Source: Rebecca billardiae RCC1528
Taxonomy: Eukaryota; Protista; Haptophyta
Length of the DNA: 64,000 nucleotides
Direction of reading: 5' to 3'
Assembly (NCBI GenBank): GCA_965240325.2
Contig: OZ251233.1
Location: 2,108,001 to 2,172,000 of the forward strand
Shown: piece by piece, positions 1 through 64,000 of the stretch
Layout of the letters: each line of letters begins with the position of its first letter
How positions within the stretch are numbered: the first letter of the stretch is position 1
The notes under the pieces: model-generated
The model's input: only the letters and a program-made list of their open reading frames with translations
Told to the model about the DNA's origin: nothing
Database searches by the model: none
Program-made: the position numbers and the translations under genes

Positions 1-3000
1 CGCGTCGAAGTCGCCGCCCGCGGCGGCGGCGGCCGCCGCGGCCGCCTCGCTCGGTGGCGGGCTCGGCGACGGCGGCGGCGGGCTCGGCGGGCGGTGCGGC
101 CGCGGATGGCGCTCGCGCCTGTGCCGATGCCGTCCGGGCGGCGAGGGCGGCGAGGCCGGCGCAGGCGGCGAGGGCGGCTCGAGGGGCGGCGGAGGCGGCG
201 GGCTCGGCGGAGGCGGCGGGCTCGGCGATGGCGGCGGCGGCGGCGGCGGGCTCGGCGGGTTGTGTGGCCGCCAGCGGCGACCCCAGTGCCGCTCCGAATC
301 CTCCTCCTCCTCCTCCTCCTCCTCAGCTGCGCTGCTGCCATCCGGGTCGGCAGAAGACGACGGCTCGTCGGCACCGTCGTCGCCGCCGTCGCCGCCGTCG
401 TCGCGGCGGCTCGCGCGGTGGCGCCTGTGCCGATGGCGGCCAGCCGGTGACGGCGGCGACGGCGGCGAAGCCGGCGGCAGAGGCGGCGCGGGCAGAGGCG
501 GGGAGGCCGGCGGCGGCGCCAGCGGGCTCGGCGGGCTCGGCGGCTCGGCCGGTGGCGGGCCGGGCGGTGGCGGGCTCGGCGAGGGCGGCGGCGGCATGGG
601 CGGCTCGTGCGGGTGCGGCTGCCTCGCCCGTCGATGCCGATGGTGGCGCCCCGGCGGCGAGGGCGGCGACGCGGGCGGCACAGGCGGCGGCACCGGCATC
701 GGCGGCGAGTGCGGTGGGCTGGGCGGCAGTGGCGGGAAGGCGGACACGCTGTGGTGCCGCCGGCTGTGCCCGAGCCGGCTTCGGTGGTGCCGCCTGTGCC
801 GGGATGGAGGCGGCGGCTGCGAGGGCGGAGACGGCGGCTGCGACGGAGGCGGCGAGAGCGGTGGCGAGAGCGGCGGAGACGAGGGCGGCGGCGGCGGTGG
901 CGCGAAGGGCGGCGGGTGGTGCGGCGGTGGCGGCGGTGGCGCGAAGGGCGGCGGGTGGTGCGGCGGTGGCGGCGGTGGCGCGGCCGGCGGCGGTGGCGGC
1001 GCCGGCGGTGGCGGCGGCTGGTGCGGCGGCGGCGGCGGCGGGTGAAGGGGGGGCTCGGCGGGCGGCGGCGGCGGCTGCTTGGGCGGCGGCGGCGGCGGCG
1101 GCGTCGGAGGCGGCGGCGGCGGCGAGATGTCCTTCCAGCCACTCCAGGGCGGCGGGGACGGGAACGCGGGCGGTGGCGGCGGAGCCGAGGGCGAGGGCGG
1201 CGGCGGCGGCGGGACCGGCGGCTCCTGCGGCGGCTGAGACGGGCTGGGCGGCGGCGGCCCGAGGGGCGAGGGCGGCGGCGGCGGCGGCGGCGGGTACGGC
1301 GGCGCGGGCGATGGCGGCGGCGGCGCATGCAGCACGGGCGCCGGTGGCTGCGGCGGCGGCGGCCCAGGACTCCCCAGCGCCGTCCCGGCCCCCAGAGCAG
1401 GCGCGGGCGGCTGAGGCGGCGCCGCGGGGCTGCCGTCGGCACCGCCGGCCACAAGCACCCCGCCCAGAGGCCCCGTGCCGCGCAGTGGCCCGCCGCGCAC
1501 GCCGCCGCCGCCGCCGCCGTCGCCGCCGCTCCCGCCGCCGCCCGGCGTATGCATCCCGCCGCCACCCTCCCCGGGCGCGGGCGAGGGCGATGGCGCGCCG
1601 TCGCCCGCCGCGCCCCCGCCCCCCACGCGCCCCGTGACCACCAGCATGGCCGCCACAACCAGGAAGAGGACACCGCAGCAGAGCACGGCCAGCGCGTACA
1701 GAGGCACCCCGCACACGGCCGCGCCCTTGCGCCGCCGGCCGCGCGAGCGCCGGCCGCGCCGCTGCGCGGAGAGCGAGGAGAAGCCCGAGTAGTCGGACGC
1801 CGTGTGGCTGTTGCGACGGGAGCTTGCGCGCGACGAGCGCGCCCCGTCGCGCCGCGCGCTCGGCGAGTGCGCCGCGCCGTCGAACGGGTTGAACTCAGCG
1901 CCGCCGGCCGCGCTGCCGCTCGCCTCCTCGGCGACGATGGCGGAGGGCAGGGGGACGGTGTACGCGCGCGCGCGCGCGCCCGCCGCGGCGGCGTGCTCGT
2001 CGTGCCGCTGCGCCGCGTCCGCGCCGGGCTGCGCCGCGTGCCCGCCACCGCCGCCGGCGTCGTGCCTTGACACGCCGAGCGCAGCCATCGCCTGTCCGAG
2101 CGCGCTCACCGGCGCGGACGCGCGGCGCGCGCGCCCCTTCGAGCTGCCCACGCGGCTGCTGCCGGCGGGCGACTTGGCGCGCGGGCTCTTCGCGCCGCCG
2201 GCGGGCGACTTTGAGCGCGAGCGGGCGCCCTTCTGGTTGGCTGCGCCGCCCCTCAGGGTGGCCGCGCCGCCGCCGCGCCGCTTGGCGCTGCCCGGGCCGG
2301 GGTCGTCTCTGAAGCTCGCGCCCTGCCGGTCCGGGTGGAGGTGCGTCTCGTCGAGCGCGTCGCGGGAGGCGTCGCGCGGCGAGCCCGCCGCGCCGTCACG
2401 CCTGCCCTCCGCCGCCTCGCCCTCCTCGCCGCCGTCCTCGGGCGCACTCACCGTCACAGGCATGGCTGCCAGCGGCGCGCGATCAGACTCGCCGCCCGGC
2501 GAGCGCGGGTCAGTGCGGCTGCTGGGTTTGGAGCCGGAGCCGGGGCCGCGCGACCAGCGCGCCGACCAGTCCACCTCGCCGCGGTCCGTCAGCGAGATGT
2601 CCTCGTCCTCGCCCGACGCCCCGCGCCCCGCGCCCGGCGCCGGCTCGGCAGTCGAGTGCTGCGCGCTCGCGCGTGCCGCCGCGATGGCCTGCGCGCTGGT
2701 GCGCGCGCCGTTGGTCCACCGCTCGGGCGCGCTCGCGGGCGAGTAGTGGTCCGCCGTCTCGCGGAGCGCCGCCCAGCTGTGCGCCCCGAGCCCGCCCGAG
2801 CCCGGCGTCCCTCGAGCCCCGCCGCCGCTCGGCGAGCCCGCCGGCTGCGGGCCGCGCCCAGGCGGCGTGCTTCCCGTCATGGCGCCGCACACGCCGTCCA
2901 CCTCCTCGCGCACGGCGAGCTGCTCGGCGCGGCCGAGCGAGTGCGAAGCGCGCGCGTGCAGCGCACGGAGCTGCGCCTCGGCGTCCCGCTCGGCGCCGAT

Positions 3001-3399
3001 CCCCTCGGCGCCGCCGCCGCCGGCGCGCGCGTCCGGCGGCGTGCGCGAGCCGCGCGCGGCGCGCACGCTGCCCAGCTCCTCGCGCAGTCGCTCCGTCTGG
3101 GCCTCGAGGCGCGAGGCGAGGGCGGCGCCCGGCGCGTCCGCGCCGACGGGCGATGGGCTGGACGCGTCCGCCAGCGCGCCGCTCCGCCTGCCCTCCTCCA
3201 GCTCCACGTCCAGCGGGCGCAGCTCGGCGAGCGCGTGCGCGAGTCGTCTGTCCACCGCCTGCTCGGCGAGGACGAGCTGGTGCGCGAGGGCGCGGTACTC
3301 GGCGTCGTTGTCCGGCGTGCGGCCGTGCTCGTCGAACGCCTCGAGCCGCGCGCGCATGCCGCGCTGCGCCAGGATCCCCGGCGCGTACGCCTGCATCAT
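1..3399 (-). CDS. Large single-pass membrane protein with a proline-rich (extensin-like) C-terminal region; 3' end runs off the window
   Basis: Minus frame is open from about 3590 (first in-frame ATG at 3399) to base 1. It is absent from the ORF track because it has no stop in the window. Reads MMQAYAPGILAQRGMRARLEAFDE..., then a TM segment GVPLYALAVLCCGVLFLVVAAMLVVTG (about 1635-1715), then SPPPP/PPPPS tracts with RHRHRR blocks. The true 5' end may include an upstream exon. Confidence 0.7.
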   Translation of the reverse strand, partial: MMQAYAPGILAQRGMRARLEAFDEHGRTPDNDAEYRALAHQLVLAEQAVDRRLAHALAELRPLDVELEEGRRSGALADASSPSPVGADAPGAALASRLEAQTERLREELGSVRAARGSRTPPDARAGGGGAEGIGAERDAEAQLRALHARASHSLGRAEQLAVREEVDGVCGAMTGSTPPGRGPQPAGSPSGGGARGTPGSGGLGAHSWAALRETADHYSPASAPERWTNGARTSAQAIAAARASAQHSTAEPAPGAGRGASGEDEDISLTDRGEVDWSARWSRGPGSGSKPSSRTDPRSPGGESDRAPLAAMPVTVSAPEDGGEEGEAAEGRRDGAAGSPRDASRDALDETHLHPDRQGASFRDDPGPGSAKRRGGGAATLRGGAANQKGARSRSKSPAGGAKSPRAKSPAGSSRVGSSKGRARRASAPVSALGQAMAALGVSRHDAGGGGGHAAQPGADAAQRHDEHAAAAGARARAYTVPLPSAIVAEEASGSAAGGAEFNPFDGAAHSPSARRDGARSSRASSRRNSHTASDYSGFSSLSAQRRGRRSRGRRRKGAAVCGVPLYALAVLCCGVLFLVVAAMLVVTGRVGGGGAAGDGAPSPSPAPGEGGGGMHTPGGGGSGGDGGGGGGVRGGPLRGTGPLGGVLVAGGADGSPAAPPQPPAPALGAGTALGSPGPPPPQPPAPVLHAPPPPSPAPPYPPPPPPPPSPLGPPPPSPSQPPQEPPVPPPPPPSPSAPPPPPAFPSPPPWSGWKDISPPPPPPTPPPPPPPKQPPPPPAEPPLHPPPPPPHQPPPPPAPPPPPAAPPPPPPHHPPPFAPPPPPPHHPPPFAPPPPPPSSPPLSPPLSPPPSQPPSPPSQPPPPSRHRRHHRSRLGHSRRHHSVSAFPPLPPSPPHSPPMPVPPPVPPASPPSPPGRHHRHRRARQPHPHEPPMPPPPSPSPPPPGPPPAEPPSPPSPLAPPPASPPLPAPPLPPASPPSPPSPAGRHRHRRHRASRRDDGGDGGDDGADEPSSSADPDGSSAAEEEEEEEEDSERHWGRRWRPHNPPSPPPPPPPSPSPPPPPSPPPPPPLEPPSPPAPASPPSPPGRHRHRRERHPRPHRPPSPPPPSPSPPPSEAAAAAAAAAGGDFDA

Positions 3400-3863
3400 G
3401 CGCTCCAGCCGGTCAGTGCGCGCGGCGCAAACGGCCGCGCTGATCGGGTCGGGCGAGCGCGCGGTGCGAGCCGAATAATCGACGAAGCGCTGCAGCTCGG
3501 AGAGCTCGCGGCGCAGGTGGCGCACGGCATCGGCCTGCGAGTTGTACCCGCATGCGCGGAAGCTCAGCTCGTGCAGCCGCCCCGAGAGGCGTTCAAGCGA
3601 CGCGCCGCGCTCCGGCATATGATGACGATGCAAACCGCCTGGATCTCACAGAACACGGAGCCGCCGCCTGCCTCGAATTGCGAAGCGCCGCAGCCTACAC
3701 GCCGGTTGATCAAGGCAACAGTCCTGGCCGAGCAAGCCCCAGCTCGAAATTCGTCCAGGGTCCGGATCCCACCCGATCCCGAGTCCGTTGAGTGCGCTTT
3801 TCGTCATCACCATTTTGGCGCGCAGCATGCCGCCGGCGGCGGCCGCGCGCTCGTAGGGCGGCC

Positions 3864-5015
3864 ATGCAGAGCGCGGACGACTACTACAAGCTGCTCCGTG
3901 TGGCGCCGACGCGACGATGCGGAGGGCATTGTGCCCTCATCCCGCGCGACTTCGACGCCGTCCTCGCCGCAGCCTCGTCGATCGAGCACTGCAGCTCGCA
4001 GCTCGGAGAGGCGGCGGCGTCCGACAGCGCGTTTGCAGCGCTATGCGAGGACGCGCGAGGCCTCTGCGAGCGACTGCGCACCCGCCAGGCCACGCCGCTG
4101 TATCAGCTCGGGCTTGTCCGCGTACTTGCGCCGCACCTCGTCCCTACCGCCCTGGCCGCAAGGGGCGCCGAGCACACGTGCCTCCGCCTTCGGCAGCTCA
4201 TCCTGCTCGCAGGCCAGACGAATCCGCTGTCGCACCATACGCTCTCCACGCTCTCGTCGTGCGATGCGCTCTGCATCGAGCTCGGCGCCGAGCAGCCCGA
4301 CGCCTCGGCCGCGCTCCGCCGCGCGCTGCGCGGCTACTCAGCCGAGCAGCGCCGCGCAGTCGCGGACGGCGTACGCCGCGCAATGCAGATCAGTGGCTGC
4401 GTGCTCGCGGCCCTCGCCGCCGTGGAGCTCCTCCAGCCGGTGCTCGTGCTCCTCTATCCGGCCTACCGCATCCTGCGCATCAGCCTGCGCATGCCCGGAG
4501 ACGCGCGCGCCGCGCGCAGCCAAGCGCACGCCAGCGTCGAGCTCGGCGAGACGGGCTTGCTCGTGTGCGCGTGCGCCGTGTACGTGCGCGGCCTGAGGCG
4601 CGGGCCGGTCAGCTTCTACGCGGCGTGCTGCGCCCTGGCGGTGGGGAGCGCTCTCGCAGTGAGCGCGCTCCTGCCGTCGGAGGCGTTCGTCGAGGAGCGC
4701 GTCGCCCAGCTGTGGGCCGTGCTGCACCCACTCTATCGCCTCGTGGACGCCGCACAGGCCGCGCACCGCTGGCTGCTCTCGTGGGTGCAGGCCGTGTTCG
4801 ACCTCTTCCAGCCCACGCGCCGGCGCCCGCCGACCTCCTCGGCGCCGGGGGGTGCTCGCGGCGCTTCGGCGAATGCGTCGTCGGCCATGGCCACGCTGGC
4901 TGGCACGGACGGCCGGACAGGCGGCGCAGTGCCGGCTGATGCCGCCAAGAGAGCGGCCAATGGCAGCAGTGACGAGGACGACGACGAGGACGACGAGGCG
5001 GACGACGAGGGCTGA
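3864..5015 (+). CDS. Hypothetical membrane protein with acidic C-tail
   Basis: ORF from MQSADDYYKLLRV with GC3-rich codon usage, several hydrophobic segments and a DEDDDEDDE tail. The N-terminus resembles J-domain helix I, but there is no HPD motif. Confidence 0.6.
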   Translation: MQSADDYYKLLRVAPTRRCGGHCALIPRDFDAVLAAASSIEHCSSQLGEAAASDSAFAALCEDARGLCERLRTRQATPLYQLGLVRVLAPHLVPTALAARGAEHTCLRLRQLILLAGQTNPLSHHTLSTLSSCDALCIELGAEQPDASAALRRALRGYSAEQRRAVADGVRRAMQISGCVLAALAAVELLQPVLVLLYPAYRILRISLRMPGDARAARSQAHASVELGETGLLVCACAVYVRGLRRGPVSFYAACCALAVGSALAVSALLPSEAFVEERVAQLWAVLHPLYRLVDAAQAAHRWLLSWVQAVFDLFQPTRRRPPTSSAPGGARGASANASSAMATLAGTDGRTGGAVPADAAKRAANGSSDEDDDEDDEADDEG

Positions 5016-5497
5016 CGAAGCGTCGTACATATCACCACTCACCAGCGAGCAGCTCACCCTGTTACTACTGCTAGTTAGTCGTGGCTCGGGCGCTGGGCGG
5101 CGGCCGGCGGGCCGCTGGGCTGGCTGAGTCGCGATATATATTATGATGATCGAGTGCCATCAGCTCAGATATATAGCAGATGATGATGACTCTGAAGTCT
5201 GAGTCACAGCAGCAAGCAGTCGCCGCCAGTCGCGTATATCATCGCCATCGGTACTCGACGGGCGCAGCTTATTCTGCTTAAACGAGTTAGTATCGTAACT
5301 GATGACTTATTAGCAAGACGACTGCTATGATATGCCAGACTGCTGCGCTATGATGCGCGGTCGGTCGAGTGACGAGTCGGTCGCGGATCGGGGCGACGAC
5401 ACTCCACAGTGCAGCTGCTGTATGCATGTCATCATCAATCTGAAAAGCCACGTAGTATACGGCGCGCGTGTACTCGCGTCACTACTACTGTCAGGCG

Positions 5498-7146
5498 TCA
5501 GGCTCTGAAATCGCCGTCGAAGCCGTTGTAGCCGGCGAGCTTGAAGACGACGGCGTACGGCTTCTTCTCGAGGCGCGAGCACCAGTTCCACGCGGACGTG
5601 AGCCGGCCGTCGATGCAGCTGCCCGCGTCGTAGTAGTTGTCCGCGCCCGAGCCGTCGAACGCGTGCCGGAAGAAGTCGACCAAGATGAGCTTGGCGAGGT
5701 GGTCGATGGAGCCGTACTCCTTCAGCACCCACTTCTTGACCCACGGGTCCTCGCACAGCGCGCCGAGCGAGTCGACCGTGCCCACGACCGGCCTGAGGAT
5801 GCGCGGCACCTGCGTGTACTTGTCGATGAAGACGAGCGCGTTCGGCACGTCCATGTCGCCGAGGTGCACCGCGCTCGAGCCGACCCAGCTCCCGCCGACG
5901 CTCGCCTGCACCTTGCTCAGGGCGCGGTGCATCGCGTGGCTCACCTTTGGCGCGTCCTTCACGCGGTTGAGCCCCTGACCCGTGTCCCTCAGCCTGTAGC
6001 CGTGGCCGTCGAGCAGGTCCTCCTCTGCGAGGGTCCACAGCCTGCGCGCGGCGCGGGGAGGGCGCGGTGGGCTGGCGCGCGCGGCGGGCTGCACGCGCCG
6101 CCGCCGCCGCGCCGCCGCCCCCTCTCGCGCCGCTCCGCCACGCCCGCACCTGTAGAAATCTCCCATGATCTCGTTCCACAGCCGCAGCGACTGGTCGACG
6201 TAGGCAAACTGCGTGGAGTGCGAGTGGGAGAGGCGCGCGCCGCCGCGGCCGATCGAGATGGCGAGGGAGTACTCGGGCGACTGCGCCGCCTTGGGCGAGA
6301 AGTGCGTGCGCAGCAGCTCCAGCGCGCGCTCGACCGGCTGCCTGTTGTACCCGAGGAACGCGTTGGAGTCACCGATCGAGAGCAGGCAGCGCTCGATCTC
6401 GTCCGCGCTCAGCCCCTCGGGCTGGGAGTACTTGGCGGAGAGGCGGCGGATGGCGTCGGCCTTGAGCTGCGCGCGCGCGGCGGCGTCGGCGGACGGCGGG
6501 ATCTGCTGCGTCGCCACGCCCACCTCGTCGTCCTGCAGCAGCGCGAGCGCGCCGCCGCTCTCGAGCGTGCCCCACACCGTCAGGATCGGGTCGACGAGCG
6601 CGCAGCCGAGCGCGGACTTGACGTCTCGCTGCTGCGCGTCCATCAGCGCGTGCATGAGCTTGCCGTACGTCGAGCGCATCTTCTCGGGGTTCATGATCTT
6701 GAACCTGCGCCCCGCCTCGAACACCTCCTTGTAGAACTCTGCGGTGTCCTCCGGGCCGGCCTGCGTGAGCAGTCGCCGACCTTCCCTGTGGTCGGCGGTG
6801 ACCATCAGGCCGGTGATGATGGAGAGCAGGTCCTCGAGCTGCTGCTGCATGCGCGCAAACTTGCTCGATCGATAGTCCAGCACGTCCACCTTGTCCGTGT
6901 ACTCGCTCGTCATCAGCGCCGCCTCCAGCACGCTCAGCTTCGAGCGCTCCTGCGCGCCGGCAGACGCGGGCGGGGCGGCGGCGCCTCGTCGCGCGCGGGA
7001 CGTCAGCGCGCGCGCGCGCGCGCGAGCAGGCGCGTGCCGGGAGCTAGGCGGCTGCGCGGGCCACGCGGACCCACCTGCGGCGTCAGCCTCAGCGGAATGT
7101 ACCGCGCGCGCGCTTGCAGCGGCGAGATGGGCTCGTGCGACGCCAT
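5498..7146 (-). CDS. UPF0652/DUF2009 family protein (3 exons)
   Basis: Family motifs ARYIPLRLT, SEYTDKVD, RFKIMNPEKMRSTYGKL, GARLSHSH, VHLGD..VPNAL.FIDKY.QV and FRHAFDGSGADNYYDAGSCIDGRLTSAWNWCS. GT-AG introns at 6950-7074 and 6042-6149. Confidence 0.88.
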
Positions 7147-7336
7147 CTCCGCGGAAGCACTGCGTGACACTGGTGACAACGCGTGGTACTTCTCACCGGT
7201 GAGATCCAGGATGGCGGCCGATTTCCGGCGCGGAAGACGAGCGGCGGCCCCGTAGCTTTCTCCTGGCGGAAAAGGCAACGTGTAACGATGTACGAGAAAA
7301 ACCGATTCCGCGCGGTATCTGGGTACATCAGGAGGA

Positions 7337-7918
7337 ATGGCGGGGGGAAGTGGCTCGGGGCTGAGCCACCCGCCGCTGCTGCAGCCATGGCGGTACGACA
7401 TTCAGGAGAAACACCCGCCGGGAGGCATGCTCACGCGGACGCGTTCGATGCGCTACACTATTCGCCACCCGGTCGACGAGCAGACGGTCGCCGACCTGCG
7501 TGCCGGCATGGACTCCAAGACATTTGATGCGCTCGCCGCGAGTGTCGGGCTGTATTCGGCGGGGCCGCCACGGCCCGCACGTGCAGCCCTGGACGCGCAG
7601 CAGCAGCACGCTCGGCCCAAGAGGCTGGTCGATACGCCGGGCGCCGTCTACAAGCATGTCTGGGCCGAGTCCCCACAGCCGCTCGGTGAGAACACCTTCC
7701 GGTACACGCGGAGGACGGGGCACGAGCCAAAGAGCATCCCGCCGCCTCGCTCCAGCCCGCAGAAGCTGTCGCAGTGGTTCAAGGAGTACGGCGCGCCCGA
7801 TCCGAACGTGCGCTTCGGCCGCCCGACGGAGTTCTCGCCGAGCGTACGGCTGCGTGGCTCTGGGCACGACGCCTTCCGCACGAACGTCATCCACATGCGC
7901 CGCGGCGACTTGTCGTGA
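7337..7918 (+). CDS. Hypothetical protein (193 aa)
   Basis: Normal amino-acid composition and GC3-rich codons; divergent partner of the DUF2009 gene. No recognised domain. Confidence 0.55.
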   Translation: MAGGSGSGLSHPPLLQPWRYDIQEKHPPGGMLTRTRSMRYTIRHPVDEQTVADLRAGMDSKTFDALAASVGLYSAGPPRPARAALDAQQQHARPKRLVDTPGAVYKHVWAESPQPLGENTFRYTRRTGHEPKSIPPPRSSPQKLSQWFKEYGAPDPNVRFGRPTEFSPSVRLRGSGHDAFRTNVIHMRRGDLS

Positions 7919-8317
7919 GGTCGTCCGCGTCGCGTCGTGTTGGTGCGCATCACGCGCTGGCGGCATGCGCGCCGCCGACGGCGTCATGTATGCGGTCATG
8001 CCGTGCCCACACAGCTGCCCCCACATCATGGGACATCATCATCAAATGACGACATCATCGTTGCGTCCACTACGCCGCGTATGCCAGTGCAGATTCGGTA
8101 CGACTAACTATTGGCGCACTCACCGTCTCACGGCCACGCACACAGACAGTGTTGCCAGTCGCACCGTTGAGACCGCCACCATATTGGCCAGTGGCCCAGC
8201 GGGGTCAGCTGGCGGGGGCTGACGAGAAGTCGTCGTTATATATATATATAGTTGCGCGCATATGAAAATGAGTACACGGGCCGAATCGCGGGCATCAATA
8301 AGGAGCTGTCACGATAT

Positions 8318-8760
8318 TAAGAAACTGGGGCTTGCTATCTGCGGATCTGGCCTAGAAACTGAGACTAGCGATTGGCTGGTTCGCTATACGCATAGTCACA
8401 CTAAGAAACCGGGACTACGTCGTCCCGGCTGACGAGTGGTCCGCCGCCGAGGGCGAGGCGCAGTCGACCCGTCGGGGGGCGCGGCGCGCGGCCCGACTAC
8501 GAGTACAGGCCAAGTCCCGACTTCTCCTGATGACTCAGACTCCTGGCCAGTGCACCGCAGCATCCATGCAACATCATGCCAGATTTGCTCCAAAAAGGCC
8601 CAAATTTTTCTTCGGCCTCGCCGGCCGGGCCTAACTAGACTCAGCGGGGGGCACTGCGGCCCCCTGCGCCCCCCGCGCCTGCGCGGCGGGCGGACCTAGC
8701 TAAGAAACTGAGACTCCGTAGGCGCTCGGGCTACCGAACGGCTAAGAAACCGAGGCTAGC
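8318..8760 (+). repeat. Five direct copies of an ~17-bp motif CTAAGAAAC(T/C)G(A/G)G(A/G)CT around a GC hairpin-rich core
   Basis: Copies at about 8318, 8352, 8401, 8700 and 8742, all in the same orientation, in a tail-to-tail intergenic region. Confidence 0.6.
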
Positions 8761-9083
8761 CGTGAGATCTCTGACTTCTTATTGCCCGCGATTGCCTGTA
8801 GGCTGCTGAGCCTGCTGACGACAAATCCGAGTGGTGCGGCAGACTACTGGTGCCAGTGCCAGTGGCACCGCCGTTGCGCGCTGTACTAACACGACTGTAC
8901 AACCGTGTCTGCTTTATTACTCGCTGAGACTTAGTAATAATTAGCAGCATGCAGCTTACAGCTCGCGGTTCATCAGCAATTACTATATTTATTTACCGAT
9001 ATTCGTCGTCCGCGTGGCTCGTCGTCGGTCTCAGCTTGAGCTGCCAGCGGGCGCCGGCCATCACGACCGGGCTACCGGACGGG

Positions 9084-9990
9084 CTAGCAGCTGCCCAGCC
9101 CAGCCCGGCCCTTCTTCACGTCCACGGTGATCGGGGTCGACAAGCCGTCGCCCGCGGTGCCCAGCGCGCCGCCAGCCCAGCCCATCATTCGTAGCATCTG
9201 ATGGCCCTTGTTCTCCGAGCTGATCGCCTCGAGGTGTCGGGTGGTTGTGAGCGCGCTCGCCGGATCGTTGGCGTGCGCGCCGCCCCCCTTCTTGTGCGCG
9301 CTGTGCCCGCCCCGGCTCATGCCGTGCGCGTTCGAGCGCGCGCGCGTGAAGCGACCGTCTGCGCCCTCGCCACCGCGCAGCACGTCACGAAGCAGCCGGC
9401 GCTGTGCGCTGAACTCGAGCTCCTGCGCGCGCATGCGCCGCTCGGCCTTCAGCTGCTTGCGCAGGTGCTTCGGCATCGTGCGCCGCCCGCCCTTCCACGC
9501 GGCAGTGGCGCGCCCGGCGTCCCCCCGCGCGGCGGCCGCCGCGCTGCCCGCGCCGCCGCCGCCACCGCTCGGCCGAGGTCCGCTGCCGCCGGTGGGCCCT
9601 GTCTTGGTCAGTATCACAGAGCCTGCCTCCGAGTAGATCTCGATGTCGAGCTCGTTGCACTGCCAGGCGAGCAGCCCGAGCTCGCGCTTCGACGGCCGGC
9701 GGAGCGTCATGCTGAGCAGCGAGCTCTGCTGCACGAACAGCTCGAGCAGCGCCTCGGCGCCCATCGATCCAGCTCTGCTGCGGCTGCCGCCGGGTGCGTC
9801 CGCGTGCGCGGCGCCGCCCTCTGCAGCAGCGCGCTTCGGGTCCGGCGTGGATGACGCTCCGAGCAGGGCAGACGCCGCGGCGCGGTCGTCCGCGCCATCG
9901 TCGTACGCGGTGGTGGGAGCGCCTTCGTCGAGCCTGCTGGCAACGGCCTCCGGCCCCGCTTCGCGGTCTTCGTCGTCTTCGTCGTCTTCG

Positions 9991-10032
<42 letters not shown>

Positions 10033-10562
10033 TCGGAGCAGTCAGAGTCATCGTCGTCATCGTCGTCCTCCAGGTCGAGCGCGAAGCCGAGCTCCTCTGC
10101 GTCTTTGTCGCCTAGCTCCATCTCGAGGATCCGCCGCATATCAGCGTACGAGAGCTCCTCCTCGCCCTCCTCCGCCTCGGACTCGTCCTCGGAGTCACTC
10201 GAAGCATCCTCGTCATAGCCGGTGTCCTCCGCCTCGGGCGCGCGGGCGTCGGCGCGCTCCTCGAGGAACTCCTCCAGCGTGCCGGTCTGGACGCCACCAG
10301 GCACGAAGACCATGCGAGCTGGCGCCGACGCCGCGGCCGCCTCGCTCGCGCGCTTGCTCTTGGCACGGCCGCGGCTTGGCAGCCCCCCGATTGTGAGCCG
10401 AGCCAGGTCGGCATCCGTCTCCTCGTCAGACTCGAGCACGTTCCAGGGGAGCCGGGGGCCTCGCGCATGGCGGGATGATCCACCTCTGCCGCCCCCACGC
10501 CCGCGCCCACCGAACCCGCGCCCACCTCTTCCGCGCTGCCCGCCGCGAGCGCCCCTCCCCAT
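9084..10562 (-). CDS. RGG/acidic, degenerate R3H + G-patch protein (SQS1/Pfa1-like)
   Basis: N-terminal RGG box (MGRGARGGQRGRGGRGFGG), poly-Asp tract, R3H-like segment LLELFVQQSSLLSMTL...VILTKT and C-terminal G-patch ISSENKGHQMLRMMGW.GGALG..GDGLSTPI.V.VKKGRAGLG. Confidence 0.8.
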
Positions 10563-10719
10563 GCGATCGCTAACTTGCGGCAGGACGGATGCTTCGGCGC
10601 GAGAGTCACCGCCGGGGCGGGGACTGGGCCGCCGGAGATCGTCTCTGACAAGTCGACCGGGAGGCGGTTGACTTTTCACGTCCAGGGGGATCCGTGGCCG
10701 GCGTGGCATCACCACGACG

Positions 10720-11301
10720 ATGCTTCGTGTGACGCGACGCGCCCTTGGGCTCATCGCCAGCCGAGGCCTTCGTGAGGTGGACGAGATAGCGGCGGCTTGT
10801 GCACTCGAGCAGCACGTCCTTGCCATCCGCACGTCGCTCGAAGCGAAGCAAGAGGATGTCGAGCGGATCTCAAAGCGGGTGCGATTCGAGGCGGCCTCCG
10901 TGCAGCAGCTGCAAGGCAGTACTGTGGCGATCGAGCGGATCCACAAGCGGCTGGTGGTCTTCCCGGATGGCGAGGAGTCGTCCAGTGGCGTGCGACCCCC
11001 ACTCGAGCTGTCCTTCACCTTTGCGCAAGAGCGTAGCCTGCAGCCGATGCTGCTTGAGCTGAACGATTTTGAAGCGCGGCTGAGCACGCCGAATGGCGCT
11101 CCCCTCTTCTGCATCACGGAGACGAGCGCCGAACGGCAGGAGCTGGCACCGATCGACGCGCTCGTAGCGGCCTGGACGCACGCCGACGGCGTGCATAGCG
11201 AGCGCAATGCGCGCTGGTTGCTGTCGTTTTTGCTCACGCACCCGTCGGATCATGCGTTCGACGCAGTCAGCACGATTCTCATGGAGGAGGCGGCAGAATA
11301 A
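10720..11301 (+). CDS. Hypothetical protein (193 aa)
   Basis: Protein-like composition; ATG lies 157 bp from the divergent G-patch gene; AT-rich 3' flank. Confidence 0.55.
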   Translation: MLRVTRRALGLIASRGLREVDEIAAACALEQHVLAIRTSLEAKQEDVERISKRVRFEAASVQQLQGSTVAIERIHKRLVVFPDGEESSSGVRPPLELSFTFAQERSLQPMLLELNDFEARLSTPNGAPLFCITETSAERQELAPIDALVAAWTHADGVHSERNARWLLSFLLTHPSDHAFDAVSTILMEEAAE

Positions 11302-11356
11302 TTTATCACGAGGACGACGAGAATTATAAGTTCGCCGTACCTGTCTCAGTATAGTC

Positions 11357-11358
<2 letters not shown>

Positions 11359-11422
<64 letters not shown>
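11359..11422. repeat. (CT)n microsatellite, about 32 units
   Basis: Read directly from the sequence. Confidence 0.97.
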
Positions 11423-11426
<4 letters not shown>

Positions 11427-11593
11427 CAGGCCTTGTGGCGGCTACTGTTTCCAACAACTGTAAGCTATATATATAGAGAGTCAGAGATCGATGGGCAGCG
11501 ACTGAGCCTTGCCCTTTGGAGGTCCGAGTTCTTCCGATGAAACCGACGGCGGCACCCCTCGCGCCATATCGCGCGCAGCGCCGCCGAGGGGCA

Positions 11594-13576
11594 TCACCAG
11601 ACGACAGCTCCATCCCGCTCGCTCTCGTCCTCGTTGTCAGACGAGGAGTGGCTACGTTGAGCCCGTCGGGCGCGTTCCGCGTGCGTGCGCTCGCCCGGCG
11701 ACGTCGATGACGGCGTCGCGCCGCCGTCCGTCGCGCGCCGGCGCGGCGGGCTGAGGCGCGGCAAGTTGGCCGCGGCGCCTCGGCTGCCAGGCTCGGTGCG
11801 CGCAGCGAACAACTCCACCGCCGCCCTGTACCCGTCGCTCCGTCTCGAGGGCGAGAGGCTGGGCGAGCGGCTGGCGAGCGGTGAGGCCGGTGAGGGCGAG
11901 CGAGGCGCGGCGGCCGCCGCTGTCGCCGCCGCCGCCGCATCGCACCACGGCCGCGGCGCGGGCGCAGAGCCTCCGCCCAGGGGACGGGCGACGCAGCTGC
12001 CGGCCTGCGGCGCAGCAGGCGGGGGTGGCGCGACGTCCGCGCCGCGCTGCGCACGCGAGTCCTCCAGGTCGAAGCGCCAGCGCCACGGCCTGCCGCCGTG
12101 CGCTGTGCCCTCGCCCGCCGACCCGTCACGCGCGGCCCCGGCGCGCGCGCCCGCGAGCATCCCGCTGAGACCACGCGGCACGGGCACGCCCTCCGTGCCG
12201 ACTGCAGGCGCGGGCTCACTCGGCTTGGTGGGACTCGTGTGCGGGCGCAGGCGGCGCGGGCGCAGGTTGAGCGCAGGCTCCACGCCGGGCTCGGAGCCGC
12301 CGACGCGCGCGAGCGCCCGGCGCTGCACGAGCTCCGCCTCCGCCAGCCGCAGCGCGCGCGCCGCCGCCTCCGCCTCCGCGCGCGCCTCATCCCTCTCGGC
12401 CGCCAGCCGCGCCACCTCCGCGCGAAGGGCGTCGCACTGGGCGCGCAGCGGCGAGGGTGGCAGCGGCCGGCCGGGCAGAGGGCGCGCCTCTCGGCCGGCT
12501 TCGAAGGCAGACGCCTCGGCGCGCCGTGCCGCGCCAGCCCCGTCCCCATCGCCGCAGCACGCGCCCGCGCCGCCCGGCCCGCCCCCAGCGCCCCGGCCAG
12601 GGCTCGGCGGCTGGTGCGCGCGCGCGGCGCTCGCAGCACCAGCTGGCACGTGCGCGCCGGTCGTGGCGGCCGCGCCGCCCTCGCGCGGCGGCGGCGGCGT
12701 TGGCGGCGGCACGGCGGCCCCCGCGGCGCGCCCGCTCGCCCGCGCCTCGCGCGCCCTCGCCTGCTGCACCTCGGCGCGCAGCGCGTCGCGCTCGTCGACC
12801 GTGCGGCTCAGCTCTGCCAGCGCGGCCTCCAGCCTCACGCGGTCTGGTCGGAGCGAGTGCAGCTCCTCGCGCGCGAGCAGCTGCGCGCCGCCCGCGGAGA
12901 CGAGGGCGGCGTGCGTCGCGTCGGCGCGCGCGTGCGCGCGCTCGAGCTCGGCCTCCAGCGCGCGCGCGTTCTCGAGCAGGTTGTCCGCCTCCTCGCGCGC
13001 GCGCGCGCACTCGGCGCGCGCGCGCTCGAGCTCCTCCTCCAGAGAGGCGGCGCGCCGCGTGTCGCGCTCGGCGCGCTCGGCGGCGGCGCGGCCGTCGCGC
13101 TCGCGCGAGGCGGCGGCCTCGAGCTGTAGGGAGAGCTCGATCGCCGCGTCCTCCGACTGCTTGCGCACGCGCTCGCGCAGCGCCTCCACCTCGCCCTCCG
13201 CATCGAGCAGCCGGTCGAGCGCCGCGTCGCGCACTTCGATCGCCTCGCGCGCGCGCGCCTCGGCGTCCGCTGCGGCGCGGTCGGTGGCGTGCGCGTGGGC
13301 CAGATCGCGCTGGGCTGCATCGGCACGCGCGTCGGCCTGACGCCGCGCGAGCCGCTCCTCGTGCAGCTCGGCGCTCAGCTGCGCGAGGCGCCGCTCGAGC
13401 GTCTGCACCTCGGCGGCCGTGCGCGACGCTGCCGCCGAGCGCGCGTCGAGCTCGCGCTGGAGGCGCTCGTGAGCGACGTGCAGGTCGTTCAGCTCGAGGC
13501 CGAGCTGAATGTGCTCCTCCGTGCTGAGCACGCCGTGCTCATCGCTGCGCCCTGGGGCGCGCCGGCCGGCGAGCAT
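11594..13576 (-). CDS. Long coiled-coil protein
   Basis: 660-aa ORF with an E/R/A/L heptad-rich N-terminal half (LERRLAQLSAELHEERLARRQ...) and a low-complexity C-terminal half. Confidence 0.7.
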   Translation of the reverse strand: MLAGRRAPGRSDEHGVLSTEEHIQLGLELNDLHVAHERLQRELDARSAAASRTAAEVQTLERRLAQLSAELHEERLARRQADARADAAQRDLAHAHATDRAAADAEARAREAIEVRDAALDRLLDAEGEVEALRERVRKQSEDAAIELSLQLEAAASRERDGRAAAERAERDTRRAASLEEELERARAECARAREEADNLLENARALEAELERAHARADATHAALVSAGGAQLLAREELHSLRPDRVRLEAALAELSRTVDERDALRAEVQQARAREARASGRAAGAAVPPPTPPPPREGGAAATTGAHVPAGAASAARAHQPPSPGRGAGGGPGGAGACCGDGDGAGAARRAEASAFEAGREARPLPGRPLPPSPLRAQCDALRAEVARLAAERDEARAEAEAAARALRLAEAELVQRRALARVGGSEPGVEPALNLRPRRLRPHTSPTKPSEPAPAVGTEGVPVPRGLSGMLAGARAGAARDGSAGEGTAHGGRPWRWRFDLEDSRAQRGADVAPPPPAAPQAGSCVARPLGGGSAPAPRPWCDAAAAATAAAAAPRSPSPASPLASRSPSLSPSRRSDGYRAAVELFAARTEPGSRGAAANLPRLSPPRRRATDGGATPSSTSPGERTHAERARRAQRSHSSSDNEDESERDGAVVW

Positions 13577-13763
13577 GCCATGCGATCACCGTTGGCGCCG
13601 TCGAGCTTGAAGCCCGCGACGACACCGGTCGGCAGGCGTCGCCAGCGTCCGGCACGGTCCGGATGCATCCGACGACGGTTACCCCATTTCTATTTTCAGC
13701 AGCCCGAGCCGTGCGCCACTCAAGAACTGCGCCTTGCCCGCTTGCGACTCCCCCGGGTGCAAC

Positions 13764-14082
13764 ATGGTGCCGCGGTTGTGGGCGCTCCTCGCGCTCGTGC
13801 TCGCGCTGCTCGCATCGCCTGCAGCGGGCGGGCACGCGTTTGACCAGACGCTGTGCAAGGTGTACAGGCAGCATTGCAACGAGAGCCCGCCAAAGCCCGA
13901 CGTCACAACGTGCGCAGCTGCGTTGGCTCGCCGCCAGCGGGCGTGTCTGCCCACCGCTGACTCACCCACGCCTGGCCCCTGATTGCCGCGCGTCGCGCCC
14001 ATGCCGCGGGATGCATCGCCGCAGGTGCCGGGTGCGCATGATGAAGTGCGAGGAGGCTCAGCATGAACGCGAACACTTCTAG
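13764..14082 (+). CDS. Small secreted 4-Cys peptide (67 aa, 2 exons)
   Basis: Exons 13764-13909 and 14025-14082 joined across a GTGCGC...CGCAG intron (13910-14024) give MVPRLWALLALVLALLASPAAGGHAFDQTLCKVYRQHCNESPPKPDVTTCRVRMMKCEEAQHEREHF, with a clear signal peptide. Confidence 0.7.
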
Positions 14083-14763
14083 CTGCCGAACGAGTCGCCC
14101 GCCATTGCTTGCTCTTTGCGGCGACGGTGCCGTATGCCCAACACTCACAGCTGACTGTTCAGGCGGACAGGACTGGCCGTGGTCCGAGAGCCAGGCCGGC
14201 TGAGACGCTGGACTTCCACTCGGCGTGCAGTCGGCCTTGCCGAGGCGGGGGTGGCTGAGGCTGCCGGCCTCTGGCGAGGTCCGCATTCCCGGGGCAACGC
14301 ACCGGCACCGCCAGCGGCGTTGCGGCGACTGCTGGCATCAGCTGGAGGGGATGGCGGCGCCGCCCGCCGTGCGCAGCAGCCTGTTCGTCACTGAGTCGAC
14401 GAGACAATGCGTGACTTCTTGCAACCCGCGGCCCCCGGCAGCGGTGGCGGGTGGCGGCTCCCAGCAGCGCCCGTGAACACGGCCCGAGGCGGCAGGCCCA
14501 GAGCCAGTGGTCACTTCTGATCGTTCGCCAGGCGCCGTGGTCGTGGATGCCGAGCGGCTGAGGGCAGCCTACTATCACAAGTGGCGTCACCGGCGCCAAC
14601 GTCGGTGCCAAAAGGCGTGCTAAGCTCGCGTCGTCATACGACGTCAGATGCGCATGCATGTATATGCTGTAATAATGAATCAATTATGTCATTATTATAA
14701 TAAATTAAGTACGCGCAGAAATAATTCGAATATTCATCGGACTTTCGGAGCGCACTCAGGCTT

Positions 14764-17445
14764 CACAGTGCGCTAACCGCCACCGAAAGTTGAATTGGCA
14801 GAACGGCCGATTCCGCGATCAGGGACGTTTTCGCGGCGGCCGGCCGCCATCGCTGGCGCAGCCATCCGCGCGCGAACACGCGCGCGCAGCGACGCCAGCC
14901 GCATGGCGTGCGCCAAGACGGGGGGCGGCTGAGTTCTGCATCACCTGCGCTCGTTCGGGCTTGCGGGTCATGCCTCCCATTGCGGCCGCCTCCGTCCGCC
15001 TTTGACCAGAGTGCGCGTGCAGGTGCGCCAGCAGTCTGCGACATCGCCTCCCGCGCGCCGCGCCACACCGCGGCTGACAGGGGGGTCTAGGAGGGAATCG
15101 CAGAAAGTTACGTGGCTGAAATTGTTCGGTGTACACGCATCATCAAAGGTAGCACAGCTGCGTTTCGCCGTTGACGAGCTGCACCCCCCCTCAATTCGCG
15201 GGCTCCCCGTGGTCGCTTCGCGTCAGCAGGAACATCTGAAATCCGCACGCGAACATGCGCGCGCAGAGACGCCAGCCGCATGGCGTGCGCCAAGACGGGG
15301 GGCGGCTGAGTTCTGCATCACTCACGCTCGTTCGGGCTCGCGGGTCATGCCTCCCATCGCGGCCGCCTCCGTCCGCCTCTGACCGGAGTGCGCGTGCCGG
15401 GCGCTCGGCAGCCTGCGCGCGCACCTCGCGCGCGCCGCGCCACACGGCGGCTCACAGCGGGGTCTAGGAGGGCATCGCAGAAAGTTACGTGGCTGAAATT
15501 GTTCGGTGTACACGCATGGCCAAGTGCATCACAGCTGCGTTCCACTGTTCACGAGCTGCACCCCCTTGCATTCGCGGGCGCGCCGCGGCCGCGCTCGCGC
15601 AGGCGCATGGGATCCACGTGTTGGCTCGATCATCGGGATCAAGCGGGCTGCGCAGGCAGTGGGCTGGCGTACGAGCTCACTACACGCGCAGTGTCAGAAT
15701 ACGCTGCATCAGGTGTGCCCCGTCGGCTGTGCTGCTGAGCATACGGCACACGACGGGCACTCGAGTAGTCCGGCCGTGCGAGGAGCCCGAGCATCCCAGC
15801 TGGCGTGCGAGCGGCTTACCGGGCGTAGCTGATGCACGAGCACCCTGCGTTGAGCATCAAAGGTGTCAAGAGCACGCGTTCTCGCCATCCAGTCGTATCT
15901 TTCGGCCTCCATGCGCTCACGGCCAAAGAGATGATCTGCGCGCGTACGCGCGCGCTGCCGATTCCCGAGGAGTGCATGAGGGGGTCGGGTTGCCGCCACA
16001 GGGGCACCTGAGCTTGACTTGAGGGCTGGGTGGAGCAGGCGACGAAAGACGCACGACGAGTGGCTGACGTGATGTGTCTGGGGTCTCCTCGTGGCGCGCT
16101 TGCACGTTTTCGGCGCATCACCATCACTGTCGTGCTGACTTCGCGGCCGACGTCGCCTGCTGGCTGCGGCGCCCCGACCGCGCCCGTGACCGTGTGCTGA
16201 CGGTCCGCTCTGACCGCACCGTGTCCGCGTAGGCGCAGCTGAGACTCGCAGCAGAGTAGCGGCCTATGGCTATAGCCCGGTCGTAGCTTGATATGCGCGC
16301 GTAAAGGAGGAGCAGTAGACGCGTCGTATCAAGCGGCCTGCTCGCCTGCTGCTAATAAAATATACGCGTGATCTATGATCGGCTCTGACGGACCGAATGG
16401 ATTCCAGCGTGCCCGCGCGCGGCGCGGCGAAGGCACCGGCCACGGACCACGGCCACTCAGCTCGTCGCGTCGTGTCGGCGGCTGGCTGGCTGGCGGATGA
16501 GTCGGCAGGCTTGGGGAGCCCGCGAGCGCGGCACGCCACGCTACTTGCATGCTGTATTTGCGCATCGCCTCTTCGTAGACGCGCGCCTCACTCTCAGCTG
16601 AGCTCGGGCCGTCGGGTGCGACGACGGCTGGCGGGAGCCGCTGACCGTGTCCGTGACATCATGACGACCGACCGCGAACTCCGACCTGGCTGACGGCAGC
16701 ACTTGCGAGCAGCGCAGCACGGCGCGGCGCGTTGCGGCCTGCGGCGCGGCGTGGCGGTGGGCCCGCGTGACACGCTGCCAGCGTCACGGACAAGCGAGGC
16801 CCCGCCCCGTCTCCGCAGCGCCGCGCTCACGTGTGACCACGACCTGCACAACACGGGCCGTGGTCAGAAAGCCGTCGCGCGCGCGTTCATTTACGCGGCA
16901 ACTTGGTGCTGAGCGCCAGCCGAGAGGTAGTGGCGACGACGACAGCCACTCCAGGTCGATGTGCACCTGCGTCTGTGCCCGGGTGCCGCTGGGATGCGAT
17001 TGAGGATGAGAGCTTGCGGCAGCATGCCCTGACATGAGCAGCGGTCAGTTTGGAGAGCGTGAGTCGTGCCAGCACGCGAGAGCAGACGTGCACGTTTCGA
17101 GCAGCCGAGCTGTACCATGAAAGTCAGCAATCTAGCGCGCATGCCGCGCACCCGAAAGAGCTGACCATCTCCGCATGCTCAGAGCAGCCGGCGGCGCGCT
17201 CGCAGAGTCGCTTCGGAGTCGCTTTGCGGCCGTCTCGGCGCGTGTCATGTGGAGCTGCTCTCGAGGCGAAGGACGAGGAAGGCGTTGATCAGCGCCGCTG
17301 AAGACTAGGACTAGGCTCTCTCGCGAGGTCCGCCGCGCGGTCTACGCCGCCGATCACGGCCTCTTGAGGACGGTCGGCCAGCGCGCGCGTCGGCAGCCAT
17401 CGTGACACCTCTCATTCAACTTTCGGCCCGTGTTAGCGCACTGTG
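14764..17445. mobile_element. Non-autonomous TIR DNA transposon (CAC-terminated; CMC/EnSpm- or Transib-like)
   Basis: Left TIR 14764-14795 is CACAGTGCGCTAAC-cgcca-CCGAAAGTTGAAT. Right TIR 17414-17445 (reverse complement) is CACAGTGCGCTAAC-acggg-CCGAAAGTTGAAT. TT lies on both flanks; there is an internal tandem repeat and no recognisable transposase. Confidence 0.8.
14864..15579. repeat. Two diverged tandem copies (about 340 bp of homology, 377-bp period) inside the TIR element
   Basis: 14864-15203 vs 15241-15579 share blocks such as GCAGAAAGTTACGTGGCTGAAATTGTTCGGTGTACACGCAT and GCCAAGACGGGGGGCGGCTGAGTTCTGCATCAC. Confidence 0.92.
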
Positions 17446-18080
17446 TTACTTATTGCGGCTGCTTATGCCCGCCGCTTATTAATATTAATACTATTAATAC
17501 GGATTATGAGCTGCTATCTAAGCGTCGCGGCGGCGAACTCACTTACTAAGTTAATGTCTTAATGAATTAATTTGCCATTATTATAAATACTATCTGGAAA
17601 CAGTATTACTGCATCATTGAGCTGCGGGCACCGCTGGCAGCGTCAGTCTCAAATCAGACTCAGACTCAGAGTCAGAGTCAGAGCGTGAGCGGGCGACTCT
17701 GGCTCGGCCCTCTGCGGTCCGCGCCGCTCCGCGCTCGGGGCCGCTCGACCCCAAACGTCGGCGTCGGCAAGAGGCCGATTACGACCGCGAGGTGGTCTGT
17801 GAACCGCGCTGAGGGGCACGTCCACGCCCAGCGCCCGGGAGGCCGAGCGGCCAGCGGCCAGCCGCACCGCGCGCACAGAGCGGCAGTGACGCCTGACGAG
17901 GACGGCGCAGATCCTCAGCTGACGGGAAGATGCAGCCCATTGCATGCACCAACGCCACGGACTCGCCGAGTGAGTAACGCACAGAAAGACGGGTGGACGC
18001 CGCGGTGCCGCAGGTGGCCGCCCTCGCATGGGGCTCGAGCGCCTGCCCCGGGGCAGGCTGCGTGCCGGCGGCTGCCGCGC

Positions 18081-18815
18081 TCACACCCGCGCGAGCACGA
18101 CTCCAAACGCGACCACGGCCACCCAGATCGCCAGCCACATGGCTGGCCGCGCGAGGAGGCTGCTCGACGCGCGCGCGGCCTCGACGGCCTCCGCCTCGGC
18201 CTGCGCCGCCTCCTCGCCCTCCTGCGGCGCCTGCACCAGATCCGGGAAGAGCGATCTGAACGTCGGGTCCTTGCGGTTGGCCGCGTGGGAGAGGCGCGCG
18301 AGGTTGCGCTTCTGCGCGAGCGTCGTCTCGACCGAGCCGACTGTTGGGGTGGCCTCGAGCATGAAGGAGAGGATGCCGTTGAGGATGGTGCCCACGGACC
18401 AGGCGGGCACCCATGTCTCTGGGTGGAAGTCGCTGTGGGCGCGGGTGGGCGCATCAGGCGCGCCGAGGGTCAGAAGGGACGCCGGCGCGCTCGCGGCGCG
18501 GCGCAGCGCGCAGCGCCTCGAGCGCGACCAATCGCGGCCGCACCTCATGGATAGGCACAATCGCGTGTTCACGTCGAAGCGGCCACTCGGTGTGAGCATG
18601 TAGATGGAGGGTGGCCGGTACGGGTACTCGGGCGGGAAGACGAGCTTGCCGTGGTACATGCCGCCCTCATACGGCGTGCTCGGCGGGCCGCTGATCACAA
18701 AGTGCCACTCGAGGATGTTGGACGCGAGGGGCGCGCACGTGATGTGCGGCACGGGCTCCGCCTCGAGACGGAGGCACTCCTTGCGGAGCCGTGCCACGCA
18801 CTGCTTCTTCGCCAT
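18081..18815 (-). CDS. UBC6: Ubiquitin-conjugating enzyme E2 J2/Ubc6 (ER tail-anchored)
   Basis: NILEWHFVISGPPSTPYEGGMYHGKLVFPPEYPYRPPSIYMLTPSGRF..NTRLCLSMSDFHPETW.PAWSV after removing intron 18433-18543; C-terminal TM helix. Confidence 0.93.
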   Translation of the reverse strand: MAKKQCVARLRKECLRLEAEPVPHITCAPLASNILEWHFVISGPPSTPYEGGMYHGKLVFPPEYPYRPPSIYMLTPSGRFDVNTRLCLSMRCGRDWSRSRRCALRRAASAPASLLTLGAPDAPTRAHSDFHPETWVPAWSVGTILNGILSFMLEATPTVGSVETTLAQKRNLARLSHAANRKDPTFRSLFPDLVQAPQEGEEAAQAEAEAVEAARASSSLLARPAMWLAIWVAVVAFGVVLARV

Positions 18816-19198
18816 GCCAGCCGCCCACGCGCCTCGCCCACGGACGAGGAGGGCGCCGCCCACGACCCGGGGATCCAAGGGCGCCCGCCGCCTGCTGACG
18901 CGACGAGGCTTTGGCGGGTCCTCCCCGCCCCTTGCTTGATCAGCTCCGGGAGCGATGATGAGCTTGGGTGCGGGAGAGTCGCTTGTGGCCCTCGCTCAAG
19001 CTCCAGATTCCTGCTCTGGATTCCGTCATTCTCATAGGGCATCAGCCGAAATGAATAGCAAGCCCAGCGCCCGCCGAGAGGGATGTGAGTGGTCTGTCAT
19101 TGTCAGCACCGGTCGGGACTGGCGTCCCCCGGCCACCACACGCAAGCCAGGCGGTGGAAGGGTGGAAGACGCGCCTAACCGCCCGGGCCTCCTCCACG

Positions 19199-21514
19199 AT
19201 GGAGGAGCCGCCGTCGCTGCTGCAGCTCTCGCTGGACGCGCTGGTCCACGGCGTGAGCACGGGCTCGACGCTCGTGCGTCGCGACGGCACCCTCGCGCGC
19301 GCGGCCGGCGGCTCGTTCTGGCTGAGCGAGGACGACCAGGCGGCGGACGCGCAGCTTCACTCGCTCGCGCTCCTGCCCATCCCACTTGACGTGAAGTTGC
19401 GCGTGCTCAACGAGCTGCGCGTGGGCGGCGTGCTTGACGACGCACGCCTCCTCCTCCTCGCCGACGCCTCGCTCACCTCCCTCGAGCTGAGCGGCTGCCG
19501 CCAGGTCACGGCCGAAGGCTTGCGCGCGCTCGGCGAGTGCTGCCCGCAGCTCGCGGCCATCTCGCTGGACTGGTGCTTCCAGCTCGGCGACGCGCACGTG
19601 GACGCGATCGCGTCGTCCTTCTCTGCGCTGCGCACCCTCTCGCTCCGCGGCTGCCGCCACCTGAGCGGCGCGGCGATCGCGCGCGTCGTTGAGCGCGCGC
19701 CCGCGCTGCGCGTGCTCGACATTTCAGAGTGCGTGCGCGCCGCAGCCGAGCTGGCGGGCGGGGCGCGGCGCGTGGGCGGCAGGCTGCGCGAGCTGAGCGT
19801 GCTGGGGAACTCGGTCCTCGACGACGCCTCGCAGCTGCTCAGCCTCGCCCGCGCCTTCCCCACCGTGCGCGTGATATCGATCTCGCTGCCGCTCGCTTGC
19901 CGCAGCCGCGCGCCCTCGCCCGCGGCCGCGCCGCACAGCCGCGCGCGGCCCGCCGAGCCGCAGAACGATCCCGGCCAGGCGCTCCGCGCGGTGCTCGCCT
20001 CGGGGGCGTGCGCGCGGCTGCGCGAGGCGACTCTTCTCTCGCCGCGCGGAACGCTGAGGCTGCACGCGCTGCTCGGCGCGGCCGAGGCAGCGTGGCACAG
20101 CGCGCCGCCTGCGCGCGGCGCGCCGCACGCGGCACCGCAGCAGCCCGGGCCAGCGAGTGCGCGCGTGCGGATGCCACTGCGCGCGGCGGCGATCACGCGC
20201 GCAGGCGGCGCGGCGCTGCACGCCAGCTCACTCCGCACGATGCTCTCCGCGCCCGCCACCTCGATGACCGCGGTCACGGCCGTGCGCGACGGCCGCGCAC
20301 GGGCTGGATGCGCCGAGCTCACTCCCGTGGCCGCCGGCTCGGCCGCGGGCGCGGCGGCGTGCACAGCGGCCGGCGGTGCCGCCTCGAGCGACTCTGACAC
20401 GGCCGACTCGGCGGACGCGAGCGCCGATCTCGCGGCTCAGCACGGAGCACCCTACCCGCTGCGCGCGCTCACGCTCAGGTGCCGGCGCATCGACGGCGCC
20501 GCGGCCGAGCCGGCCGCCGAGCGCGGCGACGGTGGAGGCGGCGGCGTCGGCGGCGCGCCCGGCGCAGTCCAGCCTGGGGGGCTGGACTTGCCCTCGCCGC
20601 CACTGGCGAGCCTGGCGAGTGCGTTCGCGGCCGTGGCGCACGGCGCTCGCGGCGCCGAGCCCGCGGCGGGCGCGTGCCCGCTCGGGCGCGTGCGCTCGCT
20701 CGCGCTGAGCGCGCGCCGCTTCGTGGGCGCGGGCTGCCTGCAGGCGGCGCTGCTGGCACTGCCCGCGCTCGAGTCGCTGGCGCTGGGCATCAGCGTGGTC
20801 GCGGCGCGCCCGCCCGCGCTGCCGGCGGCCACGGCCGAGGCGCACGGCGCGGGGCGGGCGGCGGCGGCGGCGGACGAGCTGCTGGGACCATCCGACCCCG
20901 CGGACGACTCGACACTCGAGGCGAACGGCAGCAGTGACGAGGACGAGGACCAGCCGCCCGTGCCGCCGCTGCGGCGGCGGCGGCGCAACGCGATCTGGCA
21001 GCTGCACTCGTCGATCGAGGCGATCGCGCGCGCGCCGATGCGCAAGCGCGTGCGCTCGTGCGCGCTCGCGCCGCTGCCGCCGCCAGTGCGGTGGCAGCAT
21101 GCGCGGCTGCGCGCGCTCTCGCTGCACCGCGTCGAGTTGGCGCCGCCGCTGCTCGAGTCTTTGCGCGCGTGCGTCGCGCTCGAGGGCCTCGCGCTGCGCC
21201 GCTGCTCCGGGCTGACCGAGGATGCGGCGCACGCGCTGCTCAGCGTGCCGCCCAACCGCCTGCGCGTGCTCCGCGTGTCGCGCGCGCTCGGCGCGCGGCT
21301 CGACAGGCTGGCGGCAGCCGCCGCGCTCGAGGCGCACAGCACGGTCGGCGAGGCGGTCACGCCCGGCGTGCTGCCCGCGGGCGAGGCGTGGCTCTCCGGC
21401 TTCCACGAAGTCACGCCGGCAACGTGGTCGACGCTCGCGACGCTCACGCGGCTGAGGGGCGTGCGCCTGCTGCGCGACGACGCGGACGGTACCACTACAA
21501 GCGGCGCGACGTGA
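19199..21514 (+). CDS. Cysteine-containing leucine-rich repeat (RNI-like/AMN1-like) protein
   Basis: LRR_CC repeats LTSLELSGCRQVT, LAAISLDWCFQLGD, LRTLSLRGCRHLS, LRVLDISEC and LEGLALRRCSGLTE. N-terminal PSLLQLSLDAL resembles a BC-box. Confidence 0.78.
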   Translation: MEEPPSLLQLSLDALVHGVSTGSTLVRRDGTLARAAGGSFWLSEDDQAADAQLHSLALLPIPLDVKLRVLNELRVGGVLDDARLLLLADASLTSLELSGCRQVTAEGLRALGECCPQLAAISLDWCFQLGDAHVDAIASSFSALRTLSLRGCRHLSGAAIARVVERAPALRVLDISECVRAAAELAGGARRVGGRLRELSVLGNSVLDDASQLLSLARAFPTVRVISISLPLACRSRAPSPAAAPHSRARPAEPQNDPGQALRAVLASGACARLREATLLSPRGTLRLHALLGAAEAAWHSAPPARGAPHAAPQQPGPASARVRMPLRAAAITRAGGAALHASSLRTMLSAPATSMTAVTAVRDGRARAGCAELTPVAAGSAAGAAACTAAGGAASSDSDTADSADASADLAAQHGAPYPLRALTLRCRRIDGAAAEPAAERGDGGGGGVGGAPGAVQPGGLDLPSPPLASLASAFAAVAHGARGAEPAAGACPLGRVRSLALSARRFVGAGCLQAALLALPALESLALGISVVAARPPALPAATAEAHGAGRAAAAADELLGPSDPADDSTLEANGSSDEDEDQPPVPPLRRRRRNAIWQLHSSIEAIARAPMRKRVRSCALAPLPPPVRWQHARLRALSLHRVELAPPLLESLRACVALEGLALRRCSGLTEDAAHALLSVPPNRLRVLRVSRALGARLDRLAAAAALEAHSTVGEAVTPGVLPAGEAWLSGFHEVTPATWSTLATLTRLRGVRLLRDDADGTTTSGAT

Positions 21515-22497
21515 TGTCAGGGGCGCTCGCCAGCGGCACTGTCCTCGCGCGGCCCGTCGGGCGCGCGTGGCGGCAGGCGGCACCGCGTCGGCTCCGCGTG
21601 GCCGTCCCGTGAGCTCACGGCGTCGGCCGTGGCGGCGGGGCCGCTCGCTCGCCCGCCGCTGCCGCCCGCGGCGCGCAGCCGCGGGCCGCGGGCCGGCGCA
21701 ATGTGATTCCAACCGGCCGATTCTATTTCTGTCCGGACCGTGTACGGTGACCGTCACCTCAGGACCCGGCCGCCGCCGCAGGCGCAGCGGCCGGGCGCGG
21801 CCGGCGGCGGTCCAGGCGCGCGGACGCCGCGGGCCGCGCGCCGCGCGGCCGGCGGCGGCCCGCTGACACTGTGACACTGACAGTGACCGACTCTGCCCGG
21901 CCCGAGCCCGCGGTCCGGGTCCGAGCCGCGGCCCCCGCGGCCGCACGGTCCGCGCGGCACGCGCGGACCGGCGAGCGCCGCCGCGGTGTCAACATTTGCG
22001 CTGACAGAATTGATGGCGACTAGTACCGGCTAGAGTGCTGAATGCACAGGCACGCATCACCGGCCCCGATGCATTCCATGCCCCCGCGCGAGATGCGTTT
22101 TTCGAGCCACTTCATCGGCTGTGCTTGCAACCTTGGCGCGGCCGGGACTGGGCAGCCATGCTGATGATGCTCGGTGCGACTCGTTGGCGTCCTGGCGGGC
22201 AAAAGTCAAAAACGCCGCCGGACTTTTGCTGCACCAAGGAACTTGCTCGGGCGTTTTCCGCACCCGCGAGCGAACCCCTGTAGAGAACTACCCTGCTGGA
22301 GCCACTAGAAACGTGAAACGGGCGGCGGGGCAGCCAGCGTCCTCCCTTGTTCTGTGAGCGGTGTGATCTTGATTTCGGGCGAATCCGCGGCGCGCAAGGC
22401 CGCCGCGGCGTGCCTGGCAGGGCGGTCAGTATTTGCGTGGTGGCGGTGGAGGCTGCCACTGCTTGAGCGAGAGCCTCGCCGCGTCGACGGGCGAGCG

Positions 22498-23385
22498 ATG
22501 AAGCGCGCGGGGGCGCAGACCCCCGACGCGGACGTGCCGGTGTCCGCGCGCCGGCTCCAGTACTGCCGCAAGTTCTGCGGCGTGTGCGACGTGTGCCGCC
22601 ACGCGCTGCGCGAGGGCATGGCCGCCAAGCGCGCCACCTCGTCCGCGCCTTCCTCCACAAACGTCTCGCCGCCGCGCGCTGACGAGGCGGAGGGCGGCGC
22701 GGGCGCGGGCGCGGCGTCGGCGCGCACGGCGGACGAGCGCGACGTCGCCGAGATGCGCAACCTCTTCGCCGGCTTCTTCACCGCCGGCCCCACGGCCGCG
22801 TCGGCGGAGTCGCGCGGAGCCGACACGGGCCACGCGCGCAAGCGCAAGCAGGAGCCGAGCTCGCTCTCGGCCTCGGCCGCGCAGCAGCGCATCTTCGGCG
22901 AGCTCTTCGCGGAGCACCAGCGCACCGCGCGCCGCGCGCAGCCCGACGCGGAGGCCGACCGGCGCGTCAGCCTCGCGCTCGACCTCGGGATCCCAATCCC
23001 GCCCACGCCCGCGCCCGGCTCCGCGGCCGGACGGCCCGCGGGCGCGTTCGTCGGCTTCTCGGCGACGGGGCGCGCGCCGAAGCTGCACGTCGAGCCGCCC
23101 GAGAACGTCTCCTCCGCCAACTCCTCGCCGCAGCGCGGCTCGGGCTACAGCCGGCGCACGCCCACGGCGGGCGGCTCGGCGGGCGGCGGCGCGAGCAGCG
23201 GCGCGCGCGCCGGCGGTGCCCTTGAGGTTGCCGAGCTGCTCTCCGAGTGCGCGCAGCTGCGGCGGAGGCTCGAGTCGGAGCGCGAGGCGCACACGGCCGC
23301 CGCGCGCCGCGCGCAGCAGGCCGAGGAGGCGCTCGAGGAGGAGCTGCGCCGCGCGGCCGCGCGCGAGCGCGAGCTGAGCGGTGCG

Positions 23386-23420
<35 letters not shown>

Positions 23421-24711
23421 GATGAGCCTCGGCGGAGGCGGCGGCGGCGCGCGGCACGGCGGGCACGCCGACCTGCAGCGCCGGCTGGCGAGCGAGGCGA
23501 TGGCCGTGGTGCCGTTCGGAGGCCGCTTCCGCACGCAGGTCACGCTCGCCCCGCAGCCCAAGGGCGTGCCGCGCGGCGCGAGCCGCGCGGCGCTGCGCGC
23601 CTCCGATCGGCCCGCCTCGCCGGCGGCAGGCCGGCGCTCGCGCTCGCCGGCCGGCGGGATCCGGGCGCGCGTGCGCGGGCGGCGCGCGTCGGGCCACGGC
23701 GGCGCGGCCACTGAGCCGAGCACCCCCGACGACGTGCTCGCGCACTCGCTCGCCGGGCTGCAGCTCACGCCCGGTCTCGCGCCCGCGCGCGGCGCGGGCG
23801 CGGGCGTCAGCGCGCAGCGCTCTCCGCTGTCGGACGGCGCCGCCGAGCCGGCGGCGAAGGCGGCGGATCGCTCGACGGCGTCGAGCCCGGAGACGGTCGT
23901 GTCGAGCGCCTCGACCGCTCGCCCGTCCTTTGCCGCCGCCGCCGCCGCGTGCGCCACGCACATGGGCTGTGGGCACGGCAGCTCGCTGGGCGCGGGCGGC
24001 GGCGTTGGCTGCGGCGCGGGCGGCGGCGCGGCCGGTGCGGCCGGCGCGGCCGCGGCGCTCGGCGGTGACTGCTCCGTGCCCGGCTCGGCAGGTCCGAGCT
24101 CGCGGACGGCGTCGCACCGGGGCTCGCCGGAGAGCATCGGCGGTGCCGGCGTGGACGGCGTCGAGCGCCGCGCCGAGGCCTTCGCAGGCGACGGCGCCTC
24201 GGCGGCCGGCGGCGGCGGCAGCGGTGGGCGCGGCGCCGGCGCCGGCGGCATCGATGGAAGCGGCGGGCGCGGCGGCAGTGGCGGATGCGGCGTCGGCGGC
24301 GTGGGCGCGGATGGCCTCGGTTTGGGCGGCCTCAGCCTGAACGGCGGAAGCGGCGTCGGCGGTGGCGTGGATGGCAGTGGTGCCCCTGCCGGGGGCAGGG
24401 GGCGTGCCGGCGGGCTCGGCGGTGGTGGTGGCGACAGTGGCAAGCGCCCTACCGGCGGCGCAAGCAGCGCGGGCGCGCTCGGCGGCGGCGGTGGCGGTGG
24501 CGGTGGCGGCGCGGGCCTTGGCGGAGGCACGGCTGGCGGTGGCGCCGGCGGGGGCGAGAGCGCTGCCGCACGCGCAACAGATGGCTCCGTCGCTCCGGGC
24601 TCGGCTGCGCGCCCGGCCGGGCTGAGCGCAGCGGGGGCCATGCTCGCCTCCGTCGGCGCCGCCGCCGCAGCTGCCGCCGCCGCCGCTGCCCCGCCAGCTC
24701 GCCCGCCCAGT

Positions 24712-24761
<50 letters not shown>

Positions 24762-26667
24762 GCAGCTGCTGCATCAGGCGAGCGCGCCGGCCAACATGAA
24801 GGCCCCGCCGCCGCCGCCGCCGCCGCCGCCGCCCCCGCCGCCGCCGCCGCCGCCGCCGCCGCCCGGCGGCAAGGGGGGCCCGCCGCCGCCGCCCCCTCCG
24901 CCGCCGCCGCCCGGCGGCAAGGCGGGCCCTCGCGCGCCGGGCGCGCCCCCGCTGCCCAAGCCGAGCGTGCCGCAGCCGCCGCGCTATCGGCAGCTGCACT
25001 GGGCGAAGCTGCCGCAGCGCGAGCTGGACGGATCCGTGTGGACGCGGCGCCCGTGCACACACATCTCGGCTACTGACCCGGCACTCCTCTTCTCGCGCGC
25101 CGACTTCTTCTTCAAGGCCTCCGCGGCGAAGCGGCTGCCCGGAACGCTCGGCGGGCTGCTGCAGCGCAAGCGCGCGACGCTCGACGCGAACCGCTCCAAC
25201 ATGATCGGGATCGCGCTCAAGAAGCTGCGGCTGTCGCCCGCACAGATCAAGCACGCGCTCCTAACGATGGACCGTGCTGTGCTCAGCGCGGACGCCGTCG
25301 CCGCGCTGCTCAACTGCGTGCCGCGCGCTCACGAGGAGCCGGCGATCGCGGCGGCGGCCGAGGTGGCGGCGGCGAGCGGCGCGCACACGCTCTCGGAGGC
25401 CGAGCGCTACTTTGTCGAGGTGAGCTCGGTGCCGAGGCTGGCGGCGCGGCTGCGCGCGGCGGGCGCGCGCGCGACGCTGCTCGCCGACGCCCGCGTGCTC
25501 ACGGGCTATCTGCGCCAGCTCCTCGCCGCCGCGCGCTCGCTGCTCACGTCGAGACCGCTCGCGGAGCTCCTGCACGTGCTGCTGCGGCTGGGGAACCACT
25601 TGAACGGCGGCACGACCAACGGGGGCGCGGCGGGGTACCGCGTGCTGCCGACGCTGGCCAAGGTGCGCGCGCCGAGGCGGCAGCGGCGATGCACTCTGGC
25701 TCTCCCGCGCGCGCGCGGCGCGCTCCGACGCGTCAGCACGGCCCGACCGCGTGCCTCACCCCTTCCACCCGCCCACGCCGCCCCCCGCGCCGCGCCGCCC
25801 GTCCGCGCTCCGCGCCCGCCTTTGCCGCGCGCCGCCGCGCCCGTCCGTCGGCAGGCGACGGACCTGAAGGCGCACAACACGACCGAGCGCTCGACGCTGG
25901 TGGACTTCCTGGCCGAGGTGATCGACAACCACCTGCCTCACCTGCTGGGCGCGGCGGAGGAGCTCAGGCCCGTTGTTGATGTGGAGCGCATCGACTACGA
26001 CTGGGTGCGCTCGGAGGTGGAGCGGCTGCAGACGTCCGTGGACGCGGTGCGCGCCGAGCTCACGTACGCCAAGCTGCGCGCCGAGTCGGGCGGCGGCGCG
26101 CCGCACCTCCACCTCGAGATAGGCGCGGACGGCCGCGTGCGCGTCAAGGCGTACACCGACCGCTTCGAGGCGGAGATGGCGCCGTTCGTCGAGGAGGCCG
26201 GCGCGGCGGTCGAGCAGGCGCGCGCCGCGCACGCGCACTTTGTCTCCACCTTCCCCGAGCTCGTCGTGTACTTTGGCGAGTCGCCCGAGTCGTGCACGCC
26301 GCCCGAGCTGTTCGGCGGCATGTGCCGCTTTGTGCGCGAGTTTGACGCGGCGGTCACGCGGATGGGCGCACGCAAGGAGAAGACGGGCACGGGCGAGCTG
26401 CCCATCGTCAAGCCCGCGCCCGCCGCCGCCGCCGAGAGCGCCGCGCCCGGCCGGCTCATCCGACGGCCCAGCCTGCCGGGCACCAGCCTCTCGCTGGGCG
26501 CGGGGGTGGCGGTGGCGGCCGTGCGCGCGGGCGCGGACGCGGCCGGCGGCGCGGAAGCTGACACGAGCCCGACTAAGAAGGCGCGGCGGGTGCTCGTGCG
26601 CTCGGGCTCGATCTCGGGGCTCGAGGCGCGCGCGACGACCGGCCCGGCGGCGACGCTGCGCGAGTGA
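22498..26667 (+). CDS. Formin (FH1 + FH2)
   Basis: Polyproline FH1 at about 24700-24980. FH2 motifs RQLHWAKLP..GSVW, LDANRSNMIGIALKKL, LSEAERYFVEVSSVPRL, VLLRLGNHLNGGT..GGAAGY, STLVDFL and YFGE. In-frame intron 25663-25854. Confidence 0.92.
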
Positions 26668-27668
26668 GGCCGACCGCTGGCGCCGGTCCCCGCCGCCAGG
26701 CTGGGCCGGGAGGAGGGCGGCGGCGGCCCCGTGGCCGTGCCCGCGCGGGATCGGTCGAGGTCGGATGTGGCCGCGCAGGCGCGGACGGCTGCCCGCCGTG
26801 ATCCGTGCGCCACGCGACCGCGCTGCCACGCGCCGCTGCCCGAGTTCGGTGGCGGCCGGCGGGCCGCTCACGGCCTGAACAGGTCGGACTCGACGGCACT
26901 AGGTGCCCGGTCCGTTGCCCGTGACGGCTCGGACGTCGCTGACGGACCGCCTGCCAGCGGCTTAGACGCGGCGGCGGCGCGGCGCGGTCTGTCCGACTCC
27001 GAGCCTGCGCCCGCACGTTGACGTTTCGGTGCGAATCGTGAGTTGCGCGTCCTCGTGCATCATGACGCAATGTCCAGTGACCAGTGCTGTACAGTGTGCG
27101 ACGGACGTCAGGACACACTAGCCCTCCCGCCGTCCGGGCGTACCGACGCGACGCCTGCGGGCCAGTCCGCTTTCTTGCTCTTACACTAACACTTACCCGC
27201 TATGTTGAATATATGAATACTGTACACATGGGTGATGGGAGACTATCATAGGAGAAGGTGATATCTGATTAATACCCCATATGGGGAATCCCGCATGTGG
27301 GTAAAGTCGTTCCAGCTGTGCTCTCGAAGATGTCCGTGAAAGAGGCTCTCGAGTTTATTCCACTTCCAGACGTCGCGTTCAATCTCGATTTTGAATTGTC
27401 GTTGGCCTTCGAGTGCGCACCCTGTGACGTCACGACTGTTCATCCCCCGAAGTCCGAACTGCCGCGAGCTTTGCATTGTATGTCGAACGGATCCCGGATG
27501 ACTATTCGAAATTGAACGGGTACCCGCGCCGTGCCGGTCCACTGCCCCGGCTCCGCGCGCACGCCGGGCCCGCCGCCCGAAGCGGGACGCGGAGCGGGAG
27601 AATCCAACCAAACCGCACTGCCGTTCATCACCTCCGTGACGGTCCAGACAGCAATCCGAGCGCGCCCG

Positions 27669-28775
27669 ATGCCGCCGCTCCATCCCGCCAACGAGAACGC
27701 CGTGCTGCGCCCGATCGGGCCGCCGCACGAGCATGCGCCGACCACCTCGAGCGCCCCCCCGCCCAAGCCGCGCACCTCCCTCGCCGACCTCGACGCGGAC
27801 ACGCCGTCCGCTCTGCTGGTCGTGGACGTGCAGCGCGACTGGTACTCGCAGAGCGTCGTCTCGTCCGAGTTCCCCGAGCTCGCGCACACGCTGCCGCGGC
27901 TGATCGGGCACTGCCGCCAGGCCCAGATGCCCGTCGTGCACGTGCGCGCCAAGTACGACACGGACGCCGCGCGGCACATGGCCTTCTTCAAGCGGCTCAA
28001 CCCGGAGAAGCCGGCCGAGCACGTCTCGCCCAACCCCGAGCCGTTCGCCGCGGAGGAGCCGGGCGAGCTGGTCGTGTACAAGCCGACGTTCGACGGGTTC
28101 CACGAGACCGAGCTCGCCGACGCGCTCCACCGAATGGGCGTGAAGCGCGTCTACGTCTGCGGCCTGGTCACGTCCGCATGCGTGCTGAACACGTGCTTTG
28201 GCGCGTTCCGGCACGGGTTCGAGGTGGTGCTCGTGCCCGAGTGCTGCGGCGACCGCGTGCGCGCGCAGCACGACGCGGTGGTGAGCATATACGACGGGTA
28301 CACGTTCGTCGGCGCGACGCTCGTCGAGGTGCTCAGCCTCGCCAAGGCGCAGCCCGCGCCGCGCGCTCCCATCAGCCGCACGCGCTCGGCGAGCAGTCTG
28401 CGCACGACCTCGGCCGCCGCGTCGCGCGCGCACGTGCTCGACCTGAACGCGTCCGGCTGCGCCGAGCCGGCGCGCTCCGTGTCGCCCGAGCCGCGCAAGA
28501 GCCGCCCCCCGTCTCGCCAGGCGCGCCCACGGCCCGCCTGCCCGTGCTGCGCCACGCCGGACGCGGGCGTCGCGACGGCCTCGTCGAGGGCGCGCAAGCG
28601 GCGGCGGCGCGCCAGCCGCAGCGAGAGCGATGCGTCACAGTCACCGCCCAGCGCCGATTCGGTCTCCGAGGAAGGGCCAGCTGCTGTGCAGATCGGGCGC
28701 TGTGCCGCGCGGACAGCTGCTGCGATGGTCGACCTGTACGCGCCCGGGTTCCGAATCACCCCGCCGTGCTGCTGA
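27669..28775 (+). CDS. Isochorismatase-family cysteine hydrolase
   Basis: Catalytic triad motifs ALLVVDVQ (D), VYKPTFDGF (K) and GLVTSACVLNT (C). The C-terminal tail is low-complexity and its 3' exon structure is uncertain. Confidence 0.88.
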   Translation: MPPLHPANENAVLRPIGPPHEHAPTTSSAPPPKPRTSLADLDADTPSALLVVDVQRDWYSQSVVSSEFPELAHTLPRLIGHCRQAQMPVVHVRAKYDTDAARHMAFFKRLNPEKPAEHVSPNPEPFAAEEPGELVVYKPTFDGFHETELADALHRMGVKRVYVCGLVTSACVLNTCFGAFRHGFEVVLVPECCGDRVRAQHDAVVSIYDGYTFVGATLVEVLSLAKAQPAPRAPISRTRSASSLRTTSAAASRAHVLDLNASGCAEPARSVSPEPRKSRPPSRQARPRPACPCCATPDAGVATASSRARKRRRRASRSESDASQSPPSADSVSEEGPAAVQIGRCAARTAAAMVDLYAPGFRITPPCC

Positions 28776-29390
28776 CCACTCAGGCAGTCTCAGGCTGACC
28801 GCCCGGCTGCGTCGCCGCTCTGGCGTCCTCATCAGCACGCGTCTGATGACGCGTCCGATGAGACCGACGCCACGCCTGACGCTGCTACCGTGCTAGTCGG
28901 AATGAAAATTATTATAATTATTAATATATATACCAGTAGCTAGTCCCGCGGTACCGCGGGCCGTACTGCCTACTGGGTACAGTCCGGTACTCGTCTTTCG
29001 TCCAAGTTGAAAGTTTCAGCTTGTTTAGTTGTTATCGGCACGGCATGTGACAGCTCAGCGGCATCGTCATCATATGTCGTCATCGTCATCATCATGATGC
29101 ATCATCGTCAGAGAATATCGCACTACGTCGCGCGCTATCATGCTGGCGGAGTCATCGTCCTCGGAGTTGCCGTTGGTGCCACGCCCATGGCGGAGTCTGT
29201 CTGTGTCGATCATCACTGCGCTTGTTACGCGTGACGACGACTCGACTCACGACGACGTCGTGCGCTGAAGGATGATGAGAGGCGAGCTCAGATGAAAAGA
29301 CCTGCTGCGGGCGTAGCTGTAGCGCAGCGCCAGCTGCTGTGCCGCCCGCCTTGGCATCCCTCGGCACCACTGCCCGCAGCCGGCCGCCCC

Positions 29391-31748
29391 TCAGCTGAGC
29401 TGCGAGGAGTCGCCCGACTTGCCGACAGGCGGCGCGCGCGTGTGGATGGCGCGCACCCGCTCGTGCAGCCACACGAGGGAGCGCAGCCGGCTGGCGGAGG
29501 ACTGGCCGCGGAGCCACTCGTGGCGCAGCTCGAGGGGCAGCTTCCACCCCTGCCAGTGCTTGCACAGCACGAAGCTCGCCGCCTCGGGCGAGTCCTCCAG
29601 CGCCTGCGCCGCGCTCGCGCACGCGCGCAGGGCCTTGGCCATCTCCGCCTCGCCCGAGTCCGCCGCGGCGTCGGCCGCGGCGCGCGCCGCGCGCAGCGCC
29701 TCGGCGAGCGCGGCGCACGCGTCCGGGTCGGCGCTCGCGCGGCCGCGCGCGACCTCGCCGTCGCGGTCGTGGAACGTGTGCACCGCGCCCATCGTCAGCC
29801 CGAAGCCGAGCGGCACCGTCCACGTGCGCTCCACGGCGAAGCGCTCGCGCGCGCGCACCACGATCTCACACGCGCCCGTGTCCGTGCGATCGGCGAGCGC
29901 CTCAATGTCGACGACGACGCCGACGCCGCGCGCGGCGCGGATGCCGAGGGGCGAGCCCGCGCGGTGGCACCGGTCGACCATCAGCCTGTACCGCGGCTCG
30001 AAGATCCGGTAGTGCCCCACGCCGCCCGGCCAGAGCACGCTCTCCTTCGAGAAGAGATCGAACATGGGTAACGTGAGTGCGCGCCCGTTCACGACGGCGA
30101 CCGCGCGCTGCGCCTCGTCCGACTCACGGACCGGCCCGCGCTCGGTCGTGGGCGGGACGGTGGGCAGCGCGAGCGCGCGCGCGAGCGGCTCAATGTGGTC
30201 GCACCCCGGCGAGCGCCAGTCCTCGTCGCTCACGTACACGACCGACGGCGGCCCGCCCTGCGCGCGGCGGCCGCGCGCGACGCCGGCGCGCGCGCGCCGC
30301 GTCGAGCGGCGCCGCAGCAGCGCGACCACAGCTGAGTCTGCGTGCACGTGCGTGCGCGCGCTCGACTGGACGGGCGCGATGGGCGCGATGGCGTGCAGCC
30401 CGGCGGCGGGCGCGACCGCCCGGCCGTCCTCCGCGCCCAGCCGCATCGCCAGCCGCACGCAGCCGATGTCGTGCCCGTGCTCCCCCGCCATCGGCACGCG
30501 CGTGGCGGACGCGCCGCGCGCGCCCGAGCTCAGCAGCAGCGCGCAGTGCGCGTCCTCGAGCGGGCCGACCGCCTTGGCGAGTGCGAGCGAGAGGTCAAAG
30601 TTGACCGAGCTCGGGTTGCGCACGCACGCCGCGGCGCGCGCGTCGTGCAGCGCCATCGACGTCGAGCTCCGCTCGAGCGCCAGCCCGGTGCTCGCCGCCG
30701 ACCCACCCGCGCCGCCGCCGGGCGCGGCGCGTGGCGTGACCAACCTCACTGCCGTCCAGGGCGCGGCGCGGCCGTCCGCGGACGAGGGCAGCTGCATGCC
30801 GAGGCGGAGCTCGCCCTGCTCGAGGCGGGTGCCCGCCTCGTGCAGCTGCTGGAACGTCTCGTCGTCCAGCGGGCCGCCCTCCAGCTGCATCGGCACCGAG
30901 CCCACCTCGGCCGGCGAGCGCGTCGTCGGCGCGGCCACGGCCGCCGTCGCCGAGCCAGCCGCGCCGGCTGCAGCCGCCGGGCCGGCCGCTGCGGCTGGGT
31001 GGGCAAACTGGGCGCGCTGCGGCTTGGCGATCGGGCGCAGCCCGCTCGAGGTGACGCAGTCGATGGCGATGTCGCCGCTCAGCGCGACGCCCACCGCGCC
31101 CGCCGAGAGCACCCGCCCCATCGCGAACACCGCCGGCTCTTCCATCGGGTCGGCGCAGTCGGCGACTGCGCCCAGCTTGGGCGTGCGCTCAAAGACAGAG
31201 TCGAGGATGCGGAGCAGCGCGGGGCTGTCGAACTCGGGCGTGGTGAAGAGCAGGAAGGTGGGCGCGCCGTCGGGCTGGAGTAGCTCGGCCATGTCGGGGA
31301 GCGCCGGGAGCTCCGCGCGCTCGACGGCGAAGACGCGCGCGCTCACGCGCGGCAGCCACGCCGCGACCATCGACAGTGCCTGCTCGCCGCCCAGTGTCTC
31401 GCGCGCGGGGGCGTCGGCCTCGGCGGGCGCTTGGGCGAGCGAGTAGGCCGAGCAGCCGATCGTCACGTCGCGGAGGGCCGGGTCGTGCGCCTCGAGCCGC
31501 GCGAGCACATCCGTCGGCGCGTGGCCGCACGTCCACACCAGAAGCAGGTCGGCGCGCGCGGGCGCGACCGCCGCCAGGCACTCGCCGACGGCCTCGGCGG
31601 TCGAGTCGGCGGTGGAGAGCGCCGTGGCGAAGCGCAGGTCGCCACGCGCCTGCGACGCCAGCGTGGCGGCTTGCGCGCGCAGCAGCCGCCATGGAGGCCC
31701 GACGGCGGCCGGCCACGCCAGCCGTCGGGCGAGAGCACGCGCCATCAT
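29391..31748 (-). CDS. FIST_N-FIST_C + LON substrate-binding domain fusion with probable mitochondrial presequence
   Basis: FIST-like RFATALST..., IGCSA, ALSMVAAWLP, GAVGVALSGDIAID.VTSSGLRPI and APIAPV...HVHADSAVVALL. LON N-domain LPMF....VLWPG...YRIFEPRYRLMVDRC. Arg-rich N-terminus with no acidic residues. Confidence 0.78.
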   Translation of the reverse strand: MMARALARRLAWPAAVGPPWRLLRAQAATLASQARGDLRFATALSTADSTAEAVGECLAAVAPARADLLLVWTCGHAPTDVLARLEAHDPALRDVTIGCSAYSLAQAPAEADAPARETLGGEQALSMVAAWLPRVSARVFAVERAELPALPDMAELLQPDGAPTFLLFTTPEFDSPALLRILDSVFERTPKLGAVADCADPMEEPAVFAMGRVLSAGAVGVALSGDIAIDCVTSSGLRPIAKPQRAQFAHPAAAAGPAAAAGAAGSATAAVAAPTTRSPAEVGSVPMQLEGGPLDDETFQQLHEAGTRLEQGELRLGMQLPSSADGRAAPWTAVRLVTPRAAPGGGAGGSAASTGLALERSSTSMALHDARAAACVRNPSSVNFDLSLALAKAVGPLEDAHCALLLSSGARGASATRVPMAGEHGHDIGCVRLAMRLGAEDGRAVAPAAGLHAIAPIAPVQSSARTHVHADSAVVALLRRRSTRRARAGVARGRRAQGGPPSVVYVSDEDWRSPGCDHIEPLARALALPTVPPTTERGPVRESDEAQRAVAVVNGRALTLPMFDLFSKESVLWPGGVGHYRIFEPRYRLMVDRCHRAGSPLGIRAARGVGVVVDIEALADRTDTGACEIVVRARERFAVERTWTVPLGFGLTMGAVHTFHDRDGEVARGRASADPDACAALAEALRAARAAADAAADSGEAEMAKALRACASAAQALEDSPEAASFVLCKHWQGWKLPLELRHEWLRGQSSASRLRSLVWLHERVRAIHTRAPPVGKSGDSSQLS

Positions 31749-31794
31749 CAAGCCCGTGCGCGGCCGGGCCGGCGATGACGACGACGCACTCGGG

Positions 31795-32813
31795 ATGGCG
31801 AGTGCGGCCGCCGGCTCCACAACGGCGGGCGACGAATTTCGGTCGGCAGTCGCCAGTCGGAGACTCGGAACGATGGTGATCGCCGCGGCGAGCTCCGCGG
31901 AGCTCGTCGTGCTCTTCGAGGCCGCGGACGCGGTGGCGGCGCTGCACGGCCGGCTCGCGTGGGCGCTCGAGTCGCTGCGCGCGCCGTGGACCATCGTGCC
32001 GCAGCCGTCCAGCCCCGAGACGCTCGGCGGCGCGGCGCAGGGCGACATGGTCGTGGTACGGCTGCTCGGCGCAGAGGGCGCGCGCAGCGTGCGCGCCTGC
32101 CGCCGGCGGGCGGCGTCGCTCATCCGGAAGCGGCTGCCCGAGGTGCTCGCCGTCGCGCCGCAGCGCACGTACACGCACGCGCTCGGCCCTCGCCCCTCGC
32201 GAGAGCCGCTCGGCGGCGCGAGCGCGTGGCAGCCGCCGCAGCCGCCGGCCGGGCCGATGGAGCAGGTGACGGAGACGGTGCGCGCGCGCGAGCTGTGGTC
32301 GGCGGGCGCGCGCGGCGCGGGGGTGCACGTCGCGGTGTTCGACACCGGCCTCAACCCCGGCCAGCCGTGCATCAACCACGTCGAGGCGCGCACCGACTTC
32401 ACCGCGGACGGCACGCACGACGACCGCGTCGGCCACGGCACCTTCATGGCCGGCGTGATCGGCGGCACGTGCGAGTGCCTCGGCTTCGCGCCGGAGGTGC
32501 GGCTGCACGTGTACCGCGTGTTCAACTCGGCCGCCGAGTCGCAGACCTCCTGGCTCATCGGCGCGCTCTCGCACGCCATCCAGTCCGGCGTGCAGATCAT
32601 CAACCTCTCGATGGGGGGGCCGGACTTTAACGACGCGCCGTTCGTCTCAAAGGTCGACGAGGCGGTGGGCGCCGGGATCGTGATCACGTCGGGGATCGGC
32701 AACTCGGGGCCGGCGTGGGGCACCACGCTCAACCCGGCGGACCAGCCCTCCGTCATCGGCGTCGGCTCCGTCACGCGCGCGTCGCCGGCCGCGCCAACCG
32801 TGCCCGGCGGCGT

Positions 32814-32855
<42 letters not shown>

Positions 32856-35694
32856 GGAGCGTGAGGGCGGCGAGGCGGCGCCGGCCGTGCCCGGCGACGG
32901 CGGCGGTCGGTCCCTCGCGCGCTGGTCCTCGCGCGGCGCGACCAAGCTCGAGCTCCCGGACTCGATCCCGCGGCTCAAGCCCGACGTGCTCACCGCCGGT
33001 GCGTTTTGGGGCGCCAAGCCGGGCGGCGGCTGCCAGTGGCAGTGGGGCACTTCTGTGAGCTGCCCGGTGGTGGCGGCCGCGCTCGCGCTCGTGCTCTCGG
33101 CGCTCGAGCCGAGGGCGCGCGCGCGGTTCAACCCGGGCTCGGCGCGGCAGTGGCTCGCGGCGAGCAGCGAGCCGCTCAACGGCAGCGCGCTCCTCGAGAG
33201 CGGCGGCGGCGTGCTGCAGCTGGAGCGCCTGTGGCGCGCCGCGCGCGCGTACCAACCGTCTGTGACTGTCTTCCCGCCGTCTCTGGACCTGACGGACTGC
33301 CCGCGGATGTGGCCGCACTGCCTCGCGCCGCTGTGGTACGGGCGGCTGCCGGTGGAGCTCAACCTCACGCTGCACGTCGGGCTCGGCGCGCACGCCGTCT
33401 TCGCCTCGCCGCCGCGCTGGCACCCCGCGGCGCGCGAGCACGTGCCGCTGCTGCGCGTGCAAACCGCCTCGGCGCGCGCGGTGCTCTGGCCCTACTCGGG
33501 CACGCTCGGCGTGCGGCTGTGGGCGGGCGAGGGGGCGCGCGCGTTCGAGGGCGTGGTGGAGGGCGAGCTGCGCTTCTCCGTCGTGCGCTCCGACGCGCGC
33601 GGCAAGCCCCTCTTTCGAGCGCGCCCCGTGCCCGTCGCCGTGCCCGTCCGTGCCGCGCTCGCGCCGCCGCCGCCGCGCTCGCGCCGGCTGCTGCTGGATG
33701 TGTGGCACTCGCTCTCGTACCCGCGCGTGGAGACGCCGTCGGACGACAACCTGAACGTGGCGGGCTCGTACGACGGCTTCGACTGGCTCGGCGACCACCC
33801 GCTCACCAACCTGCGCGGGCTGCTCGGCGCGCTCTCCGCCGCCGGGTACACCGTCGACACGCTGAGCGGCCCGCTCACCGACTTCGACGGCGCCGCGTAC
33901 GGCGCGCTGCTCATCGTCGACCCGGAGGAGTTCTGGGGCGGGCGGGAGGCGGCGAAGCTGGCGGCGGACGTGCGCGAGAAGGGGCTCGGGCTCGTCGTGC
34001 TCGCCGACTGGCACGACGCGCTCGTCCAGTCCGCGCACGACACGCCGGTCGGCGGGTGCAACGTGCCAGCGCTCAACTCGCTGCTCATGCGATTTGGGAT
34101 CGGCTTTGGAGGCACCGCACGCTCCGGCTCGTTCGTGCTGCAGCGGGGCGGCGGCGGCGGCGGCGGCGGCGGCGCGAGCGCGGCGGCACGCGGCGGCGGG
34201 CACGGCCTCACGCTGCAGCGCACCACGGCGCACGCGGGCGCGCCCGAGCCGGGCGCGGACGGTGAGCGCATTGTGTTCGCTTCTGGCAGTTGCATCGCGC
34301 AGCTGCCGGCCGGCGCGCTCTTTCTCAGCGCCAGGCTGCGCTCAGACCGCGCGGTGCTGCACGCGGCTGAGCGCGCGGCGGCGCTCGCGGCGGCGCGCGA
34401 GGTGGAGGACGCCAAGGAGGTGGACGCCGAGGACGAGGCGGAGCCCACGCACTCCGCGCCGGAGGGCGGCGGAGGTGCGGGCGAGGGCCAAGCGCGCGCG
34501 GCGCACGAGCAGCAGGGCGGTGCCTCGCACGGCGCCCGCGGCCCCCGCGCTGGGCGGAGGCTCGCCGAGGCGCGCGCGGCGGGCGCGCAGGGCGACGGGC
34601 TGCCGCGGGCGATGGGCACAGGCGCCGCCGCCGCGCCGCGCGCGCGCGGCTCACCGCCGCGCCTCGGCGCGCCCGGCACCTCGGCTGCGCCGCCGCCGCC
34701 GCCGCCGGCGCCGTCGGCCGCGCGCGCGCGCGCGGCCGACGGCGCCGGCGATCGGCGGCTGCTCTCGGCGGACGCAGCCGGCCGCGGCGGCGGCGTCCGG
34801 CGGCCGAGCGCGGCGCCCGAGCCGGCGGTGATCCTCGCGCTCGTCGACACCGACGGCTCGGCCACCGCGGCCGCGCCGCCGCGCGCGCCCGGCGGCGGCG
34901 CGCGCGGCGGCGGGCGCATCGCCGTGTACGGCGACTCGGCGTGTGTCGACGACGGACACGAGGGGGCAGGGGGAGGCTGCTGGGCGCTGCTGGAGGCGCT
35001 GGTGGGGTTCGCCACGCGCGGGGAGCTCGCGCCGCTCCTGCGCGACGCGCTCGAGACCGTCTCCGACCCGGGCGGCATGCGCGCCGACGCAACCCTGTGC
35101 GAGCCCGTGCAGCCAATCACGCCGCGCGCCGCGTTTGCAGACGCGGAGCGCAGGGCGCGCGCGCGCGTCGCCGCGCGCGGCGCGAGCGCGCCGCCGAGCC
35201 TGGCGAGCTTCTCGCGCGCGGTGGGCGCGAGCGGCGCGTGCGAGCGCGCGGCGCGGCGCGGCCCTGCGCTCGTCAACTGCTCGTACCCGCAGCCGCCGCG
35301 CTGGCGGGACGCTGAGCTCGACGCCGAGGGCGCGGCCGAGCCGGCGGCGGCGGCGGCGCGCGGCGCGTGGCGCGGGCCCGCCGGCCTCGCGCCTCAGGCG
35401 GTCGGCGGCGCGCGCGCGCAGAGCGGCGGCGCGGCGCACGGCGCGGGGCCGGGCTCGGCGCGCGCCGCGGACGCGATGCTGCTGCTGATGCCCGTGCTGA
35501 GCGTGCTGCTCGTGCTGCTGCTCGGCACCTGCTCGCTGCTGCGCTGCTGCCGCCGCGGCTGTGCGCGCGCCAAGCGGCGCGGGCGCTCGGCCGGCGCGGC
35601 GGCGGGCGGCGCGGCTGCGGCCGCGGGCTCGTCCTCCTACCACGGCTACGCTCCGCTCGGCCCCGCGGGCGCGGGCGCGAGCGGCGCGGAGTGA
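31795..35694 (+). CDS. MBTPS1: Membrane-bound site-1 protease (subtilase S8, SKI-1/S1P)
   Basis: Catalytic motifs VAVFDTG (D), GHGTFMAG (H), GNSGPAWGTTLNPADQ (oxyanion N) and GTSVSCPVVA (S). S1P-specific PPSLDLTDCP.MWP.C, DWLGDHP.TN and RIAVYGDS.C.D; C-terminal TM. The start may be 31873. Confidence 0.92.
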
Positions 35695-36118
35695 GCGAGC
35701 GCCAGTCGGGGACACCGGGCAGCGGGCTGACCGTCAGGCCAGGCGCCCGGCCCGATTGCACTCGGGTAGCTCCACACGGTCAATCCCGGCCCGTTCCGGC
35801 CCGTCGCCGGCCGTTGCCGCCTGCGGCGCTGCTGTCGACGAGCGAGCTAGAGCCCCGTGCAGTTGTCGGTGTGATACACGAAGCGATGCATCCAGCGTAG
35901 AACTTCAAGTGGGTCATCTTGCTCAAGCTGCACGCGCGGTGCCCGCCGCCATCGTGCGGCGAAAGCCCCCTGTGACTGTCGTTGTGAGGGCTGGGGCTTG
36001 TTTCGTCAAGCGTCAAGAGCAAAAGAGTTCAAGCCAGAGTTCAAGCCAGACGTCGGCCGCGCCAGCAACGCGCACCGCCGTGCTTGGCCTGCCGGGGAGT
36101 CGGTCGATCGCACGGGCG

Positions 36119-38295
36119 ATGTCGATGGCCTGCCGACCGCGCGGCATGGCGGCGGCCACCGCCGCGTGCCTGCTCGCCACGCTGCACGTCGGCGCCGCCG
36201 CGCGGGTCGCGCCGCGCCCCCGCGCCATCTGGCGCCCCGGCGCGCCGGCGCACGCCGCGCCGCACATTGCCCTCCCGCGCAAGCCCGCGCTCGGCGAGCT
36301 GCTGGGCGACGAGCCGCCGCACAACGTGAGCGCGGCGCTGATGGCGGAGTGGCAGGCGTTGCTCGCGCCGGCGAACCTGAGCGTGCTCGTCGTCGGCGTC
36401 GGCACGTGCGCCCTCGCCGCGCACTCGCGCTCGCTGCCCTTTGCCGTGTGGGCGGGCGGGTGCGCGCATGCCCTCTCGCAGCGCTACCTGCAGAAGCGAG
36501 AGCCGCCGGGCGCGGTGACGGAGGAGGAGATGCTGGTCGCCGCGCACGCCACGCTCGCCGGGCTGGGGCGCGCGATCACGCTGCTCCTCGCCGCGGCGAC
36601 GCTTCTCGCCTCCTCGGCAGCTATCAGCACTTACCTCGGCGCCGCGGTCCTGAGCACGCACGCGCGCAGGTGGGCACGCCGACGGCGCGCGCGCCGGCTG
36701 CAGGCGGGCGTGAGGCTGGAGCCGCCGTCGGGCGCGCCGGCGCCGCCGCCGCCGCCGCCGAGCGGCAGCCTCTCGCCGCCGCCGCGCGCGCCGCACCGCG
36801 CGCGGCTGCTCGCACACACGCGCGCGTGCGGCGCGCAGCTGCTGGCGTTCTGCCAGCTAGCCGCGCTCGAGTTGGTCTGGGCGCTGCGCCCGATGGGCAC
36901 CGCGGTGCTGTTCGGCGCGCAGCGGCTGCGGGTGTGGCTGCCGCGCGCGATCAGCTTCCTCATCAGCGTCGAGTGGGCGCAGACCTTCGAGGCCGCCTCC
37001 ACCGGAGTCCGGGACTTTGCCTCGGGCTTTGGCGGCGCGCTCTCAGGCGTGCCGCAGGGCATTGCCTACCAGGCGAACATCCGGGGGCTGCAGTTCGAGA
37101 ACTTCCTCGCGAGCTCGTGGGTGCGTGCGTGCCGTGGGGGCTGCGCACGGGGGGCTGGGCGCGCGCGCGGGTGCGCGCGCGGGTGCGCGCCGCGCTCGCC
37201 CCCGACCACTGCCTGCTCTCAGCGCGGCGCGCGCCGCACCGCGCCGCACCGCGGCCCTGTCTCTGCCTCCTGGCGTGTGTGCGCGCACGCGGCACAGAGC
37301 TCGTGGCTGCAGCTGCGCGCCAAGTGGCTGCGCTCGTCCAAGTACAAGAAGCGGCGGCGCGGCGGGAAGAAGCAGAAGAACGACCTCGCGCAGGCGATCG
37401 AGTACGCGATGCAGTCGACGATCACCGGCGCAAAGTCCGGCTGGGTCCGGTGGCAGCTGCAGGCGGCGCAGCAGAAGGCAAGCCAGCAGCGCGGCCCCGC
37501 GGCGCGCGCGCCCGGCGCGGCCGGCGCGGGCAAGAGCGGGAGCGTGGCCAAGCTGAGCACGACGAGCACGGCCAAGCACCGCACGGGCGCGGCCGCGGGG
37601 GCGCCCACGCCGCCAGGCGGCAGCGCCGGCCTGAGGGGCAGCTCGCGTGCCGCTGCCGCCGTGCCCGCGGCCAGCCGCGCCGCCGAGCGCGCTGCGGCCG
37701 CCAAGCCGGCCGCGGAGGCGAGCGGCTTGAGCCAGGTGTGACAGCGGCGGACGCGCAGCGCGCGGGCGCGCCCCGTGCACCCGCGCGCACGCCCCCGGCG
37801 CAGGCCCGTTCCCCGCCGTCCGCCGCGCGCGCGCGCCCGACGCCCGCCGCGCGCGGCCCCGCCCGCGCGCGCCGCGCGCCGCGCCGCCCGCAGGGCATCC
37901 CGCCTCTGCCGAGGCCGCGCGCCGTCGTGACCAACCAGTACGCGCCCTCGGCGGCGGCTGGCAAGGGCAAGGGCGCGCCCAAGCCTGCGATGAGGCCCAT
38001 CGACGTCGTGGCCGCCTTCAGCCCGAAGTCCAAGCCGGGCGCGCAGCACGGCGCGGAGCAGCAGCGCACGGCGCACTTCTGGGAGGCGTGGGTGCCGCGG
38101 ATGGCGTCCAAGCCGAAGAAGGAGGCGCCGGCGGTGGTCGACATCGAGGCGCTCTCCGTCCCTGTGCCCGTGCCCGCGCCGAGCGAGCGCGCAGCGCGCG
38201 AGCACGCCGGGGCCGACGAGGGCAGCGCCGCAGCGCCGCAGCGCGCGGAGCCAGAGGGCGCGGACGTCGTCGAGGGCGACGGCGACAGCGTCTGA
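36119..38295 (+). CDS. Hypothetical multi-exon membrane protein
   Basis: Signal-like N-terminus, hydrophobic helices and a basic KYKKRRRGGKKQK patch. Probable introns 36710-36838, 37121-37297 and 37736-37893 join the ORF-track fragments. Confidence 0.55.
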
Positions 38296-38798
38296 GCCTG
38301 GCGGAGCCAGGCGCAGGCTCTGTGTGCACAGTGGTACTCGCATTCGATCGTGGCATCATCAGCGAGCACCCTGCGTCGATGTCGCAGCCGGCCACCAGAG
38401 CGCGGTCGGCAGCCATGATGCTGATCAGACATGCCCTACGCGAGTGGGGCGTGCGGCAGGACCACAAAGCCCAGGCGTGTGGCGAATTAGGACTGGCGCA
38501 ATTACGACAACTCGCATATTTTCATCAGGGCGAATCAGGCCGCGTCTTTGCGCGTGCATCTCGGCATCTTCGGCAGCTTCCGTCCGCTTCACCGCGCGCA
38601 CGCCGCTCACAGCAGCTCTCCATCACGGCGCCTGCTCGATAATAATGAATAAATGATGATCAGGCGCTCGCACGCATCAGGCCTCATATTGGCCATGGCA
38701 GCGGCCCCTATTGATCTCGTCAACCAGGATCCCCGCATAAACACGCGCAAAACATGTGCATCGACCATCGACCGTCGGAGCGGCCGGGTTCTGCAGAG

Positions 38799-40583
38799 AT
38801 GCGAAGTCGTTCGCACCTGCCGTCCGGCGGTGCCGCATCTTTCGAAGCCAGGAGCGAGCACACGCACGCGCGCGAGATGGAGGGCTGGCTGCGTCTCGGC
38901 GAGGGGGAGCAGGAGCGCTCCATGTATGCCGTCCTCGCGGACACCCAGCTGACGTGCAGAGACCTCGCCGCCGACGCGCCGGGCAGCGGCACCGACGGCC
39001 CGACGCCGCCGTCGACCTGGTCGGTCTCACTCGGCTCAGGGCGCACGGCGGTGCTGCCGGGCGCGGCCGGCGTGATCCACCTGTACGTCGGCGCGAGCGT
39101 GCACGCCGTGCGCGGGCTGGACCAGGAGGACACGCGCGTCTGGTTCAACGCCCTCGCCGCCGCCGCCGACCCCTCGCGCTCCTTCCTGCCGCCCGTGTCT
39201 GCGCGCGCGGAGGACGCGCTGCTGAGCATGGTCACGCACGGCTGCTTCGAGGCGCTGGGCGAGGGGCTGCGCGAGGCGGCGCACGCGCGCACGCTGCCGT
39301 GCATGGGCCCGGCGCTCCTCGCGCTCGCGTGCGCGCGGGGCCACCTGCAGTGCCTCGACGCGCTGCTCAGCGCGGGCGTCCCGGCGAACGCGGCGGTCGA
39401 CGGTCGCACCGCGCTTGCGGTCGCCGCCGCCGAGGGCCGTTGGGTGTGCGTGCGCGCCCTCGCCGCGGCGGGCGCCGACCTGGAGATCGTCGACGAGGAC
39501 GGCTCGACCGCGCTCGCATTCGCCGCCGAGTCCGGCCACACGCCGTGCGTCCGCGCGCTCATCGAGCTGGGCGCGTCCGTCGACCACGCGAGCCAGGCAG
39601 AGCTCACGCCGCTGGCGCGCGCGTGCGCCCGCGGCCACGAGGGGAGCGTTGGCGCGCTGCTGGCGGCGGGCGCGGACGTCTCGCGCGTGGACGAGACGGG
39701 GCACGCGCCGCTGCACCACGCCGCGCGCCACGGCCACGCCGCGTGCGTGCGCCGCCTCCTCGCCGCCGGCGCCGAGCCGAACGCGACCCCGGCCGACGGC
39801 ACGACCGCCCTGATGCTGGCTTGTGTCGGCGGGCACGAGGCTGCGTGCGCTGAGCTGATTGAAGGGGGCGCGGACGTGGACGCGGCGCCGAGCACGGCGG
39901 TGACCGCGCTGATCGCGGCGTGCGTGCGCGAGCAGCTCTCCTGCGCCGAGCTCCTGCTCCGCCGCGGCGCCGCCATCGACAAGGCCCTCGACGGTGCGGG
40001 CACCGTCCTGCACTGGGCGTGTCTCAAGGCGCGGCTCAGCGTCGTGCAGCTGCTGTCATCGTATGGCGCGGCGCGCACGTTCGAGGACGGCAGCACGGCG
40101 GAGGGGATCGCGGCGAGCGCGGGGCCGCGCGCCGAGGGCGTGCTCCGCTTCCTCGAGCGCTCGCGCCACTGGACCTCCACGCTGCACCACGCCGAGTTCA
40201 TCTCCGCCGCGCGCGCGCGCGAGCTGCTTGTGAACGGCTGCGCGGACCCGCACGAGCGCGCGCCGGGCGTGCGCGACGCGCCGTCGCCCGTCGACGTGGC
40301 GCGCGCGCTGCGCGAGGCGGGCGCGGCGCCGCCGGGCTCGGCCGCGCACCTCGTGCTCGAGGCGGCGGAGCCGTGGTCCCCGTCCAACCACCACACCTTC
40401 CCGCCGCACGCGCGCGCGCGCGCCGCCGAGCTGCTGCGGCTGGGCTGCGAGCTCGCGCACGAGCCGAGGTTTGACAGCGTCGCGCAGGCGGTGCGGGACG
40501 TGTGGGTGGAGCACGTGCTGCCGCACGCGGTCACGCGCGCGGCGCACGAGCGCGCGCCGCCGCTGAGCGTGCTCGCGCCGTGA
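38799..40583 (+). CDS. PH-domain + ankyrin-repeat protein
   Basis: PH-like MEGWL...W.NALAAA, about 7-8 ankyrin repeats (DGRTALAVAA, DGSTALAFAA, GHAPLHHAA, DGTTALMLAC) and a C-terminal WSPSNHHTFP domain. Confidence 0.85.
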   Translation: MRSRSHLPSGGAASFEARSEHTHAREMEGWLRLGEGEQERSMYAVLADTQLTCRDLAADAPGSGTDGPTPPSTWSVSLGSGRTAVLPGAAGVIHLYVGASVHAVRGLDQEDTRVWFNALAAAADPSRSFLPPVSARAEDALLSMVTHGCFEALGEGLREAAHARTLPCMGPALLALACARGHLQCLDALLSAGVPANAAVDGRTALAVAAAEGRWVCVRALAAAGADLEIVDEDGSTALAFAAESGHTPCVRALIELGASVDHASQAELTPLARACARGHEGSVGALLAAGADVSRVDETGHAPLHHAARHGHAACVRRLLAAGAEPNATPADGTTALMLACVGGHEAACAELIEGGADVDAAPSTAVTALIAACVREQLSCAELLLRRGAAIDKALDGAGTVLHWACLKARLSVVQLLSSYGAARTFEDGSTAEGIAASAGPRAEGVLRFLERSRHWTSTLHHAEFISAARARELLVNGCADPHERAPGVRDAPSPVDVARALREAGAAPPGSAAHLVLEAAEPWSPSNHHTFPPHARARAAELLRLGCELAHEPRFDSVAQAVRDVWVEHVLPHAVTRAAHERAPPLSVLAP

Positions 40584-41012
40584 GCTGAGGGCTGCCCGCG
40601 CGCCGCGCCTGCTGTTCGTGCTGACTAGCACCGGGCCGCCTCCGCCTCCGCCTCCGCCTTGGTCTTGGAGAGGCGGGTGACAGCGACTCGTCTCCAGTCT
40701 GTCTGTCGTCTCTGAGTCTGACCGGATGAAGCCGATTGACGTATATGATGATCATGACGACCGATGTCGTCACACATTGAAGCAGCATGGTATAACACGG
40801 ATAACGACGAGATTGACGATCGACTCCGATGTGCTCGTCCCATCGGAATCAGCAGCGACTTCTAAAGACTAAAGAGTCTTTAGCTCTAAGCCGGCCGCGC
40901 AGCGCCCTGACTCGGTGCGGGCGACCGCACGGCAGCTGGTGACCGACGCCTGACCGACCCGGCACGTCTCCCTCGCCAGGACGGTGCCCCAGTCGGCCTG
41001 GGCATCGCCAGG

Positions 41013-41408
41013 TCACCTCCAGCCCACGTCGTGGATCATGCGCGACTTCTCGACGATGAACTTGCCCTCCTTGTACTTTTGGTCCTCCGCAAACGCCTGC
41101 ACGTACGTCCAGCCGAGCGTGCCGCGGCAGGTGATGCAGAAGGTGTCGGCCACGGTGTGCAGGCCTGTCATCAGGTTGCGGTTCTCGTGCGGCCCGGTGA
41201 GGACGTTGACGCAGTGTGACACCAGGAACGCACGGCCGTGGCGCCCGTTGAATGACTTGCTGATGATTGCGTCCGCGTGCGCAATGTGCGTCCGGCACGA
41301 GGCGCACGAGAAGATGTGCTCCCCAGCGAGCTGCACGAGCGGCGCGTCTTCTGGGGGCGCCTTCTCGGCCGATTCCGAGTCGCGCCGTAACCCGTGGTAC
41401 AGCGGCAT
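41013..41408 (-). CDS. YPEL: Yippee-like zinc-binding protein
   Basis: FSCASCRTHI...IISKSFNGRHGRAFL...NLMTGLHTVAD.FCITC...LGW.Y..AF..DQKYKEGKFIVE. Confidence 0.95.
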   Translation of the reverse strand: MPLYHGLRRDSESAEKAPPEDAPLVQLAGEHIFSCASCRTHIAHADAIISKSFNGRHGRAFLVSHCVNVLTGPHENRNLMTGLHTVADTFCITCRGTLGWTYVQAFAEDQKYKEGKFIVEKSRMIHDVGWR

Positions 41409-41582
41409 GCCGCCCCCCCCGCCCGGGCGCCTGCTCCTCCGGCGGCCCGCGTTGCCGGTTGGCGACCGCTCCGGAGCGATTAAACAAGTGGACGTGAGTT
41501 CGGAGCCGGGATCCCCAAGCGCGGCGCACGGGCGCGCATGGCTCCTGGTCCTCCTGGCGTCTGAGCGCGCGGGGGGCGCGCC

Positions 41583-44541
41583 ATGGGGCTCCAGAGCGCA
41601 GGCGCGCACAAGAACGGCAGCCCGAACGGGCATGGGCCCAAGCCCAAGCCGGCGGCCGCGCGGCGCGGGCGCACCACCGCGGGCATGTGGATGGCCTTCC
41701 TGCTCGCGGCGGCCATGCTGATCGCGGTGTTTGTGGTGTATGGCAACTCGGCGCTCGACAAGGGGGTGACGAGCCCGTCGTTCTCGCCGGTGATCACCCG
41801 GCCGTACTTCTCCAGCGGGATCCGCAACGCCTCGTCAGCCATCACCGCCCTCGCGAGCGCTCGTCTCGGCGCCGGCGCCGGCGCCAAGCAGTGGTGGAAG
41901 CGCGGCGGCCTGGCGGGCGGCCAGCCGCAGCTGCCCAACGGCGTCGCGCAGATGTCGTTGGCGCAGCGGGCGCAGCGGCAGGACGCGATCCACGCGTCGG
42001 CGGCGTACTGGGCGAGCCAGCACATGCAGCGCTGGCAGCCCAGCGGCTACTGCCGCCACTTCCGCGTGGGCGACCGCAAGGACTTTCTGATGACGATCGC
42101 GCCGATGCTGACCGACCAAGGCCTGTGCCCGAGCTTCAACAAGTCGTTCGACGTGTACTGGGGGTTCGCGCTGAACGCGATCGAGGCGTTCATGGCGCCG
42201 CAGCTCAAGAAGAACGTCGCCGACGACGCCATCATCAACTCGCTCCCGATGATGATGCAGCTCGTCGGCGAGAAGCCGTCGATTGCCAACCTGCAGCACG
42301 ACTGCTTCAAGAACTTCTACAAGCCGCACAAGGGGCACGACGGGAAGCACGAGCGGTGGGCGAAGCTGGAGCAGCGCGGCTGGTGCTCGTTCACGCAGCC
42401 CGGCTTCAACGCGCGGCGCGAGCACGACACCGGCCCCGTCCGGCTGCAGTACAACGCGATGCACACGTTCGCCGACCGCAAGCACAAGAAGACGGGCAAG
42501 TTCCCTGGCCTGTGGATCGTCAAGAGCATGCTGGCCTACTCGCAGCAGGGCATCCAGCTGGTGTGGCTGCGCGAGGAGGACCTGCGCGACGACGCGAGCT
42601 TCGCGCGCTGGGCCGAGCAGCGCATCCCCAAGGGCGACTTCACCGTGCAGTACTACCTCGCCGACCCAATGCAGTGGCGCGACCGCAAGTTCGACATGCG
42701 CGTGCTCGCGCTCATCACGTCCGTGCGGCCGCTCCGCTTCTACGTGCTCGACCACGCCTTCCCCAAGATCGCGACGAAGGCGTACACGACGCGCGTCGAG
42801 TCGCTGAAGGACTCGTGCGTGCACTTCCGCATGCCCGTGTGCGAGGACCCCGTCAAGCCGTACCCCGAGTCGACGGACCGCAAGCTCTTCCGCGACAACC
42901 TGCTGCCGCCTCTGTCCTCGTATTCAGACTGGGACACACGGCTCTACCCCGCGCTGTACAAGACGCTGCTCAAGGTGGTGCTGCTCGCGAGGAAGCAGGT
43001 GCGCGCGCCGAGCCGCGCGGCCGTGCGCGCGCGCGCAGCGAGCGAGCCGGCTGGGGCGGCCGCGTCGCGCATCCCGCGCACGCCGCCGTCGCCCCCGCCG
43101 CGGCCGTCGCCCCGGCCCTCTCTCGCCGACGGCGCGGCGCGCGTGCGGCCGCGCGCCGTGCCGCGCCGTCGTCCGCCAAACAGCTGCTCAAGGCTGACCG
43201 GCGGCTGTGCAAGCACGGCTTCCTGCACAAGCGCGTGCAGGTGCTGCAGCCCGACGTGATCTACGACGTGGCCGGCAACGCGTACGTGATCGAGATGAAC
43301 ACCAACGGCTTCATGGTCGGCTCGCTGCACAAGGAGTTCTTCGACGCGACGCTGCAGATGCGCTCCGCGCTCGAGATCTCAGGCGTCGGCCGGTGCGCGC
43401 GCGGCCGCGGCCGCGGCCCGCGGCGCGCGCACGGCGCGCGCGCGCGCTCGCAGCGCCAGCCGCGCCTGTGGGCGGCGGAGGGCGGCGCGGGCTGGCGGGC
43501 GGACAGGCCGCCCGACGCGCCAAGGACACGCGCCGATCGCGCGCCGCCGCGCGCGCCCCGGCGCTCCGCTCCCCTGCGCCCCGCAGCTACCCACTCGAGC
43601 CCCGCTACCGCGAGGGCAAGAGCCGCGTGATGGGCGAGTACTGCGCGGGCACGGACGGGCTCACGCTCGCGACGGACGCGGACCTCGCGGGGCACGGCAT
43701 CCCAACGATGCCGCAGCGGTGCATGGAGCGGCTCGCCGACACGTGCACCGCGCGCGAGGGCGACGCGATCGCGACGATGCTCGACGAGTGGTGCCACGCC
43801 GGCCGCTGGCTGTCGGTGTGGCCGCCGCGTGACGAGCGCACGTTCAAGCACGTGACCAAGATCTACAAGGACGTGTCCCAGGACGTGCTGCGGCCGCTCT
43901 TCTGGTCGCCGAGCGACGGGCAGATGCTGCGCTTCGCGCGCTGGATGCAGCTGGACAGCGAGTACGTGCGCGACGGCGCGCTCGCCTTCTGCGGCGCTGA
44001 GAACCAGCGGCTGGTCGAGAACCGCACGCTCGGCGTGCCGGGGTGCAAGTGCCGCGACACGCTGCGGAGGCCCAACCAGGAGCACACGGCCAAGGTGCTC
44101 AGCATCAAGAACCCCAACCGCCCCGACGCGAAGAAGCCGAAGAACGACACAGTCGTCGTCGCCGTGGGCAGCGGCAGCCCCGCCGTCGTCTCTCAGGAGG
44201 ACACCAGCGGCAAGGACTTGCTCGGCAGCGCCGCGATCGCGCAGGGCCAGCTCAAGGCGCGCATGCCGGTGCGCGACCTCAAGCGCTTCCCGCCCGGGTA
44301 CGAGGGCGAGGGGTACGACGGCAGGTCGGACAACGGCAAGTTGACGCAGGAGTTCGAGAATGCGCGCATCGCGGGCTTCAAGATGTACAGGGGGCAGCTC
44401 GTCAAGCCAAAGGGCGAGAAGGGCGAGAAGGGCGACGGGAAGGGCGGCGGCGAGACGAAGAGAAAAGCGCACGGCGGGCACCACCGCGTCACCATCAGGG
44501 GTGGCGGCGGCGCGAGATCCCATGGCGGCGATTCGTCATGA
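41583..44541 (+). CDS. Tubulin-tyrosine-ligase-like ATP-grasp protein with an N-terminal signal-anchor (3 exons)
   Basis: TTL motifs LWIVK...QQGIQLV, VQYYLADP....RKFDMRVLALITSVRPL and DVIYD...AYVIEMN. TM segment WMAFLLAAAMLIAVFVVY. Introns 42999-43183 and 43393-43586. Confidence 0.82.
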
Positions 44542-44698
44542 GACATGATGTCCATGATAATTGATATATGATATATATATATATATATGTATGTATATAT
44601 ATACGGGGGCCAGGTTCCCCAGCATCAAGCACTGCATCTGCAGCAGCCCGCCGGCGGGCCGGGCTGCGACATCGACTACCAGTACCACCTCATCTGCT

Positions 44699-45136
44699 TC
44701 ATCGCCCACGGAGCGCGCTAGGCGGCGCGCTCACTCCCCAAGCCCCTCTTCTGCACTGACTGCAGCTGCGCGCCGCTTGGCCGGCGCGCGGCGACGCGTA
44801 CTACGACCTCATCCTCATCCAGGCGCCCACGCGGGCGCACGGGGGCGACAGCCGCGGCTGCCGCTTGCCGGAGCTACTCGCCGCTAGGTCGGCGGGCGGC
44901 GACATCGACTACGACCTCACCCTCATCCAAGTGCTCCAGAAGGCGCTCGGCCGCGGCGGCATCTGCCGTCGCCGCCGCGTGCCCCAGGCCGAGGCGGTGC
45001 TCCATCCCGGCCCCGCTCCCGTAGGGGGGCAGGGCTGGGGGTGGCGCACTGTCTGACCTGGACGGAAGGCGCGGACGCATTCTATGTGTCTGTTGCACTC
45101 TGAGCCTGACGCTTGTCCGATGCTGCCACGTCGTTA
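44699..45136 (+). repeat. TA-flanked repeat unit, copy A (degenerate coding-like fragment)
   Basis: Near-identical to 48678-49113 apart from several substitutions and indels; bounded by (TA)n tracts. Confidence 0.9.
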
Positions 45137-45148
45137 TGTATATATATT

Positions 45149-48100
45149 TGTCAAAGGAATCGCCAATCTACAGTGATTTCCAATTTCCAATCCAACATTT
45201 TACTCGCAGTCACACAGTGGCGGCGCGACCGCTGCGGCGGCGCTCGCACAAAATCCTCCAAAATCAACCTGAACCTCATCCTAAAATACAGCAGGACAGC
45301 ATGGCTGGCGGCGGCATCTGGAAGCATTCTAGATGCTTCCGAAACTCGTGAACGAAACATGAGCCGATCACTCAAAACACGCTGAGCTCACCACCGCAAA
45401 AAAGAGCCGAAGCTCGTCCACGACCTCGCGACCGTCAAGCCTCGAGACGCGTTCCCTGACATGCTAGCACGGTGCTGGGAGAACTTGGGCAAGGATGGAG
45501 ACGACGAGAACAGCGGCAAGGACGTGAACGGCCATCAGCCCGCCCCAGTTGCTCCCCTCATTGGGTTGAAGCCAGGCGTGGCAGAGCGCGCGGCATTGCC
45601 GCGCTGCTCATCGGCGATCGCGCGCAAGCGCACGCCAGACTACCTCGCCGCTGCCCTGAGGGGCATGCAGGCTGAGAAGAACCGGCAAGGCGAGAAGCTC
45701 ACGCTTCTCCGCAAGCCCATCTCCAGCGCCTCCGGGCCTGGCAACATCGCTGACCTGAACTCAGGCAGCATCGTGTCGTATGCGCGCAATGCTGCATCGC
45801 ACGCAAGGCCTCGAGCCGACATCAAGGATCACCTTGAGGAGGAGGTTCGCGCACAGCGCGGTGAGGAGGAGCGTTGCCGCTCGCATCCCCCGCCATCGCG
45901 CCACTCCATCCGCACGCACGTCGTTGCGCAGGGGATCTCAACAACTACCGCCCGGGACTCTGCGCCCGCGAGCGCGGTTCAAGAGCGCGCGGCTGAGAGC
46001 CCGCAGCTCAAGGAGTGCCTTGCGGCCTCCGAGTCATCGAACGAGGTCACCGAGCGTTCCGGGGCAGATGTAGCGCTCGACGCTGCTGCCGCTGATGCCG
46101 CTCCGACCGTCGAGGCCCTCGAGCCTGCCAACGCTGCTCGGCGTGCTGGCCTTCTGGCCGCCGCCAATGACAGCGCGGTCGTGACCGCAGTCAGTCTGCA
46201 GCCTCGCTCGCACGACTCTGTGTCTGACTCTGAGTCTGACCGATCGAACGATGACATTAACACCGATGAGTGCGACGCAAACGACCTGTATGGTCTGGCA
46301 GAGCAAACTATGCTCCAAGATGCTACGACACGTGACTCTGTCACAGCGAGCTCAAGCATCAAGTCAGCGGCCGCATTTATTATTGATGCGCCTGACCCAA
46401 ACAAATACGTTTACCCCAAAATTACCAGCCTCACGATGGCTTCCGAAGCCGAGCTGCTCGCCACGAGCGACACAAGCAGCCGCGAGATGACCGCCGCAGA
46501 GACGGCAGAGTCCTCGTCTGGCACGTATCGACTCGCGTCGAACGTAGGAAGCGCATGCGATGCAGGGGGGGCATCATACACCTGCTTGACGGCAAAGCCG
46601 CAGCAAAACCAAGTTGGCGAGCGCGACGCGCGTGCGCATGCATCAGCTGCGTCAGCCATCACAACGCCACACTCTTGCAAGGAAGAGTATTCCGCCGAAG
46701 CTGCCGCGGATGCACATGCATCACCGCTGGACAGAACGAGCGTGAAGAAGCCCAAAGAAGGCACCACAGCCTCGACGAGGGTCACTCCTCGCTCGAAGGT
46801 AGAGCGCGAATCGCCACAGAGCGCGCGCGACACATCGACCAATGCACTTGAGTCGAAGAAACGTGACTGGATAGTCATCGAAGGAGGAGTCACAGACTCT
46901 AATCCAACCAAGAAGGAACGTGTGTTCATGGCACGCGAATCCTCGGCAGGAGTGGATACACCCGCCACACACAAGCTGACACAGTCGGCTCTGAAATCCA
47001 AGCGCGCGGTACACAGCGCGATACGGGATGCACTCGCAGAAGTGAGCACCTACTACAAGGGCAAATCCTCAGATGTCACACCGGACATAATGGAGCCCAA
47101 GGATAGCAAGCTATCCGGCTTTCAACTCATTGCCAAAGACAAATGGGTGAAAGACGCAGCCAAAATCGTTCCATACAAGGCTGACAACGCTGACGCCAAC
47201 AAGATCGGATCGGTCTACGATCGATCTGCGGCAGCGATATTCAAGCAGCTGAAGGACTCTATCGAGCCTCAGTTATTCGCCTATCTGGAATCGAAGCTGC
47301 ACATCAGCGATCCGACCAAGAACTACTTGGATCTGGCGCTGCTGCTACAGATATTTGAGCGCGAGCTCAAGATCACAACTATGTCCGAACTCAGGGATGA
47401 ATTCCTGAAGTTATACCCGACAAAGGTGTCGCCCATTGGCGCATCGGACATTATCAAGAAATCCGTCGAGCAAGTCCGCTCATCTCGATATGGGAATCTG
47501 GACGATGCTACGATGTTGGTCTTCAAGCTGTATAACAGCATGCACGACCATCCCCAAGTCTACGAGTCAGTTATCTCGCACTTCGGAGCGCTCACGCCCG
47601 AGCAATGTGTGGATAACACTGACCAGATAATGGCCCAGATGGAAGATGCCTACAAACGGCACGGCTCAATGAAGCTACTCCATCAGAACAATACCAAGGG
47701 GAGAGAGACCGAAAATTATTCCAAGATACGCCAAAATGCCGATTATCAGCAAGGCACGCGGCGACGCGGTGACTTTGAGGGCGCCGAAGTCTTCGCCGCT
47801 CAGGCCCAAAAGGCTCCAGCCAATGGCGAGAGCGGGCCGAATAACTCGGACACCGGCAAACGGTGCACTCACTGTGGTCTCAAGAACCATACTGCCCAGC
47901 AGTGTTGGAAGCTCCACCCAGAGCTACGCCCCAAGGCCAACAATTACAACAAAGGCAAAAACAAGGGAGCCAACAAATTTCCCAAGGAGCGTATCCATTT
48001 CCTGGATATTCCTGCTCCGGATGCCTATGATTGACTATCAAGGCAGGGCATGACCCAATAACAAGGTCCAAAATCAAGGCCAAAGAGTGAACATTTGGTG

Positions 48101-48612
48101 CAAATAAGCCCAGGACTGACTCGGGTTACCCAAAACCGTCACACGGAAGTCCCAGCACATGACCCGTATCCTGGCATTGGCAACCATTACTGACTCCAAT
48201 TCACTCATGCACACAGATGCACAAACAATACCAAGCCCAAAATCACTCATAATCCAAGCTTAGTCCTCACAGACGAGCGCATATTGGATTGAGGGGGGGT
48301 GTCAAAGGAATCGCCAATCTACAGTGATTTCCAATTTCCAATCCAACATTTTACTCGCAGTCACACAGTGGCGGCGCGACCGCTGCGGCGGCGCTCGCAC
48401 AAAATCCTCCAAAATCAACCTGAACCTCATCCTAAAATACAGCAGGACAGCATGGCTGGCGGCGGCATCTGGAAGCATTCTAGATGCTTCCGAAACTCGT
48501 GAACGAAACATGAGCCGATCACTCAAAACACGCTGAGCTCACCACCGCAAAAAAGAGCCGAAGCTCGTCCACGACCTCGCGACCGTCAAGCCTCGAGACG
48601 CGTTCCCTGACA
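45149..48612 (+). mobile_element. Gag-only (pol-less) Ty1/copia-type LTR retrotransposon, very recent insertion
   Basis: Identical 313-bp LTRs at 45149-45461 and 48300-48612 (TGTCA...TGACA). 5-bp TSD ATATT at 45144-45148 and 48613-48617. PPT GAGGGGGGG at 48291-48299. GC is much lower than in host genes. Confidence 0.95.
45461..48034 (+). CDS. gag: Gag-like protein (857 aa) with a CCHC zinc knuckle
   Basis: CTHCGLKNHTAQQCWKLHPELRP (47864-47905 and following) is a copia-type CX2CX4HX4C knuckle. No protease, integrase, RT or RNase H motifs follow. Confidence 0.85.
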   Translation: MLARCWENLGKDGDDENSGKDVNGHQPAPVAPLIGLKPGVAERAALPRCSSAIARKRTPDYLAAALRGMQAEKNRQGEKLTLLRKPISSASGPGNIADLNSGSIVSYARNAASHARPRADIKDHLEEEVRAQRGEEERCRSHPPPSRHSIRTHVVAQGISTTTARDSAPASAVQERAAESPQLKECLAASESSNEVTERSGADVALDAAAADAAPTVEALEPANAARRAGLLAAANDSAVVTAVSLQPRSHDSVSDSESDRSNDDINTDECDANDLYGLAEQTMLQDATTRDSVTASSSIKSAAAFIIDAPDPNKYVYPKITSLTMASEAELLATSDTSSREMTAAETAESSSGTYRLASNVGSACDAGGASYTCLTAKPQQNQVGERDARAHASAASAITTPHSCKEEYSAEAAADAHASPLDRTSVKKPKEGTTASTRVTPRSKVERESPQSARDTSTNALESKKRDWIVIEGGVTDSNPTKKERVFMARESSAGVDTPATHKLTQSALKSKRAVHSAIRDALAEVSTYYKGKSSDVTPDIMEPKDSKLSGFQLIAKDKWVKDAAKIVPYKADNADANKIGSVYDRSAAAIFKQLKDSIEPQLFAYLESKLHISDPTKNYLDLALLLQIFERELKITTMSELRDEFLKLYPTKVSPIGASDIIKKSVEQVRSSRYGNLDDATMLVFKLYNSMHDHPQVYESVISHFGALTPEQCVDNTDQIMAQMEDAYKRHGSMKLLHQNNTKGRETENYSKIRQNADYQQGTRRRGDFEGAEVFAAQAQKAPANGESGPNNSDTGKRCTHCGLKNHTAQQCWKLHPELRPKANNYNKGKNKGANKFPKERIHFLDIPAPDAYD

Positions 48613-48644
48613 ATATTATAGAGCTAGCACGGATATGCTGCATA

Positions 48645-48677
<33 letters not shown>

Positions 48678-48680
<3 letters not shown>

Positions 48681-49113
48681 TCGCCCAGAGCGCGCTAGGC
48701 GGCGCGCTCACTCTCCATTCTCCAAGCCCCTCTTCTGCAGCTGCGCGCCGCTTGGCCGGCGCGCGGCGACGCGTACTACGACCTCATCCTCATCCAGGCG
48801 CCCACGCGGGCGCACGGGGGCGACAGCCGCGGCTGCCGCTTGCCGGAGCTACTCGCCGCTAGGTCGGCGGGCAGCGACATCGACTACGACCTCACCCTCA
48901 TCCAAGTGCTCCGGAAGGCGCTCGGCCGCGGCGACATCTGCCGTCGCCGCCGCGTGCCCCAGGCCGAGGCGGTGCTCCATCCCGGCCCCGCTCCCGTAGG
49001 GGGCAGGGCTGGGGGTGGCGCACTGTCTGACCTGGACGGTAGGCGCGGACGCATTCTATGTGTCTGTTGCACTCTGAGCCTGACGCTTGTCCGATGTGAC
49101 TGCCACGTCGTTA
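48678..49113 (+). repeat. TA-flanked repeat unit, copy A'
   Basis: Second copy of 44699-45136, between (TA)n tracts at 48648-48678 and 49112-49136. Confidence 0.9.
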
Positions 49114-50183
49114 TATATATATATATATATATATATGTCTAGCCGTCCTCGAAGCGCCTGCGCCATCCAGATGCAGCGAGGAGGCGAGGCACACGCCGGG
49201 CAGGGCGGAGCCACGCTGCGAGATACCAGACTCTATACATTGAATAAGGGATTTTTGTTCCTCGGAAACAAAGTGCGAGCGGCACAGCTTGGAAGATGCA
49301 GCTCGAGAGCCGCCAAGCCGCACGAGAGCGAGGCACGAGGCACCATCGTGCAGAGGCGGGCGCCCTGAAAGATGCAGGCCCAGAACAGCTGCAGCCATCA
49401 GGACAGTGGGCGCTTCCGAAACGAAGGGCGTCGTCCGCTGCGTGAGCGAGAGAGACACAGGGCCGCGTCGGTCGGCTCGGTGCCAGATGAAAGAATCCAG
49501 GCCACCAATTGGCTGTCCAGAGCCACCATGCCAACCCGCTCAAAGCTCAGGAGCAGCACACGGCAAGTTAGCTAGTTCTGGGCCGTTGTGCGCGAGCACA
49601 GAGCAGGCTCGAAAGACCCTCGTGGCACGAGAAGAGGGTGGCCAAGATGGCAGCCGGACTTGCGCTCGGCCGCCTGCCTCGGGCCGATTGGCAGGCAGGT
49701 GTTGATACCATACGGCGCATTGCGCTCCCACCGTCCTCTTAGACAATCAGTTCATTATTGTGCCAATAACCCCACATATATATATCGTCGTCAGTAACTT
49801 TAGCAGTAGAAGCGCGATGTAAGCACATGCGCTCGGCGGAGGTGTGACCGCCATCCGATTCGTCTATTTTATAATAATGACACTTCAGCAGGCGGCCGTC
49901 GCCCCCGCCGGCCCGCTGGGTACAGCCGTACAGCGTCGGCGCTGATCAATCACGGTCACGGATCATATATCGCTGCGCGCGGTTGTCTGCTGTGCCAATG
50001 AGGCGGATACCTCTTGTGCGGGCTGGCCACTGGCGGACGTCCACGGTATCGAGCATTGCAGGCGAGGGCACCGACGCGCCTCCCGTGCGCGCAGTGCCGG
50101 TGCGGCCAGCGGGCTGCGCGCACGCGCACTCAGGCCCCGCGTCAAGCACGCCGTAGCACCGCGCGCCACGCCCAGGCTTCGGC

Positions 50184-50471
50184 TCAATCGGCCGGCTTGC
50201 GATTGGGGTCGCGCTTGCCAGGGAAGTCGGGGATGGCCCTATTTTCCCAGCTGTCGATGTTGATTCTCCCCGTCAGAATGGCCAGCTCCTGCTCTGGATC
50301 GAACTTCGTGCGCTTGATGGTCTCCTTGCCCCGCGCTCGCTTCGCCTCGTCGAAGTAGCTCTGCCGCCCTCGGACGATCTCACTCAGCCAGACTGAGCCA
50401 AGGCCCATGAAGGTGAGGAAGGGCAAGCCCACGAAGAGGAAGGATGGCCGCCTTCTCTTCGCCGCTGACAT
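50184..50471 (-). CDS. COX16: Cytochrome c oxidase assembly protein COX16
   Basis: FLFVGLPFLTFMGLGSVWLSEI TM segment, then FDPEQE and DSWENRAIP motifs; 95 aa. Confidence 0.82.
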   Translation of the reverse strand: MSAAKRRRPSFLFVGLPFLTFMGLGSVWLSEIVRGRQSYFDEAKRARGKETIKRTKFDPEQELAILTGRINIDSWENRAIPDFPGKRDPNRKPAD

Positions 50472-50592
50472 CGCTGACCGCGCGCGGAAACAGCCGAGAC
50501 GCGTCCACGCGGCGCGAGCAGCAGATTCGCGCCAGCCCACCGGCACGGGACAGCCTCGCCTCCGCTCGGCTCGGCCGCATTCAGCAGGGACG

Positions 50593-51597
50593 ATGGCGGC
50601 CGTCATCACGCTCGCGCTGCTCAGCCATGCTGCACCTGCCGTGGGCACGACCACTGCGGGCGCCGTCGCGCAGGCGGAGCGCCTTCTGCGCACGTACGAT
50701 CCGCTCCTTGGGGCCGCCTCGCGCCTCTTCGCCCCGCCCACGCGCGACGCGTTCGTCGCCATCTACGCGTGGTGCCGCCGCGCGGACCAGATCGTCGACG
50801 CGCCAGAGGGCTCGCCGGCCGAGGTGCTCGCGCAGCTGCGAGCGCGGCGGGAGGCGCTGCGCGGGCTGTTCGCCGGTGAGCCGGTGGACCCGCTCGACGC
50901 CTTGCTGCAGCGCACGTGCGCGCGCTACCCCGCGCTGCGCGAGGAGCTCTTCACCGCCATGCTGGACGCGATGGAGGCAGACGCGCAGCCGGTCGTCCGG
51001 TACGAGACGTGGCCGGAGCTCGAGCGGTACTGCTACGGCGTGGCCGGCGTGGTGGGCGAGATGTCGCTGCCTCTGCTGCTCGAGGAGCACCGCGAGGACG
51101 CGGTCAAGCCCGCCGTCGCGCTCGGGAACGCCATCCAGCTGTGCAACATCCTGCGCGACCTGCGCACTGACGCCGCGCTCGGCCGGCTCTATCTGCCCGC
51201 TGAGGACCTGCGCCGCTTCGGGCTGGACGAGGGCGACATCTTCGCCGCGCTCGGGCGCCAGGACCCCGCCTGCGGGAGCGTTCGCGAGCTCATGCTCGCA
51301 CAGACGCACCGCGCGCGCGCGCTGATCGCCGATGGCGTCGAAGGCATCCGCATGCTCCCCCAGAGCGTGCGGTTTGCAGTGCGCTCGATCGCGGAGCTGC
51401 ACCTCGCGCTGCTCGACAGGCTGGACGAGTACGAAGATCGGCCGTTCGGCGAGCGCGTCAAGCTCTCCGCGGGCGAGAAGGCCGCGGTCATCGCGCGCAC
51501 CTGGCTGCAGATGACGACCGCGAGCGTGGCCCCTGCGGCGGCACCCCCGTCGGGTGCTGAGCCGGAGCCCAGGGCTGGCGCCGGCGCCAACAAATGA
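50593..51597 (+). CDS. PSY: Phytoene/squalene synthase family protein (divergent phytoene synthase)
   Basis: AIYAWCRRADQIVD, YETWPELERYCYGVAGVVG and LGNAIQLCNILRDLRTDAALGRLYLP.EDL..FG; short signal-like N-terminus. Confidence 0.85.
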   Translation: MAAVITLALLSHAAPAVGTTTAGAVAQAERLLRTYDPLLGAASRLFAPPTRDAFVAIYAWCRRADQIVDAPEGSPAEVLAQLRARREALRGLFAGEPVDPLDALLQRTCARYPALREELFTAMLDAMEADAQPVVRYETWPELERYCYGVAGVVGEMSLPLLLEEHREDAVKPAVALGNAIQLCNILRDLRTDAALGRLYLPAEDLRRFGLDEGDIFAALGRQDPACGSVRELMLAQTHRARALIADGVEGIRMLPQSVRFAVRSIAELHLALLDRLDEYEDRPFGERVKLSAGEKAAVIARTWLQMTTASVAPAAAPPSGAEPEPRAGAGANK

Positions 51598-52615
51598 ATA
51601 ATGATTTCTATGCATGATTATAAATATCCTCGTCGGAGGCTGCTTCGCAACCCGTAACAGCCCGAACACCGTCGCCGTTACTAAGCAATCGGGAACTCGG
51701 TAGCCACTCGGGCTAACTCGGCTTGATGGCACGCCGGCACGTTCACGGACCACCCGCGGTCCGAGTCCGACTGCTTGCGGAGCTGCCGAGCAGACACTCA
51801 GCAGACAGTCTCAACAGTCCGACGCCATCCCGAGGCAAGCAGTGGTCACTGCAGTGCGCGTCCATACGCACGGTGGCAGCTGGCTCTTCAACGGCGGTCG
51901 CGCGTGGGCATGTGCCGCCCAAAGGCGCGGCGAGAGCGCAAGCAAGAGCGAAGCGCCACGTAGGAGAGCGCTGCGTGCCGTCCCGGTCAGCGGGCACCCA
52001 AGCGCGCGCGCAGCTTCCACATAATTGCGAGCCAGAATCTGCGTCCTGACAGCAGGAGAGTTCGCTGCTTCAGCGTGAGGCCACGGGCGAAGCGCGATGA
52101 TCAACCTCCACGCACTCGCGGCACTGCGGAATGGGAGGAAGCCTCACGCCCGTGGACGTTCACGACGGGCGCGGCGGAAGCGGGAGCGTGATCAGCGATC
52201 TGGAGATACTAGTACTAGTACTGGTGTATGGGGGTATTGTACCACCATCGAGATTGGCTGCAGATAAGGTATGTGATCCGTTTAAAAAGCACGATTGATA
52301 TCATCGGTGTGAGACCCCGTCTCATTAGAATATGAAAGTGCGACAATGCCGCTCAGCCGGTACTTCATCTAAGCATGATATGGCTTGTAACACTCCCATA
52401 ATAGTATATATATATATATATGTACATACGATATGTACATACGATAGTACAGCAGATTGATGTGATTCGCCAATCGTTTTAAACGGTTTGGAACGTTAAA
52501 GGTCACGGTGTCCGGGGCGGGAACGTTGTCTACTTGTCTATCGTCATAGATCTACTCATCGCTCGACAGCGCGGGGTGCTGTTGATTGGAGGGAGCCAAG
52601 AGGGGGCGGGCGCCG

Positions 52616-55600
52616 ATGGAGCGCGAGGGCTCTCGAAAGGGGCCCCCGCGGAGCCCTGTGACCTCTTCGTCCTTCTCCCGTGCATTCCACAGCATGCAAC
52701 GCGGAGCGGCGCGCACCGCGCCGGACGAGCGCCCGGCGTCCGGCCACGCGGCGCTCTGGCAGAGCAAGAAGTCGCCGAGCCCGACCCGCGTCGCACCCGA
52801 GCACACGACGAGCACCTCCACGGTGGAGGATGGCCAGGAGATGGACGAGGCGAAGCTCCTGCAGCTGCCCGCGCTGCGGCGGTGGGACGACGCCTTCGCC
52901 GAGCTCGTCGTCGAGGACGAGTTCCTCAAGGCGCAGCGCATCCCCGCGATGCGCGCCATGGCGCCGCGCGTGCTCGGCGGCGCGGCGTTCGGGCTGTTCC
53001 TGGCGACGGTGTTCCACGTGCTGCACGGCGGATTCACGCCGATCGGCTACGTCGGGGCGGCGCTCTCGGTGCTCGTCCTCGGCCTGGCGCTCGCGATGCG
53101 CCGGCTCTCGCGCGCGCAGCAGCTGCCGCACGACCGTCTGCAGCAGCTGCTCACCGCTGTGCTCGCGCTCGTGCTGATGCTGATCGCCGCGCAGCCGGTG
53201 ATCGACTTCGGCGGGCACGCTCATCAGGACGCGGCGATGCACCACCCGTCCCGACCGCACATGATGGACGCGTCGCTCGTGCTCATCCCGCTCGGCCTTG
53301 CGCTCATCTCGCTGTTTGCGGACCTGCCGACGCCGCACGTGGCGGTGGTGGCGGGCCTGAGCGCGCTCTCGGCCGCGGTCTCGCACGTCGTGCTCTCGGC
53401 GTGGCACACGCAGTCGGTGCTCGTCGTGCTCGGCCTGCTCGCGATCGCCGTCGTCACCCCGCTCTCCACGCGCCGCGCCGCGCGGCTGCAGCGCGGGCAG
53501 TACCACTTCTACCGCTCGGTGATGCATGCGCTGTATGAGGTGCACAAGGGGAGGCAGGAGCGCGTGAGCCGCGAGGAGGCGCTCTCCCTCGAGCACGCGG
53601 CGAAGGACGCGCGCTCCAGGCTGATCCGCGTGGTGCGCGGCGGCGCGCGCCTCGGCGCCCCGCGTGCGACGCGCGCCGCTCGCCGCGCGCGGCTAAGCGG
53701 GCCCGGGCCTGACGGCCTGACCCGCGCGCCGCGCCGCCTCTGCCGCGCGCGCCGCGCCCTCCGCCCGCCCTGCCGCCGTCGCGCCGCCGCGCCTCCGCCT
53801 CCGCCCTCAGGTGATGCACGACCTGCGCTCGCCGCTGCTCGCCGTGCACAACCTCGCCAGCTTCCTGGCGACCAAGCCGCCGGAGTCGCTGATCGGCGCC
53901 CCGGACGTCGTCGACTCGGTCGCTGCGCTCGAGAGCTGCTCGGCGCTGATGCAGCGCATCGTCTCGGACATGCTCGGTGCGGCGCGGCGCCTGCCGCGGC
54001 CCTCGCGCGGACCCCGGAGCGCGCGGCGGCGCGCGCGCGCCCCGCGCGTGCGCTCCTGCGCGCGCGCGCGGCGCGGATGGGCGGGCGCGGCGCGTGCGCC
54101 CCACGCGCTCACTCACGAACGCACGCACGCGCGCGCCCGCGCCGGCCGGCCGCCCGCCCCGCCCACACCGCGCGCCACGCACGCCGCCGCGCACTCGCGC
54201 ACACACCGCGCCCCAGACTTTGAGCGGATCGACAGCGGGCGGCTGCAGCTCGTGTACGCGCCCTTCCAGCCGGCGCAGCTGCTGCGCGAGGTCTTCTCGA
54301 CGTACAGCAAGGTGGCGCAGACCAAGGGCGTCGAGCTGTCCATCTCGCTCGAGGCGGCGCGGCTCGAGTCGCTGAGTGTGTACGGGGACGTGCGCCGCAT
54401 CCAGCAGTGCATCAATAACGGCGTGTCCAACTCGATCAAGTTCACCGAGGCGGGCGGCGCCGTCTCGCTCGAGCTGGGCGAGCGCGAGCACGAGCAGGCG
54501 GCGGCCGGCTTCCGCAAGCTGCGCATCGTCGTGCGTGACAACGGGCACGGGCTCTCGCGCGCCGAGCTGAAGCAGCTCAACACGGGCGGCCCCTTCCAGC
54601 AGGTGGGCAAGGGGCAGCTGCAGGGGAACGGCGGCACCGGCCTCGGGCTGAGCATCACGCGGCAGCTGCTCGCGCTGCACCACGGCTCGGAGCTCCGCCT
54701 GTGGTCCGCCGGGCCCGGGCTCGGCTCCTCCTTCGAGATGAACGTGATCTGCCCGCCGCCGCCGCCGGCCGAGCTGCCGCTCGCGCAGCCGGGCGCGCGG
54801 CCGGCGGGGCAGCCGCCGTCGGCGCCCAACGTCTCGTGCCGGCTGCCGGCCGACGCGCCCGCCGCCGCGGGCGGGGAGGCGGAGCCGCGGCCTCCGCGCC
54901 AGAGCATGGATGACGCGCTCGACGAGACCGACGCCGACGTGATGATCGAGGAGACCATCCGCCGCGCGGCGATCACGAGCCGGCCGGAGATGGACTCCAA
55001 GGAGATGGTCGCGCGCCGCGCCTCGCCTGCGCTCTACATCCGACGCTCGCGCGCGGCGTCGTCGCGCCGCGCGTCTCGCTCGCAGTCGTGCGGCAACAAC
55101 ACCTTCGCCTCGAACGGCAGCGTCGGCGACGCCTCGAGCAGCGGCGTCGGCGGTGGGCCCGCGAGCGCGGAGATGGTGGACCGGCTGGTGATCGCCGGCA
55201 CGGGCGCGCATGAGCGCTCACCGCCGCCGCCGGGCGGCACCGAGCGGCCGGCCGCGCTTGAGACGGCGGCGCAGCGCATGGCCGGAACGTCGGCCACGGC
55301 TGGCACGGCGCCGCTCGCCCTCGCCTCGACCGCTGCGTTGGCGTCGGCGGACCCCGCGCCGCCCGCCGACGGCCCGCCCACCCTGCCGCCCGCCTTCCGC
55401 TGCCTCCACGTCGAGGACGACGCCATGCTGCGCATGACACTCCCCATCTCGACGTTTGTCAAGCTGGGCTGCGAGTACGACCAAGCGGTGAACGGCGAGG
55501 ACGCGATGCGGCTCGTGCACAAGCGCAAGCGCGAGGCGGGGCACGAGTACGACGTGGTCGTGATGGACAACCAGATGCCCGTGATGACGGGCGCGGCGTG

Positions 55601-56145
55601 CACGCGCGAGCTCCGCCTCAACGGCTACCGCGGCATCATCATCGGGCTCACCGGTGCGCCAAGCGCGCGCGCGCGCGCGCGCGGCCGGCTGCGCGCCACG
55701 CGCGCCGCACACGGCCTCGCGGCTGAGCGCGCACCGGGCTGCCGCGCACCGCGCGCACCGCGCGTCCGCAGGAGACCCGACGGGCTGCTCGGAGCGCGAC
55801 GAGTTCGAGGCGGCCGGCCTCGACCTGTGCTGCGACAAGGACCTCGCCGGCATCGAGATGATCCTCGAGACCATCAAGAAGACAGCGGCCGGCGCGGGCT
55901 CTGAGGCGGCCGAGCACGAGACGCGCGCGCGCAGGCACAAGCCGCTGCTCACGTCGGGCATGTTCACCTCGGGGGACTTTAGCGCCTGCATGCCGACGGC
56001 GCGCACGGACTCGCCGCACTCGAGCGCGCCGGGAGCCTCGCGAGCAGCCTCGACTCCGCCAGGCCGCCCGCTCGAGCGCGTGGTGGCGTCCACAGACGCC
56101 GACGATGTGATCGCGCTTGCGGCGGCGGACGTGTCGCCGCGATGA
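52616..56145 (+). CDS. Membrane hybrid histidine kinase (about 6 TM, HisKA, HATPase_c, REC; 4 exons)
   Basis: H-box MHDLRSPL, N-box QCINNGVSNSIKFT, G1 DNGHGL, G2 GGTGLGLSI, and REC motifs HVEDD and VMDNQMPVMTG. Introns 53633-53810, 53977-54216 and 55654-55771. Confidence 0.92.
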
Positions 56146-56532
56146 CGTCGATGACGCGGACGGCGTGATATCCAAGTGACGATTTGCGACTACTTATAGA
56201 CGAAGCAGTAGTAGCTTCGTGTAGTTATTGGCGCCGATGAATCATCATCAGTAGTAGTAGTAGATTCCGAAGCACATGCACGGTAGCGTCGTCACGTACT
56301 GCGCGCGGCGCGCGCGCTAGGACCGCGCGGCGGACTCCGACAGTGTCCATGAGTAAGTAGTAACTGCGTGAGTCACTGACACTGAGTGGCGTGAGTAGTG
56401 CGTGACACTGACCGTCGTCGTCCGTCTCCCGCGACGGAGCCTACGGAGTCATCACGGATACTCGCGGCGAGGCCCGCGCCGAGCTGTCGTACTGCGCTGC
56501 TATAAGACTACGACGCAGCCTGGTACCGATAG

Positions 56533-58095
56533 TCACTGTTCTATTGTCAGCCGCCGCCGCAGGCGCAGCCCCATGCGCGTGCGCGCCAGGTCCACCCAGC
56601 TGCTCGACGCGAGCGTGACGACGTCCGGCAGCGGCGGCCCGTTCTGAGCAGTGTCAGGCGGCGAGCTCATCAGGATCTGGGTCGCGTTCGGCCCGAGGCC
56701 CACACGGGCACTGCGGGTCTTGTGGCTGCGCCGGTCGCCGACGGCCGCGCAGCCCCCGGCGTCGGCCGCGGTGTTGAGCACGCGCACGGTCGAGCCGTGC
56801 GCCGCCTGCGCGACCGCGGCCGACGTGAGCCCAAAGCTCGAGACCGAGACGACAAGCACGGCGCAGCGCGTGGCGAGGAGGCGCCACGCGCTGAGCGTGA
56901 GGCCGAGCGGCGAGAGCGTCGGGTCGGGCGCCTGCTGCGCCATCCGCCCGGCGCGCGCCGAGCCGTGCGCCTCCTGCCTCGCGTGCCGCAGCGCGCCGTG
57001 CCGCAGCGCGCCGTGCAGCTGCGCGCGCAGCTCCGCCCGCAGGTCGGCCAGCGGCTCAGAGTGGCGCGGCTGCGCGGGCTCGACGTGCAGTCGCGCGCCC
57101 AGCTCGGCGCGCGCGTTGGCGCGGAGCGCGGCCGAGTCGGTGGAGAGGTGCCACCACGGCGCGCGGCCGCGCCACGGCGCGTGCCGCGCCTCGAGCTCGC
57201 GCGCGCAGCCGAAGAATCCGGACACGGCCGCGGTCGTCAGGTTGCGCGCGCGCCCGTACCGCACGTCCGAGCCCCACCGCTCCGAGTAGAGGTCGGAGTC
57301 GGCCATCTTGCCGTCGGTGCGCGGGACGGCGGTGCCCGTGCGCAGCTGGATGCAGAGCCCGCGCGTCTGGTGCGCGCCGAGCGCGCGCAGGTCGGGGTCG
57401 CGCTGCTCGCGCGCGCGCAGCCGCGCGCTCGGCTGCAGCAGCGCGTGCAGCACGCACGCGTCCCACGCGCCCAGCTGCGCGATCGAAGGCGGGCGCGGCC
57501 CGAGCCTGAGCGCGTCGACGAGCCGGGCGCGCAGGCGGTGGGAGTGGAGGAGGGCCTCCGCGGGGCCGCGGTTCCCCGAGACCACCACCCACTTCGCGCG
57601 CCCCGCCTCGAGCTCGACCAGCCCCTCGAGCGCGCGTTGGAACGCGTCGAACGGCGAGTTTCGGAAGCTGAGCATCGAGACCGTCGGACTGAGGTGGCAC
57701 AGGGCGGCGGGGGCGTACACGTCGGTCTGGTCGCACCGCTTGAGCGCGTCCGGCGCAAGCGCGCGGTAGAGCTCGCTCTGGCTGCTCGCCGCCAGCGGCG
57801 AGACGCTGAGCCTGCCGTAGCTGATGAGGCCATCCATCTGCGGCCACCACACGCGCAGCGCGCTCTTGCGCAGGATCGCGACCCACACCGCGCAGAGGAG
57901 GCCGGTGAAGAGGTCACCCAGGCCCTGCTTCGGAGGGATGAAGAGCACCTGCCCCTGCGCGTGCTTCTGCGCGTGCCACAGCGCGCTCAACGGCGGCAGC
58001 GCGCGCGTGCACTCGGGCTTCGCGCCCGTGTGCGCGTGATGCGGCATCGCTTTGCGCGCGGTTCGTTCGGCGGGCGGTTCGGGCTTTCCGTACAT
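56533..58095 (-). CDS. GDP-fucose-dependent fucosyltransferase-like protein (alpha-1,2/1,6/O-FucT superfamily)
   Basis: QGLGD motif, motif I CIQLRTG, motif II WHLSTDS and motif III WRLLATRCAVLVVSVSSFG. The 5' end is uncertain. Confidence 0.65.
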   Translation of the reverse strand: MYGKPEPPAERTARKAMPHHAHTGAKPECTRALPPLSALWHAQKHAQGQVLFIPPKQGLGDLFTGLLCAVWVAILRKSALRVWWPQMDGLISYGRLSVSPLAASSQSELYRALAPDALKRCDQTDVYAPAALCHLSPTVSMLSFRNSPFDAFQRALEGLVELEAGRAKWVVVSGNRGPAEALLHSHRLRARLVDALRLGPRPPSIAQLGAWDACVLHALLQPSARLRAREQRDPDLRALGAHQTRGLCIQLRTGTAVPRTDGKMADSDLYSERWGSDVRYGRARNLTTAAVSGFFGCARELEARHAPWRGRAPWWHLSTDSAALRANARAELGARLHVEPAQPRHSEPLADLRAELRAQLHGALRHGALRHARQEAHGSARAGRMAQQAPDPTLSPLGLTLSAWRLLATRCAVLVVSVSSFGLTSAAVAQAAHGSTVRVLNTAADAGGCAAVGDRRSHKTRSARVGLGPNATQILMSSPPDTAQNGPPLPDVVTLASSSWVDLARTRMGLRLRRRLTIEQ

Positions 58096-58591
58096 CAGTA
58101 TTCAGTATGGGTTTATTGGGCCTTTTCGATCGAAATCGGTTCCCAACTCCGACGACGACGACGGCATCGTCAGTCTGTAGATCGAACCGGACTGTATTGT
58201 TACGAAGCTGTGACATCAAGCTTTAAGCTTGTCTCGTCAGTCGTCGCATTAACTAGCTATGAGCCTAGAGTGAGACTGTGATGCATATGAATCAGACGAA
58301 TGGATGGTCGGGTCCGACGCTTGTTGGGCGGCCCTCAGTGGCCCTTGAAGCACCGTCATCGCGATGGCATGGCCTTCCCGCTTCTTCCCCCGGAATGATC
58401 AAGTCCACGCGACGACGCCAGTCGCGGCAACAGTTGTCCCAATCCGACGATCGACGACTCGGTGCACGTGCTTGGCGCCGCCACTGCGGCGGCTGCCGCC
58501 TGCCGTAGTGACGACCGAGGTAGGCAAGGGCGCTCCGTGGCCTCGGCCCCCCGCCATCCCCCTGCGCGCGCAACCCGCACGGCGCGCGCGC

Positions 58592-59596
<1,005 letters not shown>

Positions 59597-59940
59597 TTAC
59601 GTCGCGCAGCACCGGCTTCGCGGCCGCTGCCCACCAGCCGGCTGCTCTGAACACGACGAATCTTCCTGCACACGAGATCGCATCTGGGAGCCAACCCCGG
59701 CCGTCCGGGCCCGGTGCGACCTATCATTTAAAATCATTTTTGGGCTCCGCGCTCGCCAGCGTGGCCGCCATCGAGCCCATCGACTTGATGACGATCGAGC
59801 GACGCGAGCGACGATCACGATGTCGATGCGAGCATCATCTAGCTACTAAGTCGCGACACGGCCCCAGCGTCTGCAACGGGCTCGGCGCGAGCTCACGGCC
59901 GCCGCCGGCTGCCGCCCCTTCGCGGTTCGCCCCCGCCGTG

Positions 59941-61227
59941 TCACAACCGGCTCGTCGCGCCCGCCACCTTGACGCGCACCACGCGCCGCCCCGCCTCGCG
60001 CAGGCCGTACCCGTCCGCGTCGGCGAGGCTGAGGAGCTCGAGCTCGACCGAGTCGCCCACCTCCGCCGCCTCCATCGCCTTGAAGAGGTCGAGCGACGAC
60101 TTGACGGTGCGCTTGTTGAGCGAGACGATCACGTCGCCCAGCTCCAGCGCGCCGTTCCGCGCGCGCTTCGTCCCGCGCACGCCCGCGTGCGCGGCGCCGC
60201 TCCCCGGCTGCACCTCGAAGACGAGCACGCCGTCGACGCCGATGCGGTGGTGCGTGAAGTGGTCGGGCGCCATGCGCACGCCGAGCGACGGGCGGACGAC
60301 GTGGCCGTGCGAGATGATCTGCTGCACAGAGATGCGCACCGCGTCGATCGGTATGCTCATGCCGATCCCCGCGCTCGCCCCCGACGTCGAGTAGATCGCC
60401 GTGTTCAGCCCGATCACCTCGCCCGCGCTGTTGAGCAGCGGGCCGCCCGACGAGCCCGGGTTGAGGGCCGCGTCCGTCTGGATGCAGCCGGTGATCGGAC
60501 GGCCGCCTCGGCCCATCATGTCTCGGCCGAGGCCCGAGACGACGCCGGTGGTGAGCGTGTGGTCCAGCCCGAACGGGTTGCCGATCGCCAGCGTGCGCTG
60601 CCCCACCTGCAGCGTGGCCGACGTGCCCAGCCGCAGCGGGCGCCGCTCCTTGGGGCCGGCGTCGATGCGCAGCACCGCGATGTCGCGGTCCGGGTCGGTG
60701 CCGACGATGGTGGCGGCGTGCATGGACTGGTCGGCGAAGGTGACCTGCAGCTCGGACGCGCCGGCGACGACGTGCAGGTTCGTCACGACGTGCCCCTTGC
60801 CGTCCCACACGAACCCCGAGCCCGAGCCCGCCGGGATGTCGTACTGCGGCTGGAACATCTGACGCACGGTGCGCATGTTGGTCACGTGCACGACGGAGTC
60901 GCAGCTCTCGGCGAAGACCTGCGGCGGCACGGACGCGGCGGGGCGCGGGGCGCGCGGGCGCGGGATGGGGCGGTCGGAGCCGCACGCCGAGCGCCGCCGG
61001 GCGTCGCGCGCCGCCGCGCCGGCGGCGGCGGAGGCGGCAGCGCGCGCCTTGACGACGCGCTCCTCGTGCTGGTCCAGCCGAGCGTTGCCGTCGGCGCGCT
61101 GCTGCTCGCACGCGGGCGCGGCGGAGGAGGCGGAGGCGGCGAGCACGGCGCCGCCGCCACCGACCGCCGCCGCCGCCGTTGCCAGCGCGCGGCGCGATGC
61201 GGAGGCGAGGCCGAGCATGCGCAGCAT
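59941..61227 (-). CDS. DEGP: Deg/HtrA serine protease (trypsin-like + PDZ)
   Basis: GSGSGFVWD..GHVVTNLHVV (H), DIAVL (D), IQTDAALNPGSSGGPL (S) and a PDZ domain with LGDVIVSLN. GC-AG intron 60919-61047; organellar presequence. Confidence 0.93.
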   Translation of the reverse strand: MLRMLGLASASRRALATAAAAVGGGGAVLAASASSAAPACEQQRADGNARLDQHEERVVKARAAASAAAGAAARDARRRSACGSDRPIPRPRAPRPAASVPPQVFAESCDSVVHVTNMRTVRQMFQPQYDIPAGSGSGFVWDGKGHVVTNLHVVAGASELQVTFADQSMHAATIVGTDPDRDIAVLRIDAGPKERRPLRLGTSATLQVGQRTLAIGNPFGLDHTLTTGVVSGLGRDMMGRGGRPITGCIQTDAALNPGSSGGPLLNSAGEVIGLNTAIYSTSGASAGIGMSIPIDAVRISVQQIISHGHVVRPSLGVRMAPDHFTHHRIGVDGVLVFEVQPGSGAAHAGVRGTKRARNGALELGDVIVSLNKRTVKSSLDLFKAMEAAEVGDSVELELLSLADADGYGLREAGRRVVRVKVAGATSRL

Positions 61228-61430
61228 GCCGACCGACGACGCGCGGAGACGCGGCGCGGCGCGCAGCAGACGGGGTGACGAAGCCGTCGAAGCGTGACGA
61301 TGCCGGTCCGGTGCAGACCTGCGCTGGCAGTGCTTGATGAATGATGAGTTCCATCCAGAGTTGATGAGCGCAGGAGCCCGCCAGGCCAAAACGGCGCGCG
61401 CGTTTGAAAGCCCGCCTTCGCAGCCCAGTC

Positions 61431-64000
61431 ATGCGCCGCGGAACTCTCCTCTGCGCCGCCGTCGCCGCGCTCGCCGTGGCGAGCGCGGGCGCCTTCTCGC
61501 TGCCACGCACGCTCTTCGCGCCGGCCAGCAGCCCGCTGCCGCCGCCACCGCCGCCGCCGCCACCACCGCTCGCCCATGCGTGGTGGGCGCGCGCGTGGGC
61601 GGCGCTCAGCCGGTGGCTGTGGTCTCCCGCGCGCGCCAAGCACGCGCACGCAGATGCGCCGCCGCCGCCGCCGCCGCCGCCCGCCGCCAAGGCGGTGGGC
61701 ATCGAGATCGACCCCCCCGAGCCGCCCGACGCCTTCGCCCTGCCCACCTCCGCCGCGGGCTGGCACCACGTCCTGCAGCACCTCGCGCAGCGGCGCGCGG
61801 TCGGTGACTTCAGCCGAGCGAGGGCGCTCGCGCTCTCCGGCCGCGGGCGCGCGCGCGAGCCGGCGGGCTCCGCGCTAGTGGTCGCGGCTCCGACGGCCGC
61901 CGCCCTCGCCGAGGAGGCCGCCCTGCTCGAGCAGGAGGCCGCCGAGTGCCACGGCGCCCTCGCCGGGCTCGCCGTCTCCTGGGACTCGGCGCTGCGTCGC
62001 GCGGAGGCCGAGGCGAGCGCGAGGCACAGGGGCGCGCTGGAGGAGCAGCGCGTGCGCGCGGACATCGCGGAGGCGCGCGCGCGCGAGGCTGAGCGCGCGC
62101 TCCGCGCGCTCGAGGCCACTGCAACCCGCCCTGCGCCGCCGCACACGCAGCGGCGCAGGGTGGGCTCGGCGCGCGCGCGCCAAGCGGCCGCGGCCGACGA
62201 CGGCGGGCCCGGCGGGGCGGCATGCGCGCTCGCGCTGGCGGCCGCGCTCGCCGCGGCGTGCGCCACGGCGCGTGCCGCCACGGCCGCGATCGGCCGCCGC
62301 CCCGCGCCGCCGATGCGCGCCGCACCGCCCGCGCCGCGCGCGCGCTGCGTGCGCGACGCTCGCTCCGGCTCAGACTGTGTGCTGGCCGGCACAGCAGACG
62401 CGGCGGTGGGCACTGCGCACGCGGCGGCGGCCGGCGGCGCCGAGGCGGCGGCGGCGGCGGCGATCGCGGCGGCGGGGATGCGCCTCGTCGCGCGCACGCA
62501 CCGGCGTGCGCTCGCGCGTCGCGCGCGCGACCAAGCCGCGTCCGCCATCGCCAGCGCCGCGCTGCGTCTCGTCGCGCGCCGGCAGCGCCACGTGCTGGCG
62601 CGCGCGCGCGCGGACGCGGCCGCGGCGCGCGCGGAGGTGGACGCGGCGCTGGCGGACGCGGCGCTGGCGCGTGCGCGCGCGCTCGGCGCAGACGACGGTG
62701 CGAGCCGCGAGCTCGCGAGCTGCGCGTCCGACGCGGACGACCTCTCGTCCTCCTCCGCCGACGAGGCCGCGCGCTCGCCCGCCTCCGCGGCCGCGCGCTC
62801 GCCAGCCGCCGCGGCCGCGCGCCGGCTGCCGTGCTCGCCCGACGGCGCCCAGCTGGTGCGCGCGCCCGCGGCGCTTGCGATGCTCGAGCGCGCGCGGGCG
62901 CGCGAGCGCGCCGCGCGGCGCACGTGCCGGCTGCACGCGTGGCGCCTCTCCGCGAGCAAGGCCACCTCGGGCCGCGCGCTCGTGCGCATGTACGGCCAAC
63001 TCTCCGACGCTCGCGTGCACGCGGAGCTGATTGAGGCGGCTGTCAACGTCGCCACGGCGAGCGCTCGGCCGGGCACGCACGCGCCCGCGCCCACGCTCGC
63101 GAGTGGCAGCGCGCCGCCGTCGCTGCCCGCCTCGACGCATGCCTCGCCGCCGCCCGTGGCGGCTCCAAGCCCGCCCGCCGCCGACACCGGGCAGCACGGC
63201 GCGCCCACGGCTGGCGGCGCCGCCGACGGCGCAGACGGTCGCGCGTGCTGCTGCGCTCGGCCGCACGCCACGGCGGCGGGCGCGGCGGCGGCGCTGCGCA
63301 TTGTCGCGAGCGGGCTGGAGGCGTGCGACGAGGCCAGCCCGCTCAGCGACGCGGCGCTCTCCGCCGACGCGCCGCACGCGCCGCCGGCCGTGCTGCGCGC
63401 AGGCCGCGCGGCCGCGCTGCGCTGCGGCAGCAGCGGCAGCTCAGTCGGAATCGTCACGGCCGCGCCCTCGCCGCTGTCGGACGCGTGGCCCCTTGAGGGG
63501 CAGGAGGAGGCGGGCGGCGAGGAGGCGACGGGCGCGCTGCTGCTGCAGCCGTCATCGCAGCCGCCGTCGCGGCGCGCGCTCACGCCGGTGCGCGCGCGCG
63601 CCTCCCACGCCCGTTGGCGCTCTACCCCTGCGCCCGCGCGCGCCCGCGCCCGCGCGCGCGCCGCCCTGCGCTGCCCTGCGCTGCTCGCCCGGCTCAGCCC
63701 TCGGCCCGTGCCCGGCGCGCGCGCGCTCCGCGCCGCCGCCTGCCCGCGCGCCGCAGGAGCCGTGGGGCGCCCTCGTCTACCTCTCCTCGCCCTCCGCTGG
63801 CTCGGAGCAGGACGCCCCGTCCGGCTGCTCCCCTGGCGGCTGGGAGATGACGGCCTGGGCGGAGATGGGCGCGGCGGGCCCCGGCGCGCGGGGCGGCGAG
63901 TGGTCGTACGAGGGGCAGCCCGGCGCCGTGGCGTGGTCGAGCGTGCTCGCGCGTACGGACGCGCTGAGCAGCAGCCTCGCGGCCGCGGCCACGCGCGCTG
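61431..64000 (+). CDS. Large hypothetical protein with a bipartite plastid-type presequence; runs off the window
   Basis: MRRGTLLCAAVAALAVASAGA|FSLPR, then polyproline and coiled-coil segments. The frame is open to a GT donor at 63588; after the acceptor at 63756 it is open to the window end. Not in the ORF track. Confidence 0.62.
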   Translation, partial: MRRGTLLCAAVAALAVASAGAFSLPRTLFAPASSPLPPPPPPPPPPLAHAWWARAWAALSRWLWSPARAKHAHADAPPPPPPPPAAKAVGIEIDPPEPPDAFALPTSAAGWHHVLQHLAQRRAVGDFSRARALALSGRGRAREPAGSALVVAAPTAAALAEEAALLEQEAAECHGALAGLAVSWDSALRRAEAEASARHRGALEEQRVRADIAEARAREAERALRALEATATRPAPPHTQRRRVGSARARQAAAADDGGPGGAACALALAAALAAACATARAATAAIGRRPAPPMRAAPPAPRARCVRDARSGSDCVLAGTADAAVGTAHAAAAGGAEAAAAAAIAAAGMRLVARTHRRALARRARDQAASAIASAALRLVARRQRHVLARARADAAAARAEVDAALADAALARARALGADDGASRELASCASDADDLSSSSADEAARSPASAAARSPAAAAARRLPCSPDGAQLVRAPAALAMLERARARERAARRTCRLHAWRLSASKATSGRALVRMYGQLSDARVHAELIEAAVNVATASARPGTHAPAPTLASGSAPPSLPASTHASPPPVAAPSPPAADTGQHGAPTAGGAADGADGRACCCARPHATAAGAAAALRIVASGLEACDEASPLSDAALSADAPHAPPAVLRAGRAAALRCGSSGSSVGIVTAAPSPLSDAWPLEGQEEAGGEEATGALLLQPSSQPPSRRALTPVRARASHARWRSTPAPARARARARAALRCPALLARLSPRPVPGARALRAAACPRAAGAVGRPRLPLLALRWLGAGRPVRLLPWRLGDDGLGGDGRGGPRRAGRRVVVRGAARRRGVVERARAYGRAEQQPRGRGHAR

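Follow-up and report, generated by a model that had tools for sequence, protein, structure and literature searches.

An intact LTR-bounded element of 3,464 bp (LTR to LTR) was found in the 64-kb stretch of DNA analysed here, referred to as the window. It is inserted in a (TA)n microsatellite, and the host is a photosynthetic eukaryote with very GC-rich DNA. The window has a GC content of 58-84% and includes a phytoene synthase gene; a human origin was rejected. The features of the element are listed in Table 1.

Table 1. Features of the element and their positions in the window.
Feature	Position	Strand	Description
Left target-site duplication ATATT	45144..45148	+	Same letters as 48613-48617
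5' LTR	45149..45461	+	313 bp, TGTCA...TGACA, matches 48300-48612 at 100%
Single ORF	45461..48034	+	857 aa + stop; A of ATG is the last LTR base
N-terminal extension	45461..46870	+	aa 1-470; Ala/Ser-rich composition; low order continues to ~aa 550
PBS-position sequence TGCTAGCACGG	45462..45472	+	Directly after 5' LTR, within ORF
All-alpha Gag core, presumed capsid domain	47204..47695	+	aa 582-745; sole part with a relative
CCHC zinc knuckle and WKLHPELRP tail, nucleocapsid-like	47864..47932	+	aa 802-824; C-x2-C-x4-H-x4-C
Non-coding spacer	48035..48285	+	gag stop to polypurine tract; three frames all closed
Polypurine tract GGATTGAGGGGGGG	48286..48299	+	Directly adjoins 3' LTR
3' LTR	48300..48612	+	313 bp
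Right target-site duplication ATATT	48613..48617	+	Same letters as 45144-45148

An earlier note on this DNA had described identical LTRs, a perfect target-site duplication (TSD) and a polypurine tract (PPT), and all three were recovered. The LTR ends are TG..CA with short inverted termini (TGTCA/TGACA), as looked for in an LTR retrotransposon. The boundaries of the 313-bp pair are sharp because the bases immediately outside the two LTRs differ. The 5-bp TSD is present on both sides, within the 4-6 bp range looked for, and is weaker evidence than usual because both copies lie within the (TA)n microsatellite. The PPT abuts the 3' LTR and contains a strict purine run (48291-48299), again as looked for in an LTR retrotransposon. 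A TATA-like TAAAATA was located at 45282 in the 5' LTR, together with a palindromic hairpin at 45313-45340 (dG -13.8). ARAGORN called a tRNA-Pyl in each LTR. This was rejected as a false positive, as Rfam gave no tRNA there and the letters form a palindromic hairpin.

The locus could in part be an assembly artefact around a real element, with the LTR identity produced by repeat collapse or polishing, or with a heterozygous insertion flanked by a falsely duplicated haplotype. A host segment of ~450 bp (44697-45147) is repeated at 48680-49124 with 99% identity, flanking the element, which would fit such an origin. An artefact is highly improbable given the sharp LTR boundaries, the proper TG..CA ends, the TSD and the PPT. 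Further ~108-nt internal repeats in the host region also make a genuine tandem duplication plausible.

No canonical PBS was found right after the 5' LTR. The sequence at this position, TGCTAGCACGG, begins with TGC as opposed to the TGG of a canonical PBS, and the marine-plankton relative described below carries TGGTACCA at the equivalent place. The 64-kb window contains no host tRNA genes, so there was no host tRNA 3' end to compare with TGCTAGCACGG. Tf1-like self-priming was rejected, as the LTR contains no complement of at least 8 nt to the PBS window. A 10-mer is repeated after both LTRs with a score that is not significant (reached by 26 of 200 shuffles).

The 857-aa ORF and its Gag-type features

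The interior is filled by one uninterrupted ORF, as had been claimed, and its ATG does use the last base of the 5' LTR (position 45461). The remaining two frames of the interior contain 26 and 34 stops. From base composition, an open frame of 857 codons would arise by chance with a probability of ~1e-13, and one covering just the N-terminal 470 codons with ~2e-6. Further in-frame methionines lie at residues 69, 284, 490 and 544. No identical protein was on record in an exact-protein look-up, either for this ORF or for two host ORFs.

The N-terminal 470 aa comprise 17% Ala, 12% Ser and 14% Asp+Glu, in agreement with the Ala/Ser/acidic composition noted earlier. Order-promoting residues account for 12-30% of each 50-aa block in the extension compared to 34-42% in the core. 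From this composition residues 1 to ~550 are probably an Ala/Ser-rich disordered extension. The extension gave no Pfam match and no PDB match by sequence search. The claim that it is genuine coding sequence is supported, and no relatives of it were detected.

The C-terminal half contains the expected CCHC knuckle, CTHCGLKNHTAQQC, at aa 802-815. The single ORF carries this retroelement-type knuckle at the Gag position and has no Pfam gag domain at E<=1. A Pfam scan of the whole ORF at this threshold detected no gag family and no zf-CCHC, only a chance match to LEF-4; Retrotran_gag_2/UBN2, Retrotrans_gag and Ty3_capsid were all without a match. Alignment was at the knuckle in 41 of the 42 HMMER matches, with the common consensus CxHCGKxGHxxxxCWxLHPELRP. 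These matches include Gags annotated by Pfam as copia-type and as gypsy-type. The copia-type matches failed to detect one another by local phmmer.

The Gag had been described as copia-like, and this was not supported. Retrotran_gag_2/UBN2 and Retrotrans_gag are both missing from the Pfam result, and the knuckle and tail fit copia-type and gypsy-type Gags about equally well. Copia-like is an interpretation and not an observation; the knuckle and tail are common to both types. For Ty1/copia there was neither a Retrotran_gag_2 match nor a pol whose order could be read. For Ty3/gypsy there was no Retrotrans_gag or Ty3_capsid match and no pol, while some knuckle matches were gypsy-type.

Structure prediction gave a mean pLDDT of 38 for the C-terminal half alone and 40 with a two-sequence alignment, and these AlphaFold models were unusable. 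The core was helical in both runs, at low confidence. Foldseek of the low-confidence model (mean pLDDT 40) against the PDB returned no match at E<=0.001, the best having an E value of 2.9. PDB sequence searches with the C-terminal half, the N-terminal half and the core profile returned nothing meaningful. Pfam, the PDB sequence searches and AlphaFold were uninformative on the fold of the core, which is presumed to be that of a capsid.

The marine-plankton relative and the lack of pol

The sole relative of the core was P0002, a 335-aa marine-plankton protein, found by HMMER among 1.84 billion proteins (E 2e-9) and aligning to the core by blastp with 27% identity (E 4e-17). P0002 has no N-terminal extension and, like the ORF, no match to Retrotran_gag_2. 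Word-indexed protein searches with the C-terminal half within the whole protein (candidates of 471-1500 aa), with the C-terminal half alone and with a two-sequence profile returned only P0002. A metagenome locus scan with the profile gave knuckle matches only; one of these, L003, is an ordinary gypsy-like gag-PR-RT element. Viral and prokaryote-genome scans with the profile returned nothing.

The relative was located on two contigs. On L001 the P0002 gene begins at the final A of ..CGACA, directly before TGGTACC, and ends at 1236. At 162 nt after its end comes GAGGGGGGC followed directly by TGTCGCGG. The PPT of the relative is GAGCGAGGGGGGC, ahead of the LTR start TGTC. On L004, a Tara metagenome scaffold, the same segment of PPT and TGTC is contiguous with a 686-bp LTR ending in ..CGACA at the gag ATG. 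This PPT-TGTC-LTR-ATG continuity is proof that what follows gag in L001 is the LTR. Both families have an LTR ending in ..GACA, an ATG across the LTR/PBS junction and a CCHC gag, after which come a short spacer, the G-run PPT and the TGTC start of the LTR. In both the gag stops ~35-45 aa past the knuckle. Between LTR positions 265-302 of the element and the U5 end of the LTR in the relative there is collinear nucleotide similarity (score reached in 2 of 300 shuffles).

No pol (protease, RT/RNase H or integrase) was detected in the element or elsewhere in the 64-kb window, and none was seen on L001 or L004. The earlier note had given about 265 bp between the gag stop and the 3' LTR with no pol remnant. 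The distance is 265 bp, closed in all three frames, and tblastn with pol-bearing proteins matched only the knuckle. On these two grounds the element is non-autonomous. As it carries only a Gag gene and no enzymes, it must borrow the machinery of another element to move.

An isolated internal deletion in an autonomous element, by template switching in reverse transcription or by later recombination, would also leave a copy with no pol. Such a copy would be dead on arrival and not the member of a family. LTR elements often give rise to deletion derivatives (PMC4350172), and one copy of the element is present in the 64 kb. However, pol is missing from the layout of the 27%-identity relative too, where the gag-to-PPT spacer is comparably short and the stop lies at a similar distance from the knuckle, which argues against a one-off deletion. 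The ORF also closes at a clean stop and not within a truncated pol frame. A deletion is quite improbable.

The element could instead be the retro-copy of a spliced, gag-only subgenomic RNA whose source was an autonomous master element sharing these LTRs. Pol would be spliced out while the PBS, the PPT and both R regions were kept. Such an RNA would occasionally be packaged, reverse-transcribed and integrated, and the integrated copy would then have a TSD and two identical LTRs. In the relative, L001 would represent this spliced mRNA. Spliced gag RNAs are produced by Ty1/copia elements (PMC5580714), and both Gags end soon past the knuckle. The GC content of L001 drops from 61% to 46% after ~1600-1640 and an unrelated Fe-S gene lies downstream. 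From its sequence L001 looks chimeric after this point, and it may be a transcript. If it is, its pol-less layout could reflect splicing and not genomic structure. Against this, neither the search of 1.84 billion representative proteins nor the word-indexed search gave a pol-linked protein with this Gag core. Plant shGAG RNAs moreover end prematurely, have no 3' LTR and so cannot be copied (PMC5580714). An origin from a spliced RNA is unlikely.

Proposed mobilisation and significance

It is likely that the locus holds a bona fide, recently integrated, non-autonomous gag-only LTR retrotransposon of the TR-GAG type, supplied with helper enzymes in trans. The intact TR-GAG-like structure proposed in the earlier note is upheld by the order LTR-gag-PPT-LTR with a TSD, the intact ORF and the absence of pol. 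Transcription would begin in the 5' LTR and translation at the AUG across the U5/PBS junction. The Gag would be tripartite, its all-alpha capsid-like core preceded by the long disordered N-terminal part and followed by the CCHC knuckle as nucleocapsid, and may package its own RNA. An autonomous LTR element would provide protease, reverse transcriptase/RNase H and integrase in trans, and the helper integrase would take the TGTC..GACA ends and produce the 5-bp duplications. Trans-mobilisation and the helper are what we infer for an element with a single copy in the window. The more specific proposal of an actively mobilised parasite of a copia helper was not borne out: one copy is visible, the window contains no pol and none of the searches gave a pol-linked relative.

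As the layout is common to the element and its 27%-identity relative, the gag-only organization is probably a stable property of the lineage and not an accident of one copy. A further possibility, put forward tentatively and more doubtful than the element itself, is a long-lived, self-perpetuating gag-only lineage in marine/algal protists, an obligate capsid-only parasite that gained a ~500-aa disordered module. If true, the architecture (U5/PBS AUG, short spacer, G-run PPT and TGTC..GACA) was kept while the Gag diverged to 27% identity. This would be a capsid family with no pol-linked member among 1.8 billion proteins that parasitises unrelated autonomous elements, with a disordered module possibly serving condensate formation or the hijacking of the helper's particles.

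Gag-only elements pose the question of why a retrotransposon parasite retains its own capsid gene. Possible answers are preferential packaging of its own RNA with borrowed enzymes, or interference with the helper. The element offers a clean, intact and apparently very recent gag-only example beyond land plants. The architecture in common with a distant relative hints that gag-only organization can be evolutionarily stable and not a product of decay. The element extends the known TR-GAG class and does not overturn current understanding; its Gag is of unusual length, with hardly any relatives in the databases.

Comparison with known systems

The TR-GAG class comprises elements of <4 kb with LTRs, a PPT, a TSD and a single Gag-precursor ORF, which are probably mobile and have no known partner (PMC4350172). 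The present element is similar in its length of 3,464 bp, its LTRs, PPT and 5-bp TSD, its one Gag-type ORF and its lack of pol. As for TR-GAG1, no autonomous partner is evident. TR-GAGs were found using the Pfam gag models Retrotrans_gag and the UBN2 family (PMC4350172), whereas the Gag here is missed by these models. At 857 aa it is ~2.5 times the 335 aa of the relative because of the 470-550-aa disordered N-terminal extension. The host, an alga-like eukaryote with very GC-rich DNA, is not an angiosperm. The statement in the earlier note that gag-only elements are described mainly from plants is correct as far as it goes, but reports of TR-GAGs extend to the brown alga Ectocarpus (PMC4350172), so a host outside the plants is nothing new in itself.

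Spliced Ty1/copia gag RNAs include shGAG in plants and the 2-kb RNA of Drosophila copia, an element with a ~3-kb intron (PMC5580714). Like these RNAs, the element is a gag-only expression unit of LTR-element origin. The spliced RNAs are isoforms of autonomous elements, whereas the present element is gag-only at the level of its DNA and has LTRs and a TSD of its own.

Pol is also missing from LARD and TRIM elements, but these have no intact ORF. BARE2 likewise needs a partner for a missing protein, in the opposite arrangement with pol kept and gag missing. As the Gag is too divergent for standard TE-annotation models, pipelines built on such models would call the present element a LARD, a TRIM or an unknown gene.

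In Ty1 of Saccharomyces (Ty1/copia, Pseudoviridae) gag translation starts inside the 5' LTR, which places the PBS (TGGTAGC.., of the initiator-tRNA type) within the gag ORF. The gag start in the 5' LTR and the PBS position inside the gag ORF are the same here. Ty1 is autonomous, with gag and pol expressed via a frameshift, unlike the present element, and no sequence similarity between the two Gags was detectable by Pfam or PDB sequence searches. The N-terminus of Ty1 Gag includes a disordered prion-like domain required for retrosome and VLP assembly (10.1101/2023.02.27.530227). The extension described here is far longer than that of Ty1 and is rich in Ala, Ser and acidic residues, and it raises the question of whether this 470-550-aa region might promote condensate formation in the manner of the Ty1 prion-like domain.

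Structure and genomic setting of the element

The element is bounded by a 313-bp direct repeat with zero mismatches, starting with TGTCA and ending with TGACA. The bases adjoining the two LTR copies differ on both sides, so the LTR boundaries are sharp. The PPT GGATTGAGGGGGGG directly abuts the 3' LTR. The five bases outside each end form the TSD ATATT; both copies lie within a (TA)n tract, where such a match carries less weight than in other sequence. The single ORF of 857 codons has an ATG whose A is the final base of the 5' LTR. From base composition, an open frame of this kind has a probability of ~1e-13 over the full ORF and of ~2e-6 over its N-terminal 470 codons, and the remaining two frames of the interior contained 26 and 34 stops. 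Every frame was closed in the 265 bp between the gag stop and the 3' LTR. No pol was found anywhere in the 64 kb, as tblastn with pol-bearing retroelement proteins matched the zinc knuckle only. No second copy of the element or solo LTR was found in the window by blastn. The identical LTRs, perfect TSD, PPT, uninterrupted 857-aa ORF and ~265 bp free of pol remnants reported in an earlier note were all recovered.

Positions of features in the window
Feature	Position	Strand	Remark
Ankyrin-repeat protein ORF	38754-40580		Pfam match
Tubulin-tyrosine-ligase (TTL) domain ORF	41583-43256		Pfam match
~108-nt motifs	44660, 44785, 44893, 48760, 48868		recurring in host region
~450-bp host segment, first copy	44697-45147		followed by (TA)n
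5' LTR	45149-45461		313 bp
TATA-like TAAAATA	45282		in LTR
ARAGORN tRNA-Pyl (cta) calls	45294-45371, 48445-48522		one in each LTR; false positive
Upstream ATGs	45301, 45333, 45359		in LTR
Palindromic hairpin	45313-45340		dG -13.8
gag ORF	45461-48034		857 codons
TGCTAGCA palindrome	45462-45469		first 8 nt after LTR
GCTAGCACGG copies	45463-45472, 48623-48632		10-mer
3' LTR	48300-48612		313 bp
~450-bp host segment, second copy	48680-49124		followed by (TA)n
Phytoene synthase ORF	50407-51594		complete; Pfam match
Short-chain dehydrogenase (SDR) ORF	58595-59587	minus	Pfam match

The LTR contained a TATA-like motif and three upstream ATGs, which open ORFs of 8-16 codons ahead of the gag ATG. AATAAA was absent from the entire element. 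The tRNA calls by ARAGORN were rejected, with no tRNA predicted there by Rfam. The hairpin within the called stretch could have a regulatory function or be a structure of the R region.

The GC content of the host DNA was 58-84%, reaching 84% in 1-kb windows, and that of the element 52-61%. Many long spurious ORFs were present on both strands of the GC-rich window. From the GC content and the neighbouring genes, the complete phytoene synthase among them, the DNA comes from a photosynthetic eukaryote of very high GC content and not from human. One copy of a ~450-bp host segment was found on each side of the element (99% identity), and the insertion lies in the (TA)n tract of the first copy. The repeat may be a genuine tandem duplication, or it may stem from an assembly (haplotype) duplication around a heterozygous insertion. 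The former is plausible because the host region holds further repeats of ~108 nt. The 10-mer GCTAGCACGG occurred only twice in the 64 kb, once at the PBS position directly after the 5' LTR and once 10 nt past the 3' LTR, in a 29-nt non-TA filler of the (TA)n tract. The pair was not significant by score alone (reached in 26 of 200 shuffles), but its location is unusual. Complex integration or repair may have left it as filler DNA, or it may be coincidence.

With 0 differences in 313 bp the 95% upper bound on LTR divergence is ~0.0096. Generic rates of 1e-8 to 1e-9 substitutions per site per year place the insertion at roughly less than 0.5-5 million years. The description "very young" is thus only relative.

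The Gag protein

Pfam gave no match to the element ORF, whether to gag families or to knuckle models. Exact-match look-ups of the element protein and of two host proteins gave no database record. PDB sequence searches were blank for both protein halves and for the core profile. Word-indexed searches with the C-terminal half were also blank, both for partners of 213-677 aa and for partners of 471-1500 aa, a range that includes Gag-Pol fusions. As these scans left the identity of the protein open, aa 471-857 were searched exhaustively with HMMER against 1.84 billion protein representatives. There were 42 matches at E<=1e-3, all but one of them confined to the knuckle and tail. The consensus of the knuckle matches was CxHCGKxGHxxxxCWxLHPELRP, compared to CTHCGLKNHTAQQCWKLHPELRP in the window protein. 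Both copia-type domains (Retrotran_gag_2 in five, Pol_BBD in four) and gypsy-type domains (Retrotrans_gag in four, Ty3_capsid in three) were found among these matches, as was one complete gypsy-type Gag-Pol. The mixture identifies the knuckle as an LTR-retroelement nucleocapsid without indicating a superfamily. The CCHC knuckle of the earlier note is therefore of the retroelement nucleocapsid type, while its "copia-like" label for the Gag was not established.

Upstream of the knuckle, approximately aa 580-750 were all-helical in prediction. AlphaFold did not support a particular fold for this core, with a mean pLDDT of ~40 in both runs and a fold search at noise level only. Three features underlie the identification as Gag: where the protein is encoded in the element, its nucleocapsid-type knuckle, and a helical domain of suitable size.

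The N-terminal extension was as previously described, with 17% Ala, 12% Ser and acidic patches, and is clearly coding given its open frame. It had no match in Pfam or PDB. Order-promoting residues made up 12-30% of its 50-aa blocks compared to 34-42% in the core, and from this composition we read the extension as an intrinsically disordered region. Its GC3 of 0.59-0.79 looks too low for recent capture of a host gene. In Ty1, retrosome formation and transposition require a disordered prion-like domain at the N-terminus of Gag (10.1101/2023.02.27.530227). By analogy, a similar scaffolding role for the extension is a reasonable hypothesis.

A relative from marine plankton and the primer binding site

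The only protein to match the helical core was P0002, a 335-aa marine-plankton protein (HMMER E 2e-9 among the 1.84 billion representatives; blastp 27% identity over aa 582-817, E 4e-17). Its conserved VYDRS motif is preceded by ~110 residues compared to 584 in the window protein, and on sequence comparison the extra 470-550 N-terminal residues appear specific to the element. P0002 is encoded on contig L001 of JGI sample 3300009023. The second member of its 90% cluster, P0043, is encoded on the Tara Oceans metagenome scaffold L004.

The L001 gag begins at the A of ...CCACGACA|TGGTACC. Its ATG sits on the junction, as does that of the window element in ...CCCTGACA|TGCTAGC. This L001 gag ends at 1236 and is followed 162 nt later by GAGCGAGGGGGGC|TGTCGCGG, a G-run PPT and then a TGTC start; the window equivalent is GAGGGGGGG|TGTCAAAGG. 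L004 begins with 34 nt of internal sequence shared with L001 and with the PPT, followed by a 686-bp segment that starts TGTCG, ends CGACA and runs straight into the gag ATG. This contiguity makes the post-gag segment of L001 the 5' part of the very LTR that has its 3' part ahead of gag. The layout read for the relative is LTR-gag-spacer-PPT-LTR, with no pol seen in L001 or L004; L004 ends just past gag, and the region downstream of gag lies outside the scaffold. Collinear nucleotide similarity between the two families was present near the U5 end, at a score reached by only 2 of 300 shuffles. An identical layout in a relative weakens the explanation that the element is a one-off deletion of an autonomous element, which was judged improbable.

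L001 departs from the L004 LTR after ~1600-1640, where GC falls from 61% to 46%, and carries an unrelated Fe-S cluster biosynthesis gene at 1678-2238. It is probably a chimeric contig (deviating region 1600-2535) and may be transcript-derived. The 686-bp LTR includes an AT-rich block (L004 243-491, 38-46% GC) with repeated TTCAA/TTGAA motifs directly upstream of a TATA-like TTATAGG. L001 begins 14 nt past this TTATAGG, and its 3' LTR copy is missing the AT-rich block. It could be a U3 enhancer region. Alternatively, L001 could be a mis-join at a repeat boundary.

The window has TGCTAGCACGG directly after the 5' LTR. At this place the relative has TGGTACCA, common to L001 and L004 before they diverge. 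Ty1/copia elements typically have TGGTAGC.. or TGGTATC.. as PBS, which pairs with initiator tRNA-Met. With one mismatch in the CCA-complement, the window sequence resembles such a PBS and provides a lead to a candidate primer. No genuine tRNA gene against which to test it was present in the window. Self-priming was not supported. In Ty1, gag translation begins within the 5' LTR and the PBS lies inside the ORF, which gives the junction ATG of the element a precedent. In each family the LTR is followed immediately by a perfect 8-nt palindrome: TGCTAGCA for the window element, TGGTACCA for the relative (L001 230-237; L004 721-728). In the relative, no other part of the PBS region is conserved between L001 and L004. 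A short PBS and a dimerisation site are possibilities.

Mode of propagation and comparison with TR-GAG

The element is probably a non-autonomous retrotransposon of the TR-GAG type. It would encode its own Gag, with protease, reverse transcriptase and integrase supplied in trans by an autonomous element, and the gag-only organisation would be conserved in its lineage. An autonomous master element whose spliced gag RNA was retro-copied would also give rise to a gag-only copy, and pol is spliced out in copia-type elements (PMC5580714). This origin is unlikely, however, as no pol-linked protein with the Gag core of the element was found among the 1.84 billion representatives and plant shGAG RNAs are missing the 3' LTR. 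An assembly artefact behind the LTR identity or the flanks was considered very improbable.

TR-GAGs are LTR elements of <4 kb with a PBS, a PPT, a 5-bp TSD and a single Gag ORF, reported from angiosperms and the brown alga Ectocarpus (PMC4350172). The element fits this structural definition in its length, LTRs, PPT, TSD and single ORF, with a candidate PBS and a putative Gag, which bears out its earlier description as TR-GAG-like. TR-GAG1 is likewise without an identifiable autonomous partner (PMC4350172). In contrast to TR-GAGs, the Gag of the element is missed by the Pfam models that found them. It also carries the ~500-aa extension, and its Gag family has a single relative, which is similarly organised.
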